From Ignavibacteriota bacterium (lineage in GTDB: Bacteria > Bacteroidota > Ignavibacteria > Palsa-1295): a stretch of 64,000 nucleotides of DNA. The DNA lies in NCBI GenBank assembly GCA_963794025.1, contig CAWCCK010000022.1:120937-184936 (forward strand). Direction: 5' to 3'. Position 1 is the first letter of the stretch. Each line of letters opens with the position of its first letter. The notes beneath the pieces are model-generated. The model saw nothing but the letters and a program-made list of their open reading frames with translations, had not been told where the DNA came from and did not search any database. A program made the position numbers and the translations under genes. Shown here one piece after another: positions 1-64,000 of the stretch.

Positions 1-30
1 ATTTGCTCCGCTCGGAATGACATTTTAACT
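1..30 (-). repeat. Partial copy (cut by the window edge) of the GTCATyCyGAGCGGAGC hairpin-element family. Its reverse complement reads ttaaaatgtcattccgagcggagcaaat.
   Basis: Near-identical to the right arm at 29319-29345 (ctccgctcaggatgacatttta) and to the element at 31366-31385. Confidence 0.45.
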
Positions 31-46
31 TAACCGAATCTTCCTC

Positions 47-80
47 TATTCTTAATTCTTACTTCTTAATTCTTAATTAC
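47..80. repeat. Tandem array of the motif TTCTTAATTCTTA (attcttaattcttacttcttaattcttaatt).
   Basis: Related arrays lie at 54794-54824 and, reverse-complemented, at 38560-38583. It sits next to the hairpin element at 1-30, the same composite arrangement seen at 29319-29380 and 31316-31420. Confidence 0.5.
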
Positions 81-93
81 TCCACCCCGTTCC

Positions 94-834
94 TTATTTT
101 TTAAGAAATAGATAAGCTACCCCCGTAAGAAAAGCAATAAATGCCGCGCCGTACCCATAAATTTTCGTCGGATAAATATCGAAGAGCACGCCCGCGCCTT
201 TCAGCAAGCGGAAATAACACCACAATTTTATCGCGATGAGAAGCACGAGCGAGATCGCGGCGGTCGTTTGATCCATATCCATGCGCGGCACGATAAGATC
301 GTAGATCAGAAAAAAACTCAACGGTTGCAGCGACCACACCGCGATATTATAGGTATCCGCAAAATAATATCGCCCGCGAATAAAGATCGCCGCGAAACGC
401 ATCACGCCCGCAAGCAGGACGGTCGCAGAGAACGTGAGCGCCGTGCCGGCAATGATGAGCGTAGTATAACTGAGCGAAATGCCCGTCAGCGGAGCATACA
501 CCGATTGCGGAAGCAGCTTTGCAAAATAGCGTCCGGCATCGGCGTGTCCGTTAAACCCGACGAGCAGCGTAGCCAGAAAAACCCCCAGCGCGCCGGAGCA
601 AATAAACGAAAGCACCGCCGTTTGCGCGTTCGGAATAAGCCGACGGTCGCGAATATCCGAAAAGAAATTGTACGGACGCACGAGCGAGCGCCCCGCATAC
701 TCGCGAAACCGCCGATCGACATTCATCAGCAGAAAAAAAAGCAGGATCAGCCCGAACGTGTACAGCAGCACGCCGAGATAATCGCTCTTCGGATCGCCGG
801 AGGAAACCTCAGCGAGGAGAATAAGGGGATGCAA
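94..834 (-). CDS. Multi-pass integral membrane protein of unknown function.
   Basis: 246-aa ORF with about 7 hydrophobic helices. The overlapping ORFs on other frames or strand (101-337, 268-858, 486-722) are judged spurious. Confidence 0.5.
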   Translation of the reverse strand: MHPLILLAEVSSGDPKSDYLGVLLYTFGLILLFFLLMNVDRRFREYAGRSLVRPYNFFSDIRDRRLIPNAQTAVLSFICSGALGVFLATLLVGFNGHADAGRYFAKLLPQSVYAPLTGISLSYTTLIIAGTALTFSATVLLAGVMRFAAIFIRGRYYFADTYNIAVWSLQPLSFFLIYDLIVPRMDMDQTTAAISLVLLIAIKLWCYFRLLKGAGVLFDIYPTKIYGYGAAFIAFLTGVAYLFLKK

Positions 835-880
835 TGGGGAATTCGTGGTAGGGGATAGAATTGCCTACAAAAATACGGAA

Positions 881-3514
881 CTACAGTGCCGCCTTAATTT
901 TGTCGATTTTTGTTAGCAGGGTACCAATTTCGTTTTGCACCCTAATGTCTGGCAGATGAATCGATTGCATCTCGGCGTATTCTTTGTTGAATGTGGCATT
1001 GTCGCTTTTTGATGAGACAATGTTAAAAAAAAGTGGCTGTAGATGAAAAGCAACGAACCGCATGTTGATTTTACTTTTCCATTCGGGTTTGACCGTCATA
1101 ACATAAGCGTGGTCATTCGTTGCATACGTCTCATTTTTAAAATATTGCATTGACCCAGCATAGCCGTTTCGTGCAATCAATATCGTTTCCCCCGAAAATA
1201 TCTTTAATTTTCTCCCATCTTCGAATGTGGCATTCCTTGAAATGTATCCCATTTCAGTGTCTTCCATTGTAGAACTTGAAAGTATCTTTACTTCGTCATC
1301 TTTGTCAATCGGGCTATTGTGATAAATGAATTCCTCAGTTAAACCGCTATTCCCACCCGTGATCTCGAACATAGTTCCAATGTCTGCGGTTATAGTTGGT
1401 GTGACGGTCAAGGAATATTTATGTATCTCTTGAATGGAATCGGCAATTTTGTGAAAATTTACCGCACCAACCTGATCCAATATCTTTTGGATTTCACTTT
1501 CGAATTTTTGGGTAGTGATTGGTGTCGTTTCAAAGGGTCTCAGATGGAATTCTGATAAAAGATTGAAATAATTTTCCTCATTGATTTCCGATGCGTCCAC
1601 GTATTTGAACTTATAACCATTCAAACCCTCAGCAATCTCTCGCTGGTTCACTTTCCTTTCATATTGGTTCTTGTGGCTTTCATACTTTCGAGCGTCGGAG
1701 ATGAAATTTCGGATATTACTAACAGCGTTTGAAAAGATATTTTCCACCTCTACGATATCATCATGGTATTTAGTTCTGTAACGTTTGTCGCTATTAGCAA
1801 ATCCATCATAGTCTAGAATGTAATGCCATATTGGAAAAGTCTGCATAAAGCCGATTTCTCCTTCTTGCTTTCTTCTCATAAATAAGACGTAAGTTTTTTC
1901 CTTAGTATAAGGTGCAAAAGCAAACTTACTTAAAGAAATAATGGCGTACACATCACAATTGTCTAATAGCTTTTTTCTGAACTCTACGCGCGATGGAGTT
2001 TCAAGAGCGCCGTCATTCAATACAATCGCGATTTCGCCTCCATGTTTTACGGCATTGATAACCTTCTCGACAAACATTAATTCGTATCTTTTTTCGTTTG
2101 TGAAGCTAAAGCTGTCGATGTCAGCGTCGCCATCGTACTTACCCATCGGAGGATTTGTAAGTATATAGTCAAACACTCCCTCATCCCACCCTTGTTTAGC
2201 AACTTGTGTAAGGGAGTCATTCTTATAGATATGAACATGCCCGTCTCCAACTAAAAACATATTCAGCTTAGTTCTGGCGACAGACTCGAAATCGAAATCA
2301 AATCCCCAAAAGATTTCTTCTTTTAATTGTTTTTTTACTTTTTCGTTCAGTTGGGAATTTATAGAGTAGTTGCTTACTAGGGTCTTAAAAGCTTCTGTTA
2401 AAAAGCCACCAGTTCCGCAAGCGGGGTCACACACCCTTAGGTTGCGTACATTGACTTCGTTTCTCAACAAGAGCCGTGCAACTAAGCCCGTAATGTGTCG
2501 GCGCGTATAAAACTCGCCAAATTTCTTTTTCTTGCCCTGCGAAGCAAACTCTTCATAAATAGCACCGAATAGGTCAAAATTTGCTCCATGAAAATTATAT
2601 TGATCTAACTCATTATAGATTTTCACGAAGTGTTCGTGGCGAAGATTGCTTGAGAATTTAATTAGTTCTTTGAAATCTTTATAATTGTTGTTCTTGTAGG
2701 TGTCGTTATTCCAAATATAATTTACCATCGTTTCAAATTCCACCTTCAAGTCGCTGGCAACGGAACCTTTTGCGATATTTCTGAAGTCTCCCCATAATTT
2801 AATAACGGGATCTAATGTTCTCTTCTCTTTTTCATACTCATCAATATATTTAAGTACTACGAAGCTCACCGTAGGATCAATACGTGCATCTCCTTCTTTG
2901 ATGGCGGCCGATCGATAAATATCTGCAAGTGTTTTCAATGAATTCCGGAATTTACTTTCAGCAAAAGGCTGCGTAAGTGTTACCGACTTGTGTCTTACAT
3001 CCGAATTCTCGCTTGTTACCTGCGTCTGTATTTTTTTGAGGACTTCAATGGGAACAAGATGATTCAATAACCTACCATCAAGTGAAATCTCTTCATCATT
3101 ATTTACATTATAGAACCTCGTTTCTGAAACGCAGTTAGTAACGATATAGAAAGCAAGTTTCTGCCCTCTCGCTTTTTTTGCGCCGTGCTCCATTGCATTG
3201 CGCCAATCCATGTCCCCGACATTTGAATTGCGGTGTTTCGCTTCGATCAGGCTGGTGATATTTTTTTCGAAACTCGAATCTTTTTGTTTCGAGGTAGAGA
3301 TCCACACGTCTCCGCGTAAGCTACCCGATTTTTCGGTTGTAACATCCACCTTACAATAATCAACGGTTATACCCACCTCCGCTAATTGGGGCAGAAGGTA
3401 TTGGACTATGTCGTTTGCTTCCTGACGCTTCATGATGTGATTAATACGAACTGCTAAGTTTGGAGAATTTGTTTTTGTAACGGGAAAACGATTCAGGCAA
3501 GAAGAACGTCCCAC
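881..3514 (-). CDS. Type IIG (MmeI/Eco57I-like) restriction-modification enzyme. It fuses an N-terminal PD-(D/E)xK endonuclease, an N6-adenine DNA methyltransferase and a C-terminal target-recognition region. The true start is probably the internal Met near 3433.
   Basis: SAM motif I VCDPACGTGGFL and catalytic motif IV DYILTNPPMG are present. The N-terminus has a PD..ExK-like signature (RGDVWI ... IEAKHRN). The protein is about 850 aa in one polypeptide, and the segment is markedly AT-rich relative to its flanks. Confidence 0.75.
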   Translation of the reverse strand: MGRSSCLNRFPVTKTNSPNLAVRINHIMKRQEANDIVQYLLPQLAEVGITVDYCKVDVTTEKSGSLRGDVWISTSKQKDSSFEKNITSLIEAKHRNSNVGDMDWRNAMEHGAKKARGQKLAFYIVTNCVSETRFYNVNNDEEISLDGRLLNHLVPIEVLKKIQTQVTSENSDVRHKSVTLTQPFAESKFRNSLKTLADIYRSAAIKEGDARIDPTVSFVVLKYIDEYEKEKRTLDPVIKLWGDFRNIAKGSVASDLKVEFETMVNYIWNNDTYKNNNYKDFKELIKFSSNLRHEHFVKIYNELDQYNFHGANFDLFGAIYEEFASQGKKKKFGEFYTRRHITGLVARLLLRNEVNVRNLRVCDPACGTGGFLTEAFKTLVSNYSINSQLNEKVKKQLKEEIFWGFDFDFESVARTKLNMFLVGDGHVHIYKNDSLTQVAKQGWDEGVFDYILTNPPMGKYDGDADIDSFSFTNEKRYELMFVEKVINAVKHGGEIAIVLNDGALETPSRVEFRKKLLDNCDVYAIISLSKFAFAPYTKEKTYVLFMRRKQEGEIGFMQTFPIWHYILDYDGFANSDKRYRTKYHDDIVEVENIFSNAVSNIRNFISDARKYESHKNQYERKVNQREIAEGLNGYKFKYVDASEINEENYFNLLSEFHLRPFETTPITTQKFESEIQKILDQVGAVNFHKIADSIQEIHKYSLTVTPTITADIGTMFEITGGNSGLTEEFIYHNSPIDKDDEVKILSSSTMEDTEMGYISRNATFEDGRKLKIFSGETILIARNGYAGSMQYFKNETYATNDHAYVMTVKPEWKSKINMRFVAFHLQPLFFNIVSSKSDNATFNKEYAEMQSIHLPDIRVQNEIGTLLTKIDKIKAAL

Positions 3515-3675
3515 TCAAATTAGACCCCGAAGGGGAAAAAATAAAGCCAACCTGTTTGTCCGCAATGTGCTCGCGGGGAATATCAAGATTGTTGCGGAAA
3601 TAAAGTTTATTCAAGGGAATAGGTGCCTATCATCTAAACTACAATATACGAAGAAATTGCCGCTCGCCAGGGTGT

Positions 3676-3702
3676 GTCGGGCTGGAAGCGCCGACCTACG
3701 CG
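3676..3702 (+). repeat. Intergenic half-copy of the 27-bp palindromic element GTCGGGCTGGAAGCGCCGACCTACGCG.
   Basis: The same 27-mer occurs (with 1 mismatch) at 32705-32731 and as an inverted dimer at 26460-26510. It contains the internal hairpin GTCGG...CCGAC. Confidence 0.7.
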
Positions 3703-4060
3703 GCAAATTTCAATAAATCTTTCGGAATCACTTGACATTGCCACTTTAAGTTCGTATATTGGGAGTGCGGTGATGGGCACCTATCCGGGGAAATTATGAA
3801 AGATGAAATGGGGGAGGGTGCGAGTTCATTGAAAATTGCGTGGGGCTTGTGGAATGTGGATAAGCTATTAGGAAGTCTGTTGAAATCCACTGTATTGAGC
3901 GAGATTGACTCAAAAAAGCTACAGTTTATGAATTCCTAATGCAAAAAAAAATAATAAGCACCTATTTCAAGTAGCAAGCTATCCATTAATAACCCATCGG
4001 CAAGCTACGGAGCAGAACTCGGCAAAAGCGTGTTTTGTGGCACTCTAAATTTTTTATTAC

Positions 4061-5665
4061 ATGACCAAGACGAAAATACCTGCATTCGAGAACGAGACCT
4101 ACAAAGATTACACTCAGCCCCGCGAGCGCAAGGCGATGGAAGCTGCGCTCCAAAAAACGGGCGATGCGCTGGGCAAAATTTATCCGCATGTCATCGGCGG
4201 CAAGCGCATTGGGACGAGCGAGGCGATCGCTTCGCGCAATCCGGCGCGTCCGAGCGAAGTGATCGGTAACTTTGCGAAGGGCACCACCCAACATGCGGAA
4301 CTTGCGCTGCAAACGGCATCGAAAGCGTTCCTGACGTGGAGCAAAGTTCCGTATGAGAAACGCGCGAACATTGTTTTTAAGGCTGCGAAGATCACAAAGC
4401 GTCGTCGGTACGAAATTAACGCATGGATGGTGCGGGAAGTCGGTAAGAACTGGGCGGAAGCTGATGCCGATACCGCCGAAGCTATCGACTTTCTGGAATT
4501 TTATGCGCGCGAGATGATGCGTTTCGGTGGGCCGCAGCCGTTGCATCAGTTCCCAGGCGAAAAAGATTGGCTGGAATATATTCCGCTGGGCGTCGGTGTT
4601 ATCGTTCCACCGTGGAACTTCCCGTTTGCGATATTGGTGGGGATGTCCGCCGCAGCTATTGTGACGGGCAACACCATAGTTCTCAAGCCCTCCAGCGATT
4701 CGCCGATGATGGGCTGGCTGTTCCATGAGATCATGGAGGAAGCCGGACTTCCGTCCGGCGTGCTGAATTTCCTGACGGCACCGGGCGGCGAAGTGGGAGA
4801 TTATCTGGTGAATAGTACGATCACGCGGTTCATTTCGTTTACGGGTTCTAAGCAAGTGGGATTGCGAGTCGCGCAGAATGCCGCAACACCACGCGAAGGA
4901 CAGAAATGGATCAAGCGCGTCGTTGCAGAAATGGGAGGGAAAGATGCGATCGTCGTTGCGAAGGACGCCGATCTCGATTCGGCAGCGGATGGAATAGTTA
5001 CCAGCGCGTATGGGTTCCAGGGACAGAAATGTTCCGCATGTTCACGCGCGATCATCGAGCAATCGGTGTATCCGAAGATGGTAGAGAAAATTGCAAGTCG
5101 GGTGAAAGCATTAGAGATCGGCGACCCGACGAAGAATGTACGCATCGGGCCAGTCGTGAATGAAAAGGCATTTAATAGCATCATGAGCTATATCGACATT
5201 GGCCGCAAAGAGGGACGCGTTGTTGCCGGCGGCGCGCGATCGGGAACCGAAGGCTACTTCATCCAGCCGACCGTCGTTGCCGATATTGCTCCGAACGCAC
5301 GACTGGCGCAGGAAGAGATTTTCGGTCCGGTGCTAGCGCTTATTCCGGTGAAAAATTTTGACGAAGCTCTCGAAGTGGCGAACAATACCGAATATGGTTT
5401 GACCGGAGCCGTTTATTCAAAGAGCAAGAAGAATATCGAGCGGGCGAAGAAGGAATTTTTCGTTGGTAACCTTTATATCAATCGCAAATGTACCGGCGCG
5501 ATGGTCGGGGCGCATCCATTTGGTGGGTTCAACATGTCCGGTACGGATTCGAAAGCCGGCGGGTATGATTATCTGCTGCATTTTATGCAGGGGAAGAGTA
5601 TTGCGGAGAAGGATATGGCAGTGAAGAAAATCGTGAAACGAAAAATTTCGAAGAAGAAGAAATAA
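4061..5665 (+). CDS. rocA: L-glutamate gamma-semialdehyde (1-pyrroline-5-carboxylate) dehydrogenase, aldehyde dehydrogenase family.
   Basis: Strong collinear similarity to Bacillus RocA from memory: NWAEADADTAEAIDFLEFYAR, VIVPPWNFPFAI, EMGGKDAIVV, FQGQKCSACSRAII, NNTEYGLTGAVYS, GTDSKAGG. There is an unusual poly-Lys C-terminal tail (KRKISKKKK). Confidence 0.9.
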   Translation: MTKTKIPAFENETYKDYTQPRERKAMEAALQKTGDALGKIYPHVIGGKRIGTSEAIASRNPARPSEVIGNFAKGTTQHAELALQTASKAFLTWSKVPYEKRANIVFKAAKITKRRRYEINAWMVREVGKNWAEADADTAEAIDFLEFYAREMMRFGGPQPLHQFPGEKDWLEYIPLGVGVIVPPWNFPFAILVGMSAAAIVTGNTIVLKPSSDSPMMGWLFHEIMEEAGLPSGVLNFLTAPGGEVGDYLVNSTITRFISFTGSKQVGLRVAQNAATPREGQKWIKRVVAEMGGKDAIVVAKDADLDSAADGIVTSAYGFQGQKCSACSRAIIEQSVYPKMVEKIASRVKALEIGDPTKNVRIGPVVNEKAFNSIMSYIDIGRKEGRVVAGGARSGTEGYFIQPTVVADIAPNARLAQEEIFGPVLALIPVKNFDEALEVANNTEYGLTGAVYSKSKKNIERAKKEFFVGNLYINRKCTGAMVGAHPFGGFNMSGTDSKAGGYDYLLHFMQGKSIAEKDMAVKKIVKRKISKKKK

Positions 5666-5667
5666 AA

Positions 5668-6827
5668 TTATCGAATCACAAAATTTTCGGTTACAATAGA
5701 AGTTCCGGAGGAAACGCCATTCGCTTCGAGTTCGCATGTATAATTCCCGGCGGGTATGCCGGCAAGATCGAGCGTTTTGCTCCACGATCCAGCGTTCATT
5801 GAAATTTGATTAAACTCCATTCGAACAATTCTTCCGAGGAGATCGAGAATGCGTATCGTAACGAAGCTATGCTCCGGCAGGGTAAAAAAGAGTTCCACCT
5901 TCGATTGTGCGGGATTGGGAACAATGCTTTCTATTTCGATAAATGGCTCGGACGGGGTTCGCTGTTTGCACGGATATTGATACATTGCTGAATTCCGTGC
6001 CCTCTAACAAAGGCGAATGCTGCCGCCAGGACGCGGGTCGCTCCGCTTGTTAGGTCGTTCTCAAGCGAATCTTGCGGAGCTATCTGATAAGGGTTCGACC
6101 AATCGAACGCATAAAGAATGGTATTGATCGATTGATTGTAAAACGAGATCCCTGCGCCACTATCGGATGGCGTAAGCGGGTGCTTCGCGTAAGAATACGC
6201 TAAATAGTTCACAATAGGCCCAACCTGCGGGGTTTTGATTGCGGGGCTTACTACGTTTGGAGAATCGGATATGATGTAGTCGGCGTAAGTCCAATACGCA
6301 GGCTGCTGCCCTACAATTCCCCCATGATAAATTCCAGTATCGGGCGATTTAGCGACATATTTCACATGCAACCACGATTGCAAAAATTCCGTATCGATCG
6401 AAACGCCATTCGGCATGAGGGAACCATGTTCGTAGGCAATGTTCTGGCCTGCGATGACGAAGGACTTTTTGCAATCCGATGTTCCGGCTTTCAGGAATTT
6501 TTCTACTTCCGCAATTTCCCTGGCGCTGAGTCCGGCTTGTCCGCTTGGCTCTCCAGGAACAACATCCATTGTGGGATCGCCGGACGACCAGATTACGACG
6601 GAATACGGAGTGTAATCTATCGTGTCGCTTCCGGCTTGATTTCGGTCTAACGTATCGAATGTAGGAATTCCGAGGCGGCTAAATGCAAGTTCCACAGAAT
6701 CGCGATTATTTCGCCCGAATTGCGTAAGCCCATTAAAACTTAGCATGATTTTCGGACTTTGAAATTGCGCAAATGCAGCCGGAACTTCGAAAGCACAGAG
6801 GAATGCAGCGATAATCAAGTACTTCAT
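5668..6827 (-). CDS. Secreted protein (signal peptide) with a type IX secretion C-terminal sorting domain. The reading frame is interrupted by an apparent frameshift near 5945-5955.
   Basis: ORF 5931-6827 has an N-terminal signal peptide (MKYLIIAAFLCAFEVPAAFAQ). ORF 5668-5985 encodes a typical T9SS C-terminal domain (IVPNPAQSKVELFFTLPE...GNYTCELEANGVSSG...). The two frames overlap by about 55 nt around the codons for SEP. Confidence 0.6.
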
Positions 6828-6943
6828 GTCGTATCATCCTGACACGGCACGAGGCCCGAAAGTTACATTGACTTTTCAAAATCAAAAATAAAAATATAAC
6901 TCCCAGGCTTCCGCCCGGGAGCTAAAATAATCGGGATCGAATT

Positions 6944-7347
6944 CTACCCCATCATAGCCATCACAGCCCCTGCAATAGCAAGGCCGACCGTCGTATAACC
7001 GGTATCGATGATCCAAAGCAGCGTGGATTTGCCATGCCAATTATAGTTCACCCAAAGGGATCCGCCAGCTATGCCAAGCCCTGCTACCGCGCCGATCTTC
7101 GCAGAGCGCATCATGTCGCCGCCATGCGCATAGTGCAGCAGAAAGCCAGTGCGATAACTGCAAGCAGATTGCCCAAGAAGCTTTTCAGCATCATTTGCAT
7201 CATCGCGGCGCCCTTGGGAGGGTTATCCATTTTGATGCCCGATTCGCGCGCCCATATCTTGCTAAAAAGCACTTGATACCACAACGATCCGAAAAAGAAA
7301 TACACGATCGCAGCCACTAAAACCGACAGCCAGTTGATGTTTGCCAT
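6944..7347 (-). pseudogene. DUF1761-family small membrane protein split by an apparent frameshift near 7110-7150. It is either a pseudogene or a sequencing error.
   Basis: The N-terminal part (MANINWLSVLVAAIVYFFFGSLWYQ...) ends at the stop at 7111-7113. The C-terminal part (...GSLWVNYNWHGKSTLLWIIDTGYTTVGLAIAGAVMAMMG*) continues in another frame to 6944. Together they recreate the DUF1761 pattern. Confidence 0.55.
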
Positions 7348-7700
7348 ACGCGGGAAGTTTAAATTATGAAATGGGAAAAAGCACGTTAATTGAAGCGAAG
7401 ACGGGACGCGCGAGCGATACATGCCAACGATATTTCAGATGATCGTCAACGATGTTAGCTAACATGCCTCCGAATCCGTATGCAAACATACGAAACTTTC
7501 AGGCGAAAGTCAAGTCCTTTCATAAATTAACTGCGTACTACTCTCCGCTCTTCCACGAGGCTTTCCATTCGCCTTTCTTTCTTCTCCATTCATCTTTGGC
7601 TTGCTCGCGTTCTTCCGCAGTCATGTTCTGCCAACGTTCCCATCCACCTTGCCAGGGGCCACAATAGTCCGGACCGGATCCCATGTTCCAGTTCCGTCGC

Positions 7701-7916
7701 TTACCCCATTTCCACGGTGGGCCGCAGCGTTTCCAACTTTCTCCATCCGCGATGCCGGCCTTTAAATCCTACCAGTATTCTGCTGAGCAATAACAGCCCA
7801 ACCGATTGCCAATAGCTCAGCCATGGCCCGTGAAATAGTTCTGGAATGAGCGCATTCCATAACAGCTGGACGATCCAGCCCAATAAAAAAATTGCAATGA
7901 TAAACATAAAATCCAA
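7701..7916 (-). CDS. Small membrane protein immediately downstream of the ECF sigma factor, possibly an anti-sigma factor. A charged, Trp-rich tail continues in another frame to about 7560.
   Basis: 71-aa ORF with two hydrophobic helices, located downstream of the ECF sigma gene on the same strand. The downstream frame encodes WKRCGPPWKWGKRRNW...EEREQAKDEWRRKERR, which suggests another frameshift. Confidence 0.3.
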   Translation of the reverse strand: MDFMFIIAIFLLGWIVQLLWNALIPELFHGPWLSYWQSVGLLLLSRILVGFKGRHRGWRKLETLRPTVEMG

Positions 7917-7988
7917 TAATCCTTTCTTGCCATTGTTTGCAATGGCGTGTACGATCGGTTCCTCGGAACCAATTACCTCAAGTGTGTT

Positions 7989-8525
7989 CTACCTCAAATG
8001 TTTCAACTGCTTTCTGAGCGCGAGCACGGCATACCGTTTTCGCGCCAGCAGCGTGTTCAGATTTTCGCCCGTGATCTCCTGGATCTCACTAAAGGAAAAT
8101 CCTTCGAGTTCGTGCATCACAAAAACATCGCGCTGTTTTTCAGGAAGTTCGGCGAGCGCATGCATCAGCGTTCCCCAAATTTCTTCCCGCATCAGCGTGG
8201 TGTCGCCGCCGGCTCGTTCCGCAACCGCCGTTTGGGCGATCGCGTCCGTCATCGGATCGTGCTTTTTCTTGCGATACCAATCAATGACGCGGTTTCGCGC
8301 GGCATGATACAGCCACGCGCCCATGTCCTCGATCGTCTCGGAAGCATCGACGGCGCGAACGAGCTGAAACAGCACGTCCTGCACGATGTCCTCGGCGGTA
8401 TCGAGATCGCGGACTTTCGAGCGCACGAATTTCAGGATCGATTCCCGGCCATCGGCCAGGATCGCTCCGGCATTCGGCCCGGCAAGATCGTTCACGGTCA
8501 GCGTTGCAGTCATCTTCGGGTACAT
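7989..8525 (-). CDS. ECF-type RNA polymerase sigma factor (sigma-70 regions 2 and 4).
   Basis: Region 2-like segment DIVQDVLFQLVRA...YHAARNRVIDWYRKK and region 4 HTH segment QRDVFVMHELEGFSFSEIQEITGENLNTLLARKRYAVLALRKQL. Confidence 0.8.
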   Translation of the reverse strand: MYPKMTATLTVNDLAGPNAGAILADGRESILKFVRSKVRDLDTAEDIVQDVLFQLVRAVDASETIEDMGAWLYHAARNRVIDWYRKKKHDPMTDAIAQTAVAERAGGDTTLMREEIWGTLMHALAELPEKQRDVFVMHELEGFSFSEIQEITGENLNTLLARKRYAVLALRKQLKHLR

Positions 8526-9029
8526 AGACGAAGGGTGGTGAGGATTATTGTATGATTATTCGTTCAGATTATACGAGTAGAAAAGTCCCTGTTTCAACGG
8601 CTATCAATTTCTTAATAAAACGGGTGCTTTACAAAAACGCATTTGTGCCTCATGAACAGTGGCGTTTCCAAGCTATTTTCGCCGTTGTCTTCCAGCAATT
8701 GGTGCCTTTCTCTCTCTCTTGAATGTTCATTTAATGAACTTATGCAATATTATCTCGACTTTTCATGAATTTATGCAATTTCTTTCATGCCGAAACGCAT
8801 GGTTCCCCATCTTTCATCTTTTATCTTTCATCTTTGCCAAAAGGGGTGCCCATCAAAGCACAAGCAACTTACGAAAATAAAATGCCAATGTCAAGCAATT
8901 CCTAAAAATAATCAAAAATAACCAAACATGTGTATAGAGGCGACGTGTGGCAGTTGAGAAGATATGAAGTACCGGCTATCAAGTGATGTTCAAGGAACGT
9001 GGCCGTAATTAAAAGATGCAACTTTTAGT

Positions 9030-9551
9030 TTGATGGGGCTTATGTTGGAGAATTTACACGACAAGCTCTCACCTAAAGAGAGAGAAATCTTTCATGCTCT
9101 TGAAACGCAGGAGCGCGAAGGACTTGCCGAGATGTATCTTGGCGCTAAAATTTGTTGGCTTGACGAGAATCAACCCGAACGGATGGCTATCACTGCACAC
9201 TGTTTACGGGAATTATGTGAAAAGCTCCGCTGGAACAAAAATCATCAGAGCCTGGGAGATGTGGTTAAACAGATTGTAAGTGATTATTCGAAGATAAAGG
9301 AGCCGCTGATCATGGCACACACACAAAAACAGCATGATGACAATATGGGAACTGCGATTCAAATGTTAGAATCGCTTTCAAGTTATGCTGAAGAAAATTT
9401 AAAATCAAAGGCAAATCAAATTGAAGATTTTGTAAAAAACCATCGAAAAATCGACCTTCCAATTAACAATCGAATCTCGAGTGATTGGAAAAAATCGGAA
9501 GATTATTTTATTAGAGTAGCCCATCATTCCCAAAGAAGTAATCCTAAATGA
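9030..9551 (+). CDS. Hypothetical protein in an AT-rich island.
   Basis: 173-aa ORF with no recognisable motifs. Its GC content is low relative to the flanking DNA. Confidence 0.4.
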   Translation: MMGLMLENLHDKLSPKEREIFHALETQEREGLAEMYLGAKICWLDENQPERMAITAHCLRELCEKLRWNKNHQSLGDVVKQIVSDYSKIKEPLIMAHTQKQHDDNMGTAIQMLESLSSYAEENLKSKANQIEDFVKNHRKIDLPINNRISSDWKKSEDYFIRVAHHSQRSNPK

Positions 9552-9653
9552 AATGGAAGACATTATTAATCATTTGGAAAATCTTCTTTTACCCCTCATA
9601 AAACCGCAAGGGACTGGGAACATTTCTTGAAATGCTTAGAAAAATAAAGGAGG

Positions 9654-10628
9654 TTGAAAATGATCTCAAAAAATGAGCTTGAAGAAATTCTGCCATTGAT
9701 AAATACCCGCGCGGCATATAAAGCTTTTCCTGATGCTTTGGAGAGTCCAGATTGGATTCCAGCCCTGGTCGAAGCTGGTTTATTCTCAAAACCTGCGGAA
9801 CCGGATATTCAAGCTACGGATTTTTTCGGGAAACCTTCCACGTCAATCGGCTTTCCTGAGTGGCCTCCCTCTCGTTACCTTGCAAGAATGGGTTCCACGA
9901 AAGATCCAGTTGTTCTTGATGCCATAAAAGCAATTCCCCAAAACGATAACATTTACATTCACTCCGACTTAATCGATGTGCTGCTTAATTATTCGCTTTC
10001 GGAAACCCGCACGATTGTTGAGAACGAATTAGATTGGATTCAGAGCCAGTCACAACTCTATCTGTACTATCCAGATAAAATCGTAAAATTAATAGAACAC
10101 GTACTTCCGGAGGATCCTTCGTTAGCCATTGAATTAACCGGTGCGGTATTCGCAGTAAATATGAAAGAGGATGAATTTGGTGGACGTCCTACTCGTAGGG
10201 AAGACCTCCTCAAGTTTGACGGATGGGAATACAATGAGCTGCTCAAACGCCTGTCGCTTTCGTTTGTGCAGGCGCAGTCCCTTGATTTTGCGAACTGGGT
10301 AATTAGCCAGCTTGAATTGATCCTGACTTCAATTGCACCAGAAACAAAAATTATTGCAGGTGTCCGAGATGATTTTTCATGGATTTGGCGCCAGACGATT
10401 GAAGAATCGGAAGAACATCATATCGATTGGAATGGACGAAATGCCTTAATTACATCTCTTAGAGAAACAGGTCTCGGATTTACATCATTGACTGGAAACG
10501 CGGCTTTAGGACTTATCAATCTTCTGAAGGAGAGTGAATGGATTATTTTCAAACGTTTTGGACTGTTTTTTGTCTCCACTAATCCAGAACGGTTCCCAGT
10601 TGAAACCCGAGAATATCTCTTAAAGTAG
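9654..10628 (+). CDS. Hypothetical alpha-helical protein. It may be the N-terminal part of a larger disrupted gene running to 12409.
   Basis: 324-aa ORF. The same frame stays open after a single TAG at 10626-10628 for about 109 more codons. A third frame, open from 10772, leads into the 10850 ORF. Confidence 0.4.
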   Translation: MKMISKNELEEILPLINTRAAYKAFPDALESPDWIPALVEAGLFSKPAEPDIQATDFFGKPSTSIGFPEWPPSRYLARMGSTKDPVVLDAIKAIPQNDNIYIHSDLIDVLLNYSLSETRTIVENELDWIQSQSQLYLYYPDKIVKLIEHVLPEDPSLAIELTGAVFAVNMKEDEFGGRPTRREDLLKFDGWEYNELLKRLSLSFVQAQSLDFANWVISQLELILTSIAPETKIIAGVRDDFSWIWRQTIEESEEHHIDWNGRNALITSLRETGLGFTSLTGNAALGLINLLKESEWIIFKRFGLFFVSTNPERFPVETREYLLK

Positions 10629-10849
10629 GAGAACTTTGATGTACCCGCTTTGCGCCATGAAGTACTTGATGCTGATGCGAGAGGGTTATCATCTTCTCGG
10701 CGACGAAGAGCGCATGGTAAATGGGAGTACATTGACGAAACGAAGGATTCAATTAAATATCAATGGTATAACTCGCTCAAGATTTCCGATCACCGCAACG
10801 GCAGGAACAGTTTCTTGCTTTTGCGGAGACCGAATATTCTCAAGAAAAT

Positions 10850-12409
10850 GTGTTTGAATTCCCGTTTGTGTTTAGCACACACATGGGAACTGTTAGCCCT
10901 ATATCCGCTGATGATTTGCTACAAAAATCAGATGATGATCTTATTGCGTACTTAAGAACTTGGCAGAGTGCTGATCAACTGAGAGAGCCAAACGTTGAAG
11001 GCCTTTCCGATGTCTTGGGGACAGCTGCAACAATTGATCCGGGACGAATAGGGAACCTCCTTTTGCAAATTGATGCAATTAACGAGCCGACTTTTCTCAG
11101 TTCTGCACTCCGAGGACTTGTCGAGGCTTTGCGCGGGGCAGCAACATTTGATATTAATTCAATTTTGAGGGCTTGCTTAACAATTGAATTTGGTGATCGT
11201 CAAACTCGATCTCAAACGCCCCAATCGGGGGAAGACCTCGATCGCAACTGGACATGGTCTGCATCTTGCGCTCTCGATTTCGTTCGAACTTCCATAGATG
11301 GCGATAAGCTAAATCATGAAGCATTGCCATTGGCGTTGGATGTGATTGCGAAGCTTATCAATCATCCTAATCCAACTGTGGAGGAAGAGACCAGTCGTTT
11401 GGCTTATGAAGACCCCCTTACAATCGCAATAAATTCGACCAAGGGCAAAGCTACAGATGCACTTCTCGCACTTGCGCGATGGTGTGCCACTAAGAATTTG
11501 CTAGAACAATACCGCGAGACATTTGAAAACATCTTTTCCTTAAATATTTCGGAAGATCAGAAATCTCTCGCTGTCCGCGCGGTTTATGGAATGAATTTAA
11601 TACCGTTGCTTTCTATCTTTCCTGACTGGACAAAAGCTTCTTTGCGTCTGATTTTTCCTGATAATATAGTCGAATTCCTTGCAGCATGGCAAGCGTATAT
11701 TGTTTACTCTAACCCCCAGGTACAATTCCTTGGTGCGTTGAAAATTTATTATGAACGAAACATAGAAATTTACCGAGAAGGACTTAATCCAAATCTTGGG
11801 CGAATGATTGAGGACCCAGGGATGCGTCTGGCAGATCATTTCGCTTCGATATGTATCAATTCGGAATGGGAACTTACGGAACCGCTCCTATCCACTTTTT
11901 TTAATTCCGTTGATTCAAAATATAAGGCTGAATTCTGGCGTTACATCGGTAGAAATTTGTCTACATTCGGTGAAAAGTGGCCAAGGAGTCTATTGGCTCG
12001 CATGGCTAGATTCTGGACATCAAGACGTGAAACGAATGAAATGACTCGTGAGGAGGCATTAACTTTTGGTTGGTGGGTAATTTGCAGATCATTTGATACT
12101 GGATGGGCATTGCAAGAGCTTGAATACGCTTTAACTCGATCTGATGCCTCAGGAATTGAACGTTCGGATCAATGTATCGAGTTTATTGCCAATGCATCCG
12201 CTACGCATCCCGAAAGTTCGCTCTCCGCACTTATAGCGTATCTAAAAACGCTCACAAATGGATATGAGGCTGCTTATCTTTCCGGTCACATAAAAATAAT
12301 TTTGAAGAACTCCTTGCCGAAGTTCGCGGATGAGGTTGACACTGCTGTCGATCTCTTGGTAGGTCTCGGTTTGCTTGAGTTTAAAAGCTATCCAAGTGCT
12401 GCCAACTAA
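10850..12409 (+). CDS. Hypothetical large alpha-helical protein (GTG start), possibly continuous with the 9654 ORF.
   Basis: 519-aa ORF. Its upstream frame reads LAQDFRSPQRQEQFLAFAETEYSQENVFEF..., which also looks like coding sequence. The region is AT-rich. Confidence 0.4.
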   Translation: MFEFPFVFSTHMGTVSPISADDLLQKSDDDLIAYLRTWQSADQLREPNVEGLSDVLGTAATIDPGRIGNLLLQIDAINEPTFLSSALRGLVEALRGAATFDINSILRACLTIEFGDRQTRSQTPQSGEDLDRNWTWSASCALDFVRTSIDGDKLNHEALPLALDVIAKLINHPNPTVEEETSRLAYEDPLTIAINSTKGKATDALLALARWCATKNLLEQYRETFENIFSLNISEDQKSLAVRAVYGMNLIPLLSIFPDWTKASLRLIFPDNIVEFLAAWQAYIVYSNPQVQFLGALKIYYERNIEIYREGLNPNLGRMIEDPGMRLADHFASICINSEWELTEPLLSTFFNSVDSKYKAEFWRYIGRNLSTFGEKWPRSLLARMARFWTSRRETNEMTREEALTFGWWVICRSFDTGWALQELEYALTRSDASGIERSDQCIEFIANASATHPESSLSALIAYLKTLTNGYEAAYLSGHIKIILKNSLPKFADEVDTAVDLLVGLGLLEFKSYPSAAN

Positions 12410-12455
12410 GTCGCAAGCGTGGTGTAACTCCACACGTTTGCATTTCAACGACCCA

Positions 12456-12480
12456 GGACGTGCGCAGCACGTCCCTACGG
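12456..12480 (+). repeat. REP-like hairpin GGACGTGCgcaGCACGTCC followed by CTACGG.
   Basis: Perfect 8-bp stem with a 3-nt loop. A near-identical reverse-complement copy lies at 55061-55085 (cgtagggacgtgctgtgcacgtcc). Confidence 0.55.
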
Positions 12481-12564
12481 TTAAACCCGACGTGCTTCTG
12501 CGCGCCGAAACTTCCCCTCCCCGCTCGCGGTTAAATCCCATGATTCTTCTTTTACACTTTCATC

Positions 12565-13347
12565 ATGAACTTCATTTATACTATTTCTCTTCCGCTGCTT
12601 GCGGCGTTATCGGTTGTCATTGCCGTAGCATTGTCGCTTGGCGGGCTTGCGCTGTTTCACCGCATGGTGAATACCGACGAGCTTCGGGAAAGCCACGATG
12701 TCGCCGGTTTTGTGTATGCTGTCGTCGGCGTGATCTACGCGGTACTGCTGGCGTTCGTGGTGATCGTGGTGTGGGAACAGTTCCGCAATGCGGATGACAT
12801 CGCGGAGAACGAGGCCATGCACATCGGTAATGTCCGTCAGCTTGCGAAAGCGTTCCCGGATTCTGTTTCCAAAGCGATCTCGACCAACGTGGAGGACTAC
12901 GCGCAATCGGTCATCACGCGCGAATGGCCGGCGATGGCCCAGGGCCACTCCGATCGTCAGACGTATGAGTATTCGAAAAAACTGTGGAACACGTTTTACG
13001 AATTTCATCCTTCGCCGACGGAACAGCCGTATTACAACGAAGCCTTGCGGGAACTCACAAGCTTTAACGATGCTCGGCGTTTGCGCATTATCGGTATCGA
13101 TGGAACGATGCCGACGATCATGTGGACGCTGCTCTTAGGCGGTGGAATTATTTGCATCGGGTTCACGTATCTATTTGCTACGCCGCATAAGTTTACGCAA
13201 TACCTCATCACGGGTCTTCTCGCTGCGATGATCGCCGTCACGCTGTTTCTGATCGCGGAGATGAACCATCCCTATCGCGGCGGCATGAGCCTCCAGCCGG
13301 ACGGATTCGAATTCGTGCTGCACGGCCCGGCTGCACTGAAGGAGTGA
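12565..13347 (+). CDS. DUF4239-family (bestrophin-like) membrane protein.
   Basis: Two N-terminal TM helices and two C-terminal TM helices. The motifs GFVYAVVGVIYAVLLAFVVIVVWEQF and EA.HIGNV are typical of DUF4239. Confidence 0.55.
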   Translation: MNFIYTISLPLLAALSVVIAVALSLGGLALFHRMVNTDELRESHDVAGFVYAVVGVIYAVLLAFVVIVVWEQFRNADDIAENEAMHIGNVRQLAKAFPDSVSKAISTNVEDYAQSVITREWPAMAQGHSDRQTYEYSKKLWNTFYEFHPSPTEQPYYNEALRELTSFNDARRLRIIGIDGTMPTIMWTLLLGGGIICIGFTYLFATPHKFTQYLITGLLAAMIAVTLFLIAEMNHPYRGGMSLQPDGFEFVLHGPAALKE

Positions 13348-13359
13348 GGAATCTGTGTT

Positions 13360-13788
13360 TCAGACTGGAACGTTTCTCCAATTACCGATCTCAAGATCGA
13401 AGCCAAGATCGCGTATTCGCTGAAAGTGACGCTCATTTCCGGTGATGAGTGGAAGACGATAGAGGATGGCTGTTGCCGCAATAATTGGATCAATGACGCC
13501 AATCGGAATTCCGCGCCGATCGAGTTCGGCGAGTATCTGTCCGGCAAGCTGGGCTTCTTCTGTTCTTATGGGAAGAATCTCGTGTGCTTCGAATACTTCA
13601 AGTAAGGTTGGAAACGCTTCTGGATGTCGTGTTCGGTGAAGTCCTTTTGAAACTTCGAGCACGGTTGCAGCGGATAACGTCAGAACTCCATGCTCGGACA
13701 AATAAGATTTAGCAACACGTTTTACGGAAAGACATCTGCCTTTAACTACCTCGGAAAAAATATCGGTATCGAGCAGGGACTTATCCAT
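13360..13788 (-). CDS. vapC: PIN-domain ribonuclease toxin VapC.
   Basis: N-terminal LLDTDIFSE with a conserved Asp, PIN-like acidic residues (IDPIIAATA...TGNERHF), about 140 aa, and a small upstream partner gene. Confidence 0.7.
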   Translation of the reverse strand: MDKSLLDTDIFSEVVKGRCLSVKRVAKSYLSEHGVLTLSAATVLEVSKGLHRTRHPEAFPTLLEVFEAHEILPIRTEEAQLAGQILAELDRRGIPIGVIDPIIAATAILYRLPLITGNERHFQRIRDLGFDLEIGNWRNVPV

Positions 13789-13790
13789 TA

Positions 13791-14006
13791 TTATTCATTT
13801 GGTGCGCGAAGCGGGAGGGAACGGGTGTGAATAACGTCAACCATCATCTCGTCAATAATATCTGGCCGGTCGGCAAAGAGACCGATAGGATTTTTAGCCG
13901 ATGGACGTAACGGCTTCTCATGCTCGACAAGATTGCGCACATATTTCTGCGAGCGATAATCGCAATGCTCGCGCTTGGCGTTCTGCGCGATCGAATGTCC
14001 GATCAT
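13791..14006 (-). CDS. Putative VapB-type antitoxin. The start codon is uncertain.
   Basis: Small ORF abutting vapC (3-nt gap). The C-terminal segment NPIGLFADRPDIIDEMM resembles VapB/Phd C-terminal tails. Confidence 0.4.
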   Translation of the reverse strand: MIGHSIAQNAKREHCDYRSQKYVRNLVEHEKPLRPSAKNPIGLFADRPDIIDEMMVDVIHTRSLPLRAPNE

Positions 14007-14159
14007 CTAATTCTACTTGTTTCATTTAATATCTTAAAGGTAAATGTGCAGGATTGGTTTCCACAGCAATTTCTCTGTGCCGTAAAAACGACGGTGCATC
14101 CGAATCAAAATCCCCCTACCACTGTTTCACACCAGCTTTTAACTCAACCCCTAATAAAT

Positions 14160-15557
14160 ATGACTCATAAATGTTTTTGCTGGGCGTGCATACTCGGCGC
14201 GCTTCTCTTAATGGGAATGCTGGTTTCGAGTAATGCCAATGCGCAGACCGCTCCGTTCGTAGAAAAAACGCTGGCGAATGGTTTAGATGTGATCGTCGTC
14301 GAAAACCACATGGTTCCCCTTGTGACGATCGAGCTTGTCGCGAAGAACGGCAGCTTCACCGAGCCGCCGCAATACAACGGCCTCTCGCATTTGTACGAAC
14401 ACATGTTCTTCAAAGCGAATCAGAAATTGCCGTCGCAGGAGCAATTTATGAATGGCTTGGAAGACTTGGGCGGCTCGCTCGGCGTCAGCAACGCAACGAC
14501 GAATCAGGAGCATGTGAACTATTTCATTGTCATTCCGAGCCGGAATATGGATGGGGGAATGGATTTCATGTCCAACGCGATCCGCACGCCGCTCTTCGAT
14601 TCGAATGAATTGAGGAAAGAGACGCACGTCGTGCTCGGCGAGTTCGACCGTAATGAAGCACAGCCGGATTTCAAGCTGCGTTACGCGATGGATTCCGCCG
14701 TGTGGTCGCCGGAATTATTTAGCCGCAAGCAGCAGCTTGGCTTGCGTCCGGCCATTCTTGCCGCCACGCCGGAAATGATGCACACGATCGAGCATCGCTT
14801 TTATATTCCGAACAACATGGCGCTTGTCATTGCAGGCGATGTGAAGCCGGAAGAGGTCTACAAAGAAGCCGAAAAGTATTTCGGACAGGGAATGTGGCCG
14901 AAAGGTCCTGCGCCATTTCCGAAATACGATCCGCCGCCGTTCCCGCCGATCAAAAAGCAGCTGGTTGTCCGCGAAGGAGCGGAGATGCCCTATACGGAGG
15001 TTGACATGACCTGGCAAGGCCCAAGCCTTGGGAAGGATAATGCCGATAGCTATGCCGCAGATGTGTTCCATACTATCATCGGCGAGCGGAATAGTAAGTT
15101 CCAGAAAGACTTAGTCGATAAGCGGTTGGCCTATCAGATAAATTCGGGATGGTTCTCGGAAAAAAATGTCGGCCCGATCATGATTACTGGTTACGTTCCC
15201 ATCAACGCCACAAAGAAAGCGATCAAAGCCATTCAGGATGAGATCACACATTGGACGGATCCCGATTATTTCACCGACGAAGAGCTTGCAACCGCCAAGC
15301 GCATCATGGAAGGCGACCGGATTTACGAAACGGCTTCCGCTACGGAATTTGCAACGAACACGCTCCCATTATGGTGGGCCTCTGCCGGGCTTGATTACTA
15401 TATCCATTATATCGAGAACGCGAAAAAAGTTACCCGCGCCGATATTAATCGTTATCTCAATCGGTGGATCGAAGGAAAACCCTACGTGCTCGGCGTAACC
15501 ACCAACCAAGCTGCACTCGATAAACTTAATCTCAAGCCGGAGGATCTTTTACAATGA
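14160..15557 (+). CDS. M16-family (pitrilysin/insulinase-like) zinc peptidase, the active subunit. It has a signal peptide; the start is chosen at MTHKCF.
   Basis: Inverted zinc-binding motif HLYEHMFFKA (HxxEH) and signal peptide CILGALLLMGMLVSSNANAQ. Confidence 0.8.
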   Translation: MTHKCFCWACILGALLLMGMLVSSNANAQTAPFVEKTLANGLDVIVVENHMVPLVTIELVAKNGSFTEPPQYNGLSHLYEHMFFKANQKLPSQEQFMNGLEDLGGSLGVSNATTNQEHVNYFIVIPSRNMDGGMDFMSNAIRTPLFDSNELRKETHVVLGEFDRNEAQPDFKLRYAMDSAVWSPELFSRKQQLGLRPAILAATPEMMHTIEHRFYIPNNMALVIAGDVKPEEVYKEAEKYFGQGMWPKGPAPFPKYDPPPFPPIKKQLVVREGAEMPYTEVDMTWQGPSLGKDNADSYAADVFHTIIGERNSKFQKDLVDKRLAYQINSGWFSEKNVGPIMITGYVPINATKKAIKAIQDEITHWTDPDYFTDEELATAKRIMEGDRIYETASATEFATNTLPLWWASAGLDYYIHYIENAKKVTRADINRYLNRWIEGKPYVLGVTTNQAALDKLNLKPEDLLQ

Positions 15558-16858
15558 AAACGTTAACACTTCTTATATTTTCCGCGCTCTTTGTTGCCTC
15601 AACCTCTTCGGCGCAATCGCCGAACGACGTGCAGGATTTCACCAGCCACGGCATCCACGTTATTCTTCGCACGACGAACGCCAATCAGGTGATCGGCGCG
15701 GTGCTTGGGTTCCAGGGCGGGCTTGCGTATAAAGAAACGGATAATGCCACCATTGCCAGAGGAACCGCGTCGCTCATCGCTGCAAGCGGGAGCGATAAAT
15801 TCCCGAAATCTGCGTACAACGATTCGCTCGCCGCGCTTTCAACGACGATCGCCGGCACTGGGAGCCTTTATCAGATGTCGTTCACACTGCGGACGATCCG
15901 CCCGAGCTTCAATTCGGCGTGGAATATCTTTGCCGATCTGCTGACGCATCCGCATTACGATTCGCTTGAAACCGATAAGCTGAGAGAACAGGCCATCAAG
16001 GCGATCGAAGGCCGCGACGCCGATCCCGATAGCTATTCGGCATTCTTGGCCGATAGTATCTGGAGGGGAACTTCCCGCTTGAATCGTGTTGCCACTGTGG
16101 ACGAAGTGAATAACTTGAGCATTGCGGATCTCATGCAGTACCGGAATAATCAGTTCCAGCGTTCGCGCATGGTGTTGGTTGTGGTCGGTGATGTTTCGCG
16201 CAAAGAGCTGGAAGAAAAGCTTGCCGCGCTCAATGGATTGCCACAAGGTAATTTCTCGTGGCCGAAGATCGAAAAGCTCAAACCTGTCACCGATGCGTTT
16301 AAATTCGTTCCGAAACCGGCAGATTTCCCGACGACCTATATGAACATGCGTGCCGCTTCGGATAATTTGAGTGAGCAGGGATGGTGGGCCGAGCGCGTGA
16401 TGCTCGAAATCTTCGATGCACGGCTTTTCGATGAAGTTCGCACGAAACGGAATCTTTCCTATTCGCCTGCCGCGTATGCGACGGGGAACTACTCTAATTT
16501 CGCCATCGATGTTTCCTTGCAATCCGTGCTGCCGGATTCAGCGGCGCATGTGATCTTCGACGAGATGCGCAAGTTGCAGAATAACGAGGTCAGCCCAACC
16601 GATCTGCGTCACGCAAAAGAAGGGCGCATCACGACGTTCTATTATGTGGCGCAGGAAAATTTGCGTCAGGCGCAAAGCCTTTATACCGATCAGGTCGAAG
16701 GCGGCGATTGGCGGGTCTTTTTCAAGATCGTTCCCGAGACGGAGAAAGTTACCGCTCCGGAAGTGCAAGCTGCTGCAAAAGAATTCCTGCACGGCCTTAC
16801 GTTCGTGCTGATGGGTCCCGATGGCAAATCGAATCGGGATGTCTATCATTTCGAGTAA
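15554..16858 (+). CDS. M16-family peptidase partner subunit. It lacks the HxxEH motif and has a signal peptide.
   Basis: Overlaps the upstream M16 gene by 4 nt. It has the M16 C-terminal-domain architecture but no HxxEH motif. Confidence 0.65.
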   Translation: MKTLTLLIFSALFVASTSSAQSPNDVQDFTSHGIHVILRTTNANQVIGAVLGFQGGLAYKETDNATIARGTASLIAASGSDKFPKSAYNDSLAALSTTIAGTGSLYQMSFTLRTIRPSFNSAWNIFADLLTHPHYDSLETDKLREQAIKAIEGRDADPDSYSAFLADSIWRGTSRLNRVATVDEVNNLSIADLMQYRNNQFQRSRMVLVVVGDVSRKELEEKLAALNGLPQGNFSWPKIEKLKPVTDAFKFVPKPADFPTTYMNMRAASDNLSEQGWWAERVMLEIFDARLFDEVRTKRNLSYSPAAYATGNYSNFAIDVSLQSVLPDSAAHVIFDEMRKLQNNEVSPTDLRHAKEGRITTFYYVAQENLRQAQSLYTDQVEGGDWRVFFKIVPETEKVTAPEVQAAAKEFLHGLTFVLMGPDGKSNRDVYHFE

Positions 16859-16873
16859 TGTAGCGCAAATAAT

Positions 16874-16897
16874 GTAGCGCAAACTTCAGTTTGCGAT
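16874..16897 (+). repeat. Palindromic repeat GTAGCGCAAACTTCAGTTTGCGAT, preceded by a tandem partial duplication aatgtagcgcaaat.
   Basis: A reverse-complement copy lies at 46775-46800 (atcgcaaactaaagtttgcgctacat). Confidence 0.5.
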
Positions 16898-17134
16898 CCA
16901 CACATTTATCGGCCCGCGAGAAGCGGGCCGATCTGTTTTAAACCCTGTCATTTCTACCGCTCTTGGGTTTCGGATGCGCTTGGAGGCATCGAGAATTTCG
17001 ATACTTACAATGTTTCCATCGGCATCGTAATCGAGGATTACACCCGGCTTGTCCTCATCGCTCTCTGTTTCGCTGAGTTCGATATTAAGAATATCCACTT
17101 CTTGATCGTATGTTACTTTCATTCGGCCCTCCAA
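16886..17134 (-). CDS. DUF2283-family protein, the putative antitoxin partner of DUF4258.
   Basis: 82 aa; the segment VDILNIELSE...ILDYDADGNIVSIEILDAS is typical of DUF2283. Confidence 0.6.
   Translation of the reverse strand: MEGRMKVTYDQEVDILNIELSETESDEDKPGVILDYDADGNIVSIEILDASKRIRNPRAVEMTGFKTDRPASRGPINVWIAN
16911..16940 (+). terminator. Rho-independent terminator after the M16 peptidase pair.
   Basis: GGCCCGCgagaaGCGGGCC stem-loop followed by gatctgtttta. Confidence 0.7.
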
Positions 17135-17157
17135 TATTTTGCAATCTTGCCTGTTCG

Positions 17158-17379
17158 CTAGACCGTCCGCACGGTTGGCGGTACGTCTGCTATATCTACA
17201 ATTACCCGCACCAAATAAGTTCTGCCATTGGAAAAGACCTTTCGCGCCGGATAGCCTTTTCGTCCTCTTCGCTCGGGAACGATCTGCTCGGGATCATCAA
17301 GGGTTTGCTCAACAAACTCTATCGGAATTTGTCGTTTTGCGATCTCCATAAGGGCATGTTCGGTGAATCGGAAGTTCAT
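17158..17379 (-). CDS. DUF4258-family putative toxin. The start is taken at MNFRFTEHAL.
   Basis: The segment FTEHALMEIAKRQI...VPERRGRKGYPARKVFSNGRTYLVRV matches DUF4258, and it sits directly upstream of the DUF2283 gene. Confidence 0.6.
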   Translation of the reverse strand: MNFRFTEHALMEIAKRQIPIEFVEQTLDDPEQIVPERRGRKGYPARKVFSNGRTYLVRVIVDIADVPPTVRTV

Positions 17380-17381
17380 TA

Positions 17382-18581
17382 TTAATCCCGCTCGAACACG
17401 CCCGCAATGCCTTGCCCGACGCCGATGCACATCGTGGCAATGCCGCGCTTTACGTTCTTGCGCTTCATTTCGTAGAGGAGGGTTGCCACAAGCCTGCCAC
17501 CACTTGCGCCAAGCGGGTGACCGATCGCAATGGCTCCGCCATTTGGATTAACAATCGCGGGATCGAGGCCGAGTTCCCGAATCACGGCAAGACTTTGGGA
17601 AGCAAATGCTTCGTTCAATTCGAAGAGGTCGATGTCCTTCACATCAAGCTTTGCTCGCGTAAGCGCCTTGCGGACTGCATAGATCGGCCCCACTCCCATG
17701 CAGCGCGGCGAAAGCCCTTCGACGCCGCTTGCCACGTATCGTCCGAGCGGTTCCACGCCAAGCCGCTTTACAACTGCTTCGCTCACCACGACGACCGCGC
17801 TTGCGCCATCGTTCAAACTGCTGGAGTTCCCAGCTGTCACCGATCCGCCTTTGCGAAATGCCGGTTTCAGCGTTGCAAGCTTTTCTATCGTGGTGTCTGA
17901 GCGCGGTTGTTCATCTTGCGTGACAACCGTTTTTCCTTTTCGATTCTCGATGGTTACTTCGATAAGTTCATCGTTGTAATCGCCCCGTTCCTGCGCGGCA
18001 ATAGCGCGTCGATGCGATTCGAACGCGAACGCATCCTGATCTTCGCGCGCAACCTTCCATTGCTCCGCAACATTTTCCGCCGTCTCGCCCATGGATTCTA
18101 ATGGGAACATTGCTTCGTGGCGTGGATTGGGATAACGCCAGCCGAGCGCGGTGTCATAAGCGGGAATGTTTCCGAACACCGCGCCGCCCGATACATTTTT
18201 CGGCAGTGAATAGGGCGCGCGCGTCATGGATTCCACGCCGCCCGCGATAATAATATCGGCTTCGCCCAACTTGATCGCGCGCGATGCTTGAATGATCGCA
18301 TCCAGCGAAGAACCGCATAGCCGATTGACCGTCACGGCAGGAACCCGTTCCGGGAACCCGGCGAGGAGCACAGCCATGCGCGCTATATTACGATTGTCTT
18401 CACCGGCTTGATTAGCGCAGCCGAAGATGACGTCATCAATTTCTGCAGTGTCAATTCCCGCGCGTTCGGCCGCGGCTTTCATGACAAGCGCGGCCATGTC
18501 GTCGGGACGCAGGTCTTTAAGCGCGCCGCCATATTTCCCAAAGGGTGTGCGGCAGGCGGAGAGGATGTAGGCTTGTGGCAT
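17382..18581 (-). CDS. Acetyl-CoA C-acyltransferase (thiolase).
   Basis: Motifs [12 protein letters not shown] (active Cys), [17 protein letters not shown] and CIGVGQGIA; 399 aa. Confidence 0.85.
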
Positions 18582-18588
18582 TAATTAA

Positions 18589-18614
18589 GAATTACGAATT
18601 TCAAATTACGAATT
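18589..18614. repeat. AATTACGAATT tandem motif (2 units).
   Basis: Member of the dispersed AATTCGTAATT family (19308-19340, 31316-31342, 31933-31995, 37633-37657, 51224-51234). Confidence 0.55.
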
Positions 18615-18621
18615 GTAAAAA

Positions 18622-19308
18622 CTAAACGCTGGAAGGCGCGATAAATTTCATTCCAGCTTCTGCGTGTCTCCGCAAAAGCGTAGCTACGCGGTAACGCTCG
18701 GAACCATATTCTCCGGCGAGTGCGTCAAGGATAGCGACGATCGCTTCTGCGCCGATCTCATCGCACCACGCAAGCGGCCCTTTCGGATAATTCGTTCCGA
18801 GCTTCATCGCGGTGTCGATGTCTGCGGCCGTCGCAACAGATTCTTGTACCGCGAAGGCTGCTTCGTTAATTATCATTGCAAGCGTTCGTGGGAACACGCC
18901 AGCGATGGCATCTTTTATCTCTTCACCCGTCTTACCAAGCAATGTGAGAAACTTCCCGACAGTTTCGTTGTAGTGGCTGGGTTCCCCAGCCCGCACTCCG
19001 AAGGGAAACGAATATTCCACGCTTTTCTGTCGAGCAAAATAATGCGGCAGGATGGGCATCCCAATTATGTGCACACCTTTTTTCACAGCATGTTGCGCGG
19101 TGGTGGCGCTCAAGGTTAGCGTATTGGAAATGATGGGAACGTTGGTCTCGAATTTCGAGAGATATTCCGCTTTTTTCACAGGATCGAGAAACGTGAGGCC
19201 GAGCACAAGGTCGGGTTCGCTTGTTACGAGTTTGACATTCTCCATCCCCGAAAAATAGGATGTGAATGACGGAAGATACAGTTCATCCGCGAACAGTTGG
19301 ATTTTCAA
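18622..19308 (-). CDS. 3-hydroxyacyl-CoA dehydrogenase family protein with a divergent N-terminus lacking an obvious GxGxxG motif.
   Basis: The C-terminal segment AMKLGTNYPKGPLAWCDEIG matches the 3HCDH C-terminal domain, and the gene is adjacent to a thiolase. Confidence 0.5.
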   Translation of the reverse strand: MKIQLFADELYLPSFTSYFSGMENVKLVTSEPDLVLGLTFLDPVKKAEYLSKFETNVPIISNTLTLSATTAQHAVKKGVHIIGMPILPHYFARQKSVEYSFPFGVRAGEPSHYNETVGKFLTLLGKTGEEIKDAIAGVFPRTLAMIINEAAFAVQESVATAADIDTAMKLGTNYPKGPLAWCDEIGAEAIVAILDALAGEYGSERYRVATLLRRHAEAGMKFIAPSSV

Positions 19309-19340
19309 AATTCGTAATTCGTAATTTGAAATTCGTAATT
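19308..19340. repeat. AATTCGTAATT tandem motif (3 units).
   Basis: aaattcgtaattcgtaatttgaaattcgtaatt, in the orientation opposite to the 18589 copy. Confidence 0.55.
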
Positions 19341-19346
19341 AAAAAG

Positions 19347-19835
19347 TTAGGCTTCCAATTTTACGGCAAGCACGGCTTTTGTTTGCGTTTCGCGATAGAC
19401 TTGCAGCTTATCGCGCAGCTTGATATCGCTCAGCGCCAAAATTCCAACGGCGAGCAGTGCTGCATTTTTCGCTCCGGCTTTACCGATAGCAAGCGTACCG
19501 ACGGGAATTCCGCCCGGCATTTGCACCGTCGAAAGCAGCGAATCCATCCCCTTGAGAGCAGGCGATTCGATGGGAACTCCGAGCACGGGAAGGATGGTCT
19601 GCGCGGCAAGTACACCGGCGAGATGCGCCGCGCCGCCAGCCGCGCCGATAATGATCTTCAGTCCGCGCTTTTGTGCTTTCGTTGCGTATTCGGTAACCGC
19701 CGCAGGCGCGCGGTGCGCCGAAAGCACCTTGTACTCATGCGCTACGCCGAATTCTTCTAAAATTTTGTGGGACTCGCGCATCGTATCCCAATCCGACGCG
19801 CTTCCCATGATTATACCGACAATAGGTTTTGCCAT
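19347..19835 (-). CDS. purE: N5-carboxyaminoimidazole ribonucleotide mutase.
   Basis: Motifs VGIIMGSASDW, SAHRAP, IIIGAAGGAAHLAGV and VLGVP; 162 aa. Confidence 0.9.
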   Translation of the reverse strand: MAKPIVGIIMGSASDWDTMRESHKILEEFGVAHEYKVLSAHRAPAAVTEYATKAQKRGLKIIIGAAGGAAHLAGVLAAQTILPVLGVPIESPALKGMDSLLSTVQMPGGIPVGTLAIGKAGAKNAALLAVGILALSDIKLRDKLQVYRETQTKAVLAVKLEA

Positions 19836-19932
19836 TGATTAATTTTTAGAGTGAAGTGCGCTAAACAGCGCGAGAGATGGCGTGGTTTCTATGGAAAATT
19901 CAAAATGAGAGCAATGCATTCTCACAAAATTA

Positions 19933-20229
19933 TTACTCGATTTGTCTCTCAATCCAATATCTGGGTTTCCTGGATTGATGCTCGACGGCAACGACATGGA
20001 CTTCGTCGTTTCTTATGCGATACACAACAGAAAATGGAAATCGTTTAAGCAGCCTAACACGCGCATCATCAATGACGACTGGATACCGCTCAGGATAAAA
20101 GCTAATGGCATCGAAAGCTTCTTCTACTTCACGGATAAATCGCTCGGCGTTTCGAGGGCTATCCTCAGCATAGAAATCCACGGAATGTAAAAACTCCGCT
20201 TCAGCTTCGGGATGAACGCGAATCCTCAC
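19933..20229 (-). CDS. RelE/ParE-family type II toxin.
   Basis: 98 aa; the segment RFPFSVVYRIRNDEVHVVAVEHQSR is the typical RelE/ParE C-terminus. It overlaps the upstream antitoxin ORF by 4 nt. Confidence 0.65.
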   Translation of the reverse strand: MRIRVHPEAEAEFLHSVDFYAEDSPRNAERFIREVEEAFDAISFYPERYPVVIDDARVRLLKRFPFSVVYRIRNDEVHVVAVEHQSRKPRYWIERQIE

Positions 20230-20453
20230 GCGCGAAGGCGTGCTCTTGCGTCTCGAATGACGTCGCTTGCGTCGCGCATTTGAACGTTACCGGTTTCGAT
20301 CTCTTCGATTCGTCGCCGAATTTCTTCGCGCCATGCGGCCTCATGCTCGGGCATTTTATTATTGTTTCCAACAATCTTTTCTGCGATGAGCATCTGACTC
20401 GATGGATCGAGAGAAAGCACCTCGTCAATTACCTCTTCAAATTGTCTGTCCAT
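20226..20453 (-). CDS. Putative addiction-module antitoxin partner of the ParE-like toxin.
   Basis: 75-aa charged helical protein immediately upstream of the toxin with a 4-nt overlap. Confidence 0.5.
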   Translation of the reverse strand: MDRQFEEVIDEVLSLDPSSQMLIAEKIVGNNNKMPEHEAAWREEIRRRIEEIETGNVQMRDASDVIRDARARLRA

Positions 20454-20513
20454 GAAATTCTAACCGGAATTAGATGGGTATAAGTGCCCGATAGCTGTTG
20501 TGAATATAACTGC

Positions 20514-21116
20514 TCACTTCTGTATGATTACGTTATAGAATCGTTCACCATTAGGAAAATCTTCCAGTTCTTCCCAAAGTAATTCAAATCCTATATTCCG
20601 TAACATAGACCGATATTCTTCAGGGCCGAAGTGCGACCAATACATTGTGACACCTTTCCACTCATGAATGATACTTTCTTCGGATTTTGCACCGAGAGTA
20701 AGGAAAGCTACTCCGGAAGCTTTGAGCCATTTCCATATATTCCTGAACAGCTTTTCTTGTTCTGATTGTGGAATATGAATGATTGCGAATGTACTCACAA
20801 TAAGATCGAAACTTGCTTCGTCGAACTGGCATTCCGCCATGTCGCCTCTAATGAAATCACCTTGAGGAAGTTGTCTGCGCGCTATCTCGATCATTTGTTC
20901 GGAAACATCGACGCCAGTAACTTGAAAGCCCTTTCGTGCGAAGTATCCAGTTACAGGTTCCCCACCTCCACAACCTAAATCGAGCATTTTTCCAGACTGC
21001 GGGAAAAATTGTGAAAGAGAATCGAAATATTCGCTCACTACCTCTTTTCGAGTGAGTCTATTGGAATTATATTCAGCAGCAATTTTATCGTAGCCTTTCT
21101 CGACAATTTCTTTCAT
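20514..21116 (-). CDS. Class I SAM-dependent methyltransferase.
   Basis: Motif I MLDLGCGGGEPV; 200 aa. Confidence 0.7.
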   Translation of the reverse strand: MKEIVEKGYDKIAAEYNSNRLTRKEVVSEYFDSLSQFFPQSGKMLDLGCGGGEPVTGYFARKGFQVTGVDVSEQMIEIARRQLPQGDFIRGDMAECQFDEASFDLIVSTFAIIHIPQSEQEKLFRNIWKWLKASGVAFLTLGAKSEESIIHEWKGVTMYWSHFGPEEYRSMLRNIGFELLWEELEDFPNGERFYNVIIQK

Positions 21117-21117
21117 G

Positions 21118-22095
21118 CTACCACCCTGCCGCCTTCAACTCCGCTCTCACACGAAGTGAATTTACAAGATCGGTAACCCGCTCGATCTTCTGCGTAAGCA
21201 TAAATTCAGCGAGACCTTCGGCTACGCGAACGCCGGCATCGGGATAGACGAAATTTGCGGTTCCCACTTGCACCATATCAGCCCCGGCAATGAAAAATTC
21301 CACCGCATCTTCGGCTGTAACGATTCCACCCATGCCAATGACGGGAATGTTGCACGCCTTTCGCGCCTGATACACCTGCGCCAGCGCGATCGGCTTTATC
21401 GCAGGGCCGGATAAGCCTCCTGTTACAGTATTCAATCGCGGTTCCCGCGTGTAAATATCGATCGACATACCGACGAGCGTATTAATAAGGCTGACAGCAT
21501 CAGCGCCCGCGCGCTCGCAGGCTTGCGCGAACGGCGCTACGCTTGTGACGTTCGGCGTGAGCTTTATCATCAGAATGCGATCGGTCGAAGCGCGGAGAAG
21601 CTGCGTCAGTTCTTCCGTTCGTTCTACATTCGTTCCGAAAGAAAGTCCGCCATCTTTTACATTCGGGCAGCTAATGTTAATTTCATATCCTGCGAGATTC
21701 TCGACCGCGTTTGCTTCGATATGTTCGAGCACATCGCGGTATTCTTCCATCGAAGATGCCGCAATGTTCGCGATGATCTTCGTATCGAACTGCGCGAGAT
21801 AGGGTAACTTTTCTTTGACGAACGTATGCACGCCGACATTCGCAAGTCCGATGGAATTCAGCATTCCGCTCGCCGTTTCAATAATACGGTGCGGCGGATT
21901 ACCCATGCGCGGTTTCCAGCTTACGGATTTGGTAACGATTCCGCCTAACTGTTCGATGTCGCACCATTGCTTGGCCTCCGCGCCATAGCCGAAGGTTCCG
22001 CTCGCAACGAGAATGGGATTTTTGAATGTGACGTTGCCAAGTTTCACGCTAAGATCAGGCGTGGCTTTTCCGTTTATTGCAGCAGCGTTTTTCAT
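21118..22095 (-). CDS. pyrD: Dihydroorotate dehydrogenase catalytic subunit (class 1B). The start is taken at MKNAAA, giving an ATGA overlap with pyrK.
   Basis: Motifs NPILVASGTFGYG, GGIVTKSV, NISCPNVKDGG and GGIVTAEDA. The electron-transfer subunit gene is adjacent. Confidence 0.85.
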   Translation of the reverse strand: MKNAAAINGKATPDLSVKLGNVTFKNPILVASGTFGYGAEAKQWCDIEQLGGIVTKSVSWKPRMGNPPHRIIETASGMLNSIGLANVGVHTFVKEKLPYLAQFDTKIIANIAASSMEEYRDVLEHIEANAVENLAGYEINISCPNVKDGGLSFGTNVERTEELTQLLRASTDRILMIKLTPNVTSVAPFAQACERAGADAVSLINTLVGMSIDIYTREPRLNTVTGGLSGPAIKPIALAQVYQARKACNIPVIGMGGIVTAEDAVEFFIAGADMVQVGTANFVYPDAGVRVAEGLAEFMLTQKIERVTDLVNSLRVRAELKAAGW

Positions 22096-22910
22096 AATAC
22101 AATTTCCTTCGCATTGAACGATGGCCCATCGGTGCAGACAAGCTTGAACTTTCGCCCAGTCTGTTGAAAAACAGATTCTTCGTTGAGCACCGGGCATCCC
22201 TGACAGATCCCGATGCCACACGCCATTTCTGTTTCCAAGCTAAGTTCGCAGGGGATTCCGAACTCTGCCGCAAGCGATTGCGCTGCGCGCATCATGGCCG
22301 TTGGGCCGCACGCAAAAATTTTAGGTTTTTCTATACCGCCTGTTTCAAGAAAGGAGCGAAGCAGCATGACATTCGATCCGTGAAAACCTTCGGAACCATC
22401 ATCGGTGGCAATGTGAAGATTGGAAAGACGGTCTCGTGCAATAAGCGAAGCCGCGCGCGCTCCGTAAAATGTTTGGAACGGAATTTCTTCAAGTTCCAGC
22501 GCGCGCGTGAGCATGGGCATCGAAGCTACGCCAACGCCGCCGATCAGAAGAATCGCTGTTTCGTAATCGCCCGACTGATAGTTCCACGGTTTTCCCAGCG
22601 GGCCGAGCACATCGAGATATTCTCCTTCGCGCGTTTCAGCAAGAATTCCGGTTCCGCGCCCATGCGCTTGCACGATAATTTCTGCTTCGCTACCTTTCAC
22701 GGATGAGCGATCATCCGTGGACCAATATACAGAGAACGGTCGCCGGAGCATCGGATCTCCGAAGCCAAGTTTGGGCAGCACATTTACGAATTGTCCGGCG
22801 AGGGTTTCGCGCGCAACTCTTGGATTGTGAAATCGCAGGGTAACAAGTCCCGGCGCGATCACGCGCCGGTGAGTGACGAGGGAGCGTTCGGAAAGAAGTC
22901 GTTCTGGCAT
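22092..22910 (-). CDS. pyrK: Dihydroorotate dehydrogenase electron-transfer subunit (FAD/2Fe-2S).
   Basis: C-terminal cysteine cluster CGIGICQGC with FAD/NAD-binding-fold motifs, located upstream of pyrD. Confidence 0.8.
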   Translation of the reverse strand: MPERLLSERSLVTHRRVIAPGLVTLRFHNPRVARETLAGQFVNVLPKLGFGDPMLRRPFSVYWSTDDRSSVKGSEAEIIVQAHGRGTGILAETREGEYLDVLGPLGKPWNYQSGDYETAILLIGGVGVASMPMLTRALELEEIPFQTFYGARAASLIARDRLSNLHIATDDGSEGFHGSNVMLLRSFLETGGIEKPKIFACGPTAMMRAAQSLAAEFGIPCELSLETEMACGIGICQGCPVLNEESVFQQTGRKFKLVCTDGPSFNAKEIVL

Positions 22911-22914
22911 TACA

Positions 22915-25335
22915 TTAATGGGTTGTATCTGGAATGACCGGTCGCGGCGGTGGTAGTCGGTTTGGCGGTGGCGGAGGTGGCACGAATCCGGGCGGCATCG
23001 GAGGTGCGGGCGGGTTTACCGGCGGCTGCATTCCAGGCGTCCATTTGTTATTACCCTGATTTTGCTGCCCGGGCCGAAGCACCCGAGGCCCCGGCTGCTG
23101 CGTTTGATCTGGAGTTGCAGTGGTATCAGAGGTAGTCGTGGTTGTGGAATTAAGGCGTTGCAACGGCGGTGCATGTGGAAGCCCCGGAGTGTTTGCATCC
23201 GCAAGGCGTGGGCGCAAGGCAAGCGCATACGAAGAATAGGGATACTCTTTCAACACGCGATTGTAATACGCGAGCGCGCTATCGTATCGCGTAGCTTCTT
23301 CATAGCTCACGCCGAGCGCATAGAGCGAGCGCGGAGCAACGTCCTCTTCAGAAAAGTTCACCACGATATTGAGCATTGGCGGCTTTGCGGCATCCAGTCC
23401 ACTGGCTCGAAGCAATTGATACGCGCTGAGATACGCGAGTTCCCCCGGAGAATTTCGAGAGGTAGTAATATAGAGGATTCGCGCTTGCTCCGCATACATG
23501 GTTTGCCCATAATGCGAAAGCAATTCGTGCAACAGCGAATCCGCTACTGCTTGATTTTTCTCCTGCTGTTCGAGTTCCAACCAGGCATAGATCGTTTTTG
23601 CCCGAAGCGCGGTGCGGCCTGTATCCATCGGGCCAATGTTCATCGTGTCGGCCATTTGGTATTCCTGTCGCGCTTCCGGGATTTCACCGAAGGTTTCGTA
23701 GGCGCGTCCGAGCTGATAGTGTGCGGTTCCCGCGCGGAATTGCAAGCTATCGAGGAAGTGCACAGTATCGCCGATCACTAATTTTGCCGGAGCGTTTTTC
23801 TTCAATCGCAATTCGGTTTCTTTTACGCGGTCGGAATCCATCTTCGAGAGCGGCACCGGAAAATTCGGCTTCCAGCGCGTGCCAAGTACTTCCTTCAATG
23901 CCTTCAAATGGATCTCATCGTTGGTTTGGCCCGGAACTTTCACATCGCCGTGGATACGCGAGGGAGCTTTCGACCGGATGTTCGCTTCGAGCGTATCGAT
24001 ATGAACAAGTTCCTTATGCCACTCCGCATAACTTGCAAGCGAATTCGCGCGATCGGACACATACCCATTCATCGCCGACGAGGAAAAATCCTTCGTGCTG
24101 ATGAGCGTAGCCGCAAGGCGCGAAGCAGTATCGTACAGCCCCATTTCACGGAAGATTTCGGCCTGCCGGAACTTTGCGCGTGAGATCATGAGCGCGCTAG
24201 AATTTTTATAGGTGGTATCGATCAGGAAATACTCGTGCTGGATGGGCTGCGCGTAGGTATCGCGGAATGCCGTGGAGCGCAGATCGTTCTGAACGGCTTT
24301 GCGCGCCATCAGTTCATCGGTGTAGGTAAGCTCGTATCGTGCCGCCACAGCGGAGCCGCCGTATTTCACATGCGCGATGACGTAGGCGAGCTTCGTTTTT
24401 GCCGCATCTAAATTCCCTTCTTCGCGAAGCGCGAGCGCATCCGCAACGAGCGCTTCGCCGGCAAGCCAATCGTCGCTTGCAGATTGCGCAGCGAGCTGAA
24501 ATGCCGCTTCTGCCGATACCCAATCGCCATTCAAAAATTCCACAGCGCCTTCTTGATACGCAAGCCGCGCAAGCTCTTCGCCGGTGAGTCCGTTTTCCGC
24601 TTTATGCAGTTCGCTTGCGATCGCCGTGAGAGAATCCGGATTTTTCGCGTAGATCAGTTCCGCCATTGCGCGATGCATACTCGAAAGGGTTGCGAGGTCT
24701 TTGGAATTCGCCGCATCGGCGATCGCGCGTTCTAATGTGATCGACGCCGTATCGATGTCACGATTAACAAGCATCGATCGCGCAAGAAACACCTGCACCT
24801 GCTCGCCATATTTCGTCTGCGGATAATTCGCTAATAATTCCCGAAATTTTCGTTCCGCGCCGATGAAATCGTTCTTGTAAAACAGCGCTTTGCCGACAAG
24901 GAACAGCGCGTCCTCTTTGTATTTCGAAGCTTTTTTATCGGCCAATATCTTCGAGCCGAGAATGACGGCGGAATCGAGATGCACGTTGGTGATGAGCTTC
25001 GTCGCGCTAAGGGATTGCGAGAACGATGGTGTGATCGGCTCCGCGTGTCCCGCACGCAGCCCCACCTGACGCATGAGATATTCCTCGTCGAGCCAGCGAT
25101 GGTTCAGAATGGCAACGGCGCCGTTCGCATTTGGGGGAACGATGGCCCGCTGCTGGGCTTCATACGCATCGATGTGCGTTTGGGTAAGGTACAGTGTATT
25201 GAAATACGTCGAGAAATTGTGCCAAAATACGCAGCCCGAAAACGCGCTTCCGGCAGCAATAAAGGCCAGTGCGAGCGTACACGAGAGGATTATCTTTTGG
25301 CGGCGGAGCATCGTATTTTGGCTAACGCCCTGCAA
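22915..25335 (-). CDS. TPR-repeat protein with an N-terminal membrane anchor and a proline-rich C-terminal tail.
   Basis: 806 aa with repeated TPR-like helical pairs and C-terminal PPAPPMPPGFVPPPPPPNRLPPPRP. Many short overlapping antisense ORFs are judged spurious. Confidence 0.6.
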   Translation of the reverse strand: MQGVSQNTMLRRQKIILSCTLALAFIAAGSAFSGCVFWHNFSTYFNTLYLTQTHIDAYEAQQRAIVPPNANGAVAILNHRWLDEEYLMRQVGLRAGHAEPITPSFSQSLSATKLITNVHLDSAVILGSKILADKKASKYKEDALFLVGKALFYKNDFIGAERKFRELLANYPQTKYGEQVQVFLARSMLVNRDIDTASITLERAIADAANSKDLATLSSMHRAMAELIYAKNPDSLTAIASELHKAENGLTGEELARLAYQEGAVEFLNGDWVSAEAAFQLAAQSASDDWLAGEALVADALALREEGNLDAAKTKLAYVIAHVKYGGSAVAARYELTYTDELMARKAVQNDLRSTAFRDTYAQPIQHEYFLIDTTYKNSSALMISRAKFRQAEIFREMGLYDTASRLAATLISTKDFSSSAMNGYVSDRANSLASYAEWHKELVHIDTLEANIRSKAPSRIHGDVKVPGQTNDEIHLKALKEVLGTRWKPNFPVPLSKMDSDRVKETELRLKKNAPAKLVIGDTVHFLDSLQFRAGTAHYQLGRAYETFGEIPEARQEYQMADTMNIGPMDTGRTALRAKTIYAWLELEQQEKNQAVADSLLHELLSHYGQTMYAEQARILYITTSRNSPGELAYLSAYQLLRASGLDAAKPPMLNIVVNFSEEDVAPRSLYALGVSYEEATRYDSALAYYNRVLKEYPYSSYALALRPRLADANTPGLPHAPPLQRLNSTTTTTSDTTATPDQTQQPGPRVLRPGQQNQGNNKWTPGMQPPVNPPAPPMPPGFVPPPPPPNRLPPPRPVIPDTTH

Positions 25336-25439
25336 AATTACTTGGTTCGTGCAGGGGCGCGTCTGCTTCTCTACGGCGAATCTTCGTAATTGTTGTATTT
25401 TTGTAGCGAATAATTTCTACCCTGTTATTCGATAGAGAT

Positions 25440-28400
25440 TTGAACCCCAAAACACATTCCAACGAACTCCGCCTGTTCGTCTCCTCGACGTTCCGCGACC
25501 TCATGCCCGAACGCGAGCAGTTGGTGAAAAAAATCTTCCCGCGTATCCGCAAAGAGTGCCGCGAACGTGGCATCGAATTCACCGAAATTGACCTGCGCTG
25601 GGGAATAACCGAGGAAGAATCGCGCACCGGCAAAACCATTCGTATCTGCCTGGAAGAGATCGACCGCTGCCGACCGTATTTCATCGGAATTATCGGCTCG
25701 CGCTACGGATGGGTTCCCGGCATCACCGAGATCGAAAAAGACGAAGAAATGCTGAAAGAATTCCCGTGGCTCCGCGACTATGCCGCCAGCGATAAAAGCA
25801 TTATCGAAATGGAATTCGCGCATGGCGCGATCCTACGGAAAAACGACAGCGCGTTCTTTTATGAACAGGGGAACAACGATTCACAGTACTCAAATGACAA
25901 AATGGACTCAAATGACAAGTCCTTTCAGTCCATTTCGTCCCTTGAGTCCCTTAAACATACCCTTCAATCCACCGGAGTTCCCTATCGCCGCTTCACCGAT
26001 CCCGAAGAATTAGGCGAGCAGGTATTTCAGGACATCCTCACCATTCTCGACCGCGATTTTCCGCAAAAGAAAGAGATGACGCCGCTCGATCACGAACGCG
26101 CCGAGCACGAAGCGTATTCGCGGAACCGGCGGCAATCGTATGTTGCAAATCCGGAGTATTACGAGGCATTTGCAAAATATGTGGAGTCCGATGGCCCGCC
26201 GCTTATTATTTGGGGAAGATCGGGTTTGGGCAAGAGCGCGCTCATGGCGTATCTGGCGCATGAATATCAAACGCGGAACCCGAATGCCTTCGTCGTCCAG
26301 CATTTTATCGGCGCAGCCGAAGGCAGCGATCCCGAAGACGTGATGCGTCAGGTGATGATGGAAATAAAAGAACGCTATCAGCTTGCGGACACGATCCCCA
26401 CCGACGAAAACGCGCTCCGGGAAGAATTCCCAGTCTGGCTGGCGAAAGTAGGAGGGGATGGTCAGGCTGAAAGCACTGACCTACGCGTAGGTCGGCGCTT
26501 CCAGCCCGACACCCTCATCCTTTTGATCGATGCGCTCAACCAGCTTACAGGCATTGCGCCGGAAATGCACTGGCTGCCGGATTTCATTCCCGCGAATGTG
26601 CGCCTCATCGTTTCAACAACAACCGAGAGCCTTCCCCTTGCACAATTACGCGAGCGGAAGTGGAATGAATTGGAACTTCAGCCGCTAACCGAACAGCAGC
26701 GCGAAGCTATCGCGCAGGGTTTCCTGAATCGCTTTCACAAATCGCTGCCGCTGAGCGATCTGCACACGCTTTCGGCAAATCCCAAATCGTCGAGTCCGCT
26801 GTTTTTGCGGACGGTGCTGGAAGAGCTTCGCATTTTCGGGCATCACACTACGCTGCACGAAGAGCTTGAGGATTATTTAGCGAGCGCGGATGAAAGAGAA
26901 CTATTCCAGAAAGTGCTCGCCCGCATGGAGCGCGATCATGGCGAAGACGCCGTTCGTAATGTCATGACCGCCATCTGGGCGTCGCGGCACGGGCTGTCGG
27001 AATCCGAACTGATGCAGATCACCGGCAAGCCGCGCATGGAACTATCGGAACTTATGATCGCGATGGAATACCACCTCATGACCCGCGAAGGGTTCCATAC
27101 CTTCTTCCATAATTATTTGCGCGAAGCGGTGGAGATGCGCTACATGCCGGATGAAGTAGCGCGTAAAGCTGCACACGCGAAAATCGGGGAATATTTCTCC
27201 ACAAGAGAATATGGCCATCGACGAAGAGACGAAGAACCCTGGCAATGGACCGAGGCGGGTGAAAAAGAGAGGCTGATCGGATCGCTTGCCGATCTCGCTA
27301 TGCTAAATCTCTTCATACAAAGTCAGAGGACGCACGAGTTAGTTACCCATTGGGTGCATGCCGATATGGATCGTGTTGCAGGGAGTTATGCCGATTCTTA
27401 TGGCAAGTTACCGGATAATGTTGGCAATGCGGAGCGTCAAGAGCAACTGCGGAACATCGGCAAGATATTGCTGGCCGCTTCAAGGCCAATGGACGCGCAG
27501 GGGTACTTAGAGCGATCGCTTGAATTTACGCGAAAGATTCATGGAATTAAAAGCTTTCAAGCAGCGGAGGCGTTAGAAGATCTGGCTGAATTGCAATACG
27601 AACTTGCCGATTTCAATGGCGCAAAAAACTCACTGCAAGAAGCTGTTTCCATTCACGAAGAAGCGAATAGTTCACCGCTGAAAGTAGCGGCGCGCTATAG
27701 TTCCCTCGCTTCCGTTGCGTACCAGCAGCAACAGTATGAAGAGGGATTGATGTTTTGTAATAGTGCGCTTGCGGTTTTGCCCGAAGGCGGATGGGATGAA
27801 GACACATTGCGCGCTGATATTTTCACCAATATGAGCGGTTTGTATTACAGGCAAAAGAAATTGAATGAGGCAATTTCTGCTGCGGAACAGGCTGTTGAAG
27901 CTCAAAGAAATTTGCATGGCGATTCCGACAATCATACGCTGATCGCCATGAACAATCTCGCATCCATTCTCTCAGCAGCCGGTAGATATGTGGAATCGGA
28001 ACAATTGTTTCTATCCCTCATAGTAACCTTGAAAATGAATTTGGGGAAAACCCACCTTAATGTTGCTAGTGCGCTGAAAGGATTTGCTCTTGCTTTAGAA
28101 CGTGCCAATCAAATACCAAGAGCGAAGGCAGCAATTAAAGAAGCGTTAGCAATATTTCTCAAACATCTTCCATCCGATCATCCAGAACTGCTTTCTGGAC
28201 AATTGGCTGTAGGTGCCTATGAATTTCTGGAAGGCAATTTCAGTGAAGCGGAGAAAATATATCGACAATATGAACCACTTCGCGCCACCATTCTCGGCTT
28301 CACTCATCCCACTGTGCTGCGCGGCCGTGAGCGTTATATTGAAATACTTCTCGCTCTCGGCAAAAATAGAAGAAGCCTCCATGCTCAAATTGGAACTGGA

Positions 28401-28535
28401 GGCTGCTTTATAAAGACGATCAGAATTCAGAATAGAATCAAAACTACAAAAATGCTATCATCTTGTACTGCTGTCCGAAATCATTATAACAATCGAGACC
28501 GAAGCCCCGCCATTGGCAGCGTTCATGCTGGCTGA
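25440..28535 (+). CDS. TIR-like (DUF4062/STIR-type) - STAND P-loop NTPase (NACHT/NB-ARC-like) - TPR-repeat protein. This is a bacterial NLR-like candidate antiphage defence protein.
   Basis: The N-terminus RLFVSSTFRDL...ICLEEIDRC matches the TIR beta-strand and the S.WC..E catalytic-Glu motif. Walker A is GRSGLGKSALMAY and Walker B is TLILLIDALNQ. The C-terminal ~400 aa carry TPR_10/12-like repeats. An in-frame insertion of a palindromic repeat lies at 26460-26510. Confidence 0.7.
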   Translation: MNPKTHSNELRLFVSSTFRDLMPEREQLVKKIFPRIRKECRERGIEFTEIDLRWGITEEESRTGKTIRICLEEIDRCRPYFIGIIGSRYGWVPGITEIEKDEEMLKEFPWLRDYAASDKSIIEMEFAHGAILRKNDSAFFYEQGNNDSQYSNDKMDSNDKSFQSISSLESLKHTLQSTGVPYRRFTDPEELGEQVFQDILTILDRDFPQKKEMTPLDHERAEHEAYSRNRRQSYVANPEYYEAFAKYVESDGPPLIIWGRSGLGKSALMAYLAHEYQTRNPNAFVVQHFIGAAEGSDPEDVMRQVMMEIKERYQLADTIPTDENALREEFPVWLAKVGGDGQAESTDLRVGRRFQPDTLILLIDALNQLTGIAPEMHWLPDFIPANVRLIVSTTTESLPLAQLRERKWNELELQPLTEQQREAIAQGFLNRFHKSLPLSDLHTLSANPKSSSPLFLRTVLEELRIFGHHTTLHEELEDYLASADERELFQKVLARMERDHGEDAVRNVMTAIWASRHGLSESELMQITGKPRMELSELMIAMEYHLMTREGFHTFFHNYLREAVEMRYMPDEVARKAAHAKIGEYFSTREYGHRRRDEEPWQWTEAGEKERLIGSLADLAMLNLFIQSQRTHELVTHWVHADMDRVAGSYADSYGKLPDNVGNAERQEQLRNIGKILLAASRPMDAQGYLERSLEFTRKIHGIKSFQAAEALEDLAELQYELADFNGAKNSLQEAVSIHEEANSSPLKVAARYSSLASVAYQQQQYEEGLMFCNSALAVLPEGGWDEDTLRADIFTNMSGLYYRQKKLNEAISAAEQAVEAQRNLHGDSDNHTLIAMNNLASILSAAGRYVESEQLFLSLIVTLKMNLGKTHLNVASALKGFALALERANQIPRAKAAIKEALAIFLKHLPSDHPELLSGQLAVGAYEFLEGNFSEAEKIYRQYEPLRATILGFTHPTVLRGRERYIEILLALGKNRRSLHAQIGTGGCFIKTIRIQNRIKTTKMLSSCTAVRNHYNNRDRSPAIGSVHAG
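26460..26510. repeat. Inverted dimer of the 27-bp element (GGTCAGGCTGAAAGCACTGACCTACGCG / TAGGTCGGCGCTTCCAGCCCGAC), inserted in-frame inside the NLR-like gene.
   Basis: The right arm is the exact reverse complement of 3676-3702. It encodes GQAESTDLRVGRRFQPD, the same frame as the STDLR peptide from copy 32705-32731. Confidence 0.7.
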
Positions 28536-28964
28536 TATTGTGAATTGAGTATTAGTTGAGTTAGCTACAATGGAGGGTGGGATATCCCAACTCGAGAGCG
28601 AGTTATTGTAGATCGAAGTGCCAACAGTTCCAGGCGAGCCGGGCTGCGCAACCAATACCCATGTTTCGGTAACAGACGGCGCCGATTGAGAAAATGATAG
28701 TTCCAGGGTTGTGCCAACAGCAAGACCGCCCCAGCCCATGTCATCCCCACTTAGATTTGCAAGTGGAGTAGGTGCCCATGCCACAACAGGCTGCAAATAA
28801 GAAGTAGCGTCGTTGTTCAACGGCCCCTTGAATGTAATGGCGATATCGAGCGCGCAATTGAATGTTACATTCAGACACTGCGCCGAATTTCTTGCCCAGG
28901 GCGTCGCTGGTGGCTGCGCTGGTGTCATCAGCGCCACGTTGAGTGTAGGATTAGGAACTCCCAT
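28458..28964 (-). CDS. Hypothetical Ser/Thr/Asn/Ala-rich protein on the opposite strand, between the NLR-like gene and the SLOG gene.
   Basis: 168-aa ORF whose end overlaps the last 78 nt of the 25440 ORF. It has no recognisable motifs. Confidence 0.3.
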   Translation of the reverse strand: MGVPNPTLNVALMTPAQPPATPWARNSAQCLNVTFNCALDIAITFKGPLNNDATSYLQPVVAWAPTPLANLSGDDMGWGGLAVGTTLELSFSQSAPSVTETWVLVAQPGSPGTVGTSIYNNSLSSWDIPPSIVANSTNTQFTISASMNAANGGASVSIVIMISDSSTR

Positions 28965-29185
28965 GATAATAAATAAAGTTGATTGAAAAAGCCTTCCGGC
29001 GGATGGTTGAGAAAAACAACACGGTCCGCATCATCCGTCGTCGGGCTAAAAAAACACATTTTTCGCGAATCGCAGTACAAACATACGACATTTTTTCCCA
29101 TTCTGCAAGAAATCGGTTAATGACAATAATTCGGTAATTCATAAATGGCATAGTGGGGCTGAAAAGGGGCAGTCGATGAAATACC

Positions 29186-29343
29186 TGTCATCCTGAGCGG
29201 AGCAAAAGTTAGTCCGCCTCAGCGGACTAACTTTTTGCGGAGTCGAAGGATCTCCGGACATTCACCGCACAGTGCAACTCCATGAGATCCTTCGACTCCG
29301 TTTTTCTCTCCTTGCGTCAAGAAAAACTCCGCTCAGGATGACA
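29186..29343. repeat. Structured palindromic element with 17-bp perfect terminal inverted repeats (TGTCATCCTGAGCGGAG ... CTCCGCTCAGGATGACA) and nested internal hairpins.
   Basis: Internal hairpins are GTTAGTCCGCctcaGCGGACTAAC and GGAGTCGAAGGATCTC...GAGATCCTTCGACTCC. It lies 43 nt upstream of the SLOG gene start. Related copies are at 1-30 and 31366-31420. Confidence 0.65.
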
Positions 29344-29385
29344 TTTTAAATATATTCCGCTCCAATTCTTCGTAACTTCGTAGGA

Positions 29386-30399
29386 ATGGAAACCACCACA
29401 ACATCGCTCGAACAGATTCCCGTACACGCTGACGCCTCTATCGAATCGCCGGTGGAGCAGTTCATCGACGAGGAGCTGATCCACGCGCACCATCATAGCC
29501 ACCACGCGCTTCCGTGGACGGCGCGTCCTGCGAAGGAATCCGGCCCGCTGCCGCTTGTTATCGGCGTTTCCGGCCACCGCGATCTGCGAGATGAGGACAT
29601 CCCCAAGCTAACGGAAGTGGTGCTTGCCGAGTATGCAACGCTCCGAAAAAATTATCCTTCCACGCCGATCACGCTGCTTTCTGCGCTTGCCAATGGCGCG
29701 GATCGTCTGCTTGCGCATCTGGCGCTTAGTTCTGGAATGCGGCTTGCCGTTGTGCTTCCGATGCCCATCGATCTGTATGAAACGGATTTCGATGCGGCGT
29801 CTCTGATAGAATTTCACGAGTTGATTTCAAAGGCAGAATATTTTTCCGATCTGCCGATCATGCCGGGTCTTACGCGGGAGTTAATTAGCGTGCATGGCAT
29901 CGGCCGCGAGATGCAATACGCGCAAGTGGGCGCGTATATCGCGGCGCACAGCGCCATTCTTATCGCGCTGTGGGATGGAGTGGAACTTAATCTGGTCGGC
30001 GGCACGTCGCAGGTGGTGCGGTTCAAGCTCGATGGTATTCCGGAACCGTACGCGCCGCCGCACAGCGAACTCGACGCGCCGGATAGCGGCCCCGTCTATC
30101 ATATTGTGACGCCGCGTGCTATCAATCCCCATCCGGCACATGCGTTCACGGTGCATCGGTTGTATCCCGCCGGGTTCCGTTCCCATGTCGAAGCCGATAA
30201 AGCGTATGACGACGTGTATTCCCGCATGGAAACGTTTAACGAGGATTCTATCAAGTATTCCGAAGATCTGAAAGAACATTTCCGCGCCAGCAAGGAATAT
30301 ATGTTCCCAGCGCACGCGCATCAGTTGGTGGAGCATCATATCATATCATCGCCGGAAAAAGGAGCATGGTGCAAAAGGGAACCATCATCCGGCCAATAA
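29386..30399 (+). CDS. SLOG-superfamily (DprA/LOG-like Rossmannoid) protein, a putative nucleotide-binding sensor.
   Basis: The core LVIGVSGHRDL...LSALANGADRLLAHLALSSGMRLAVVLPMPIDLYETDF...ILIALWDGVELNLVGGTS follows the DprA/LOG pattern (Gly-rich loop after strand 1, the G..G.D..AH motif, then VVLP...YP-like). Gap to the membrane-protein gene is 13 nt. Confidence 0.55.
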   Translation: METTTTSLEQIPVHADASIESPVEQFIDEELIHAHHHSHHALPWTARPAKESGPLPLVIGVSGHRDLRDEDIPKLTEVVLAEYATLRKNYPSTPITLLSALANGADRLLAHLALSSGMRLAVVLPMPIDLYETDFDAASLIEFHELISKAEYFSDLPIMPGLTRELISVHGIGREMQYAQVGAYIAAHSAILIALWDGVELNLVGGTSQVVRFKLDGIPEPYAPPHSELDAPDSGPVYHIVTPRAINPHPAHAFTVHRLYPAGFRSHVEADKAYDDVYSRMETFNEDSIKYSEDLKEHFRASKEYMFPAHAHQLVEHHIISSPEKGAWCKREPSSGQ

Positions 30400-30412
30400 T
30401 GACCCCAATGAA

Positions 30413-31228
30413 TTGCCGCCATTATTAAAAGAAGATCTCGATTTTTACGCCATCGCCGATGTGCTTTCGCAGCGATTTCAAAAGCGCACCAAAACGACGA
30501 TCCAGTTACTGCTGACCTTCGTATTTTTCGCTGCGCTATTCTTCGAACTCTATTCCGGATTGTTCGAAGAGCCGGCGATGCTCGGGCTGTATCTGGGAAT
30601 GTTTCTTTGTTCGTTCCTCGTCTATTATTGGGCCGAGCGGCATGGTTACCAAACCCGGTACTTGGATTACCGCGCCTTAGCCGAAGGACTTCGTGTGCAA
30701 TTTTTCTGGAAATTAGCCGGAGTCGAAGATTCCGTTGCCGATTTTTACATGCGAAAACAGCGCAGCGAACTCGACTGGATCCGCAACGCCATCCGCGCCT
30801 GCATGATCGGGAACTCACAGCACAGCACCAATAAATTGCTCGATGAAGAAGCCCAGCGCGACCGCCTGAACCTTGTGCTTAAACATTGGGTGGAAGACCA
30901 GGCGAAATACTTTGCGAAAGCTGCCCACCGCGAGCACGAGGAGCTGCATGGCCGCGAGCGGATGATCTCACTGCTTTTTGGCGTCACGCTCGCGCTCGCT
31001 GCGGCGCATGTGATTTTGTTCGGTCATAAAAATGAATTTTTGTTGCTTTTAATTGGCGTGCTTCCCGTTGTTGCCGCGCTCTTGCATAGCTATCTGCAAA
31101 AAAATGCCTTTGCCGAACACAAGCGCCAGTACGACCGCATGAGCGTGTTCTATCATCGCGCAACCGTGCATTTGACTAAACTTATCGGTGAAGATCGCCT
31201 TGTGGATGCTCAGAAAATTCGTTGCTGA
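30413..31228 (+). CDS. Four-TM (2TM - helical linker - 2TM) SLATT-like membrane protein, a predicted effector partner of the SLOG protein.
   Basis: Hydrophobic helices at about residues 30-50, 55-75, 175-195 and 200-220, with a charged helical segment between them. It is co-directional with and 13 nt downstream of the SLOG gene. Confidence 0.5.
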   Translation: MPPLLKEDLDFYAIADVLSQRFQKRTKTTIQLLLTFVFFAALFFELYSGLFEEPAMLGLYLGMFLCSFLVYYWAERHGYQTRYLDYRALAEGLRVQFFWKLAGVEDSVADFYMRKQRSELDWIRNAIRACMIGNSQHSTNKLLDEEAQRDRLNLVLKHWVEDQAKYFAKAAHREHEELHGRERMISLLFGVTLALAAAHVILFGHKNEFLLLLIGVLPVVAALLHSYLQKNAFAEHKRQYDRMSVFYHRATVHLTKLIGEDRLVDAQKIRC

Positions 31229-31315
31229 ATTTGGCCGCGAAGCCCTCGTCGAAAACGGCGATTGGATTCTTTTACACCGCGATAGGCCGCTTGAAGTTCC
31301 CAAAGGAGCGTGAAT

Positions 31316-31342
31316 CAATTACGAATTACGAATTACGAATGG
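31316..31342. repeat. AATTACGAATT tandem motif (3 units).
   Basis: caattacgaattacgaattacgaatg, immediately followed by a hairpin element at 31366. Confidence 0.55.
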
Positions 31343-31365
31343 GGAATTCCGATGCAAGTACAAGT

Positions 31366-31420
31366 GTCATTCTGAACGGAGCACTTCTTCGCGGAGCGAA
31401 GAGGTGCGAAGTGAAGAATC
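31366..31420 (+). repeat. Member of the GTCATyCTGAACGGAGC hairpin-element family (tgtcattctgaacggagcacttcttcgcggagcgaagaggtgcgaagtgaagaatc).
   Basis: It shares the GTCATyCyGArCGGAGC terminus with 29186 and 1-30, and has an internal inverted repeat gcacttcttcgc/gcgaagaggtgc. Confidence 0.6.
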
Positions 31421-31447
31421 TTTTCTCGCTATCAATGAACTCCTTTG

Positions 31448-31888
31448 CTAAGTAGTGGTGAAACCTGTGGGTCGTTTACGAAAAATCAATCGAACCAAAA
31501 GAAAGAACCAATATATAAACCACGCTAACCAAAAAAGGCCGATAATTCCATTCGATTTCGTAGCTCCGGCGGCGATCATCGTTCCCAGAAATATCAGCAC
31601 TTTCCACCAATGAAGATGATGGGTGAAATGCGTGGCGGGAGCCTCAGCATTGGCTTCCGAATGTGGCAGCGCGCTTGACGTTTCATCAGAATGCGTTGCA
31701 TTCGGCGGCGAGATACGTCCTCGGTACGAGATGCCGGTTCCGGGAAGTCCGACGTTGCCATACGTGCCGCGTTTCCCAAGCGTAACGCTCGCGCCGCGCA
31801 CACCCACGGACGTGCTAATACCTGACCTGCTGATGTTCAAGTGAACACCAGGGATAATTTTAATGCGGCGTCTGAATCGAAGACCCAT
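31448..31888 (-). CDS. DUF4236-domain protein with a C-terminal membrane anchor.
   Basis: The N-terminus GLRFRRRIKIIPGVHLNISRSGISTSVGVRGASVTLGKRGTYGNVGLPGTGISY is the characteristic DUF4236 repeat. The C-terminus has two hydrophobic helices. Confidence 0.65.
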   Translation of the reverse strand: MGLRFRRRIKIIPGVHLNISRSGISTSVGVRGASVTLGKRGTYGNVGLPGTGISYRGRISPPNATHSDETSSALPHSEANAEAPATHFTHHLHWWKVLIFLGTMIAAGATKSNGIIGLFWLAWFIYWFFLLVRLIFRKRPTGFTTT

Positions 31889-31932
31889 AGTAAAAGCAAA
31901 ACCGAAGTGATCCGCAATAAATTCAGTCCGAA

Positions 31933-31995
31933 AATTACGAATAAGGGAACACTCAGTCCCTATAATTCGTAATTCGTAACTCGTAATTCGTAATT
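31933..31995. repeat. Inverted arrangement of AATTACGAAT / AATTCGTAATT units (1 + 4 units) around a short hairpin.
   Basis: aaattacgaataagggaacactcagtccctataattcgtaattcgtaactcgtaattcgtaatt. Together with 31316-31342 it brackets the DUF4236 gene. Confidence 0.55.
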
Positions 31996-32001
31996 GCCGT
32001 C

Positions 32002-34833
32002 ATGTTTCCAAAGTTCGCTTTTGGTTTCGGATATCTGATCGTGCTGCTCGCAGCAGGGTTGCTCGCGCTTGGGATTTATTTCAAGTCGGGGACCGTGCCG
32101 GAGTATTCCGGCTCGGCCAGCGTTGCTGGTATTTCGGGAACGATCGATATTGACCGCGATGGATTTGCCATCCCGCATATTCACGCTGCCACGGAGCGCG
32201 ATGCGTATTTCGGCTTGGGTTACGCGGAAGCGCAGGATCGGCTCTTCCAAATGGAATTTGCACGACGTGCGGGTGAGGGAAGGTTATCGGAAGTATTTGG
32301 GAACCGGACGCTGCAAATCGATAGATGGTCGCGCACGATAGGGTTTGCGCGTATCGCCGACCAGATGTGGCTGAAGGCCGGTACGCATACGCGCGAAGTG
32401 CTCACGGCTTTTTCCGGCGGAATCAATGCGTATCTTAAAGATCACCGTAAGCATTTAGGATTTGAATTCGATGCGGTTCAACTTGTTCCGGAAAATTGGC
32501 GTCCGCAGGATTGCCTGATGATCGGGCGGCTGATGTCGTGGGAACTGAACTTCTCTGCGTTGACGGATGCCGCCTTCACCGATTTTTCTCAAGTGCTGGA
32601 TTCAGCGCATTTGCATTCGATCTATCCCGTCTATCCCGACGATGGCGCGACGGTGCTCGGTGGCGCAAATCCGAGCACGTTCGTTTCGAATTATCTGGCG
32701 GGGAGTCGGGCTGGAAGCACCGACCTACGCGAAACAGGCGCACGACCAAAGCCACTTGATACTACGAAGAAGCTACAGGTCATTCCCAAAACTTCGCAGC
32801 GAATGGAAGACCCCGATTCTTCGCGGAACGATTTTGCGTCGCTGTTCCAGCAAGCCAGCGATTTCGATAGCGCGGTTGGCGCGTGTATCGGAGTTGGCTC
32901 CAATGCGTTCGCCATTTCGGGTTCCCACACAGCGGATGGCGCGCCCATTCTCGAAAACGACGCACACTTGCAGCTTCAATCGCCTTCGCGGTGGTATCTT
33001 GCGCATCTTGTAAGCGACGATGGATTCGATGTTGCGGGTTTTCTTATTCCTGGTTTGCCCGTCATTATTTCGGGACGTTCGCACGATCTTTCGTGGGGCA
33101 TCACCAACGGCATGACGGACGAGTGCGATTATTTTATCGAACATCTCGATTCGACTGGAACGAAATATATGCTTCCGAATGGAGCGTCGCAAGCGTTTAC
33201 CGTTATTCACGATACGATTCGCGTGCGTGATTCCGCGAGCAAAGATCAATCGCATGCAGTTCCCATCACGGTACGCATGACGATCCACGGGCCTATTGTG
33301 ACAGGAATGCATCCGCAAGCGATCGAAAGTAAATTTTATAATGATGCTCGCGCAGGCGGCATCCCAAATAATTCCATCTTTTTCCGCGATGGAAAACCCG
33401 TTGCGATGATGTGGAACGGAACCTACGCGCTGACGGACGAGCTATCCGGGTTCCTGGAACTTCCGCGCGCGAAGACCGTCACAGAAGCCAAACGCGGTAT
33501 GTCGGGATTTGCTACGCCGTGCCTGAATCTCTGCTTTGCCGATACGCATGGGAACATTGCATATCAATTTATTGGAAGGATACCGCGCCGGAATGGAACG
33601 GAAGCCCGGCAAACGCTTCCGCGCGATGGAACTAATCCTTCCGACGCATGGATGGGATTTGTGAATATGTCCGAGCTTCCAACGGTAACGAATCCTGCGC
33701 GAGGATATATCGTATCTGCCAATAATCCGCCGTTAAAAGACCGTCCGGTTCCCTACGGAATAAATTGGGAACCCTCATCGCGCGCTGACCGCATTGGGGA
33801 ACTGCTTGCCGAGCGCCCGCACCCAGATGCGGGATATGCGCAGAGCATTCAAACGGATATTATCAGTCCCTACGATCTTCAGCGCGTGCTGCCGTATCTG
33901 CTTGCGCTGTATCCCGATCCCAATCCGCCACGACTCACTGCGGATAGTTCTTCCACGTTTAGGATTGACTCTATGCGGCTCGCATGGAAAGAAGATTCCC
34001 TTTATCGTCATACCTCGATTGGCGATAGCGCGATGAAATATGTCCGGAGGAATGATTCCATTTGGATCGCGGAGCACAAGCTGGCGGACGACCGCTTGCG
34101 AATTAAAACCGAGAACGTCGATCCGTTCACTGCGCAAGTTCTCAATTATCTTCGCAACTGGGATGGCGGAATGCGCGCGGAGGAGATCGCTCCCGCGATC
34201 TATTCCGTGTTTCTAAATCGACTGATCTATAATACTTTTTATGAAGGACTGAGCGGGAACGAAACATCTTCTCAACGGTACGACGAATTTATTTTGCTGC
34301 AGAACATTCCGCTCCAAACGCTGGCGCATTTGTTGCCGGATAGTGGGAATGTATGGTGGCATACCAGCTTCGGCAACAATTATGGGCGCGATTCCATCAT
34401 TCAGCTTTCATTCCATCAATCGCTTCGCATCTTAGCGCAAATTTTTGGTTCCGATATGCGCCAGTGGCAATGGGGGAAATTACACTCGCTCACGATTCGT
34501 CATGCGTTCGATAAAGAAAGCCCGCTCCTTGCCAAATTGGTCGATGTCGAAGGCGGGCCAATGCCCGGCGGGCCGACAACGGTGCTACAAGGTTCCTATT
34601 ATATGTGGAACCCGTATCAAATGCAGGTTGGCCCTTCGATGCGTATGGTCGCGGATATGAAGACCGATGAGCTGCTCGCCGTGCTCCCGACTGGGAACTC
34701 CGAAGCGATCTTCGGCGATCATTACCGCGACATGCTGCCTCTGTATCGAGATGGAACCTTAATTAGAGTTCCGTTAAATGAGCCGACAGAACGTGGCTCC
34801 AATTGGAAACGATTTGAACTGAGACCGGAATAA
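32002..34833 (+). CDS. Penicillin/cephalosporin/AHL acylase family Ntn-hydrolase (943 aa) carrying an in-frame palindromic-repeat insertion.
   Basis: Motifs AYFGLGYAEAQDRLFQMEFARR, the GSNAFAISGSHTADGAPILENDAHL Ser-nucleophile region, and an N-terminal TM/signal. A low-complexity insert lies around 32690-32830. Confidence 0.75.
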   Translation: MFPKFAFGFGYLIVLLAAGLLALGIYFKSGTVPEYSGSASVAGISGTIDIDRDGFAIPHIHAATERDAYFGLGYAEAQDRLFQMEFARRAGEGRLSEVFGNRTLQIDRWSRTIGFARIADQMWLKAGTHTREVLTAFSGGINAYLKDHRKHLGFEFDAVQLVPENWRPQDCLMIGRLMSWELNFSALTDAAFTDFSQVLDSAHLHSIYPVYPDDGATVLGGANPSTFVSNYLAGSRAGSTDLRETGARPKPLDTTKKLQVIPKTSQRMEDPDSSRNDFASLFQQASDFDSAVGACIGVGSNAFAISGSHTADGAPILENDAHLQLQSPSRWYLAHLVSDDGFDVAGFLIPGLPVIISGRSHDLSWGITNGMTDECDYFIEHLDSTGTKYMLPNGASQAFTVIHDTIRVRDSASKDQSHAVPITVRMTIHGPIVTGMHPQAIESKFYNDARAGGIPNNSIFFRDGKPVAMMWNGTYALTDELSGFLELPRAKTVTEAKRGMSGFATPCLNLCFADTHGNIAYQFIGRIPRRNGTEARQTLPRDGTNPSDAWMGFVNMSELPTVTNPARGYIVSANNPPLKDRPVPYGINWEPSSRADRIGELLAERPHPDAGYAQSIQTDIISPYDLQRVLPYLLALYPDPNPPRLTADSSSTFRIDSMRLAWKEDSLYRHTSIGDSAMKYVRRNDSIWIAEHKLADDRLRIKTENVDPFTAQVLNYLRNWDGGMRAEEIAPAIYSVFLNRLIYNTFYEGLSGNETSSQRYDEFILLQNIPLQTLAHLLPDSGNVWWHTSFGNNYGRDSIIQLSFHQSLRILAQIFGSDMRQWQWGKLHSLTIRHAFDKESPLLAKLVDVEGGPMPGGPTTVLQGSYYMWNPYQMQVGPSMRMVADMKTDELLAVLPTGNSEAIFGDHYRDMLPLYRDGTLIRVPLNEPTERGSNWKRFELRPE
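32705..32731 (+). repeat. Copy of the 27-bp element (GTCGGGCTGGAAGCACCGACCTACGCG) inside the acylase CDS, in-frame.
   Basis: Differs from 3676-3702 by one base and encodes SRAGSTDLRE. Confidence 0.7.
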
Positions 34834-34843
34834 CAATTGATTA

Positions 34844-36760
34844 TTACAACTTCACATCGATCTGCACTGTTGCCGTGAACGTGGAAGTTCCCGTATAGGC
34901 TGTAGCACCGCTTCCGATCGTGCGGGGAACGTCATATGCGGTGCCGGCAAGGTAGGCCGAAATCGCGAATGCGCGTGTTGCGTGAACCGTCCCGTGAACG
35001 GCAACACGCCAGCCCAGTCCATCGAGCGAATTGATGGTCGCGGTTCCCGGCGATCCTACTTCATACGAGGAGACCGCGGAATTGCTCGTTGCGGTTTGAA
35101 ATCGAGTGAGCGTAGTAGCAAGTTCCGATCCACCATTCGGAATCTTTATCTTAACTTCTTCCGATGCCTGCCAGCCATCTTCCTCAGTCGTCGAGGAGTA
35201 ATGGACATGATCGAATCGCGTTCGGAACGTGGTGCCGCTTCCCGGATTGTAGGCTGCTTCAAGTTGAAGGTTCAGCGTTTGGCCTTGTAACGTTACTGTG
35301 CCGTTATCGGAAACAGTGCTGGCATTTTCTTGATCGCGCGCGGTTGCTTTTAGGTCGAGCGCATTCGTAGCATGGTAGGACGCGGCGACGAGATAATCGT
35401 ATTTCTGTTTTCCGAAAAGATCGCCTAAGGGAATCAGTTCGCTTTCAAATTGCGAATATGCATTGATGCGAAGCCGGTTTGGGATCGGAACAAGTTCCAT
35501 TCCAACATAATATTCATCCAGATTCGAAAGCGAGGATGCTAACGTTCCCGAAATCTCTCCGAACGGAGATTGAAAACCATACGGAATATGCCGATAGTTA
35601 AGAGAAAATGCGACATTCTTCTCCGGATTAAAAATAGTTGAAAAGAGCAGTGCCGTTTCTTGGGAAGTATCGTTGACGGAGTGCGCTGCTTCGGCAATAG
35701 CCGTCCACTCGCCGCTCATGGCGAGAAGATCCGCTCCCGCCAAACTAAGCTCAGAACCGATAAAGGGCGAGCTTGAGGTTCCCACATACGGATGATCGAA
35801 GCGCAATTCACAGGCTGTTGCGCCGCCTTTCACATAAAGATTTGCCGTATCGGCAGTCGCAATTTCTACGCGCGCGCCTACAACGGTTGCCGACGCAGCA
35901 TTCTCTGCCGCAAGCTCACTTTGCGTTCGATGATAGGTGGATGAATAGATCGAATCGATGGTGTCATTCACAACGTTTGCATCGAAAGGGCGGTCGGACG
36001 CGAAGACAATAACGTGGGACGGTCCCGCCTGAAGTTCCAGCGCAGCACCCTGAAGATCTTTCGTCGTTGCATTCACGGTTCCGCGCAATCCGAAGGAACG
36101 TTCCTCGATCCCACTTGCGGCATGAAGCGCTTTTGCGCTGGCAAGTCCGCCGCCAAAGAGAAGTCCGTTCCCAAACGCAAGCGCATAATCGCCAACGACA
36201 GCTTTTTCGAGCGAAAGTGCAGCAACAATGGGAACCGGATTTCGGAGTTCCGCAAAACCGGTGAGATGGTCGGTGAAACGTGGTTCGCCCGATTGCTTTT
36301 GTTCGAGCGCGCTCACTTCCAATACAGATGAACGAGCAAGAATCCTATTATAGAAAGCTGTTGGGCTGCCTAAATACTGGCCATCGGTATAGGCCGGCTG
36401 CTCATTCGGATCGAGGGGGGATGAGACGCGGCTGCGCAGCGAAAAACTTCCGTTCAAATCGCTGCTTGTAAATGGAGCATACTGTTTCGCCTGTAGTTCC
36501 CGACGCGCGTCGCTCCACGACATATCGGCATTTGCGTGGAGCCGCTCCAAATTATTGCCGGTTTGCGTGGCAAGTTCATCGAGATATTCCAACGTTTCAT
36601 CCGGATCGAGACTGGAAGTTCCGGGAACGTCAAAAATGCGCTGTGCCTCAGCATCAATCGTATCGAGGGCCTGAGCGCGAACATTACTTCCGCACATCAT
36701 TAACATAATAATGACGCCAGCACACAGGCACAGCTTCATTACACCATAGATGCATTTCAC
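34844..36760 (-). CDS. Secreted or outer-membrane-associated protein of unknown function (signal peptide, Ser/Thr/Ala/Gly-rich, beta-rich).
   Basis: 638 aa with an N-terminal hydrophobic signal. It overlaps the upstream beta-barrel gene by 4 nt. Confidence 0.4.
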   Translation of the reverse strand: MKCIYGVMKLCLCAGVIIMLMMCGSNVRAQALDTIDAEAQRIFDVPGTSSLDPDETLEYLDELATQTGNNLERLHANADMSWSDARRELQAKQYAPFTSSDLNGSFSLRSRVSSPLDPNEQPAYTDGQYLGSPTAFYNRILARSSVLEVSALEQKQSGEPRFTDHLTGFAELRNPVPIVAALSLEKAVVGDYALAFGNGLLFGGGLASAKALHAASGIEERSFGLRGTVNATTKDLQGAALELQAGPSHVIVFASDRPFDANVVNDTIDSIYSSTYHRTQSELAAENAASATVVGARVEIATADTANLYVKGGATACELRFDHPYVGTSSSPFIGSELSLAGADLLAMSGEWTAIAEAAHSVNDTSQETALLFSTIFNPEKNVAFSLNYRHIPYGFQSPFGEISGTLASSLSNLDEYYVGMELVPIPNRLRINAYSQFESELIPLGDLFGKQKYDYLVAASYHATNALDLKATARDQENASTVSDNGTVTLQGQTLNLQLEAAYNPGSGTTFRTRFDHVHYSSTTEEDGWQASEEVKIKIPNGGSELATTLTRFQTATSNSAVSSYEVGSPGTATINSLDGLGWRVAVHGTVHATRAFAISAYLAGTAYDVPRTIGSGATAYTGTSTFTATVQIDVKL

Positions 36761-37647
36761 AGCGCGAATCCAATTCCAAAGCTGACGGACGTGCCGAGAT
36801 CGGGATGACGAACTGCCGCGAAGTCGGCAGTGAAGTTCCCAGTAGCGACACCAATGCCTCCGGAAATTTCTCCGGTTCCCGTATCCCCGCCCGCGCGAAC
36901 GAAGAGGTGGGAATCAATATCATATTCCGCGCCGACGTGAAAAGCAGCGTTATATTCCGCGCTCGATTCGAACGCGGCGTCCAGCGTAAGATCGTTTGTC
37001 GCACGATATGAAAGTCCAAACCATCCCACGCGATCTTCGACGGAGTCGCCATAATTATTATAGAGGCTGACGAGGTGCGTAACGGCGGCGGCAAGTGTAA
37101 GATTTGGGAACAGATCGAAACTTACGCCCAGATCCACGCCGATGTCATCAAGCGGAAGGTACTCGGAACCAAAAGTTTCCTGCGAATAGCGAATACGGAT
37201 GCCGGCCACGGCATGGCGCCTGGTAGAACTATCGCCGTCGTTAACATTCGTTCCGCCAACGGCAAATGTTCTCGATGCCTGGATGCCAAATGTTTGCCAG
37301 GAATAGGCGTCGGTCCATTGATACCGGCTGAGCGACACACCGGCAAGCCAAAGCGGATCGAGCGGAATATCCCCGGCAAATCCGGCGCTCCAGCTTTCGG
37401 GAAGTCCCAACGGCAGTGGCGAAAGCGTTGCGTGCAGATGAGATGACGTATCGACTGGGAGTGCGGGACTCGGAACCCATTCATCGCGCGCATCGGCTAG
37501 ATCGCTGCCACCGATCGCGAGTGAGCGTGGGGAATCGCTCGTAGCGCCGAAAATCTGCGCGTGCGCGATGGGAACTTCGGTCAGCGCAATAAAAAGAAAA
37601 ACGCAGAACAGGACGCGCATGGGACAAGTACAAATTACGAATGACAA
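36757..37647 (-). CDS. Outer-membrane beta-barrel protein (PorP/SprF-like or OMP_b-brl-like).
   Basis: Signal peptide MRVLFCVFLFIALTEVPIAHAQ, alternating hydrophobic beta-strand pattern, about 296 aa, ending GIGFAL. Confidence 0.45.
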   Translation of the reverse strand: MSFVICTCPMRVLFCVFLFIALTEVPIAHAQIFGATSDSPRSLAIGGSDLADARDEWVPSPALPVDTSSHLHATLSPLPLGLPESWSAGFAGDIPLDPLWLAGVSLSRYQWTDAYSWQTFGIQASRTFAVGGTNVNDGDSSTRRHAVAGIRIRYSQETFGSEYLPLDDIGVDLGVSFDLFPNLTLAAAVTHLVSLYNNYGDSVEDRVGWFGLSYRATNDLTLDAAFESSAEYNAAFHVGAEYDIDSHLFVRAGGDTGTGEISGGIGVATGNFTADFAAVRHPDLGTSVSFGIGFAL

Positions 37648-37657
37648 ATTACGAATG
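37633..37657. repeat. AAATTACGAATGA tandem motif (2 units).
   Basis: aaattacgaatgacaaattacgaatga. Confidence 0.5.
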
Positions 37658-37743
37658 ATATTCGCAATTCAAAGTTCTCAAAACTTTTCGGGGACGAAAA
37701 TACGAAGAAAATCATGATGAGATGCAAGAAGCACTATTTTAAC

Positions 37744-38559
37744 TCAGGGAGTCCGAGATGCCTGTAATTCCTTCGTGATCTTTTCCCAATCGACGATCGG
37801 GGTCATCACCTCGGTGTGCATGTGCGTAGCAACGCCGGGAACCGGCGAAAGGCAGAGTGCGCGGCCTGCATAGCGCGTATGACCGATCATGCTTCGCGCA
37901 AAAAGGTTCTTGCTGAGATAGCCATCGTCCGCGCCAGTAGCAGAATGTTCGAGAATGTTTCGGAACTGTTTTAACGTCGAGACCTCGGCTAAGAATGTGA
38001 AGGTAGTGTTCGCGATCTGCCGCCAATGGCAATACTGAGAAACAAAAAGAAACGATGGATCACGTTCGCGCGGTTTGTATCGGTCGGGATAATCGGGCGG
38101 ATGAATGATGAGCGGCATAGTTTTCAGTCCACGCCGATAGTCCATCGGCATGAGGCGTTTCAGGCTTCTGCGGCTTTTTGTCTCAAGAATCGTTTCTCGA
38201 TGCTTGATGAATTCATCGATCCAAAGGAATGCTTCCGGCGTGTGAAGATAATCATCCTCGCAAAAATACACCCAATCGGTTTCAGCGTAGCCGAACGCCA
38301 AGCGTAAGCTCATGCGGATGGATTCATCGTTCCCGAAGGTTCCCTCCGTCATCGTTACATTGTAGGCTTGAAAGAACTGGCGAAGTTCCTCCGAAATGTT
38401 GTCGGCGATGATGTGAATAGTGTGCTCGAAACCTTCCAAGGATTGCACCAGGCTCCGAAAGCAGATCTCAATCGTCTCCCGTTTATTTAATGCGAACGGA
38501 CGCTTAGCGCCATGCACAGAATGCACGGCATCGCACGTTCGGAAAATAATCCTGTACAT
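37744..38559 (-). CDS. Putative glycosyltransferase (GT-A-like).
   Basis: 271 aa with a DxD-like segment YFCEDDYLH. The assignment is tentative. Confidence 0.35.
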   Translation of the reverse strand: MYRIIFRTCDAVHSVHGAKRPFALNKRETIEICFRSLVQSLEGFEHTIHIIADNISEELRQFFQAYNVTMTEGTFGNDESIRMSLRLAFGYAETDWVYFCEDDYLHTPEAFLWIDEFIKHRETILETKSRRSLKRLMPMDYRRGLKTMPLIIHPPDYPDRYKPRERDPSFLFVSQYCHWRQIANTTFTFLAEVSTLKQFRNILEHSATGADDGYLSKNLFARSMIGHTRYAGRALCLSPVPGVATHMHTEVMTPIVDWEKITKELQASRTP

Positions 38560-38583
38560 TTTTAGCTAAGAATGAAGAAGTAA
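38560..38583. repeat. Reverse-complement copy of the TTCTTAATTCTTACTTCTT motif.
   Basis: gaatgaagaagtaagaattaagag. Confidence 0.5.
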
Positions 38584-38609
38584 GAATTAAGAGTAGGGAA
38601 GGTTAATTT

Positions 38610-40091
38610 TTAATATGCTTTCGCCCACACAGCCTCATGGATTGCAGGCATTCCGCATACGATGCAACGTTCGGGTTTCGTTTCGCTTTGGAATTCCGCG
38701 AACGGAATCACGCGGATCGTTGCCTTCGTTTCTTCTTTGATTTTCGTTTCGCATGTTGCCATGCCGCAGAATCCGGCATAAATAAATCCCGCATCGCGCT
38801 CGAGGAGGGCTTTCATTTCATCGTAACTTGTTACGCCGCGCGTGCTGTTTGCTTCGCGGCGAGCGGTGGCATTTTGCAGAAGTTGATTTTGTAATGCATC
38901 TAACAAATTTGGGATGCGCGTGGCAAGTTCTTCTCGCTTGAGAAATAGTTTCTGCTTGCGATTTGGTTTTGGGGGTTCTTCGCTGTCTAAAAGGACGCGA
39001 GGGACTACAACGACCGAATTGTTTTGCACATCTTTGGGACCTATTTCCATGCGTAATGGCACACCTTTTAGCTCCCAATCGTAAAATTTTGCGCCAGGGC
39101 TGAGGGAATCGCGGTCGTCAAGTTTCACGCGAACGTTTGCGTTCTTCATTTCGCGGAGCACTTCTTCGGCGGCGTTCATCACAACGGCTTTTTCATCGTC
39201 CGTCTTAAAGATGGGAACGATGACAAGCTGTAAGGGCGCCACGCGAGGCGGCGTAACGAGTCCATCGTCATCGGAATGCGTCATGATAAGGCCGCCGACC
39301 ATGCGTGTCGAAACGCCCCAGGACGTATTCCACGCGTATTCCAAGTTCCCTTCGCGGGATTGGAACTGTAATTCGAACGCTTTCGCGAAATTCTGACCGA
39401 GGTTATGGCTGGTGCCGTTTTGCAGGGCTTTGTTATCTTGCATGAGCGCTTCGGTGGAATAGGTGCGGAGTGCGCCGGCGAAGCGCTCGCTATCCGTTTT
39501 CAGCCCGATGATAACAGGCATGGCGAGATATTCCTCCATGAACGTGCGATAGACGCCGAGCATTTTCAGTGCTTCTTCTTCGGCTTGCTGCTCGGTTTCG
39601 TGCGCGGTGTGGCCCTCCTGCCACAAAAATTCCATCGTGCGAAGGAACAGCCGCGTCCGCATTTCCCAGCGGACGACATTCGCCCACTGGTTCATCAAGA
39701 TCGGCAGATCGCGATAGGACTGCACCCATTTCGCGAACATCGAATAAATAATAGTTTCCGATGTCGGGCGCAGGACGAGCGGTTCATCGAGCACTTTGCC
39801 GCCCCCAATCGTTACCACGGCAAGTTCCGGCGCAAAGCCTTCGACATGCTCGGCTTCTTTCGTCATGAACGATTGCGGAATAAGCATGGGAAAGTACGCA
39901 TTCTGATGTCCCGTTTCTTTGAACATGCGGTCGAGCGCCTGCTGCATCAGTTCCCAGATGCCATAGCCGTTGGGGCGAATGACCATGCAGCCGCGCACCG
40001 GCGAATGCTCCGCAAGCTCCGCTCGCTGCACGATCTCGTTATACCACGCGCTAAAATCTTCGCTTCGTTTGGGTAGTTTGTCTTCGGCCAT
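38610..40091 (-). CDS. proS: Prolyl-tRNA synthetase (archaeal/eukaryotic-type class II).
   Basis: 493 aa with class II motifs and a C-terminal zinc-binding-type tail (CIVCGMPAIHEAVWAKAY). It lacks the bacterial-type insertion domain. Confidence 0.85.
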   Translation of the reverse strand: MAEDKLPKRSEDFSAWYNEIVQRAELAEHSPVRGCMVIRPNGYGIWELMQQALDRMFKETGHQNAYFPMLIPQSFMTKEAEHVEGFAPELAVVTIGGGKVLDEPLVLRPTSETIIYSMFAKWVQSYRDLPILMNQWANVVRWEMRTRLFLRTMEFLWQEGHTAHETEQQAEEEALKMLGVYRTFMEEYLAMPVIIGLKTDSERFAGALRTYSTEALMQDNKALQNGTSHNLGQNFAKAFELQFQSREGNLEYAWNTSWGVSTRMVGGLIMTHSDDDGLVTPPRVAPLQLVIVPIFKTDDEKAVVMNAAEEVLREMKNANVRVKLDDRDSLSPGAKFYDWELKGVPLRMEIGPKDVQNNSVVVVPRVLLDSEEPPKPNRKQKLFLKREELATRIPNLLDALQNQLLQNATARREANSTRGVTSYDEMKALLERDAGFIYAGFCGMATCETKIKEETKATIRVIPFAEFQSETKPERCIVCGMPAIHEAVWAKAY

Positions 40092-40094
40092 ATA

Positions 40095-40307
40095 TTATGC
40101 TGCCTCTGCAAGCTGGTGTACGTTCTCATCGAGCCGAGCGATGGCAGTTTGAATGCGCTCGACTTCCGATTCTTCAAAATAGACTTCACCGCACTGTGTG
40201 CATACCCATGCGGGAACTGCTTCCAGCGTAAGGTGGTAGCCATTGCGATCGATGTGAAACGGAGCTACGCCCCGTTCCATTTTACCCTGACAATACATGC
40301 ACTTCAT
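40095..40307 (-). CDS. YgiT/MqsA-type zinc-finger protein, a putative antitoxin.
   Basis: CxxC ... CxxC (MKCMYCQGKM...CTQCGEVYF), 70 aa. It abuts the DUF4258 gene with a 3-nt gap. Confidence 0.55.
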   Translation of the reverse strand: MKCMYCQGKMERGVAPFHIDRNGYHLTLEAVPAWVCTQCGEVYFEESEVERIQTAIARLDENVHQLAEAA

Positions 40308-40309
40308 AA

Positions 40310-40633
40310 TTATCTCCTTATTCTAAAATCTCCGCTCCACTGTTCTCGATTTGGAATATAAGATGTAATAATAGCTAAATAGTCCAACTTGGGAGAACAA
40401 ACCACATGAACGGCACGTCCAGTAGTTCCACGTCCTAGCACCAGGCAGCTATGCCCACGAGCATCCTCAGGATAGTCCTCGATAATGGAACCTTCTTCGA
40501 TGACCCGATGAATTTCTTGGGGCGTTATCATTCTGCTCGGCCTTGACATTTGCAAGATCGCATGAGGCGTGAACAGGATTTTTTTAGTAGCTGCTACCCG
40601 GACAACCTGAAGAAATTCTTCCATTCCAGTCAC
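40310..40633 (-). CDS. DUF4258-family putative toxin (second paralogue in this window).
   Basis: The segment FTPHAILQMSRPSRMITPQEIHRVIEEGSIIEDYPEDARGHSCLVLG matches DUF4258. Confidence 0.55.
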   Translation of the reverse strand: MTGMEEFLQVVRVAATKKILFTPHAILQMSRPSRMITPQEIHRVIEEGSIIEDYPEDARGHSCLVLGRGTTGRAVHVVCSPKLDYLAIITSYIPNREQWSGDFRIRR

Positions 40634-40878
40634 GATGAAAAATCTTTAGTTATCGAATTGAGATACGATGCTTCTTCCAATGCTTTCGTAGAAAGTTCCA
40701 AAGTAACGGAGGGATAGTCCATCGTAAATGCTTCCACCGTTGAACTGCGTTCGAGATATTCCATTAAATACCCGAATGGTACACGCGAGCCAGCGAATAC
40801 CGGCGCGCCGCTAAGTACCTCCCGATCGGAGATGAGATACCTCGAATGATTTTCCATCTTACTATAAACTACGAGCAA
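40630..40878 (-). CDS. DUF433-domain protein (antitoxin-like).
   Basis: 82 aa; the C-terminal segment PFGYLMEYLERSSTVEAFTMDYPSVT matches DUF433. It overlaps the DUF4258 gene by 4 nt. Confidence 0.5.
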   Translation of the reverse strand: MLVVYSKMENHSRYLISDREVLSGAPVFAGSRVPFGYLMEYLERSSTVEAFTMDYPSVTLELSTKALEEASYLNSITKDFSS

Positions 40879-40964
40879 GCGCGTGCGGTTCGGAAGAAAC
40901 GATTTTGATCGTTTGTGTGATTATACGGCCTGAGTTTTCAACTAAAAAATAGGAGTCCACACTT

Positions 40965-41741
40965 ATGCGTACATTATCGATCGGTTTGAACAAGATCAGA
41001 GCAGTCGCGGGAAGCGAGTTTTCTCTGGTTGGCCTTTTTCTTTTTGCGGGAATTTATAGCGTGGCATTTCACGCCACAAATTCGGGGGCGTCAGGAGTAG
41101 CGGAGGCTTCTGTCCTCGGCCCACCCATTTTGCATGTACCGGCCGTCATGTTCATCCTCGGATTAGCGTGGCTCTCGCGGATCACAGAGATTCTTCATCC
41201 TCATCAGATGGAGACGGTCTATATCGGCAGCGACCCTGAGACGGTTTTCGCCGACAGCACCGTTCACGAGAAGCATCATCACGGAAAGCCTGCCGTGGTG
41301 ATCCCGAAGCCACTTCATCCCGAGTGGTTAGCGGCGGATAACATCTATACAGATCTGGCGGATTATCACTGGATCGCTGACGAGCAGAGCATCAGCCAAC
41401 AGGAAGCGATCCATGGCGGGAAATACATCTTTGAACGAAAGTTCCTGTTACCGCATGAACTCGAAAATCTCGTTTCTGCCGAACTATTAGTGTTGGTGGC
41501 TCGGTGGTGCAGACCAACGGTCAACGGGCATGTGCTGGAACGAAAGGGCGGAGTGGTTGATCTCATGACCTGGGACTTGAGCAACTCGTTGCAATCCGGA
41601 GAGAATCATATCTCGTTCGAAGTCGAGCATGAAGCCGTCGAGTGGGTTAACGACGATCCCACGCTTGCCGAAGACCCCCGTTGGAAGGACTGGAATCCCT
41701 ACGGGCTGAAATATCTGATCCGCGTTACGCATCCGGTGTAA
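40965..41741 (+). CDS. Hypothetical membrane-anchored protein.
   Basis: 258 aa with two N-terminal hydrophobic helices. Confidence 0.4.
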   Translation: MRTLSIGLNKIRAVAGSEFSLVGLFLFAGIYSVAFHATNSGASGVAEASVLGPPILHVPAVMFILGLAWLSRITEILHPHQMETVYIGSDPETVFADSTVHEKHHHGKPAVVIPKPLHPEWLAADNIYTDLADYHWIADEQSISQQEAIHGGKYIFERKFLLPHELENLVSAELLVLVARWCRPTVNGHVLERKGGVVDLMTWDLSNSLQSGENHISFEVEHEAVEWVNDDPTLAEDPRWKDWNPYGLKYLIRVTHPV

Positions 41742-41814
41742 AGTTCTCCGGTGTAATGTTCCCGAAACGTCTTCTCGCGCTCACGCTCTTCGCCGCGCTT
41801 GCGGTGAGAGCGTG

Positions 41815-42090
41815 CTATTCACATTGAAGAATTTTATTAAGCTCTTTTGGAGTCTTCCGATAAGCTCCCTCAATCAAGAATAAATAGGGCTTTACATGAA
41901 GCACTTTTGCGATATTGACGAGTTTATATACCGTTATATTGCGTTCCGCTCTTTCAATATAGCCGATATAATTAGGATGGAGCCTTGACTCTTCAGCCAA
42001 ACGAGATTGTGACCATCCACGCTTCGTTCTGAACCCACGGACATTATCGCCAATAATAGAGCTAATCGTCACATGGCGTTTTACTACCAT
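41815..42090 (-). CDS. XRE-family helix-turn-helix transcriptional regulator.
   Basis: HTH_3 pattern GDNVRGFRTKRGWSQSRLAEESRLHPNYIGYIERAERNITVYKLVNIAKVL. Confidence 0.7.
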   Translation of the reverse strand: MVVKRHVTISSIIGDNVRGFRTKRGWSQSRLAEESRLHPNYIGYIERAERNITVYKLVNIAKVLHVKPYLFLIEGAYRKTPKELNKILQCE

Positions 42091-42198
42091 GTTCCGGATG
42101 AATTACATACTATAGTATATTAATTGTCGTATATTTGTATTCCGATCTTGGAGAAAAGCTCGGAGATTGGACTTTTACATTAATTTGGAGACCGAATT

Positions 42199-44910
42199 AT
42201 GATTAACTCGATGTTTTCGAAAAAGCAAGCTCTGATTGCTTGCTTCACATTGATTCTTTCCACTGGCACGCTTCACGCCCAGCCTTATGCCAACAATTGG
42301 ACTGAAATCACCGATGGCGGCGATACCATCTACCATACGTGGCCGCCGTCCGATAGCGTGTGGCTTCATGACCAGATCGTAATTAAGTTCCGAAGGGGAA
42401 TGCTCGATTATGCACAACTCTGTTACAATTGCGACACAATCGTGAGTGGCGGATTAGCTTCCGATTCACCACGGTATTTCCCAACCTGCAAGCAGACCCT
42501 CATGACACAGGAGTTCGATACAAGTGTTGTTATCGACTTAGCGACGAAAATCATTTTACAAACGCATGGCTTGTCCTATCTTCGCCGAATGACTGCTGCG
42601 AATCCATGTGCAGATACTCTTAGCATTACTCGGCTGGGCGATACTATTCCAATGGATCATTACGATTGGATGGTCGCGCAATTCAATAACGATACGAGTG
42701 TGCTCACTACCTTAGCGGCATTGTATGCACCTGGTATGAAAGGAATAGAAATCGCTGAACCGGTCTATCTCATGCAATTAGCGCATTTACCACGCACTCC
42801 AAACGATCCGTGGTGTATCGACACGCCCCACAATCCTTGGCCCTACTTTCAAATTAGTCTCAATGGGATTGATTGGGGCGATGGTCGCTGGGGTATCGGT
42901 ATGCAATCGGCTTGGGGTTACGATGTTGGGAGTACGCCGGGGCATGCTCCACTTGTCGTTTCAGTGATTGATAATGGCATTGATTACTGGCGGTGCGATT
43001 TCGGTGGAGAACCAATTCCAAATAGTAAGGTCAGCGGCGGATGGGATTTTTTAAGAAACAACGACACAACCATCTACTTGGGAACGTGCCCACTTGGCGA
43101 TGATGGTGGCGCAGGTGCTTCTAATCATGGGACACCCATTGCAGGTATCATCGGCGGACTTACGAATAACGAAGGGTGTAATGTATATGCAGGCTTACCC
43201 AATGCGATGGCGGGTATTGCTGGCGGATGGGGCCCACTTTATGGAGCAACCAATCTCGGAACCGGCGTGCAACTTCTTGGATACAATGTCATTGATCCTT
43301 CAACATGCACCCCATTAAGTCAATTTCCTCGCAGCGATTGGGCCGCCAGCGCGATACTGGAATCGGCAGGTAACTCAGTCAACGGTCATTACGGAACCAA
43401 AGCTGACGTCATAAATGCAAGCTGGTACATATCGCCAAATGCATCTTTGCTTGCAATCCGGTCTGCAGTAGCGGAATCATTCCGAAACAAGGTCTCGTTC
43501 GTTGCATGTGCAGGAAATTTAAATAGTGAAGCTCTATTTTGGCCAGCCGGTATTGAACCAGCCAGTGAGGTTACTTCTGTCGGGGCTGCTACTAAAGCAG
43601 CAACGGGATCAGCGGCAGATATTATTTCAAGGGCTGATTATTCAAACTATAACCATTACACCGATCTTGTCGCGCCGGGGGGAGAGCCAGAAAGCGACCG
43701 CGATGGCTTAGATAATAGCGTCTATTCTCTTCAAGATGACACCCTTGATGGCCCAACATACGCATCCAACGATCCTGACAGAGGGAGCTATTTTAGTGGC
43801 ACATCCTTTGCCGCACCTCATGTTGCTGGAGTTGCGGCGTTGATCCGAGACTATCTGCAAACGGGCGGCTATATGAGCGATCCCAATGATCAGTATTATT
43901 TCGAAGACATCGAAGGCATTCTCAAGGCTTCGTCGCTTGATTTTGGGTACAATCCAGCCAGCCCACTTCCACAACCACCCACCGACCCGTGGGCTGCTCC
44001 ATATCACCCTGATCCAGATGGAGTTACAAATTATCAGGTTGGATTCGATGAGGAAGCAGGCTGGGGGTTATTGCAAGCCGATCAGGCATTTTATATGCTC
44101 GATCCCGCTGGCCTCGGGTATCGGCTCTTTCATTACTACGTAAGTTCACTTGATGTGGCCTATGGCGCATGGAGTGCCACACCCCAAAAGATACATATTT
44201 ATAATACAATCGGTGGCCCTACCCCTCTTTATCCTGCAACAGGAACCTATATGGCTGAAGTCAGGGAAGATACCGCAAACATAACGTATGCTGGTATTGA
44301 CACCACACTTCCGGTCTATGCCTGGGGATCTACGACTCCTAAAACTGGTTGGTCAAACACAACAAATGTGGGTGGTCTCGGATGGTCCAATTGGGAAGAA
44401 AACTGGTGTGATGTCAAGATGGACACCCACATACCCTCTCGCGATCATGGCAACGGAATCGTTCCTGGAATTCGTCATGATTATTCCAGAACATTAACAG
44501 CACATACCTATCAGTATAGATTATGGGATTCCACAGGGACAAATTACTTGGGGATTTATCCTGATTCGACCGGGGCTGTCGGCGTGAGTTTGTATGTAAC
44601 TATTTTCGGTGTGCCATGTACAGGGTGCAAAATCGCCGACGGCGGCGATCAGGATACCGTTCCAAAGCAAACTTTTCGTGTCTGGCCACCTGTTGCTAAT
44701 TCGATGGTGACAGTCTTAATCGGTGGCGATCAATTAGCTTCGCAATTTGTTCTCGTGGATGCGCTCGGAAGAATTGTTCGACAGCAGAATATTTCGGAAA
44801 ATACACAGCAATTCGAAATACCTACTTCCGATCTTGCATCGGGGTTATATCTTGCACGGCTTATCTATGGGAATGAAATTGAGCAAGCAAAGTTCGTCGT
44901 TCAGCATTAA
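42199..44910 (+). CDS. Subtilisin-like S8 serine peptidase with a type IX secretion C-terminal domain.
   Basis: Catalytic triad motifs VSVIDNGID, NHGTPIAG and GTSFAAPHVAGVAALI, a signal peptide, and a C-terminal T9SS domain (GLYLARLIYGNEIEQAKFVVQH). Confidence 0.8.
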   Translation: MINSMFSKKQALIACFTLILSTGTLHAQPYANNWTEITDGGDTIYHTWPPSDSVWLHDQIVIKFRRGMLDYAQLCYNCDTIVSGGLASDSPRYFPTCKQTLMTQEFDTSVVIDLATKIILQTHGLSYLRRMTAANPCADTLSITRLGDTIPMDHYDWMVAQFNNDTSVLTTLAALYAPGMKGIEIAEPVYLMQLAHLPRTPNDPWCIDTPHNPWPYFQISLNGIDWGDGRWGIGMQSAWGYDVGSTPGHAPLVVSVIDNGIDYWRCDFGGEPIPNSKVSGGWDFLRNNDTTIYLGTCPLGDDGGAGASNHGTPIAGIIGGLTNNEGCNVYAGLPNAMAGIAGGWGPLYGATNLGTGVQLLGYNVIDPSTCTPLSQFPRSDWAASAILESAGNSVNGHYGTKADVINASWYISPNASLLAIRSAVAESFRNKVSFVACAGNLNSEALFWPAGIEPASEVTSVGAATKAATGSAADIISRADYSNYNHYTDLVAPGGEPESDRDGLDNSVYSLQDDTLDGPTYASNDPDRGSYFSGTSFAAPHVAGVAALIRDYLQTGGYMSDPNDQYYFEDIEGILKASSLDFGYNPASPLPQPPTDPWAAPYHPDPDGVTNYQVGFDEEAGWGLLQADQAFYMLDPAGLGYRLFHYYVSSLDVAYGAWSATPQKIHIYNTIGGPTPLYPATGTYMAEVREDTANITYAGIDTTLPVYAWGSTTPKTGWSNTTNVGGLGWSNWEENWCDVKMDTHIPSRDHGNGIVPGIRHDYSRTLTAHTYQYRLWDSTGTNYLGIYPDSTGAVGVSLYVTIFGVPCTGCKIADGGDQDTVPKQTFRVWPPVANSMVTVLIGGDQLASQFVLVDALGRIVRQQNISENTQQFEIPTSDLASGLYLARLIYGNEIEQAKFVVQH

Positions 44911-44925
44911 GTCAAAGTATTAGTT

Positions 44926-46206
44926 ATGAAACATAAACTCGTTTTCATTGCTTCGCTCTTTTCGTTGGCATTCTTCGCTGCGCTCAACGCAAATGCACAA
45001 TGGATGAAAACGAGTTGCCCCTATGCGAGTTACGTCAATTGTTTTGTCGTGAGCGGTACGAACCTCTTTGCGGGAACTCAAGATAGTGGTGTATATCTTT
45101 CAACCGACAGCGGTATAAGCTGGACAGAAATGAGCAATGGCCTTCCCACCAGTTCTGGCTACTGTCCCGTCGAATGTCTTGTTGTAAGTGGAACTAAAAT
45201 TTTCGCGGGATTGGGGAATGTGGCACCCGGCGGTGTCTTTCGATCAACTGATGGCGGCAAAAGTTGGACGACTGCTAATACTGTTTTAACAAATAATACG
45301 GTCTATGCTCTTGCAGTGAGCGGTAGTAATCTTTTGGCATCGACAGGCCACGTTTTTATATCCACGAATGATGGAACAAGTTGGACGGTGATCGATAGTG
45401 GCTTATCAACGAGCCAGACTGTTTACTCTGTTGCAGTATGTGATTCGAATCTTTTTGCGGGAAGCGGCTCCATAGATAGCGGCAACGTTTTCCGCTCAAC
45501 CAATAACGGCACAACCTGGGTTGCAGTAAGTAATGGCTTGCCAAACGACCTCGGCCCGTTCGAAGCCTTTGCGGTAAGCGGTTCTAATCTCTTTGCAGGA
45601 ATTGCCAATGTGGAGGTAAATACGGGCGACGTGTTCCTCTCGACCAACAGCGGTACAAGCTGGGCGAAAGTAAATAATGGATTGCCAAGTTTCATTGGTG
45701 CGGTCTCTTCCCTTGCGGTGAACGGCTCCAATCTTTTTGCTGGGATACTGGGTGGTGGTGTTTATATGCCAACGAATAATGGTACGAGCTGGATTTCCGT
45801 TAATTCCGGATTGACAGACTCTACTGTCTTTTCACTTGCCGTTTGTGGCCCATATCTCTTTGCGGGGACGGACAGCGGCGTTTGGCGCCGACGGCTTTCA
45901 GATTTCGGCATTAGTTCCGTCGCACAAACGCCAGCGGTAACTCCTTCGAAAATTCAAATCTACCCCAACCCCTTCTCCCAATCCACCGAAATCACCTTCA
46001 CCTCGCCGACGTCAGGATATGCGGAGGTATCCATTGTAAATATGCTTGGCGTGGAGGTAGCGCGGTTGTTTTCGGGGGAGTTGGGTGCGGGGGAGCATTC
46101 CTTCGTGTGGGATGCAGGCAGGGATGCCTGCACCACGGGGGTGTATGAATGCCTCGTCCGCATGAATGGACAGGTGGAGACGCTGCCGGTGGTGTTGATG
46201 CATTAA
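44926..46206 (+). CDS. Beta-propeller repeat protein (repeated SGSNLFAG / ST.nGtSW units) with a T9SS C-terminal sorting domain.
   Basis: Signal peptide, about 7 repeats of SGTNLFAGT...STDsGxSWT, and a C-terminal IQIYPNPFSQSTEITF...GVYECLVRMNGQ. Confidence 0.65.
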   Translation: MKHKLVFIASLFSLAFFAALNANAQWMKTSCPYASYVNCFVVSGTNLFAGTQDSGVYLSTDSGISWTEMSNGLPTSSGYCPVECLVVSGTKIFAGLGNVAPGGVFRSTDGGKSWTTANTVLTNNTVYALAVSGSNLLASTGHVFISTNDGTSWTVIDSGLSTSQTVYSVAVCDSNLFAGSGSIDSGNVFRSTNNGTTWVAVSNGLPNDLGPFEAFAVSGSNLFAGIANVEVNTGDVFLSTNSGTSWAKVNNGLPSFIGAVSSLAVNGSNLFAGILGGGVYMPTNNGTSWISVNSGLTDSTVFSLAVCGPYLFAGTDSGVWRRRLSDFGISSVAQTPAVTPSKIQIYPNPFSQSTEITFTSPTSGYAEVSIVNMLGVEVARLFSGELGAGEHSFVWDAGRDACTTGVYECLVRMNGQVETLPVVLMH

Positions 46207-46774
46207 TCCGAACCGGGATTACGCGGATTGGATGGATTACTCGGATTAGAATGTAGGGGCTAATGGCATTAGACCATTCGTCTCCTGCAAAACGGGTCAA
46301 TGCCATTGACCCCTACAAAAAAATAATATATTTTCGGATTTCCCTTGCTTTTGCTCTCAGAATGTTGTAAGTTCGGTAGTACATTAATGGGCACCAATTT
46401 CTATAAGAATAATATAATTATTAGCTTTCTTTATGAACGAGTTCTCTATGAAAAGTAAACTGCGGATACTTGTTGCAACAAATGGCGAAATTAGTTTGGA
46501 AACGAAGGTGCATCGGGAACTCACAAGAAAGAAAAACGGCACCTATTTCTGGGGGAACATGGATTTGGAATGAAGGAGGTTAAAAGAACTATCTTCAGCT
46601 TCAGCGGGTTTACGGCGCGCTATTTGGCATAGGGCGGATGAAGCAGGGGGTCTGTTTATTCGTCCTGCGGGGAGCAAACATTCGGTTGTTACGGGCCAGA
46701 ATTTCCTCGCAACAATGGTTTGGCAGGAGAGCTTCTAACTACTGCAGAACAACAATATTGTCAAAGGCGCAAAA

Positions 46775-46800
46775 ATCGCAAACTAAAGTTTGCGCTACAT
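46775..46800 (-). repeat. Reverse-complement copy of the GTAGCGCAAACTTyAGTTTGCGAT palindromic repeat, just upstream of rplJ.
   Basis: atcgcaaactaaagtttgcgctacat versus 16874-16897. Confidence 0.5.
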
Positions 46801-46805
46801 TATAA

Positions 46806-47429
46806 ATGACACGCGAAGAAAAAGTGAGTTCAGTCGCTGAACTCCGTGAAGTGATCGACCGATCGACCGGTATGTACTTCACCGACTTCGAAGGAATGAC
46901 CGTCGAGCAGACGACTCGTCTGCGAAACGAACTGCGTAAAGCAGGGCTGACCTTCAAAGTAGGGAAGAACACGCTGATCCGTCGTGCGCTCGATGATTCA
47001 GGACGCTTGACCGATTCCCTTCGGGCGGCGCTTGTTCGTCAGACGGGCGTAGCGTTCGGGTTCGACGATCCAGTCGCACCGGCGCGGATACTTCGTGATT
47101 TTATTGAGAAGAACCAAGATAAGCCAGTGTTGAAACTTGCTTATGTCGAGGGACAAACATTCCCCGGCACGGATCTCAAGAAAGTCGCGGCGTTACCGAC
47201 GAAAAAGGAAGTGATATCGAGCATCTTAGGCAGCTTGAATGCTCCGATGCAGGGTATCGTTGGCGTACTGGGTGCATTACAGCGAGATATAGTCTATCTC
47301 ATCGATGCGATCGAGAAGAAGAAAGCAGAAGCGTGCCGAGTACCGAGTAATGAGTACGAGTTTTATTACTCGTTACACGTTACTCATCCACTCGTTACTA
47401 ATGAGGCAAAAAGCAACAACATTTTTTAA
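46806..47429 (+). CDS. rplJ: 50S ribosomal protein L10 with a C-terminal extension.
   Basis: Motifs EKVSSVAELREVIDRSTGMYFTDFEGMTVEQTTRLRNELRKAG and TFKVGKNTLIRRAL, followed by rplL. Confidence 0.85.
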   Translation: MTREEKVSSVAELREVIDRSTGMYFTDFEGMTVEQTTRLRNELRKAGLTFKVGKNTLIRRALDDSGRLTDSLRAALVRQTGVAFGFDDPVAPARILRDFIEKNQDKPVLKLAYVEGQTFPGTDLKKVAALPTKKEVISSILGSLNAPMQGIVGVLGALQRDIVYLIDAIEKKKAEACRVPSNEYEFYYSLHVTHPLVTNEAKSNNIF

Positions 47430-47452
47430 CCATTTAAAACCGTAATACAACC

Positions 47453-47836
47453 ATGGCAGATATTAATGCAATCGTAGATCAGATCAGCGCGCTTACGCTT
47501 GGCGAAGCCGCCGATCTCAAAAAAGCACTCGAAGATAAATTCGGCGTAACCGCTTCAGCGCCCATGATGATGGGAATGATGCCGGCAGCCGGCGGCGGCG
47601 CTCCTGCGGCAGCTGTTGAAGAGAAGACGGAATTCGATGTCATTCTCGCCGATGGCGGCGCATCGAAGATCAACGTCATCAAGGCAGTCCGCGAAGCGAC
47701 GGGTCTGGGCCTGAAAGAGGCGAAGGACTTGGTTGATGGCGCGCCGAAGCCTGTCAAAGAGGGCATTTCGAAAGCCGACGCCGAAGCTTTGAAGAAGAAG
47801 CTCGAGGATGCCGGCGCGAAAGTCGAACTGAAATAA
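47453..47836 (+). CDS. rplL: 50S ribosomal protein L7/L12.
   Basis: N-terminus [32 protein letters not shown], an Ala/Gly-rich hinge, and C-terminus [30 protein letters not shown]. Confidence 0.95.
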
Positions 47837-47872
47837 GTAATTTCACTTCGAAATTAATTTCGTATTCCGTTC

Positions 47873-47905
47873 GTGGGAATCTCGGTTCTTGATCGAGGTT
47901 CCCAC
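47873..47905 (+). terminator. Putative stem-loop terminator downstream of rplL.
   Basis: GTGGGAATCTCGgttcttgatCGAGGTTCCCAC. The U-tract is weak (acatcgg...aattttt). Confidence 0.4.
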
Positions 47906-48051
47906 ACATCGGAACCAATAAAATTTTTAACGGATGAGCGATCATCCACGGAGACTCTGCGTAGGCCCTTTTTGGTAATGGCTCGGCAGACATCCTCTAA
48001 ACGTTGGCGAGCGGGAGCTCGCCACTACACAATAAAATACTGTAAGAACCA

Positions 48052-48615
48052 ATGGTAAAACTGAGATTAGCACGTCAGGGACGCAAGAAAGTTCCGATCT
48101 ATAAAATTGTAGCCACCGATAGCCGTTCGCGCCGTGATGGGCGTTATTTGGAATCGCTTGGGCAGTATCGCCCATCGAACGAGCCGGGGCAGAAAGTTCA
48201 GATCAAAGAGGATCGCGCGATGTACTGGCTTGGCGTCGGCGCCCAGCCGTCGGATACGGTTCGCTCGCTGCTTTCCGGCGAGGGAATTCTTCTAAAATGG
48301 CATTTAGAGAAGAAGAAGATCGAGCCAGCCCGCGCCTCGGAAATTTTTACGACCTGGAAAGCGAAGCGCGATGAGAAACTTGCGGCCCATGCCGATACCA
48401 AGCAAGCCGCAGCGAATGCTCGTGCAGAAGAGAAACGTAAAGCCGCGCAAAAGAAAATTGCGGACGCTATCGCAGCCGAGGCCGCACAAGCCGAAGCTAC
48501 TGCCGCAGCAGAATTAGCCGCCGCTAACGAAGCTGCACGAGCCGAAGCGCCACAAGCTGTTGAAGAGCCTGCCGCCGCAGAAGCAGTGCAACCTGCCGAG
48601 AACGTCGAGGGTTAA
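48052..48615 (+). CDS. rpsP: 30S ribosomal protein S16 with a long Ala/Glu-rich C-terminal extension.
   Basis: N-terminus MVKLRLARQGRKKVPIYKIVATDSRSRRDGRYLESLGQYRP. The C-terminal ~100 aa are an AAEAAQAEATAAAELAAANEAARAE low-complexity tail. Confidence 0.85.
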   Translation: MVKLRLARQGRKKVPIYKIVATDSRSRRDGRYLESLGQYRPSNEPGQKVQIKEDRAMYWLGVGAQPSDTVRSLLSGEGILLKWHLEKKKIEPARASEIFTTWKAKRDEKLAAHADTKQAAANARAEEKRKAAQKKIADAIAAEAAQAEATAAAELAAANEAARAEAPQAVEEPAAAEAVQPAENVEG

Positions 48616-48636
48616 CTTTTTTCCTATTGTAATGCC

Positions 48637-50019
48637 ATGGATGAAATTGTTGAGTTTCTCCAGAGCGTACCGAGCCTGAACGCGGTTCCGCGTGAGCAGT
48701 TGGAATGGCTCGTTCGTGAATCGGAAATTATCGAGCGAGAGCCGGGAACCTGGAGTCGCCCGGGAGATTCATTCGATCATTTGCTTATACCACTGGAAGG
48801 GCGCATCGAGGCGTATGTCATCCAGAACGGGCAGAAGAAAACGCAAATGTCGAACACGCCGGGCATGATGTCGGGCCTGATTCCCTATTCCAGGATGAAG
48901 ACCTCGCCGGTCTTCACCGAAGTGTTCGGGAATTTTAGATGTCTCGCGCTGCATCGGTCGAAATTTCACGAGTTGATCGCACATTATTATGAATTGACCG
49001 AAGTGATGGTTCACGCGCTGGTCGATCGTGCCCGGCTGTTCACAACGAATCATTTTCAGAATGAGAAGTTGATGGCGCTTGGGAAGCTTTCTGCCGGACT
49101 TGCACACGAATTGAATAACCCTGCGGCGGCCGTATTGCGTAGCGCAGAAGACCTGAAACAGATCGTGGGAACGCTCGGGTCGAGCGTACGTGCTGTTACA
49201 TCGCTTCATTTTACTTCGCAGGAGATTGAAAGCCTGGGGATCATCATTGAGAAAGCTTCCCATAACGGGTCGGTACGGCTTCCACTGCTGGAACGAAAAC
49301 GTCGAGAAGGTGAAATTGCAGATTGGTTTGCCGATCACGGTATGGCGAACGATTGTGAGGTAACATTCACCGACGCCGGTATTACAGCCGATGATCTCGA
49401 TCATTTAAAACAGCATGTTTCAGAACAGGCATTTATTCCGTTCATCAATTGGTTCGGAGCACGGCTTCAGACCGAGAAAACGGTCGATGAGATCGCCGTT
49501 TCTGCGCGAAGAATTTCGGAACTTGTACAATCCGTCAAAAGCTACACGCGCATGGATCAGGCGCAGGCAATGGATTCGGTGTGTATTAACGATGGTATCG
49601 GCAACACGATCACGATGCTCGAATATAAGGCCCGCCGACAGGGCATCGTGATACATTCCGAACTCGAAAACGACCTGCCGCACATCATTGGGTTCCCAGG
49701 CGAGTTAAACCAAGTCTGGACGAATATCATTGACAATGCGATCGACGCGATGAAAGATGGCGGGGAACTGACCGTGAAAACGCACTCGTCGTCAGAGCAA
49801 GTTATTTTTGATGTCATAGATAACGGTCCCGGAATACCTCCCGAAAATCTCGAACGCATTTTCGATCCGTTCTTTACGACGAAAGATGTTGGCGAAGGAA
49901 CCGGCGTTGGTCTTGATCTTGTGCAAAAAGTGGTGCAACAGCATCATGGAAAGATCGAAGTAAATTCCCATCCGGGAAGGACGGAGTTCAGAATTGCTTT
50001 TCCAAAAGCTGCAGTATGA
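48637..50019 (+). CDS. Sensor histidine kinase with an N-terminal cNMP-binding-like domain.
   Basis: H-box [16 protein letters not shown], and HATPase N/G boxes ([28 protein letters not shown]). The N-terminal ~130 aa look like a cyclic-nucleotide-binding beta-barrel. Confidence 0.75.
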
Positions 50020-51675
50020 AACTTCCCATTATCTTCCTCATTGATGATGACCCGCAAGTGCTCCGGGCGCTTGCGAGGGATGTTCGGCAAAAATTTAAAA
50101 AGGAATATCAAATTCTGAGCACCGAAGATCCGCAGGAAGCGCTCGAAAGTTTGAAGGAACTAAAACGGACTGGTGAAGAAGTTGCGCTTTTTATTTCCGA
50201 TCAACGTATGCCGCGCATCACGGGCGTTGAACTGCTCGAACAATCGAAAACATTCTATCCCGAAGCGAAGCGGATGCTGCTCACGGCGTATTCCGATATG
50301 GATACCGCCATCCGCGCGATCAACGAAACCGATCTCGATTACTATCTGCTCAAGCCGTGGGATCCGCCGGAAGAAAAACTGTTCCCGATCATTGACGATA
50401 TGATCGATGAATGGTCGTCGAGCTATAAACCGGAACTTGCTGGGATTCGACTTCTCGGATATCAATTTTCTCCGAAGTCTCACGCGATCAAGGAATTTTT
50501 AGCGGGACATCAAATTCCCTACCAATGGATCGATGTCGAAAGCAATCCGAAAGCTGCTGAGATCATGGCGCTCCATGCGATCGCACTTGTCTCGCTTCCG
50601 GCGCTCATCTTCGAAGACGGCACGCTTAGTATCGATATCGAGATCCACGCTGTTGCAGAAAAACTTGGACTTCGGCCCACCGCAAGTTCCAACATGTACG
50701 ATGTCATCATTATCGGCGCTGGCCCGGCGGGGCTTGCGGCGGCTGTGTATGCAGGCTCGGAGGGACTAAAGACCCTCCTCGTTGAAAAACATTCCCCAGG
50801 CGGTCAGGCCGGTACGAGTTCCCGCATCGAAAACTACCTCGGGTTCCCGAAAGGTGTGAGCGGTTCCGAGCTTACGCGGCGGGCCATCACACAGGCTACT
50901 CGGTTCGGGATCGAATTCCTTACGCCGCAAGAAGTGCTGGCGATCACTTCTGCCGATTCCTACAAGACCGTTCAGCTTGCCGATGGCACCGCGATCCATT
51001 CGCGCAGCATCATCATTACGACGGGCGTAGCCTACCGTCAGTTGGAAACAAAAGGTATTGTGGAACTCACCGGAGCTGGCGTCTATTATGGCGCGGCAAC
51101 CATCGAGGCATTGCAAACGCGCGGTAAGCAAGTATATGTTATCGGCGGTGGGAACTCGGCAGGGCAGGCTGCGCTGCATCTTGCAACGTTCGCTGAACGA
51201 GTACATATCGTAATTCGTAAAGAAAGATCTGTCGGCAACGATGTCCTCCTACCTTATCGATCAGATCGGAAAAACACCGAACGTGACCGTGCTGCCGGAG
51301 ACCGAAGTCATCGAAGCGATCGGCCAGGAGCATCTCGAACAATTAGTGCTGCGAATGTCATCTGGGAAGGAATGCACAGTTGCGGCGGATGGCCTATTTA
51401 TTTTGATCGGTGCGCGGCCTTATACCGATTGGGTCAAATCCGATATTTTGAAGGACGACCGTGGATTTATCATTACCGGTCGTGACCTTCTTGCTCGCGA
51501 TTCGTTCAAAGCCGCATGGCCGCTCAAGCGCGATCCCTATTTGCTCGAAACGTGCAGCCCGGGAATTTTTGCTGCGGGCGATGTTCGTTCCGGAGCGATG
51601 AATCGCGTAGCCAGCGCCGTCGGCGAAGGCGCGATGGCCGTTAGTTTCGTTCACCAATATCTGGCCGAAGTTTGA
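50016..51675 (+). CDS. Response-regulator receiver - Cys-less glutaredoxin-like domain - thioredoxin-reductase-like flavoprotein fusion, with an apparent frameshift at about 51225-51240.
   Basis: REC domain with phospho-accepting D in FISDQRMP. Middle domain SPKSHAIKEFLAGHQIPYQWIDV...LPALIFEDG has a Grx fold but no CxxC. TrxR motifs are YDVIIIGAGPAGLAAAVYA and VIGGGNSAGQAALHL. The C-terminal TrxR part (GDVRSGAMNRVASAVGEGAMAV) continues in ORF 51241-51675 after a frame break inside gtaattcgtaaagaaag. Confidence 0.65.
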
Positions 51676-52193
51676 ATAACGATCTCGTCCTCATCGCTCG
51701 CATCGGAAAGCCGCATGGCATTCGTGGTGAAGTTTCCATCCAAAGTTTCTCCCATGACGACCGGCGCTTCAAAAAGCTGGGTCAGGTCATGCTCCGTCTG
51801 CCTTCCGGCGAGACCCTCGAGCGAACGGTTAGCTCCGTTCGCCTGCTTCCAACGGGAATTCTTCTGACGTTCGTTGGCGTCGATGATCGCGATGCGGCAG
51901 AAACCCTCCGCAATGCCGAGATATTAATTCCCGAACGCGAGCGGCCTAAACTTCCCAAAGGCCGCGCCTATTACGATGAAATTATCGGCATGACCGTCCT
52001 CGATGACGAGACGAATGCTGTGATCGGTAAAGTTATCAATGTGCTCGATATGCCTGCGGGCGATGTCTTCGTGCTCGATCTGAATGGAACCGAGCATCTC
52101 GTCACCAACGCCGGTGAAGAAGTCCGCAAGCTCGATGTTGCGAAGAAAGAGCTTCGCGTTAAGCTACTCGAAACGTATGGCGTTTCTTCTTAA
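51672..52193 (+). CDS. rimM: 16S rRNA processing protein RimM.
   Basis: N-terminus LVLIARIGKPHGIRGEV with a PRC-barrel-like C-terminus; 173 aa. It lies downstream of rpsP as in the conserved rpsP-rimM-trmD-rplS context. Confidence 0.75.
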   Translation: MNNDLVLIARIGKPHGIRGEVSIQSFSHDDRRFKKLGQVMLRLPSGETLERTVSSVRLLPTGILLTFVGVDDRDAAETLRNAEILIPERERPKLPKGRAYYDEIIGMTVLDDETNAVIGKVINVLDMPAGDVFVLDLNGTEHLVTNAGEEVRKLDVAKKELRVKLLETYGVSS

Positions 52194-52570
52194 GCTACCC
52201 CGTTCGTTGTTGGCTCTGCAATTTCGGTTCCCGCAGCGCGTTTCTTTCTCGCACCGGCCATAATGCCCATTGGCACGATCACGCAATAACCGAGCAGCAG
52301 CAAAATTGGACTGACGGTCAGCGCCATATCGCTCATCGTCGGGCTGACATACATTACCACGTAACCCAGCACGATCATGGCAATACCAAGCGCGATAATG
52401 CGCATGTTTTTCGCATCGAACGGCATTTGAAATGCGCGTACCGGCTTGTTATCGCTTTGTTTGGCGCGGGCGCGGCCTGGTACTGGGCGCGTAGGCGTCT
52501 GGCGCGGCGTTGGACGTGCCGCGGATGAGCGATCATTCGGGCGAACGGGAGTTGCAGTCTGTTGAGCCAT
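52190..52570 (-). CDS. Small membrane protein (DUF3098-like) with a Pro/Arg/Thr-rich N-terminus.
   Basis: Two hydrophobic helices (IIALGIAMIVLGYVVMYV and ILLLLGYCVIVPMGIMAG). Confidence 0.4.
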   Translation of the reverse strand: MAQQTATPVRPNDRSSAARPTPRQTPTRPVPGRARAKQSDNKPVRAFQMPFDAKNMRIIALGIAMIVLGYVVMYVSPTMSDMALTVSPILLLLGYCVIVPMGIMAGARKKRAAGTEIAEPTTNGVA

Positions 52571-52638
52571 AATTATATCCTCGAAAGAGTGAGGTTTTCT
52601 TTAACTTTGCGAGGATTCATCTCGTTCCATACTATCGC

Positions 52639-53193
52639 TTATTCGATCGTCGCATTTACGCCGCCGTTTGTGATCGTCATCGTCGAGGGGCCATTTCCTT
52701 TCAGCAATGTGAGCGTACCGTTAAACGTGGCTTGAAGGTTCGTCGCAGAAAGTGAGGTTATGGTAATGTTACCAACGCTAGTGGTTCCGGCAATCGGGGA
52801 TGAATAAGTCCCTGTATCTCCGGAGTTGTTGTTGAAGCCATAGTCCATGGTGGCATAGGTTTCAGCGGTGCCACTAAAAGTGACAGGTCCTACCGCGTAA
52901 GATGTACCCACTGTTGATTCATTTATCAGAGCGAAACCAAGACCTCCTGCCGTTGTTCCATCATTGCCTCCCGCAACTGTAATAGACATTATGCCGGGTA
53001 CAGATGTTTGAACCGCGTAAGCATTGGTATCGGTGTACGTGGTTCCGTTGACTGTGAAGACGATCGTATGGGGTGTGGATGGTACGTTGCCTCCTCCACC
53101 ATTATTATTGCCCGACGTAGTCGAAGTGCTGTTCGATTTACACGAGCCAAAAGCAAACGCTGCTACAAAGAGAATCGCTATATGTAATTTCAT
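52639..53193 (-). CDS. Lipoprotein (lipobox FGSCK), the downstream member of a tandem paralogue pair.
   Basis: Signal peptide plus Cys. The C-terminus ATFNGTLTLLKGNGPSTMTITNGGVNATIE is paralogous to that of the 53321-53842 protein. Confidence 0.6.
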   Translation of the reverse strand: MKLHIAILFVAAFAFGSCKSNSTSTTSGNNNGGGGNVPSTPHTIVFTVNGTTYTDTNAYAVQTSVPGIMSITVAGGNDGTTAGGLGFALINESTVGTSYAVGPVTFSGTAETYATMDYGFNNNSGDTGTYSSPIAGTTSVGNITITSLSATNLQATFNGTLTLLKGNGPSTMTITNGGVNATIE

Positions 53194-53320
53194 GATCGTG
53201 ATAGATTAAATGAATGAAAAAAAATTGAAATCCAATTTCTTCAACAAAGTTACGAAATTATTATGCCCGGTGTGTAAAAAGCAAAGAGCTGTCTTTCTTA
53301 TAGAATGGTCAATGCCAACG

Positions 53321-53842
53321 TTAATCAACAAAATTCGCGTTCACGCCGCCGTTTGCGATGGAGATCGTCGCGGCACCATTCTGTAGCGTCAGTGTCCCGT
53401 TGAACGTAGCCTGAACGGATGTTTTAGAAATCGCAGTTACCGTCAACGTGCCAACAGATTTTGTAGTAAGCGATGGCTGCGTTGGGGAAGTGTACGTTAT
53501 CGCAGTTCCGGATGAATCCCGCGTGCAGCTCATGATGACATAGCCCGGAGGAATCACGCTCACGGAGCCGACCGCGTAGTTCCCGGTACTCGCGAACGTG
53601 GCTATCGCAATGTCGTAATTGATACCGGTGGTTGCATTTGCTCCTACGATAGCAATGCCACTTGCACCGTCATACGTGGTATCCGTTGCGTACGCGGTTA
53701 GCGTATCCGTGACGCCATTAATACTAAGGTACATCGTATTTGCCGCCGTTGGCACATCGCTCGCGGGAGTCGGGCTGGTGCTCATTTTGCACGAAGCAAA
53801 AACAAGCGTCATTAAAAAGAGTATTGCGATTCTAATGTTCAT
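53321..53842 (-). CDS. Lipoprotein (lipobox FASCK), the upstream member of a tandem paralogue pair.
   Basis: C-terminus ATFNGTLTLQNGAATISIANGGVNANFVD. The upstream regions aaagttacgaaatcattatgc and aaagttacgaaattattatgc are duplicated too. Confidence 0.6.
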   Translation of the reverse strand: MNIRIAILFLMTLVFASCKMSTSPTPASDVPTAANTMYLSINGVTDTLTAYATDTTYDGASGIAIVGANATTGINYDIAIATFASTGNYAVGSVSVIPPGYVIMSCTRDSSGTAITYTSPTQPSLTTKSVGTLTVTAISKTSVQATFNGTLTLQNGAATISIANGGVNANFVD

Positions 53843-53928
53843 GTCAGTTTGTAAGCTAAGAAAAAGACTAAATTTTAATTGTTCCGAAAAGTTACGAAAT
53901 CATTATGCTCATGCAAATCCAAATGTGC

Positions 53929-54600
53929 TCACTTTAATTCTCCGTTTTCCATGTGCATCGTCCGGTCCGCTTGAGCGGCTAAGTCGAGATTATGCGTGGC
54001 GATCAGGAATGTCTGCCGATGTTCCCGCGATAGATCCATAATAAGATTGAATAGAATATCGCTGTTGCGCGCATCGAGGTTCCCAGTCGGCTCATCCGCA
54101 AGGATGATCGCCGGTTTCATCATGAACGCTCTGGCAACGGCAACCCGCTGCGATTCCCCGCCTGAAAGCATCGATGGCCGGTGATCTAATCGCTCTTTCA
54201 AACCGGCATTGCCGAGCAACTCCGCCGCCCGGTCACGCGATTCCTCGAATGTTTTCCCCGCGATCATCGCCGGCATCGCTACATTTTCCAGCGCAGTGAA
54301 TTCGGGCAGCAAATGATGAAATTGAAAGATAAAACCGATGCGCTCGTTCCGAAACGCGCTCAGAGCTTTATCTTCCATCTTGGCAACGTTCTGCCCTTCG
54401 ATCGTTACCTCGCCGCCGCTCGGTTTATCTAAAGTGCCGAGCAAATGCAACAGTGTGCTCTTACCCGCTCCCGATGGCCCGATCAGCGCCACGATCTCCC
54501 CCGCGTTCAGCGTAAACGTCAGATCCCGAAATACTTCGACATCCACCCTGCCCCGTACCGCAAACCGCTTCGATAATTTATTCGCTTCTAAGACTGCCAT
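53929..54600 (-). CDS. ABC transporter ATP-binding protein (LolD/MacB/FtsE-like).
   Basis: Walker A GPSGAGKST, signature LSGGESQRVAVARA, Walker B ILADEPTGNLD. Confidence 0.85.
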   Translation of the reverse strand: MAVLEANKLSKRFAVRGRVDVEVFRDLTFTLNAGEIVALIGPSGAGKSTLLHLLGTLDKPSGGEVTIEGQNVAKMEDKALSAFRNERIGFIFQFHHLLPEFTALENVAMPAMIAGKTFEESRDRAAELLGNAGLKERLDHRPSMLSGGESQRVAVARAFMMKPAIILADEPTGNLDARNSDILFNLIMDLSREHRQTFLIATHNLDLAAQADRTMHMENGELK

Positions 54601-54793
54601 GCTGTCACCTTTATTGTTCTATAAGAAATAGGTGCTTTTTTTCTTTCTTGTGAGTTCCCGATTTCCAATCGTAACCCTTCGATTCCGAACCAATTTCCAC
54701 ATTCGTTGCAACAAGTATTCATAATTTCCTTTCATAAAGAACTCGTTCCTAAAGAAACCTAATGCCGAATTGTCAATAGATTCATAAAATCCC

Positions 54794-54824
54794 ATTCTTA
54801 ATTCTTACTTTTTAATTCTTAATT
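54794..54824. repeat. TTCTTAATTCTTA tandem array.
   Basis: attcttaattcttactttttaattcttaatt, similar to 47-80. Confidence 0.5.
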
Positions 54825-54877
54825 GATATAGGTGCCCATCATTGCACTACTAATATAATACATTCCAAACCCGAATG

Positions 54878-54908
54878 CAAGGAAATCCCAAATTATTTTA
54901 AATATCGA
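54878..54908 (+). repeat. Left copy of a ~31-bp direct repeat, GCAAGGAAATCC(C/G)AAATTATTTT(A/G)AATAT.
   Basis: A right copy lies at 55889-55919. Together they flank the palindromes and the mazEF module. Confidence 0.6.
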
Positions 54909-54912
54909 GTGC

Positions 54913-55016
54913 GTGTAGAACAGGCTTTCCAGCCTGTTGGCGGACTTCCAAGTCCGTCCATGTTGTATCCCACACGAGCTAAAAGCTCGCCGACAGGCTG
55001 AAAGCCTGTTCTACAC
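54913..55016. repeat. Approximately 104-nt complex palindrome or structured element: four consecutive hairpins closed by GTGTAG/CTACAC.
   Basis: Hairpins are aacaggctTTCCagcctgtt, ggacttCCaagtcc, cgagctAAAagctcg and acaggctGAAagcctgt. The first and last are mutually complementary. Confidence 0.55.
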
Positions 55017-55060
55017 GGGCGCATCTATATCCCAAAGGAAGCGTTGCGAAAACCTGTGTT

Positions 55061-55085
55061 CGTAGGGACGTGCTGTGCACGTCCG
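55061..55085 (-). repeat. REP-like hairpin (cgtagggacgtgctgtgcacgtcc), the reverse-complement copy of 12456-12480.
   Basis: Near-identical 8-bp stem hairpin with the flanking CGTAGG. Confidence 0.55.
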
Positions 55086-55225
55086 TTTTTCACGACCCCA
55101 CATTCCAGATTACGTATAACTCTTAAATTCGTTGATAATTACCGGCACTGTTTAGAAATCGAAAATTTTAATGATGTAAGCAAACACCGAAGCGTGTATT
55201 TTCAAGCGAACCACCACGCAAAAAA

Positions 55226-55471
55226 ATGGGTTACAAAAACATGATAGAAATGAGGCAAAGTATGAGGATTCCACAAGACCATATTCTACACCTGAACGTT
55301 CCAAACGTCCCGAAAGGCGAAGAGGTGGAAGTGCTCGTCCTTTCGAAAAATGGTAGCGCTCATCCTGAAAAGATAGCGAGAATGGCCGAGGCCGCCAGAG
55401 ACCCACTCTACCGGCAAGACATGAACGACATTGCGAGTGATTTTGCGTTTGTCGATTCGGAACACATTTAA
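55226..55471 (+). CDS. Putative MazE-like antitoxin. The start is uncertain.
   Basis: Small ORF ending 3 nt before the MazF toxin gene. Confidence 0.45.
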   Translation: MGYKNMIEMRQSMRIPQDHILHLNVPNVPKGEEVEVLVLSKNGSAHPEKIARMAEAARDPLYRQDMNDIASDFAFVDSEHI

Positions 55472-55474
55472 GCC

Positions 55475-55822
55475 GTGGAATTCCGGTGGAATGTATTCCT
55501 CGCTAACCTCGATCCCGTCATTGGTTCTGAGCAGGGAAAGACGCGGCCTGTTCTTGTTGTGAGTGATGAGGATGTGAATCAGCTTCTTTCGATCGTGAAT
55601 GTACTGCCGATCACATCCAGAAAAGAGAATCGCAAGATTTATCCGAACGAAGTGCTCCTGAAAGTGGGCGACACAGGTCTTCCACTCGAATCAATTATCT
55701 TATGCCAGCAAATCCGAACGCTCGACAAAAAACGGCTGATAAAACATCTCGGAACGATTGAAGACGAAATGCTCCATGAAGAAATTCTCGAAGCTCTGAG
55801 TTTTCAGTTAGGTATGCAATAA
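55475..55822 (+). CDS. mazF: MazF/PemK-family endoribonuclease toxin.
   Basis: The segment FLANLDPVIGSEQGKTRPVLVVSDEDVN...VNVLPITS is the typical MazF/PemK core. Confidence 0.75.
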   Translation: MEFRWNVFLANLDPVIGSEQGKTRPVLVVSDEDVNQLLSIVNVLPITSRKENRKIYPNEVLLKVGDTGLPLESIILCQQIRTLDKKRLIKHLGTIEDEMLHEEILEALSFQLGMQ

Positions 55823-55888
55823 GTTTTCCCGAAAATAACGCGAATCTTACTGGCTACGTTAAAGTATGAACTTACATCCCAAGCTTAT

Positions 55889-55919
55889 AAGCAAGGAAAT
55901 CCGAAATTATTTTGAATAT
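55889..55919 (+). repeat. Right copy of the ~31-bp direct repeat.
   Basis: agcaaggaaatccgaaattattttgaatat versus 54878-54908. Confidence 0.6.
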
Positions 55920-55941
55920 TTCCGGCTTTTAGCGAAAACCC

Positions 55942-56691
55942 ATGCTAACCACACCAGTTGCCGATCGAATCATCCGCTTCCTCAATAAGCTCCCGATCAC
56001 GGGCGATCGTGAACAGTGGATGAAAGCTATGTTCGAGGCGCTGCATGAATTGTGTCCTGATGCCGATCGCGTCAGTGTCAACATCGAACTTTTTTGTGAT
56101 CCGCTGGGCCGTGGAAAACCCGATGAAGGGTTACCATCAACGGTACAATTTACAAAGGAAGGAGAGAATAAAACGCTTACAATAACGCCCGTTGCATCCG
56201 GCGAACGTACAGCGGAGTTCGAACGCGAATTCTCAAACCTCATCAATCCTTCCAACTATCACCCTCCCAAGTTTTTCCACTATTTTCTCGACAATGGAGA
56301 TTTCATTGCTACTATCACATTGCTCCGCGAGAAACAGAAACCGCCCTTCTCTGAGGAATCGCTTAGGCTTGTAAGTGATCTCGAACCCTTTATGAAATTC
56401 GCCTTTGCCTCGTTTCTTTCCATGCAGAAGGTCGAGGAACCATTCACTGCTGTGTTTCGGGATGCTGTCTATCGAATGCAGAAAGAAGCAAAATTCTCCG
56501 ATCAGGAGCTTAATGTTTTGATACTCAGGCTTACAGGCTACTCCTACAAAATGATCGCAGCCAAGATGAACATCTCGCTCAATACGGCTCGCACACATAT
56601 CAAAGCGATTCACCGAAAGACAGGCACGCGGAGCCACACCGAACTCTTTGCCAAATATTTTACTCCCGTGGCGCGCGAGTTTCTCCCGTAG
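55942..56691 (+). CDS. LuxR-family transcriptional regulator (C-terminal HTH) with an uncharacterised N-terminal domain.
   Basis: The C-terminus ELNVLILRLTGYSYKMIAAKMNISLNTARTHIKAIHRKTG is a LuxR-type HTH. Confidence 0.7.
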   Translation: MLTTPVADRIIRFLNKLPITGDREQWMKAMFEALHELCPDADRVSVNIELFCDPLGRGKPDEGLPSTVQFTKEGENKTLTITPVASGERTAEFEREFSNLINPSNYHPPKFFHYFLDNGDFIATITLLREKQKPPFSEESLRLVSDLEPFMKFAFASFLSMQKVEEPFTAVFRDAVYRMQKEAKFSDQELNVLILRLTGYSYKMIAAKMNISLNTARTHIKAIHRKTGTRSHTELFAKYFTPVAREFLP

Positions 56692-56750
56692 CACAAAGAT
56701 GTGATACCCGCACTTGTAACCTTTGTGTGCTTTGGTGGTCTTATACTTAG

Positions 56751-58850
56751 ATGAATCATTTTTATTCCCCCAAACGAATATGGTTAGCGCTGCTACTCCT
56801 CTCGATTGCAGCGGGTGGTGCGCGTGCGCAATGGAGGATTGTGGCGCCGAATTTAGCAAATTTTGACACCCTAGCTGGCGTAAATTATCAATTTGGCGCC
56901 ATGTGCTTTCGGGACGGCAATCTCTGGATTGCAAATGTCCCGTATCTTTTTCGCTCGACCGATTCCGGCATCACTTGGACGCGGCAAAACCTAGACCAGC
57001 CATACAACACTGAAGATGCATGCGAGCTTGATTTTTTCGATACGGCTAACGGTCTCCTCATTATGCGAACGGGAGTTTTTGTGACGAACAATTCCGGGGC
57101 AAGCTGGACGCAAATTAAATCGGCACGTGGATTCGGAGGATGCTTTATGGATAGCCCAAATCACATTGCATTTACCGGCGATATAGTTCCTGGCGCTATT
57201 ACAACGGAAGGTGGTATTACCACCGATCGAGGAGTAACATGGAACGACGGCCCTCTTATCGAAGATGGGACTTCCGCAAAATACAAGGCCGGAACTGCTT
57301 ATATATTTGGCGGGGATACCACTGGGGGGCGGATTTATACATCCAAAGATAATGGCGCGTCGTGGCAAAAAAGTGCTTCGAGTATCCATTTTGATTGCTG
57401 GTCGTTCGCGATTGATTCCTGCGATCCAAACCGCATGTATGTTGTCAATGAAGAGAACGCTGCTGTAGAGGACCAAGCTTCAACCGACAACCATGCCCAT
57501 TTTTTTGTGACGACAGATTTGGGGACAACCTGGCAATCAACCTTTTCCACATCAATCCCGCCGTGGTTTTTCACGGGATCGATTGCCGAAGGTATACATT
57601 CGCTTTATTGCCAGACTGTTTCCGATGGAGTGTTTCGTTCCATCGATCGCGGGCTGACTTGGATCTCGATTGGCGGTCCATCGATGGACTATAATTATGA
57701 TAGGCGTCTGATTACTGCTATAAATGATAATATCGTATTGGCGGTCGATGGAGAAGGGAACGTTTGGCGAACGGATAATAGCGGCGGTGATTCGATTGCG
57801 CTTCCGCAATCTTCATCCCCTAATAATGCTCTCTTTATACCTTCGCCAAACTCTATCGTCAATCAAAGCCTTTGTACTACGCAAATCGATACCTCCATTC
57901 CAGTAGGTATCTTTGGTTGTGGAACTCTAACCGGAACGCTTGATTCGCTTTGGCTTACCGGCTCGTCCGCATTTCAAATCGCTGATTCTCGCACCGATCC
58001 GAGAACTATTGGGATACTCGATAGCATCCTTGTCAATTACGATGGTACCCAGGGATCAGATACTTCGATATTGCATCTTCAATATAATATCGGCTCCGGT
58101 GTACAGGATACTGCCATTCAACTTATCGGTTCCGCTGCGTTTGCTTCACGCTCAGCGCAACTTCACCGTGAAGCCGCATCCGCATATTTCGGGCAAGTTG
58201 ATTCCCTCACGCTTGGAGTCGATCTTAGCTCGCAGATAAATATCGATTCGCTCTGGCCGTTCATTACGGACATTCAGTTTACGTTCACATGGGATTCCTC
58301 TGTCGTCAGCGAAGATGATTATGTCCCACCTTCGGGTTGGAAGTTAACCTCACTTACGGGTAACGGCAATTCGGAGAGTATCGAGATTCAGAATAAATCT
58401 TCTGTCGCTACGCAGCCATTGAATCTCGGTACCGCGCTGTTTTTACCCGATTCAACGCAGCTTGCGACAGGCTGGGTGGAACTTCCGAGCTTAGTAATTG
58501 ATATTGGCAGTCAGCCGCTTTCGCTCTGCGTGACGGATAACGAAGATAACCATTGGTCGGTGAAAACGCTTGGCGTAATGAGCGGCGTGACAGAAGTTCC
58601 TGTTATTACTCAAGATATTTCGGTTTACCCCAATCCCGCCGAAGATGAACTCTTCGTGCGAAATGCAAACGAGTTCCCGCTTTCGATCGAGATGTACGAT
58701 GCAATCGGCCGGGAAGTTTTATCTGCAACCGGAGCGTCGTCATCGACCACTACACTCGCCACGCAGTCGCTTCAGAATGGCGTCTATTTCTTCCGTGCGA
58801 CGAATGGAACCGGCTTTTCATCTTCGAGCAAGATTGTGATCGTGCGGTAA
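56751..58850 (+). CDS. BNR/Asp-box repeat beta-propeller secreted protein with a T9SS C-terminal sorting domain.
   Basis: Repeated SxDxGxTW motifs (STDSGITWT, TNNSGASWT, TTDRGVTWN, SKDNGASWQ, TTDLGTTWQ, SIDRGLTWI), a signal peptide, and C-terminal VYPNPAEDELFV...NGVYFFRATNG. Confidence 0.75.
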   Translation: MNHFYSPKRIWLALLLLSIAAGGARAQWRIVAPNLANFDTLAGVNYQFGAMCFRDGNLWIANVPYLFRSTDSGITWTRQNLDQPYNTEDACELDFFDTANGLLIMRTGVFVTNNSGASWTQIKSARGFGGCFMDSPNHIAFTGDIVPGAITTEGGITTDRGVTWNDGPLIEDGTSAKYKAGTAYIFGGDTTGGRIYTSKDNGASWQKSASSIHFDCWSFAIDSCDPNRMYVVNEENAAVEDQASTDNHAHFFVTTDLGTTWQSTFSTSIPPWFFTGSIAEGIHSLYCQTVSDGVFRSIDRGLTWISIGGPSMDYNYDRRLITAINDNIVLAVDGEGNVWRTDNSGGDSIALPQSSSPNNALFIPSPNSIVNQSLCTTQIDTSIPVGIFGCGTLTGTLDSLWLTGSSAFQIADSRTDPRTIGILDSILVNYDGTQGSDTSILHLQYNIGSGVQDTAIQLIGSAAFASRSAQLHREAASAYFGQVDSLTLGVDLSSQINIDSLWPFITDIQFTFTWDSSVVSEDDYVPPSGWKLTSLTGNGNSESIEIQNKSSVATQPLNLGTALFLPDSTQLATGWVELPSLVIDIGSQPLSLCVTDNEDNHWSVKTLGVMSGVTEVPVITQDISVYPNPAEDELFVRNANEFPLSIEMYDAIGREVLSATGASSSTTTLATQSLQNGVYFFRATNGTGFSSSSKIVIVR

Positions 58851-58855
58851 AGTTC

Positions 58856-59305
58856 CTACCCTAAACGCGGATCGACGGGCAAATCTTCCACACTCACAAT
58901 TTCAATAGTGCGAGCGTGAGGATGAGAAGGATTAATTACGATATTATCTTCTTCACGAATGATGACGGAGGGAACCCGCATCGCCAGGAACTTAGCTGCG
59001 CGAAGAAAATCATCTCCAATGCGCTGACTGATGGCGGTCTGCGGGCGCTCGTCCCATCCAACGGGTAAATCGGCTAATTCTATTTTTCGGATATGCGCTC
59101 CCTGTGGTAAACGAAGTTTAACGAGCACCAGGTCACTCGGAAGGATCGTCGAATGAGCCAGCACTTCGAGCAGTGCGAGCGAGGGAGAAATAGAAGTATA
59201 GAGCATCGCGCTTCCAGCAGAATTCCATCGGCCTCCATCGAGGCGCGATCCTTTTCCGGTCACGTCATCGGCATACGCCCGTTTGGAAACCCGATAGACG
59301 ATCAT
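58856..59305 (-). CDS. RES-domain toxin (MbcT/Res-like, predicted NAD+-targeting).
   Basis: Conserved R...E...S arrangement (GGRWNSAGSAMLYTS ... LALLEVLAH); 149 aa. The antitoxin gene lies immediately upstream. Confidence 0.65.
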   Translation of the reverse strand: MIVYRVSKRAYADDVTGKGSRLDGGRWNSAGSAMLYTSISPSLALLEVLAHSTILPSDLVLVKLRLPQGAHIRKIELADLPVGWDERPQTAISQRIGDDFLRAAKFLAMRVPSVIIREEDNIVINPSHPHARTIEIVSVEDLPVDPRLG

Positions 59306-59796
59306 TAATACACGCCGTATTCAATGCGTGTCAACTCGGCCTTGACAACCTGCATTCCTGTGGTGGTATCCAGCAGTTCGTTCGGGGAAGTATTTCCTAA
59401 TGAGAAACTCGGAGCGCCGAGCCACATCTTGAATTTTTCTTCGCTTCCAAAAACTTCCCGCCCGCGCTCCACGATCTGAGCTACTAAGAGCGCGCGCTCT
59501 GTCGAGGTAGAATCCATAACCGAATTCTCCTTTCGATACCGTTGGATCGTGCGCGGTGTAATTTGAAGGAACCGCGACCACTCTTCATTCGAAAATTTCG
59601 ACGCCTCCTGAATCTGCTCGAGCTGACGCCCGCGAATACCATGTTTCGATTCCTCGATCATTTCCATCGGACTTAGCGTTGCGGCCCATCGCAGAATATG
59701 CCTGTTGCGCAGCGTCTTTGCATGAGTGGCGATACGTTCTTTTTTCAAAGGAGTGCGTGCTTTGCGTGGAAAGGCGACTGCTTTTTTGGTTAACAT
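59305..59796 (-). CDS. Xre/MbcA-like antitoxin (DUF2384 C-terminal domain) partner of the RES toxin.
   Basis: The C-terminus FKMWLGAPSFSLGNTSPNELLDTTTGMQVVKAELTRIEYGVY matches the DUF2384 pattern. It abuts the RES gene. Confidence 0.6.
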   Translation of the reverse strand: MLTKKAVAFPRKARTPLKKERIATHAKTLRNRHILRWAATLSPMEMIEESKHGIRGRQLEQIQEASKFSNEEWSRFLQITPRTIQRYRKENSVMDSTSTERALLVAQIVERGREVFGSEEKFKMWLGAPSFSLGNTSPNELLDTTTGMQVVKAELTRIEYGVY

Positions 59797-59991
59797 CGTA
59801 TTGTGACATTTGTCGTGAATAATGCGACAAATAATCTAACCGACCCGGTGCGATAACAATTCCTGATAATCCTATTCTTGAGATATACGTTCGTAATTTC
59901 CATAATTAATTTTATGTCAATTAAACCATTCATGCATAGTACATCTCTTACAATAGAACCGATTACCCCTCGGTTGGATTTACCTTCATAG

Positions 59992-60630
59992 ATGTATCGC
60001 CCGGAATACCACGCATTAGAAGATACGGAACTTGTTCGGCTGTTTCAGGCCGGATCGTCTCCGCGTGGAGAAGCGACGCAAGGGGAGCGGGATGCGGCGT
60101 TTACGGAACTTGTTACTCGGTATCAGAAGCGCATCTATTATGGAGCGCGAAAAATGCTGCACGGCAATCACGATGAAGCCGATGAGATTGCGCAGGAGAC
60201 ATTCGTCAAAGCGTACGAGGCGCTTGCAAATTTTCGCGGGGAGTCGCAGCTTTATACGTGGCTCTACCGCATTATGATGAATGCCGTTATTCAGCGTTCG
60301 CGCAAAAGCAAAGTTCGGCAGTTTATCGGATTGGACGATATTCAGGAACTCGCCGAAGAGGGGATGGAGCCAGATAAGGAACTTCTGAAATCGGAAACCA
60401 CGCAACTCATCGAAGCTGCCATCGAAACCCTCCCGCCAAAACAGCAGCGCGTGTTTATGATGCGTTTTTACGATGAACTTCCCTACGAAGACATCGCATC
60501 CATCGTAGGCACGAGCGTTGGCGGCTTGAAAGCTAATTATTTTCACGCGGTGAGGAAAATAGGGGAGTATCTTCAGGCTTCGGGTAAGATCACGTCGCTG
60601 AAAGGTCTCGAATTCGCTGAAATGGAGTAA
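59992..60630 (+). CDS. ECF-type RNA polymerase sigma factor.
   Basis: Region 2 segment FTELVTRYQKRIYYGARKML...ADEIAQETFVKAY and region 4 segment QQRVFMMRFYDELPYEDIASIVGTSVGGLKANYFHAVRKI. Confidence 0.8.
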   Translation: MYRPEYHALEDTELVRLFQAGSSPRGEATQGERDAAFTELVTRYQKRIYYGARKMLHGNHDEADEIAQETFVKAYEALANFRGESQLYTWLYRIMMNAVIQRSRKSKVRQFIGLDDIQELAEEGMEPDKELLKSETTQLIEAAIETLPPKQQRVFMMRFYDELPYEDIASIVGTSVGGLKANYFHAVRKIGEYLQASGKITSLKGLEFAEME

Positions 60631-60686
60631 GTTAAGGATCTATTAAACTTTTCAATACAAAAAGCGTCTATAAAATAGAGACGAAA

Positions 60687-61253
60687 ATGCAAAAGCAGAA
60701 CGAACATATTGCGAAGATCGAAAAGCTCGAGGATGAGATCCGAAAGCTTGCGATTCCGTACGTTTCCGAGGAGCCTGATCCGTTATACTGGGCTAACTTC
60801 CGCGTCCGCGTTATGGAGCGGGTTAGACCAAATGAAGCAAAAGCAGGATTGCTGGATCGAATGCAGCAATTTGTCGCCGGTCATGTTTGGAGCAGCGGCA
60901 TTGCGATTTCGGCTACTGCCCTGCTTGTCGCTGGCGTTATGATATTCCAGCCGTTCGCAGATGCTCCGCAGAAAATTGCTGTTTCTGCGCCAGCGACCGT
61001 GGCACCCTCCGCGCCGGCACCGGTAGCGCAAGCAGCTAAACCTGATCTCGCAGTAGTGCAGGAAAAGCCAACAGCACATGTGACCCATCCGTCGCATGAG
61101 TCGTATGCCGCAAATAACGCGAACACTTCGGCGACCGATCTTGCTTCGGTCGAACCGATGCTGCCATCCGACGATGAGCATCCGGTCAGCCTTGAAGATC
61201 TTTCGAAACCGCAGCTCGAAGCTATCGTGCAAGATTTAGAAAATAACGAATAA
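60687..61253 (+). CDS. Putative single-pass anti-sigma factor.
   Basis: Follows the ECF sigma gene. It has one TM helix (SGIAISATALLVAGVMIFQPF) with a charged N-terminus and an Ala/Pro-rich periplasmic tail. Confidence 0.45.
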   Translation: MQKQNEHIAKIEKLEDEIRKLAIPYVSEEPDPLYWANFRVRVMERVRPNEAKAGLLDRMQQFVAGHVWSSGIAISATALLVAGVMIFQPFADAPQKIAVSAPATVAPSAPAPVAQAAKPDLAVVQEKPTAHVTHPSHESYAANNANTSATDLASVEPMLPSDDEHPVSLEDLSKPQLEAIVQDLENNE

Positions 61254-61256
61254 AAT

Positions 61257-61889
61257 ATGAGGCAGAAAAATAAAAGATTACGCCTCCAAAGTATTATGAA
61301 ATTAACAGTATTATGTATTGGATTGCTCGCCGGCGCGGTAATGACCGCGACGCCTGTGCGCGCCCAATCGGACGCTAATGTCCAGCCGTCTGCGCAGGAT
61401 CAATCCATCCGGCAAACGCTCGTGCAAAAGATCGAGCAGTTGAAGTACGACAAAATTCAAAAGCGGCTGGAACTCGATGACCAGCAGGCGAAGCAATTCT
61501 TCGAAATTTACATTCCTGCCGAAAAAGAAATTCAGGCGCTCGTGAGGGAACGAAATTTAGAGATCAAAGCGCTTGGCGCGGCTACGGAAGCTCATGCCTC
61601 CGATGCGGACATCGCGGCGATGACCCAGAAAATAGCCGATCTCAACAAACAAATTCCCGACCGAGTGCTAAAGCTCGATGGCGATCTCAAACCGCTCCTC
61701 ACGCCGACGCAGCTTGCAAAGCTGCTCGTGTTCGAGCAGGAATTCAACGCCCGCGTCCGCGAGCAGCTCGCAGGTCGGCAAGGCTCGACCGCCAGCGAGC
61801 TTCGCAAACTGCGCCGACAGATACGCCAGGATCGCATCAAAGAACAGCTTCTCAAAAAACGTGCCGCCGAAAAGGCGGCTGGTCATTAA
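61257..61889 (+). CDS. Periplasmic Spy/CpxP-family (LTxxQ motif) protein.
   Basis: Signal peptide and LTxxQ-type motifs (LELDDQQAKQF; LTPTQLAKL). Confidence 0.6.
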   Translation: MRQKNKRLRLQSIMKLTVLCIGLLAGAVMTATPVRAQSDANVQPSAQDQSIRQTLVQKIEQLKYDKIQKRLELDDQQAKQFFEIYIPAEKEIQALVRERNLEIKALGAATEAHASDADIAAMTQKIADLNKQIPDRVLKLDGDLKPLLTPTQLAKLLVFEQEFNARVREQLAGRQGSTASELRKLRRQIRQDRIKEQLLKKRAAEKAAGH

Positions 61890-61928
61890 GCTGTGATGTA
61901 GCGTGAACTTTAGTTCGCGCCACGTTGT

Positions 61929-63103
61929 GTGTGCGTCTGCATGATCTATCTCGATAACGCCGCCACCACCCCGCTTGCGCCAGAAGTGCTGGATGCGATG
62001 CGCCCATTTCTTACAGAGGAATTCGGCAATGCATCCAGCGTCCATCAGCTTGGCGCGCGCGCGCGAGTAGCGATAGAATCTGCACGCGATACCGTTGCCC
62101 GCGCCATCAATGCCGAACCGCGCGAGATCGTATTCACTTCCGGCGGCACCGAAGCCGATAACGCCGCCATCAAAGGCGCGATCTTTAAGCAATATGCCGC
62201 ACTTAAAGATTGGAGTAAAATAAAAATCGTTACCAGCAAAGCAGAACATCTCGCCGTGCTCGAACCCATAGAATGGTTCTGCGGAACTTGGCGCTTCAGT
62301 CACTTACGTCCCTGTAAGTCCTTTTGGTCATGCAAAAGTAGAACGCCAACCAAATAACCGGCGACACTACGCTTGTTTCTCTCATGATGGTGAATAACGA
62401 AACCGGCGCAATAAATCCCATCTCCGAAATTATAAAAATCGTAAAAGCGAATTCCAACGCGCTCGTTCACACGGACGCGGTGCAAGCATTAGGAAAAATT
62501 CCCATTGATGTAAAGGCATTGGGAATTGATCTCCTCTCGCTTTCCGCGCATAAAATTCATGGACCGAAAGGCATCGGCGCGCTCTATATCAAAAGCGGAA
62601 CGCCGTGGGAACCGCTCCTGCATGGCGGATCGCAGGAACGCAACCGCCGCGGCGGAACGGAATCCGTCGCGCTTGCTGTCGGATTCGCGGAAGCAATAAA
62701 GCGATTACCCTCTCCCCACTGGGGGAGAGGGCAGGGTGAGGGGGGTGTTGCTTCACTAAGAACTTATCTTCTAACGAAACTCGCCCAATTTCCTGAAATA
62801 GTTCTTAATTCCGCAACGGACGAAAGTTCCGTCGATTCCATCGTGAACTTCACTTTCACAAACGAAGTGCTTGCGCGCTTGGATGCCGACGCGCTCATCA
62901 TTCGCTTCGATCTTGAAGGAATTGCGGTATCGAACGGCTCGGCCTGCACCTCCGGCAGCCAGCAGCCATCGCATGTCCTGCTCGCAATCGGCAAATCGAA
63001 AGAGGTTGCGAGTAAATCCGTGCGCGTATCGTTTTCCCGCTATAATACGGTGGAGGATATCGACCGGTTGGTTGAGGTGGTCGGGAAAATTATTGGGAAT
63101 TGA
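61929..63103 (+). CDS. Cysteine desulfurase (IscS/NifS family) interrupted by two close +1 frame breaks (about 62283 and about 62345) and carrying an in-frame palindromic-repeat insertion.
   Basis: N-terminal part MIYLDNAATTPL...FTSGGTEADNAAIKG in frame A. The middle LGASVTYVPVSPFGHAKVE is in a second frame. The C-terminal part TGDTTLVSLMMVNNETG...SAHKIHGPKGIGALY...CTSGS is in a third frame. Confidence 0.7.
62708..62746. repeat. Palindromic element CCCTCTCCCCActGGGGGAGAGGGcagggtgagggggg embedded in-frame in the cysteine desulfurase CDS.
   Basis: Encodes PSPHWGRGQGEGG. It resembles widespread CCCTCTCCCC...GGGGAGAGGG-type intergenic repeats. Confidence 0.55.
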
Positions 63104-63112
63104 AGAATTCCA

Positions 63113-64000
63113 TTATTCCTTCACGAATTTCGTACGCGTTATACCATCGCTCACAAAATACACACCTGATGGGAGCGAGGAAATATCGAGAGTGTTTCCG
63201 GTTTGCTTTACTGCATAACTTCTGCCAAGCGGATCAGAAATAGAAATATTTCCTTCGCTCGATGTAATTTGAATTTTGTCCGACGCAGGATTCGGAAACA
63301 AAGCCAAGCTACTATCATTACTTGGAGTGGCTATGCCTGCAGTGACCAACTCAAGGTATGCGAGTGAAGAAGATCCCAAAAAGCCACTATCATCGACAAC
63401 CCCAGCGAGTAAGCGTCCGGAGCCAGTCACAGCAAACGGAACAACACTATGGTAAGGAATTCCGCTGCTTAATGGTACGGTGTCGCACTCCCAATTTACT
63501 CCAGCATCGAAGCTCTGGACGATCCGGCCAACAGAATCATTGCCGGCCATTACCATGTGCCTCCAATCTAACGACATTTGAATAGCGTAAGCTCCGAAGT
63601 AAATACCGTTATTTTGCGGTACCGCCAATTCGTTCCAATTCGTGCCGAAATCCGTGGAGATGGCCATTGCTAATGAAGCATGGTAGTCGGTAAGGTCCTT
63701 CCATCGCCACCCTTCAATGGCAAGCGTATCTCCCGAACCAAAGAAAAAAGCATAAGGATGAAAACTCGTGTCCGCGAGCGGTCCATTGGATGAGATGTAC
63801 GTCGTGTCCCATGTGTTCCAATTATTATGCGTAGTGAAAATCTCGTCGGGAGAGTTAAACAAACGAAACGTGCTATCACCATAAGAACAGCATGTAACAC
63901 CATTATCAAACACCTCCTGTTTCCAATGGTTACCCGAATCGACAGTGGACCAATAGAAGCCAAATGGGGCCTCCACCATGCCTTCGGAGGCATTGGCAAA
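63113..64000 (-). CDS. Secreted protein with a T9SS C-terminal sorting domain. Its 5' end probably lies beyond the window.
   Basis: C-terminus LALFPNPASDKIQITSSEGNISISDPLGRSYAVKQTGNTLDISSLPSGVYFV, with propeller-like W/N-rich repeats upstream. Confidence 0.6.
   Translation of the reverse strand, partial: FANASEGMVEAPFGFYWSTVDSGNHWKQEVFDNGVTCCSYGDSTFRLFNSPDEIFTTHNNWNTWDTTYISSNGPLADTSFHPYAFFFGSGDTLAIEGWRWKDLTDYHASLAMAISTDFGTNWNELAVPQNNGIYFGAYAIQMSLDWRHMVMAGNDSVGRIVQSFDAGVNWECDTVPLSSGIPYHSVVPFAVTGSGRLLAGVVDDSGFLGSSSLAYLELVTAGIATPSNDSSLALFPNPASDKIQITSSEGNISISDPLGRSYAVKQTGNTLDISSLPSGVYFVSDGITRTKFVKE

Follow-up and report, generated by a model that had tools for sequence, protein, structure and literature searches.

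Introduction

The sequences variously called BoxC, PIT elements or TM_ECO have been known since the 1990s, and were reportedly described by Bachellier in that decade and by Hoyne and Maher in 2000. REP/RAYT systems (REPtrons and REPINs) are likewise said to have been described by Nunvar in 2010 and by Bertels and Rainey in 2011. In these systems RAYT transposase genes are flanked by REPs, which carry a GTAG-type head at the 5′ end.

TM_ECO is the name that Holder et al. (2015, PMC4666352) gave to an intrastrand triplex motif formerly known as BoxC and as the PIT element, with the consensus CCCTCNCCC N3-6 GGGNGAGGG N3 GGGNGAGGG. A class II purine-motif triplex was reported in vitro for the E. 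coli version, and the motif was found in more than 260 genomes (PMC4666352). There are 23 copies in E. coli K-12, 'always located intergenically'; local sequence instability was reported around the E. coli copies, no linked mobility genes were found, and earlier experiments cited by the same authors had seen no promoter, terminator or polymerase-blocking effect in vivo (PMC4666352). Kaplan et al. (2016, PMC5100583) saw in the same sequences of E. coli, GGGAGAGGG-TTA or -CCG-GGGTGAGGG, a switch between G-quadruplex, hairpin and duplex (HPG1 and HPG2), which in E. coli is intergenic only and located near the 3′ ends of operons. In both E. coli studies the sequences are given as strictly intergenic, with no linked mobility gene. 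The intergenic location is a property reported for E. coli, and lies outside the sequence definition of TM_ECO.

Palindromic repeats inside genes are known from Rickettsia. The Rickettsia palindromic elements (RPEs) have been reviewed along with other intragenic MITEs such as the QMITE of Coxiella; they are found in frame in unrelated housekeeping genes, and are translated as an added surface peptide that is compatible with the fold (PMC10969869).

Here we describe a short palindromic element that lies in frame inside a cysteine desulfurase gene of a Kapabacteria-like organism, in the 64-kb stretch of DNA that was analysed (the window). The element is of a type that is itself already known, the BoxC/PIT/TM family. 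What is new is that it resides in frame in conserved genes, at a recurrent site that is shared with alternative variants, that it is conserved at the nucleotide level, and that the family is associated with DUF559 endonucleases.

Results

Structure of the element

The element consists of 38 bases, which can be read directly on the forward strand of the window at positions 62708-62745. It starts with a pyrimidine (C-rich) arm, CCCTCTCCCC (62708-62717), followed by a first loop, ACTG (62718-62721), and a purine (G-rich) arm, GGGGAGAGGG (62722-62731), that is the perfect complement of the C-rich arm. After a second loop, CA (62732-62733), comes a third block, GGGTGAGGGGGG (62734-62745), which equals GGGTGAGGGG(GG) and is a mirror repeat of the purine arm. 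According to the repeat finder, the two arms are 10 nt each, 100% complementary and 4 nt apart.

Several folds are compatible with this layout. Over a 61-nt stretch the predicted energy of the hairpin is -28 kcal/mol as RNA (z -2.5) and -14.6 kcal/mol as DNA. When positions 62734-62743 are read antiparallel to 62722-62731, all 10 triads are of kinds that the purine triplex motif permits (G·G, A·A, T·A). The purine arm and the third block together provide four G-tracts (G5, G3, G3 and G6), a G-quadruplex motif with the layout GGGGG-AGA-GGG-CA-GGG-TGA-GGGGGG and with the complementary C-rich CCCTCTCCCC on the 5′ side of the tracts. Judged from its sequence, a single strand could fold as a hairpin, an intrastrand triplex or a G-quadruplex. 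A reading of the third block as one more direct copy of the purine arm, which would give an alternative hairpin, was rejected, as the asymmetric variants (AGGAGGGGG then GGGGGTGG) are mirror repeats and not direct ones.

The full pattern occurs once in the window, as does the GGGAGAGGG..GGGTGAGGG pair, and for each the number expected from 100 dinucleotide-preserving shuffles is 0.00. A triplex-motif finder gave 62708-62741 as its sole match in the window. Further copies, which the initial annotation had proposed to look for, are absent from the 64 kb, whether the scan is exact, allows 1-3 mismatches or is for generic pyrimidine/purine hairpins. The hairpin scans also reported hairpins at 28745 and 50759. 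An Rfam scan of 62400-63100 returned nothing above the gathering threshold; the best scores (whalefall-1, 20.5 bits against a threshold of 37, and Antizyme_FSE, 19 against 40) were treated as noise.

Relationship to known repeat families

Read as CCCTCTCCC, CACTGG, GGGAGAGGG, CA and GGGTGAGGG, the window sequence matches all three blocks of TM_ECO in nearly the same letters (CCCTCNCCC..GGGNGAGGG..GGGNGAGGG), and all of its triads are allowed in class II. Like TM_ECO, the element is GC-rich, about 35 nt long and spread over many phyla. Unlike TM_ECO, the window copy has a second loop of 2 nt (CA) instead of 3, and it is found in frame inside a conserved gene. Among 154 copies that come from other genomes, 17 share the shorter loop, which is CA in 6 of those 17.

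The element also resembles HPG1 and HPG2. The window element has the GGGAGAGGG-xx-GGGTGAGGG core, four G-tracts of at least 3, short loops and a complementary C-rich flank upstream, on the 5′ side. The loop differs, being CA in the window and TTA or CCG in HPG1 and HPG2, and the third block of asymmetric relatives is a mirror of the purine arm, something that a quadruplex does not need. The element belongs to the BoxC/PIT/TM family.

A scan of one genome per species found the same pattern in more than 120 stretches from at least 10 phyla, among the matches listed; these phyla include Proteobacteria, Planctomycetota, Chloroflexota, Cyanobacteria, Acidobacteria, Verrucomicrobia and others. A BLAST search with a 45-mer gave a match in 4894 of 5426 E. 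coli genomes. We made base profiles of the 154 copies and found no conservation past 1-2 pyrimidines in the 15 nt on each side, no target-site duplication and no MITE-like body. Since the flanks are not conserved, the unit is only about 35 nt. Related motifs occur at 1-3 per 10-20 kb in four of seven orthologous loci, and there is exactly one copy in the 64-kb window.

In the initial annotation the element was called a widespread REP-like palindrome that is normally seen between genes. It does belong to a widespread and mostly intergenic repeat family, but this is BoxC/PIT/TM and not classical REP. With REPs it shares the short GC-rich palindrome that often occurs in inverted pairs, and in other genomes such pairs flank a small nuclease gene (DUF559, see below), which parallels the RAYT gene flanked by REPs. 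Unlike a REP, the window element has a third mirror block. It is also without a GTAG-type head, and a classical REP/RAYT reading is not supported. Furthermore, the associated gene encodes a Vsr-like PD-(D/E)XK endonuclease, whose mobilising role is putative. The window also hosts a separate pair of GTAG-type palindromes, at 26460-26512.

The host gene

The gene that hosts the element encodes a cysteine desulfurase (IscS/NifS-like, a class-V aminotransferase) and was located at 61941..63103 on the forward strand by matches to Pfam Aminotran_5 and to IscS in the PDB. It is split in the window into an ORF at 61929-62357, for the N-terminal part, and an ORF at 62384-63103, for the C-terminal two-thirds. 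Both pieces match Aminotran_5 (E 8e-47 for the second), and the second aligns with IscS/NifS structures in the PDB (E 4e-45). Both the PLP-lysine motif (SAHK) and the loop with the catalytic cysteine (SACTSG) are preserved, and the nearest named relatives come from Candidatus Kapabacteria, Bacteroidota and Ignavibacteriota MAGs. Read in the frame of the second ORF (62384-63103), the codons at 62705-62746 on the forward strand translate to L P S P H W G R G Q G E G G (LPSPHWGRGQGEGG). This agrees with the initial annotation, which had placed a palindrome in frame inside a cysteine desulfurase gene.

The split is due to two single-base frameshifts, 60-65 nt apart and both upstream of the element. 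The first is a +1 insertion of a C at 62279 on the forward strand, where a DNA alignment gives GGTTCTGCGG in the window and GGTT-TGCG in two orthologous loci, L001 and L002. The second +1 insertion, also on the forward strand, was placed at about 62338-62345 by aligning the window to L001 and comparing the frames of the two ORFs; divergence of the local sequence leaves the precise base ambiguous. Reading in the frame of ORF 62384-63103 begins at this second site. The element shares the frame of the downstream two-thirds in the window gene, and of the whole gene in orthologues. These orthologues are unbroken, at 380-394 aa, and have a conserved neighbourhood of an ECF sigma factor, two small ORFs and then the desulfurase. 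Because most other genes in the window are long unbroken ORFs and the orthologues are intact, the frameshifts are best read as local errors or as a recent inactivation.

Two frameshifts so close together in one gene raise the question of whether the element could be a product of faulty sequencing or assembly, either a chimeric join or a polishing error at a G-rich site. G-rich hairpins are difficult to sequence, which would fit this idea. That said, the same element is found at the same codon in independent assemblies that derive from other samples and other pipelines (L001 and L002, from two ENA samples, and L006, from an NCBI assembly), and the long intact ORFs of most other genes in the window also speak against it. 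We find an artefact barely credible.

Replacement at a recurrent site

The initial annotation had located the element between the PLP-binding core and the C-terminal domain of the protein. This is borne out by an alignment to H. pylori IscS, in which the site lies just past the GxGEA helix that ends the large domain, and by a model of the orthologue P0003. A protein model had been suggested to see where the segment lies; that obtained with AlphaFold2 (mean pLDDT 88.8, pTM 0.90, 78 aligned sequences) shows the element-encoded residues 256-270 of P0003 as a low-confidence coil between two helices, 241-255 and 271-283, with pLDDT <50 for residues 263-268. On the evidence of this model, the encoded Pro/Gly-rich loop is probably disordered.

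It had further been claimed that homologues are without such a segment, and this does not hold. Between GFxEA and LRxYL there are 13-17 residues in 120 homologues (modal length 17, e.g. VRQMQLTKEESRKHIKD), compared with 20 in the window, and in the homologues the segment resembles a continuous helix that is unrelated to the window segment. Since the homologues already have 13-17 residues at this place, the element replaces native residues, with a net gain of 3 to 7, and a simple in-frame insertion is ruled out by the segment lengths. To speak of an insertion, as the initial annotation did, is correct in that a foreign element sits in frame, but misses that it takes the place of a native segment.

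The state of the site was determined from the DNA of nine orthologous loci, all at the same codon. The same element as in the window is present in L001 and L002, and a decayed copy, CCCTCTCCC ACT GGGAAAGGG AA GGGGGG, in L006. A different triplex motif, CCCTCCTT TTTA AAGGAGGG GGGC GGGGGGTGG, is found in L003, with a degraded motif of the L003 type in L007. L004 has a decayed first hairpin and then a second one (CCTCCT..AGGAGG), while L263 hosts an inverted pair of triplex motifs, arranged head-to-head. Finally, L005 has native sequence, without palindrome or element at the DNA level, and L262 an unrelated, non-palindromic insert.

These states interleave on a neighbour-joining tree that was built with the variable columns left out and that carries no support values. 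As far as the sequences tell, such a pattern points to several events at a single place (insertion, replacement and loss) or to exchange between lineages; on a tree without support, recombination between lineages could mimic independent events. The hypervariable desulfurase site resembles the instability that has been reported around E. coli copies (PMC4666352).

Could the segment be native after all? The initial annotation had reasoned that a segment of equivalent length, with conserved residues in close orthologues, would mark it as such. The three closest orthologues, P0002-P0004, do carry a conserved PSPPWGRGQGE, but the check is misleading, for in other orthologues that are equally close to the window this codon is occupied by another triplex motif, by a pair of motifs or by native sequence, and the element is absent from the equally close lineages P0010, P0013 and L005. 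On this comparison the PSPPWGRGQGE segment is a shared or re-acquired element and not native protein sequence. A native, lineage-specific functional loop, with LPSPHWGRGQGEGG under protein selection and the palindrome incidental, would account for the conservation in the closest orthologues. It would not account for sister lineages that have unrelated sequences of other lengths at the same codon, nor for DNA that, loop sequences aside, fits a repeat motif of about 35 nt from many phyla. A perfect 10-bp inverted repeat with a mirror block is unexpected from codon choice (0.00 expected), and the loop is predicted with low confidence (pLDDT ~50) in an otherwise confident model. We consider a native loop very improbable.

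Conservation of DNA and protein

The window gene and its orthologues have diverged considerably outside the element. Compared with L002, identity outside the element is 80.6%, and in the same count first and second codon positions are about 93% identical and third positions 55%. Inside the element 34 of 36 positions agree (~94%), and both differences are in loop 1, the sole part of the element that is unlike the L002 copy. The comparison with L006 gives 73% outside the element and 45% at third codon positions, with 25 of 27 aligned positions identical inside. The contrast of ~93% at first and second positions with 55% at third positions indicates that the element-bearing genes are under purifying selection and presumably functional. 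Constraint at the level of the protein is an unlikely reason for the conservation of the element itself, since unrelated sequences stand in for the peptide in sister lineages. Either selection acts on a nucleic-acid structure, or other copies serve repeatedly to renew this one.

If the structure were selected by the host, the hairpin, triplex or G-quadruplex would be what matters in the coding region and the peptide would be a by-product. Such a structure could act as a pause of translation or transcription at the domain boundary, contribute to mRNA stability, or serve as a hotspot for programmed recombination or mutation. The arms and the third block are identical between the window and L002, at 55% identity of third codon positions, and the hairpin is predicted to be highly stable (-28 kcal/mol as RNA, z -2.5). 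All variants, here and in the neighbouring Ppx-GppA gene described below, retain three blocks, with a mirrored third block in the asymmetric ones, and the site lies exactly between two protein domains. Each of these points is in favour of a host structure. However, in equally close lineages the gene is intact although the element is absent (P0010, P0013, L005) or decaying (L006, L004), and a regulatory role finds no echo in the experiments cited by Holder et al., in which no promoter, terminator or polymerase-blocking effect was seen in vivo (PMC4666352). The genomic distribution of the motif, to which we now turn, is a further argument against it, and we judge a host-selected structure to be unlikely.

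In-frame motifs in other genes

Motifs of this kind are generally depleted from open frames. At 120 loci from other phyla 38% of the motifs are in open frames, compared with 79% of random positions, and for class B motifs in metagenomes the figures are 36% and 64%. This preference for sites outside open frames is not what a structure selected by the host within coding regions would lead one to expect. The open-frame test is crude in GC-rich DNA and gives a trend only, and individual cases were checked by Pfam.

The desulfurase is not the only gene concerned. In the neighbouring Ppx-GppA gene, on the opposite strand, triplex motifs in reverse orientation are in frame at two loops, before DIGGGS (site 1, five loci) and before IAVAGT (site 2, four loci). 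Their sequences vary between loci. A nested perfect palindrome, CAACGCATGATCGRTCATGCGTTG, is present in addition in L001 and L005, and both sites are plain loops in L262, a more distant locus. One peptide, NHPPAPSYS..HRRG, is found with minor substitutions both in Ppx-GppA and in the desulfurase of P0008, P0009, P0011 and P0012, and is a class B motif translated from the reverse strand.

In other phyla, Pfam domains are matched on both sides of in-frame copies in Mfd, LigA, MetG and an open frame with Mo-hydroxylase and cytochrome c domains. GlnE is a weaker case, with domain matches upstream of the element only, and the cases in L083 and L032 were discounted, being without Pfam domains. Residence in frame is general in this lineage, and also occurs elsewhere.

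Association with DUF559 endonucleases

The MetG genes of two betaproteobacteria pointed to a possible partner of the motif. Here the in-frame insert is an inverted pair of motifs around a DUF559 domain (PF04480, a Vsr-like endonuclease); in L025, for example, Pfam finds tRNA-synt_1g, Anticodon_3, DUF559 and then tRNA_bind along a single open frame of 913 aa. A profile built from four such ORFs was used for searching. In 852 kb of class A loci it found seven DUF559 ORFs, all seven within 157 bp of a motif, and in 658 kb of class B metagenome loci another seven, six of them at 12-132 bp from a motif. Motifs are present on both sides in 7 of these 14 ORFs.

We also carried out the reverse test, on DUF559 loci that were taken from a plasmid-database tblastn search regardless of repeats and that come from Alpha-, Beta- and Gammaproteobacteria, Cyanobacteria and Deinococcus. 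A triplex motif is located within 600 bp in six of the ten, two of which are flanked on both sides; as a control, 150 kb from three of the same replicons contain no triplex motif. The DUF559 gene of E. coli K-12, ycjD, has a BoxC about 165 bp downstream, with a partial duplicate of the 3′ end of ycjD in between. Because this mismatched BoxC was missed by the triplex finder and read by eye, the figure of six in ten is conservative. Around DUF559 genes the motif sequences vary by taxon while the three-block architecture is kept.

In L263 the motifs of the inverted pair point inward, as do those of the pairs around DUF559 in L009, L025, L056 and L202, and to judge by its layout the L263 pair looks like an empty cassette. 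A profile search found no DUF559 in the window or in L001-L007, and for this reason the link between DUF559 and the window copy is one that we infer. In the literature searched we found no paper that links DUF559 to BoxC/PIT/TM motifs.

Discussion

We think it likely that a copy of the BoxC/PIT/TM type colonised the desulfurase linker, overwrote native residues and was tolerated there as a passenger that is renewed by copying. The event would have taken place in an ancestor of the Kapabacteria-like clade, in the linker from the PLP domain to the small C-terminal domain, and some 10-13 native residues would have been overwritten. The element may have been tolerated by virtue of its stop-free translation as a Pro/Gly-rich loop. 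On this account it would be a selfish or neutral passenger with no host function, whose sequence is presumably kept or renewed by gene conversion or by re-insertion from other genomic copies, and not by selection on the protein. The family it belongs to, its in-frame position, the replacement of native sequence, the recurrence of the site in related lineages and the conservation of the DNA are all shown by the sequences; the mechanism of its placement and maintenance is what we infer.

Some of our results count against a copy-renewed passenger. There is a single copy in the 64-kb window, no mobility gene is found nearby in the window, and neither a target-site duplication nor a conserved flank accompanies the motif. 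The element replaces native sequence where a clean insertion might be looked for, and no known transposition mechanism predicts replacement. The conservation of the arms well beyond synonymous divergence could equally mean that a structure is selected by the host.

In its behaviour the element resembles the RPEs, as a palindromic repeat that is translated in frame in unrelated housekeeping genes. The resemblance is in behaviour only, and the window element is not an RPE. RPEs are about 100-150 bp long, encode a conserved peptide and are confined to Rickettsia, whereas the window element has 38 nt and belongs to a family that crosses phyla. Furthermore, it has no sequence similarity to RPEs, and it replaces native residues instead of only adding to them.

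The triplex motifs beside DUF559 genes suggest a possible route by which these repeats spread. By analogy with REPs and RAYT, the BoxC/PIT/TM motifs might serve a small mobile cassette encoding DUF559 as its cis-acting ends or targets, an idea that we put forward tentatively and hold to be rather less probable than its negation. Solo motifs and empty inverted pairs, the desulfurase copy included, would then be non-autonomous copies or scars, and a break made by DUF559 would be repaired with other motif copies as the template. If true, break repair would explain why different motif variants are found at one codon in sister lineages, why native residues are replaced and not merely interrupted, and why the motif is near-identical while synonymous sites saturate. 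It would also explain the unusual instability of BoxC loci in E. coli. The hypothesis that arises, that DUF559 endonucleases, including that encoded by ycjD, act on BoxC/PIT/TM motifs, is testable in E. coli.

For annotators there is a practical warning in these results: Pro/Gly-rich peptides of the PSPxxGRGxGEG type in conserved enzymes are derived from repeats.

In summary, the same motif that is intergenic in E. coli can reside in frame within housekeeping genes that are conserved, different variants of the motif can re-occupy one and the same permissive loop, and at the nucleotide level conservation of the motif exceeds what would be predicted for an unconstrained loop. BoxC/PIT/TM elements are a second, phylogenetically broad case of RPE-type behaviour, and a source of variation in the loops of proteins.

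DUF559 genes beside triplex motifs

Triplex motifs (BoxC/PIT/TM-type repeats of about 35 nt) are found tens of bases from genes for DUF559 (PF04480, a Vsr-like endonuclease), frequently flanking them on both sides, and this proximity spans Proteobacteria, Cyanobacteria, Deinococcus and metagenomes. Among loci that were themselves selected by motif, a motif lies at most 157 bp from the DUF559 open reading frame in 13 of 14 cases. Of ten DUF559 loci chosen independently, six also carry motifs, compared with none in 150 kb of control DNA. The neighbouring genes include L009:1307-1794, L025:2111-2649 and L056:5594-6026, as well as those of L021, L066, L093 and L063 (class A, loci from other phyla picked by the window-type motif); those of L208, L236, L239, L202, L151 and L182 (class B, metagenome loci picked by a second class of motif); those of L129-L132, L134 and L137 from a plasmid database; and ycjD of E. 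coli K-12 (L128:5203-5761). A literature search found no published link between DUF559 and triplex motifs.

In-frame motifs in conserved genes

In two betaproteobacteria a complete motif-DUF559-motif cassette lies in frame within the methionyl-tRNA synthetase gene (L025:1777-4515, minus strand; L009:2-2161), where it separates the anticodon-binding domain from the tRNA-binding domain at the C terminus. Class A motifs are also in frame in other conserved genes of Bordetella-like, Planctomycetota and other genomes, namely Mfd (L011), the adenylation domain of LigA (L084), L098 and GlnE (L104). Pfam domains are found on either side of the motif in Mfd, LigA and L098, and upstream of the element only in GlnE. 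L098 is a Mo-hydroxylase joined to cytochrome c, with the motif at the junction of two subunits that are normally separate.

Nearer to the desulfurase, the Ppx-GppA genes just past the window end (L001:11346-12328, L002:11797-12735, L003:12618-13598, L004:4875-5831 and L005:11157-12149 in the orthologous loci) carry in-frame triplex motifs, in reverse orientation, in two loops. Site 1 is occupied at five loci and site 2 at four; the distant relative L262 has no motif at either. A perfect palindrome, CAACGCATGATCGRTCATGCGTTG, is nested within the first motif in L001 and L005. The L001 gene was called as two, with an apparent frameshift split adjoining the triplex motif. This contig is possibly a nanopore assembly (its record name ends np1212), and G-rich triplex motifs of this kind may be places prone to error or instability.

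The desulfurase gene and other palindromes of the window

The desulfurase element (window 62708-62743) weakly matches the Rfam whalefall-1 RNA, scoring 20.5 bits (E 0.01) and so falling below the threshold of 37; that RNA motif might overlap the BoxC/PIT/TM repeat family. The initial annotation counted this element as a second in-frame palindromic insertion. The first is probably a different, GTAG-headed REP-type palindrome pair (GGTCAGGCTGAAAGCACTGACCTAC / GTAGGTCGGCGCTTCCAGCCCGAC), in frame at 26448-26520 within a 1031-aa ORF (25440-28535) and encoding about GDGQAESTDLRVGRRFQPD. Two short purine/pyrimidine hairpins, each with one mismatch, occur at 50759-50778 (GGAGGGAC TAAA GACCCTCC) and 28745-28768 (CCCCACTT..AAGTGGAG); neither was picked up when the window was scanned with the triplex-motif finder.

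Two +1 insertions, each of a single base, break the desulfurase gene: one is at window 62279 and the other, 60-65 nt away, at about 62338-62345. Since its orthologues are intact and most other genes in the window are unbroken, the break is either a recent pseudogene or a local assembly error. At the site of the element, the relatives P0031 (L262:353-1576) and P0019 carry a non-palindromic insert of lower GC that encodes GPTGLKA..NGPKG, so the desulfurase loop accepts other kinds of extra sequence too.
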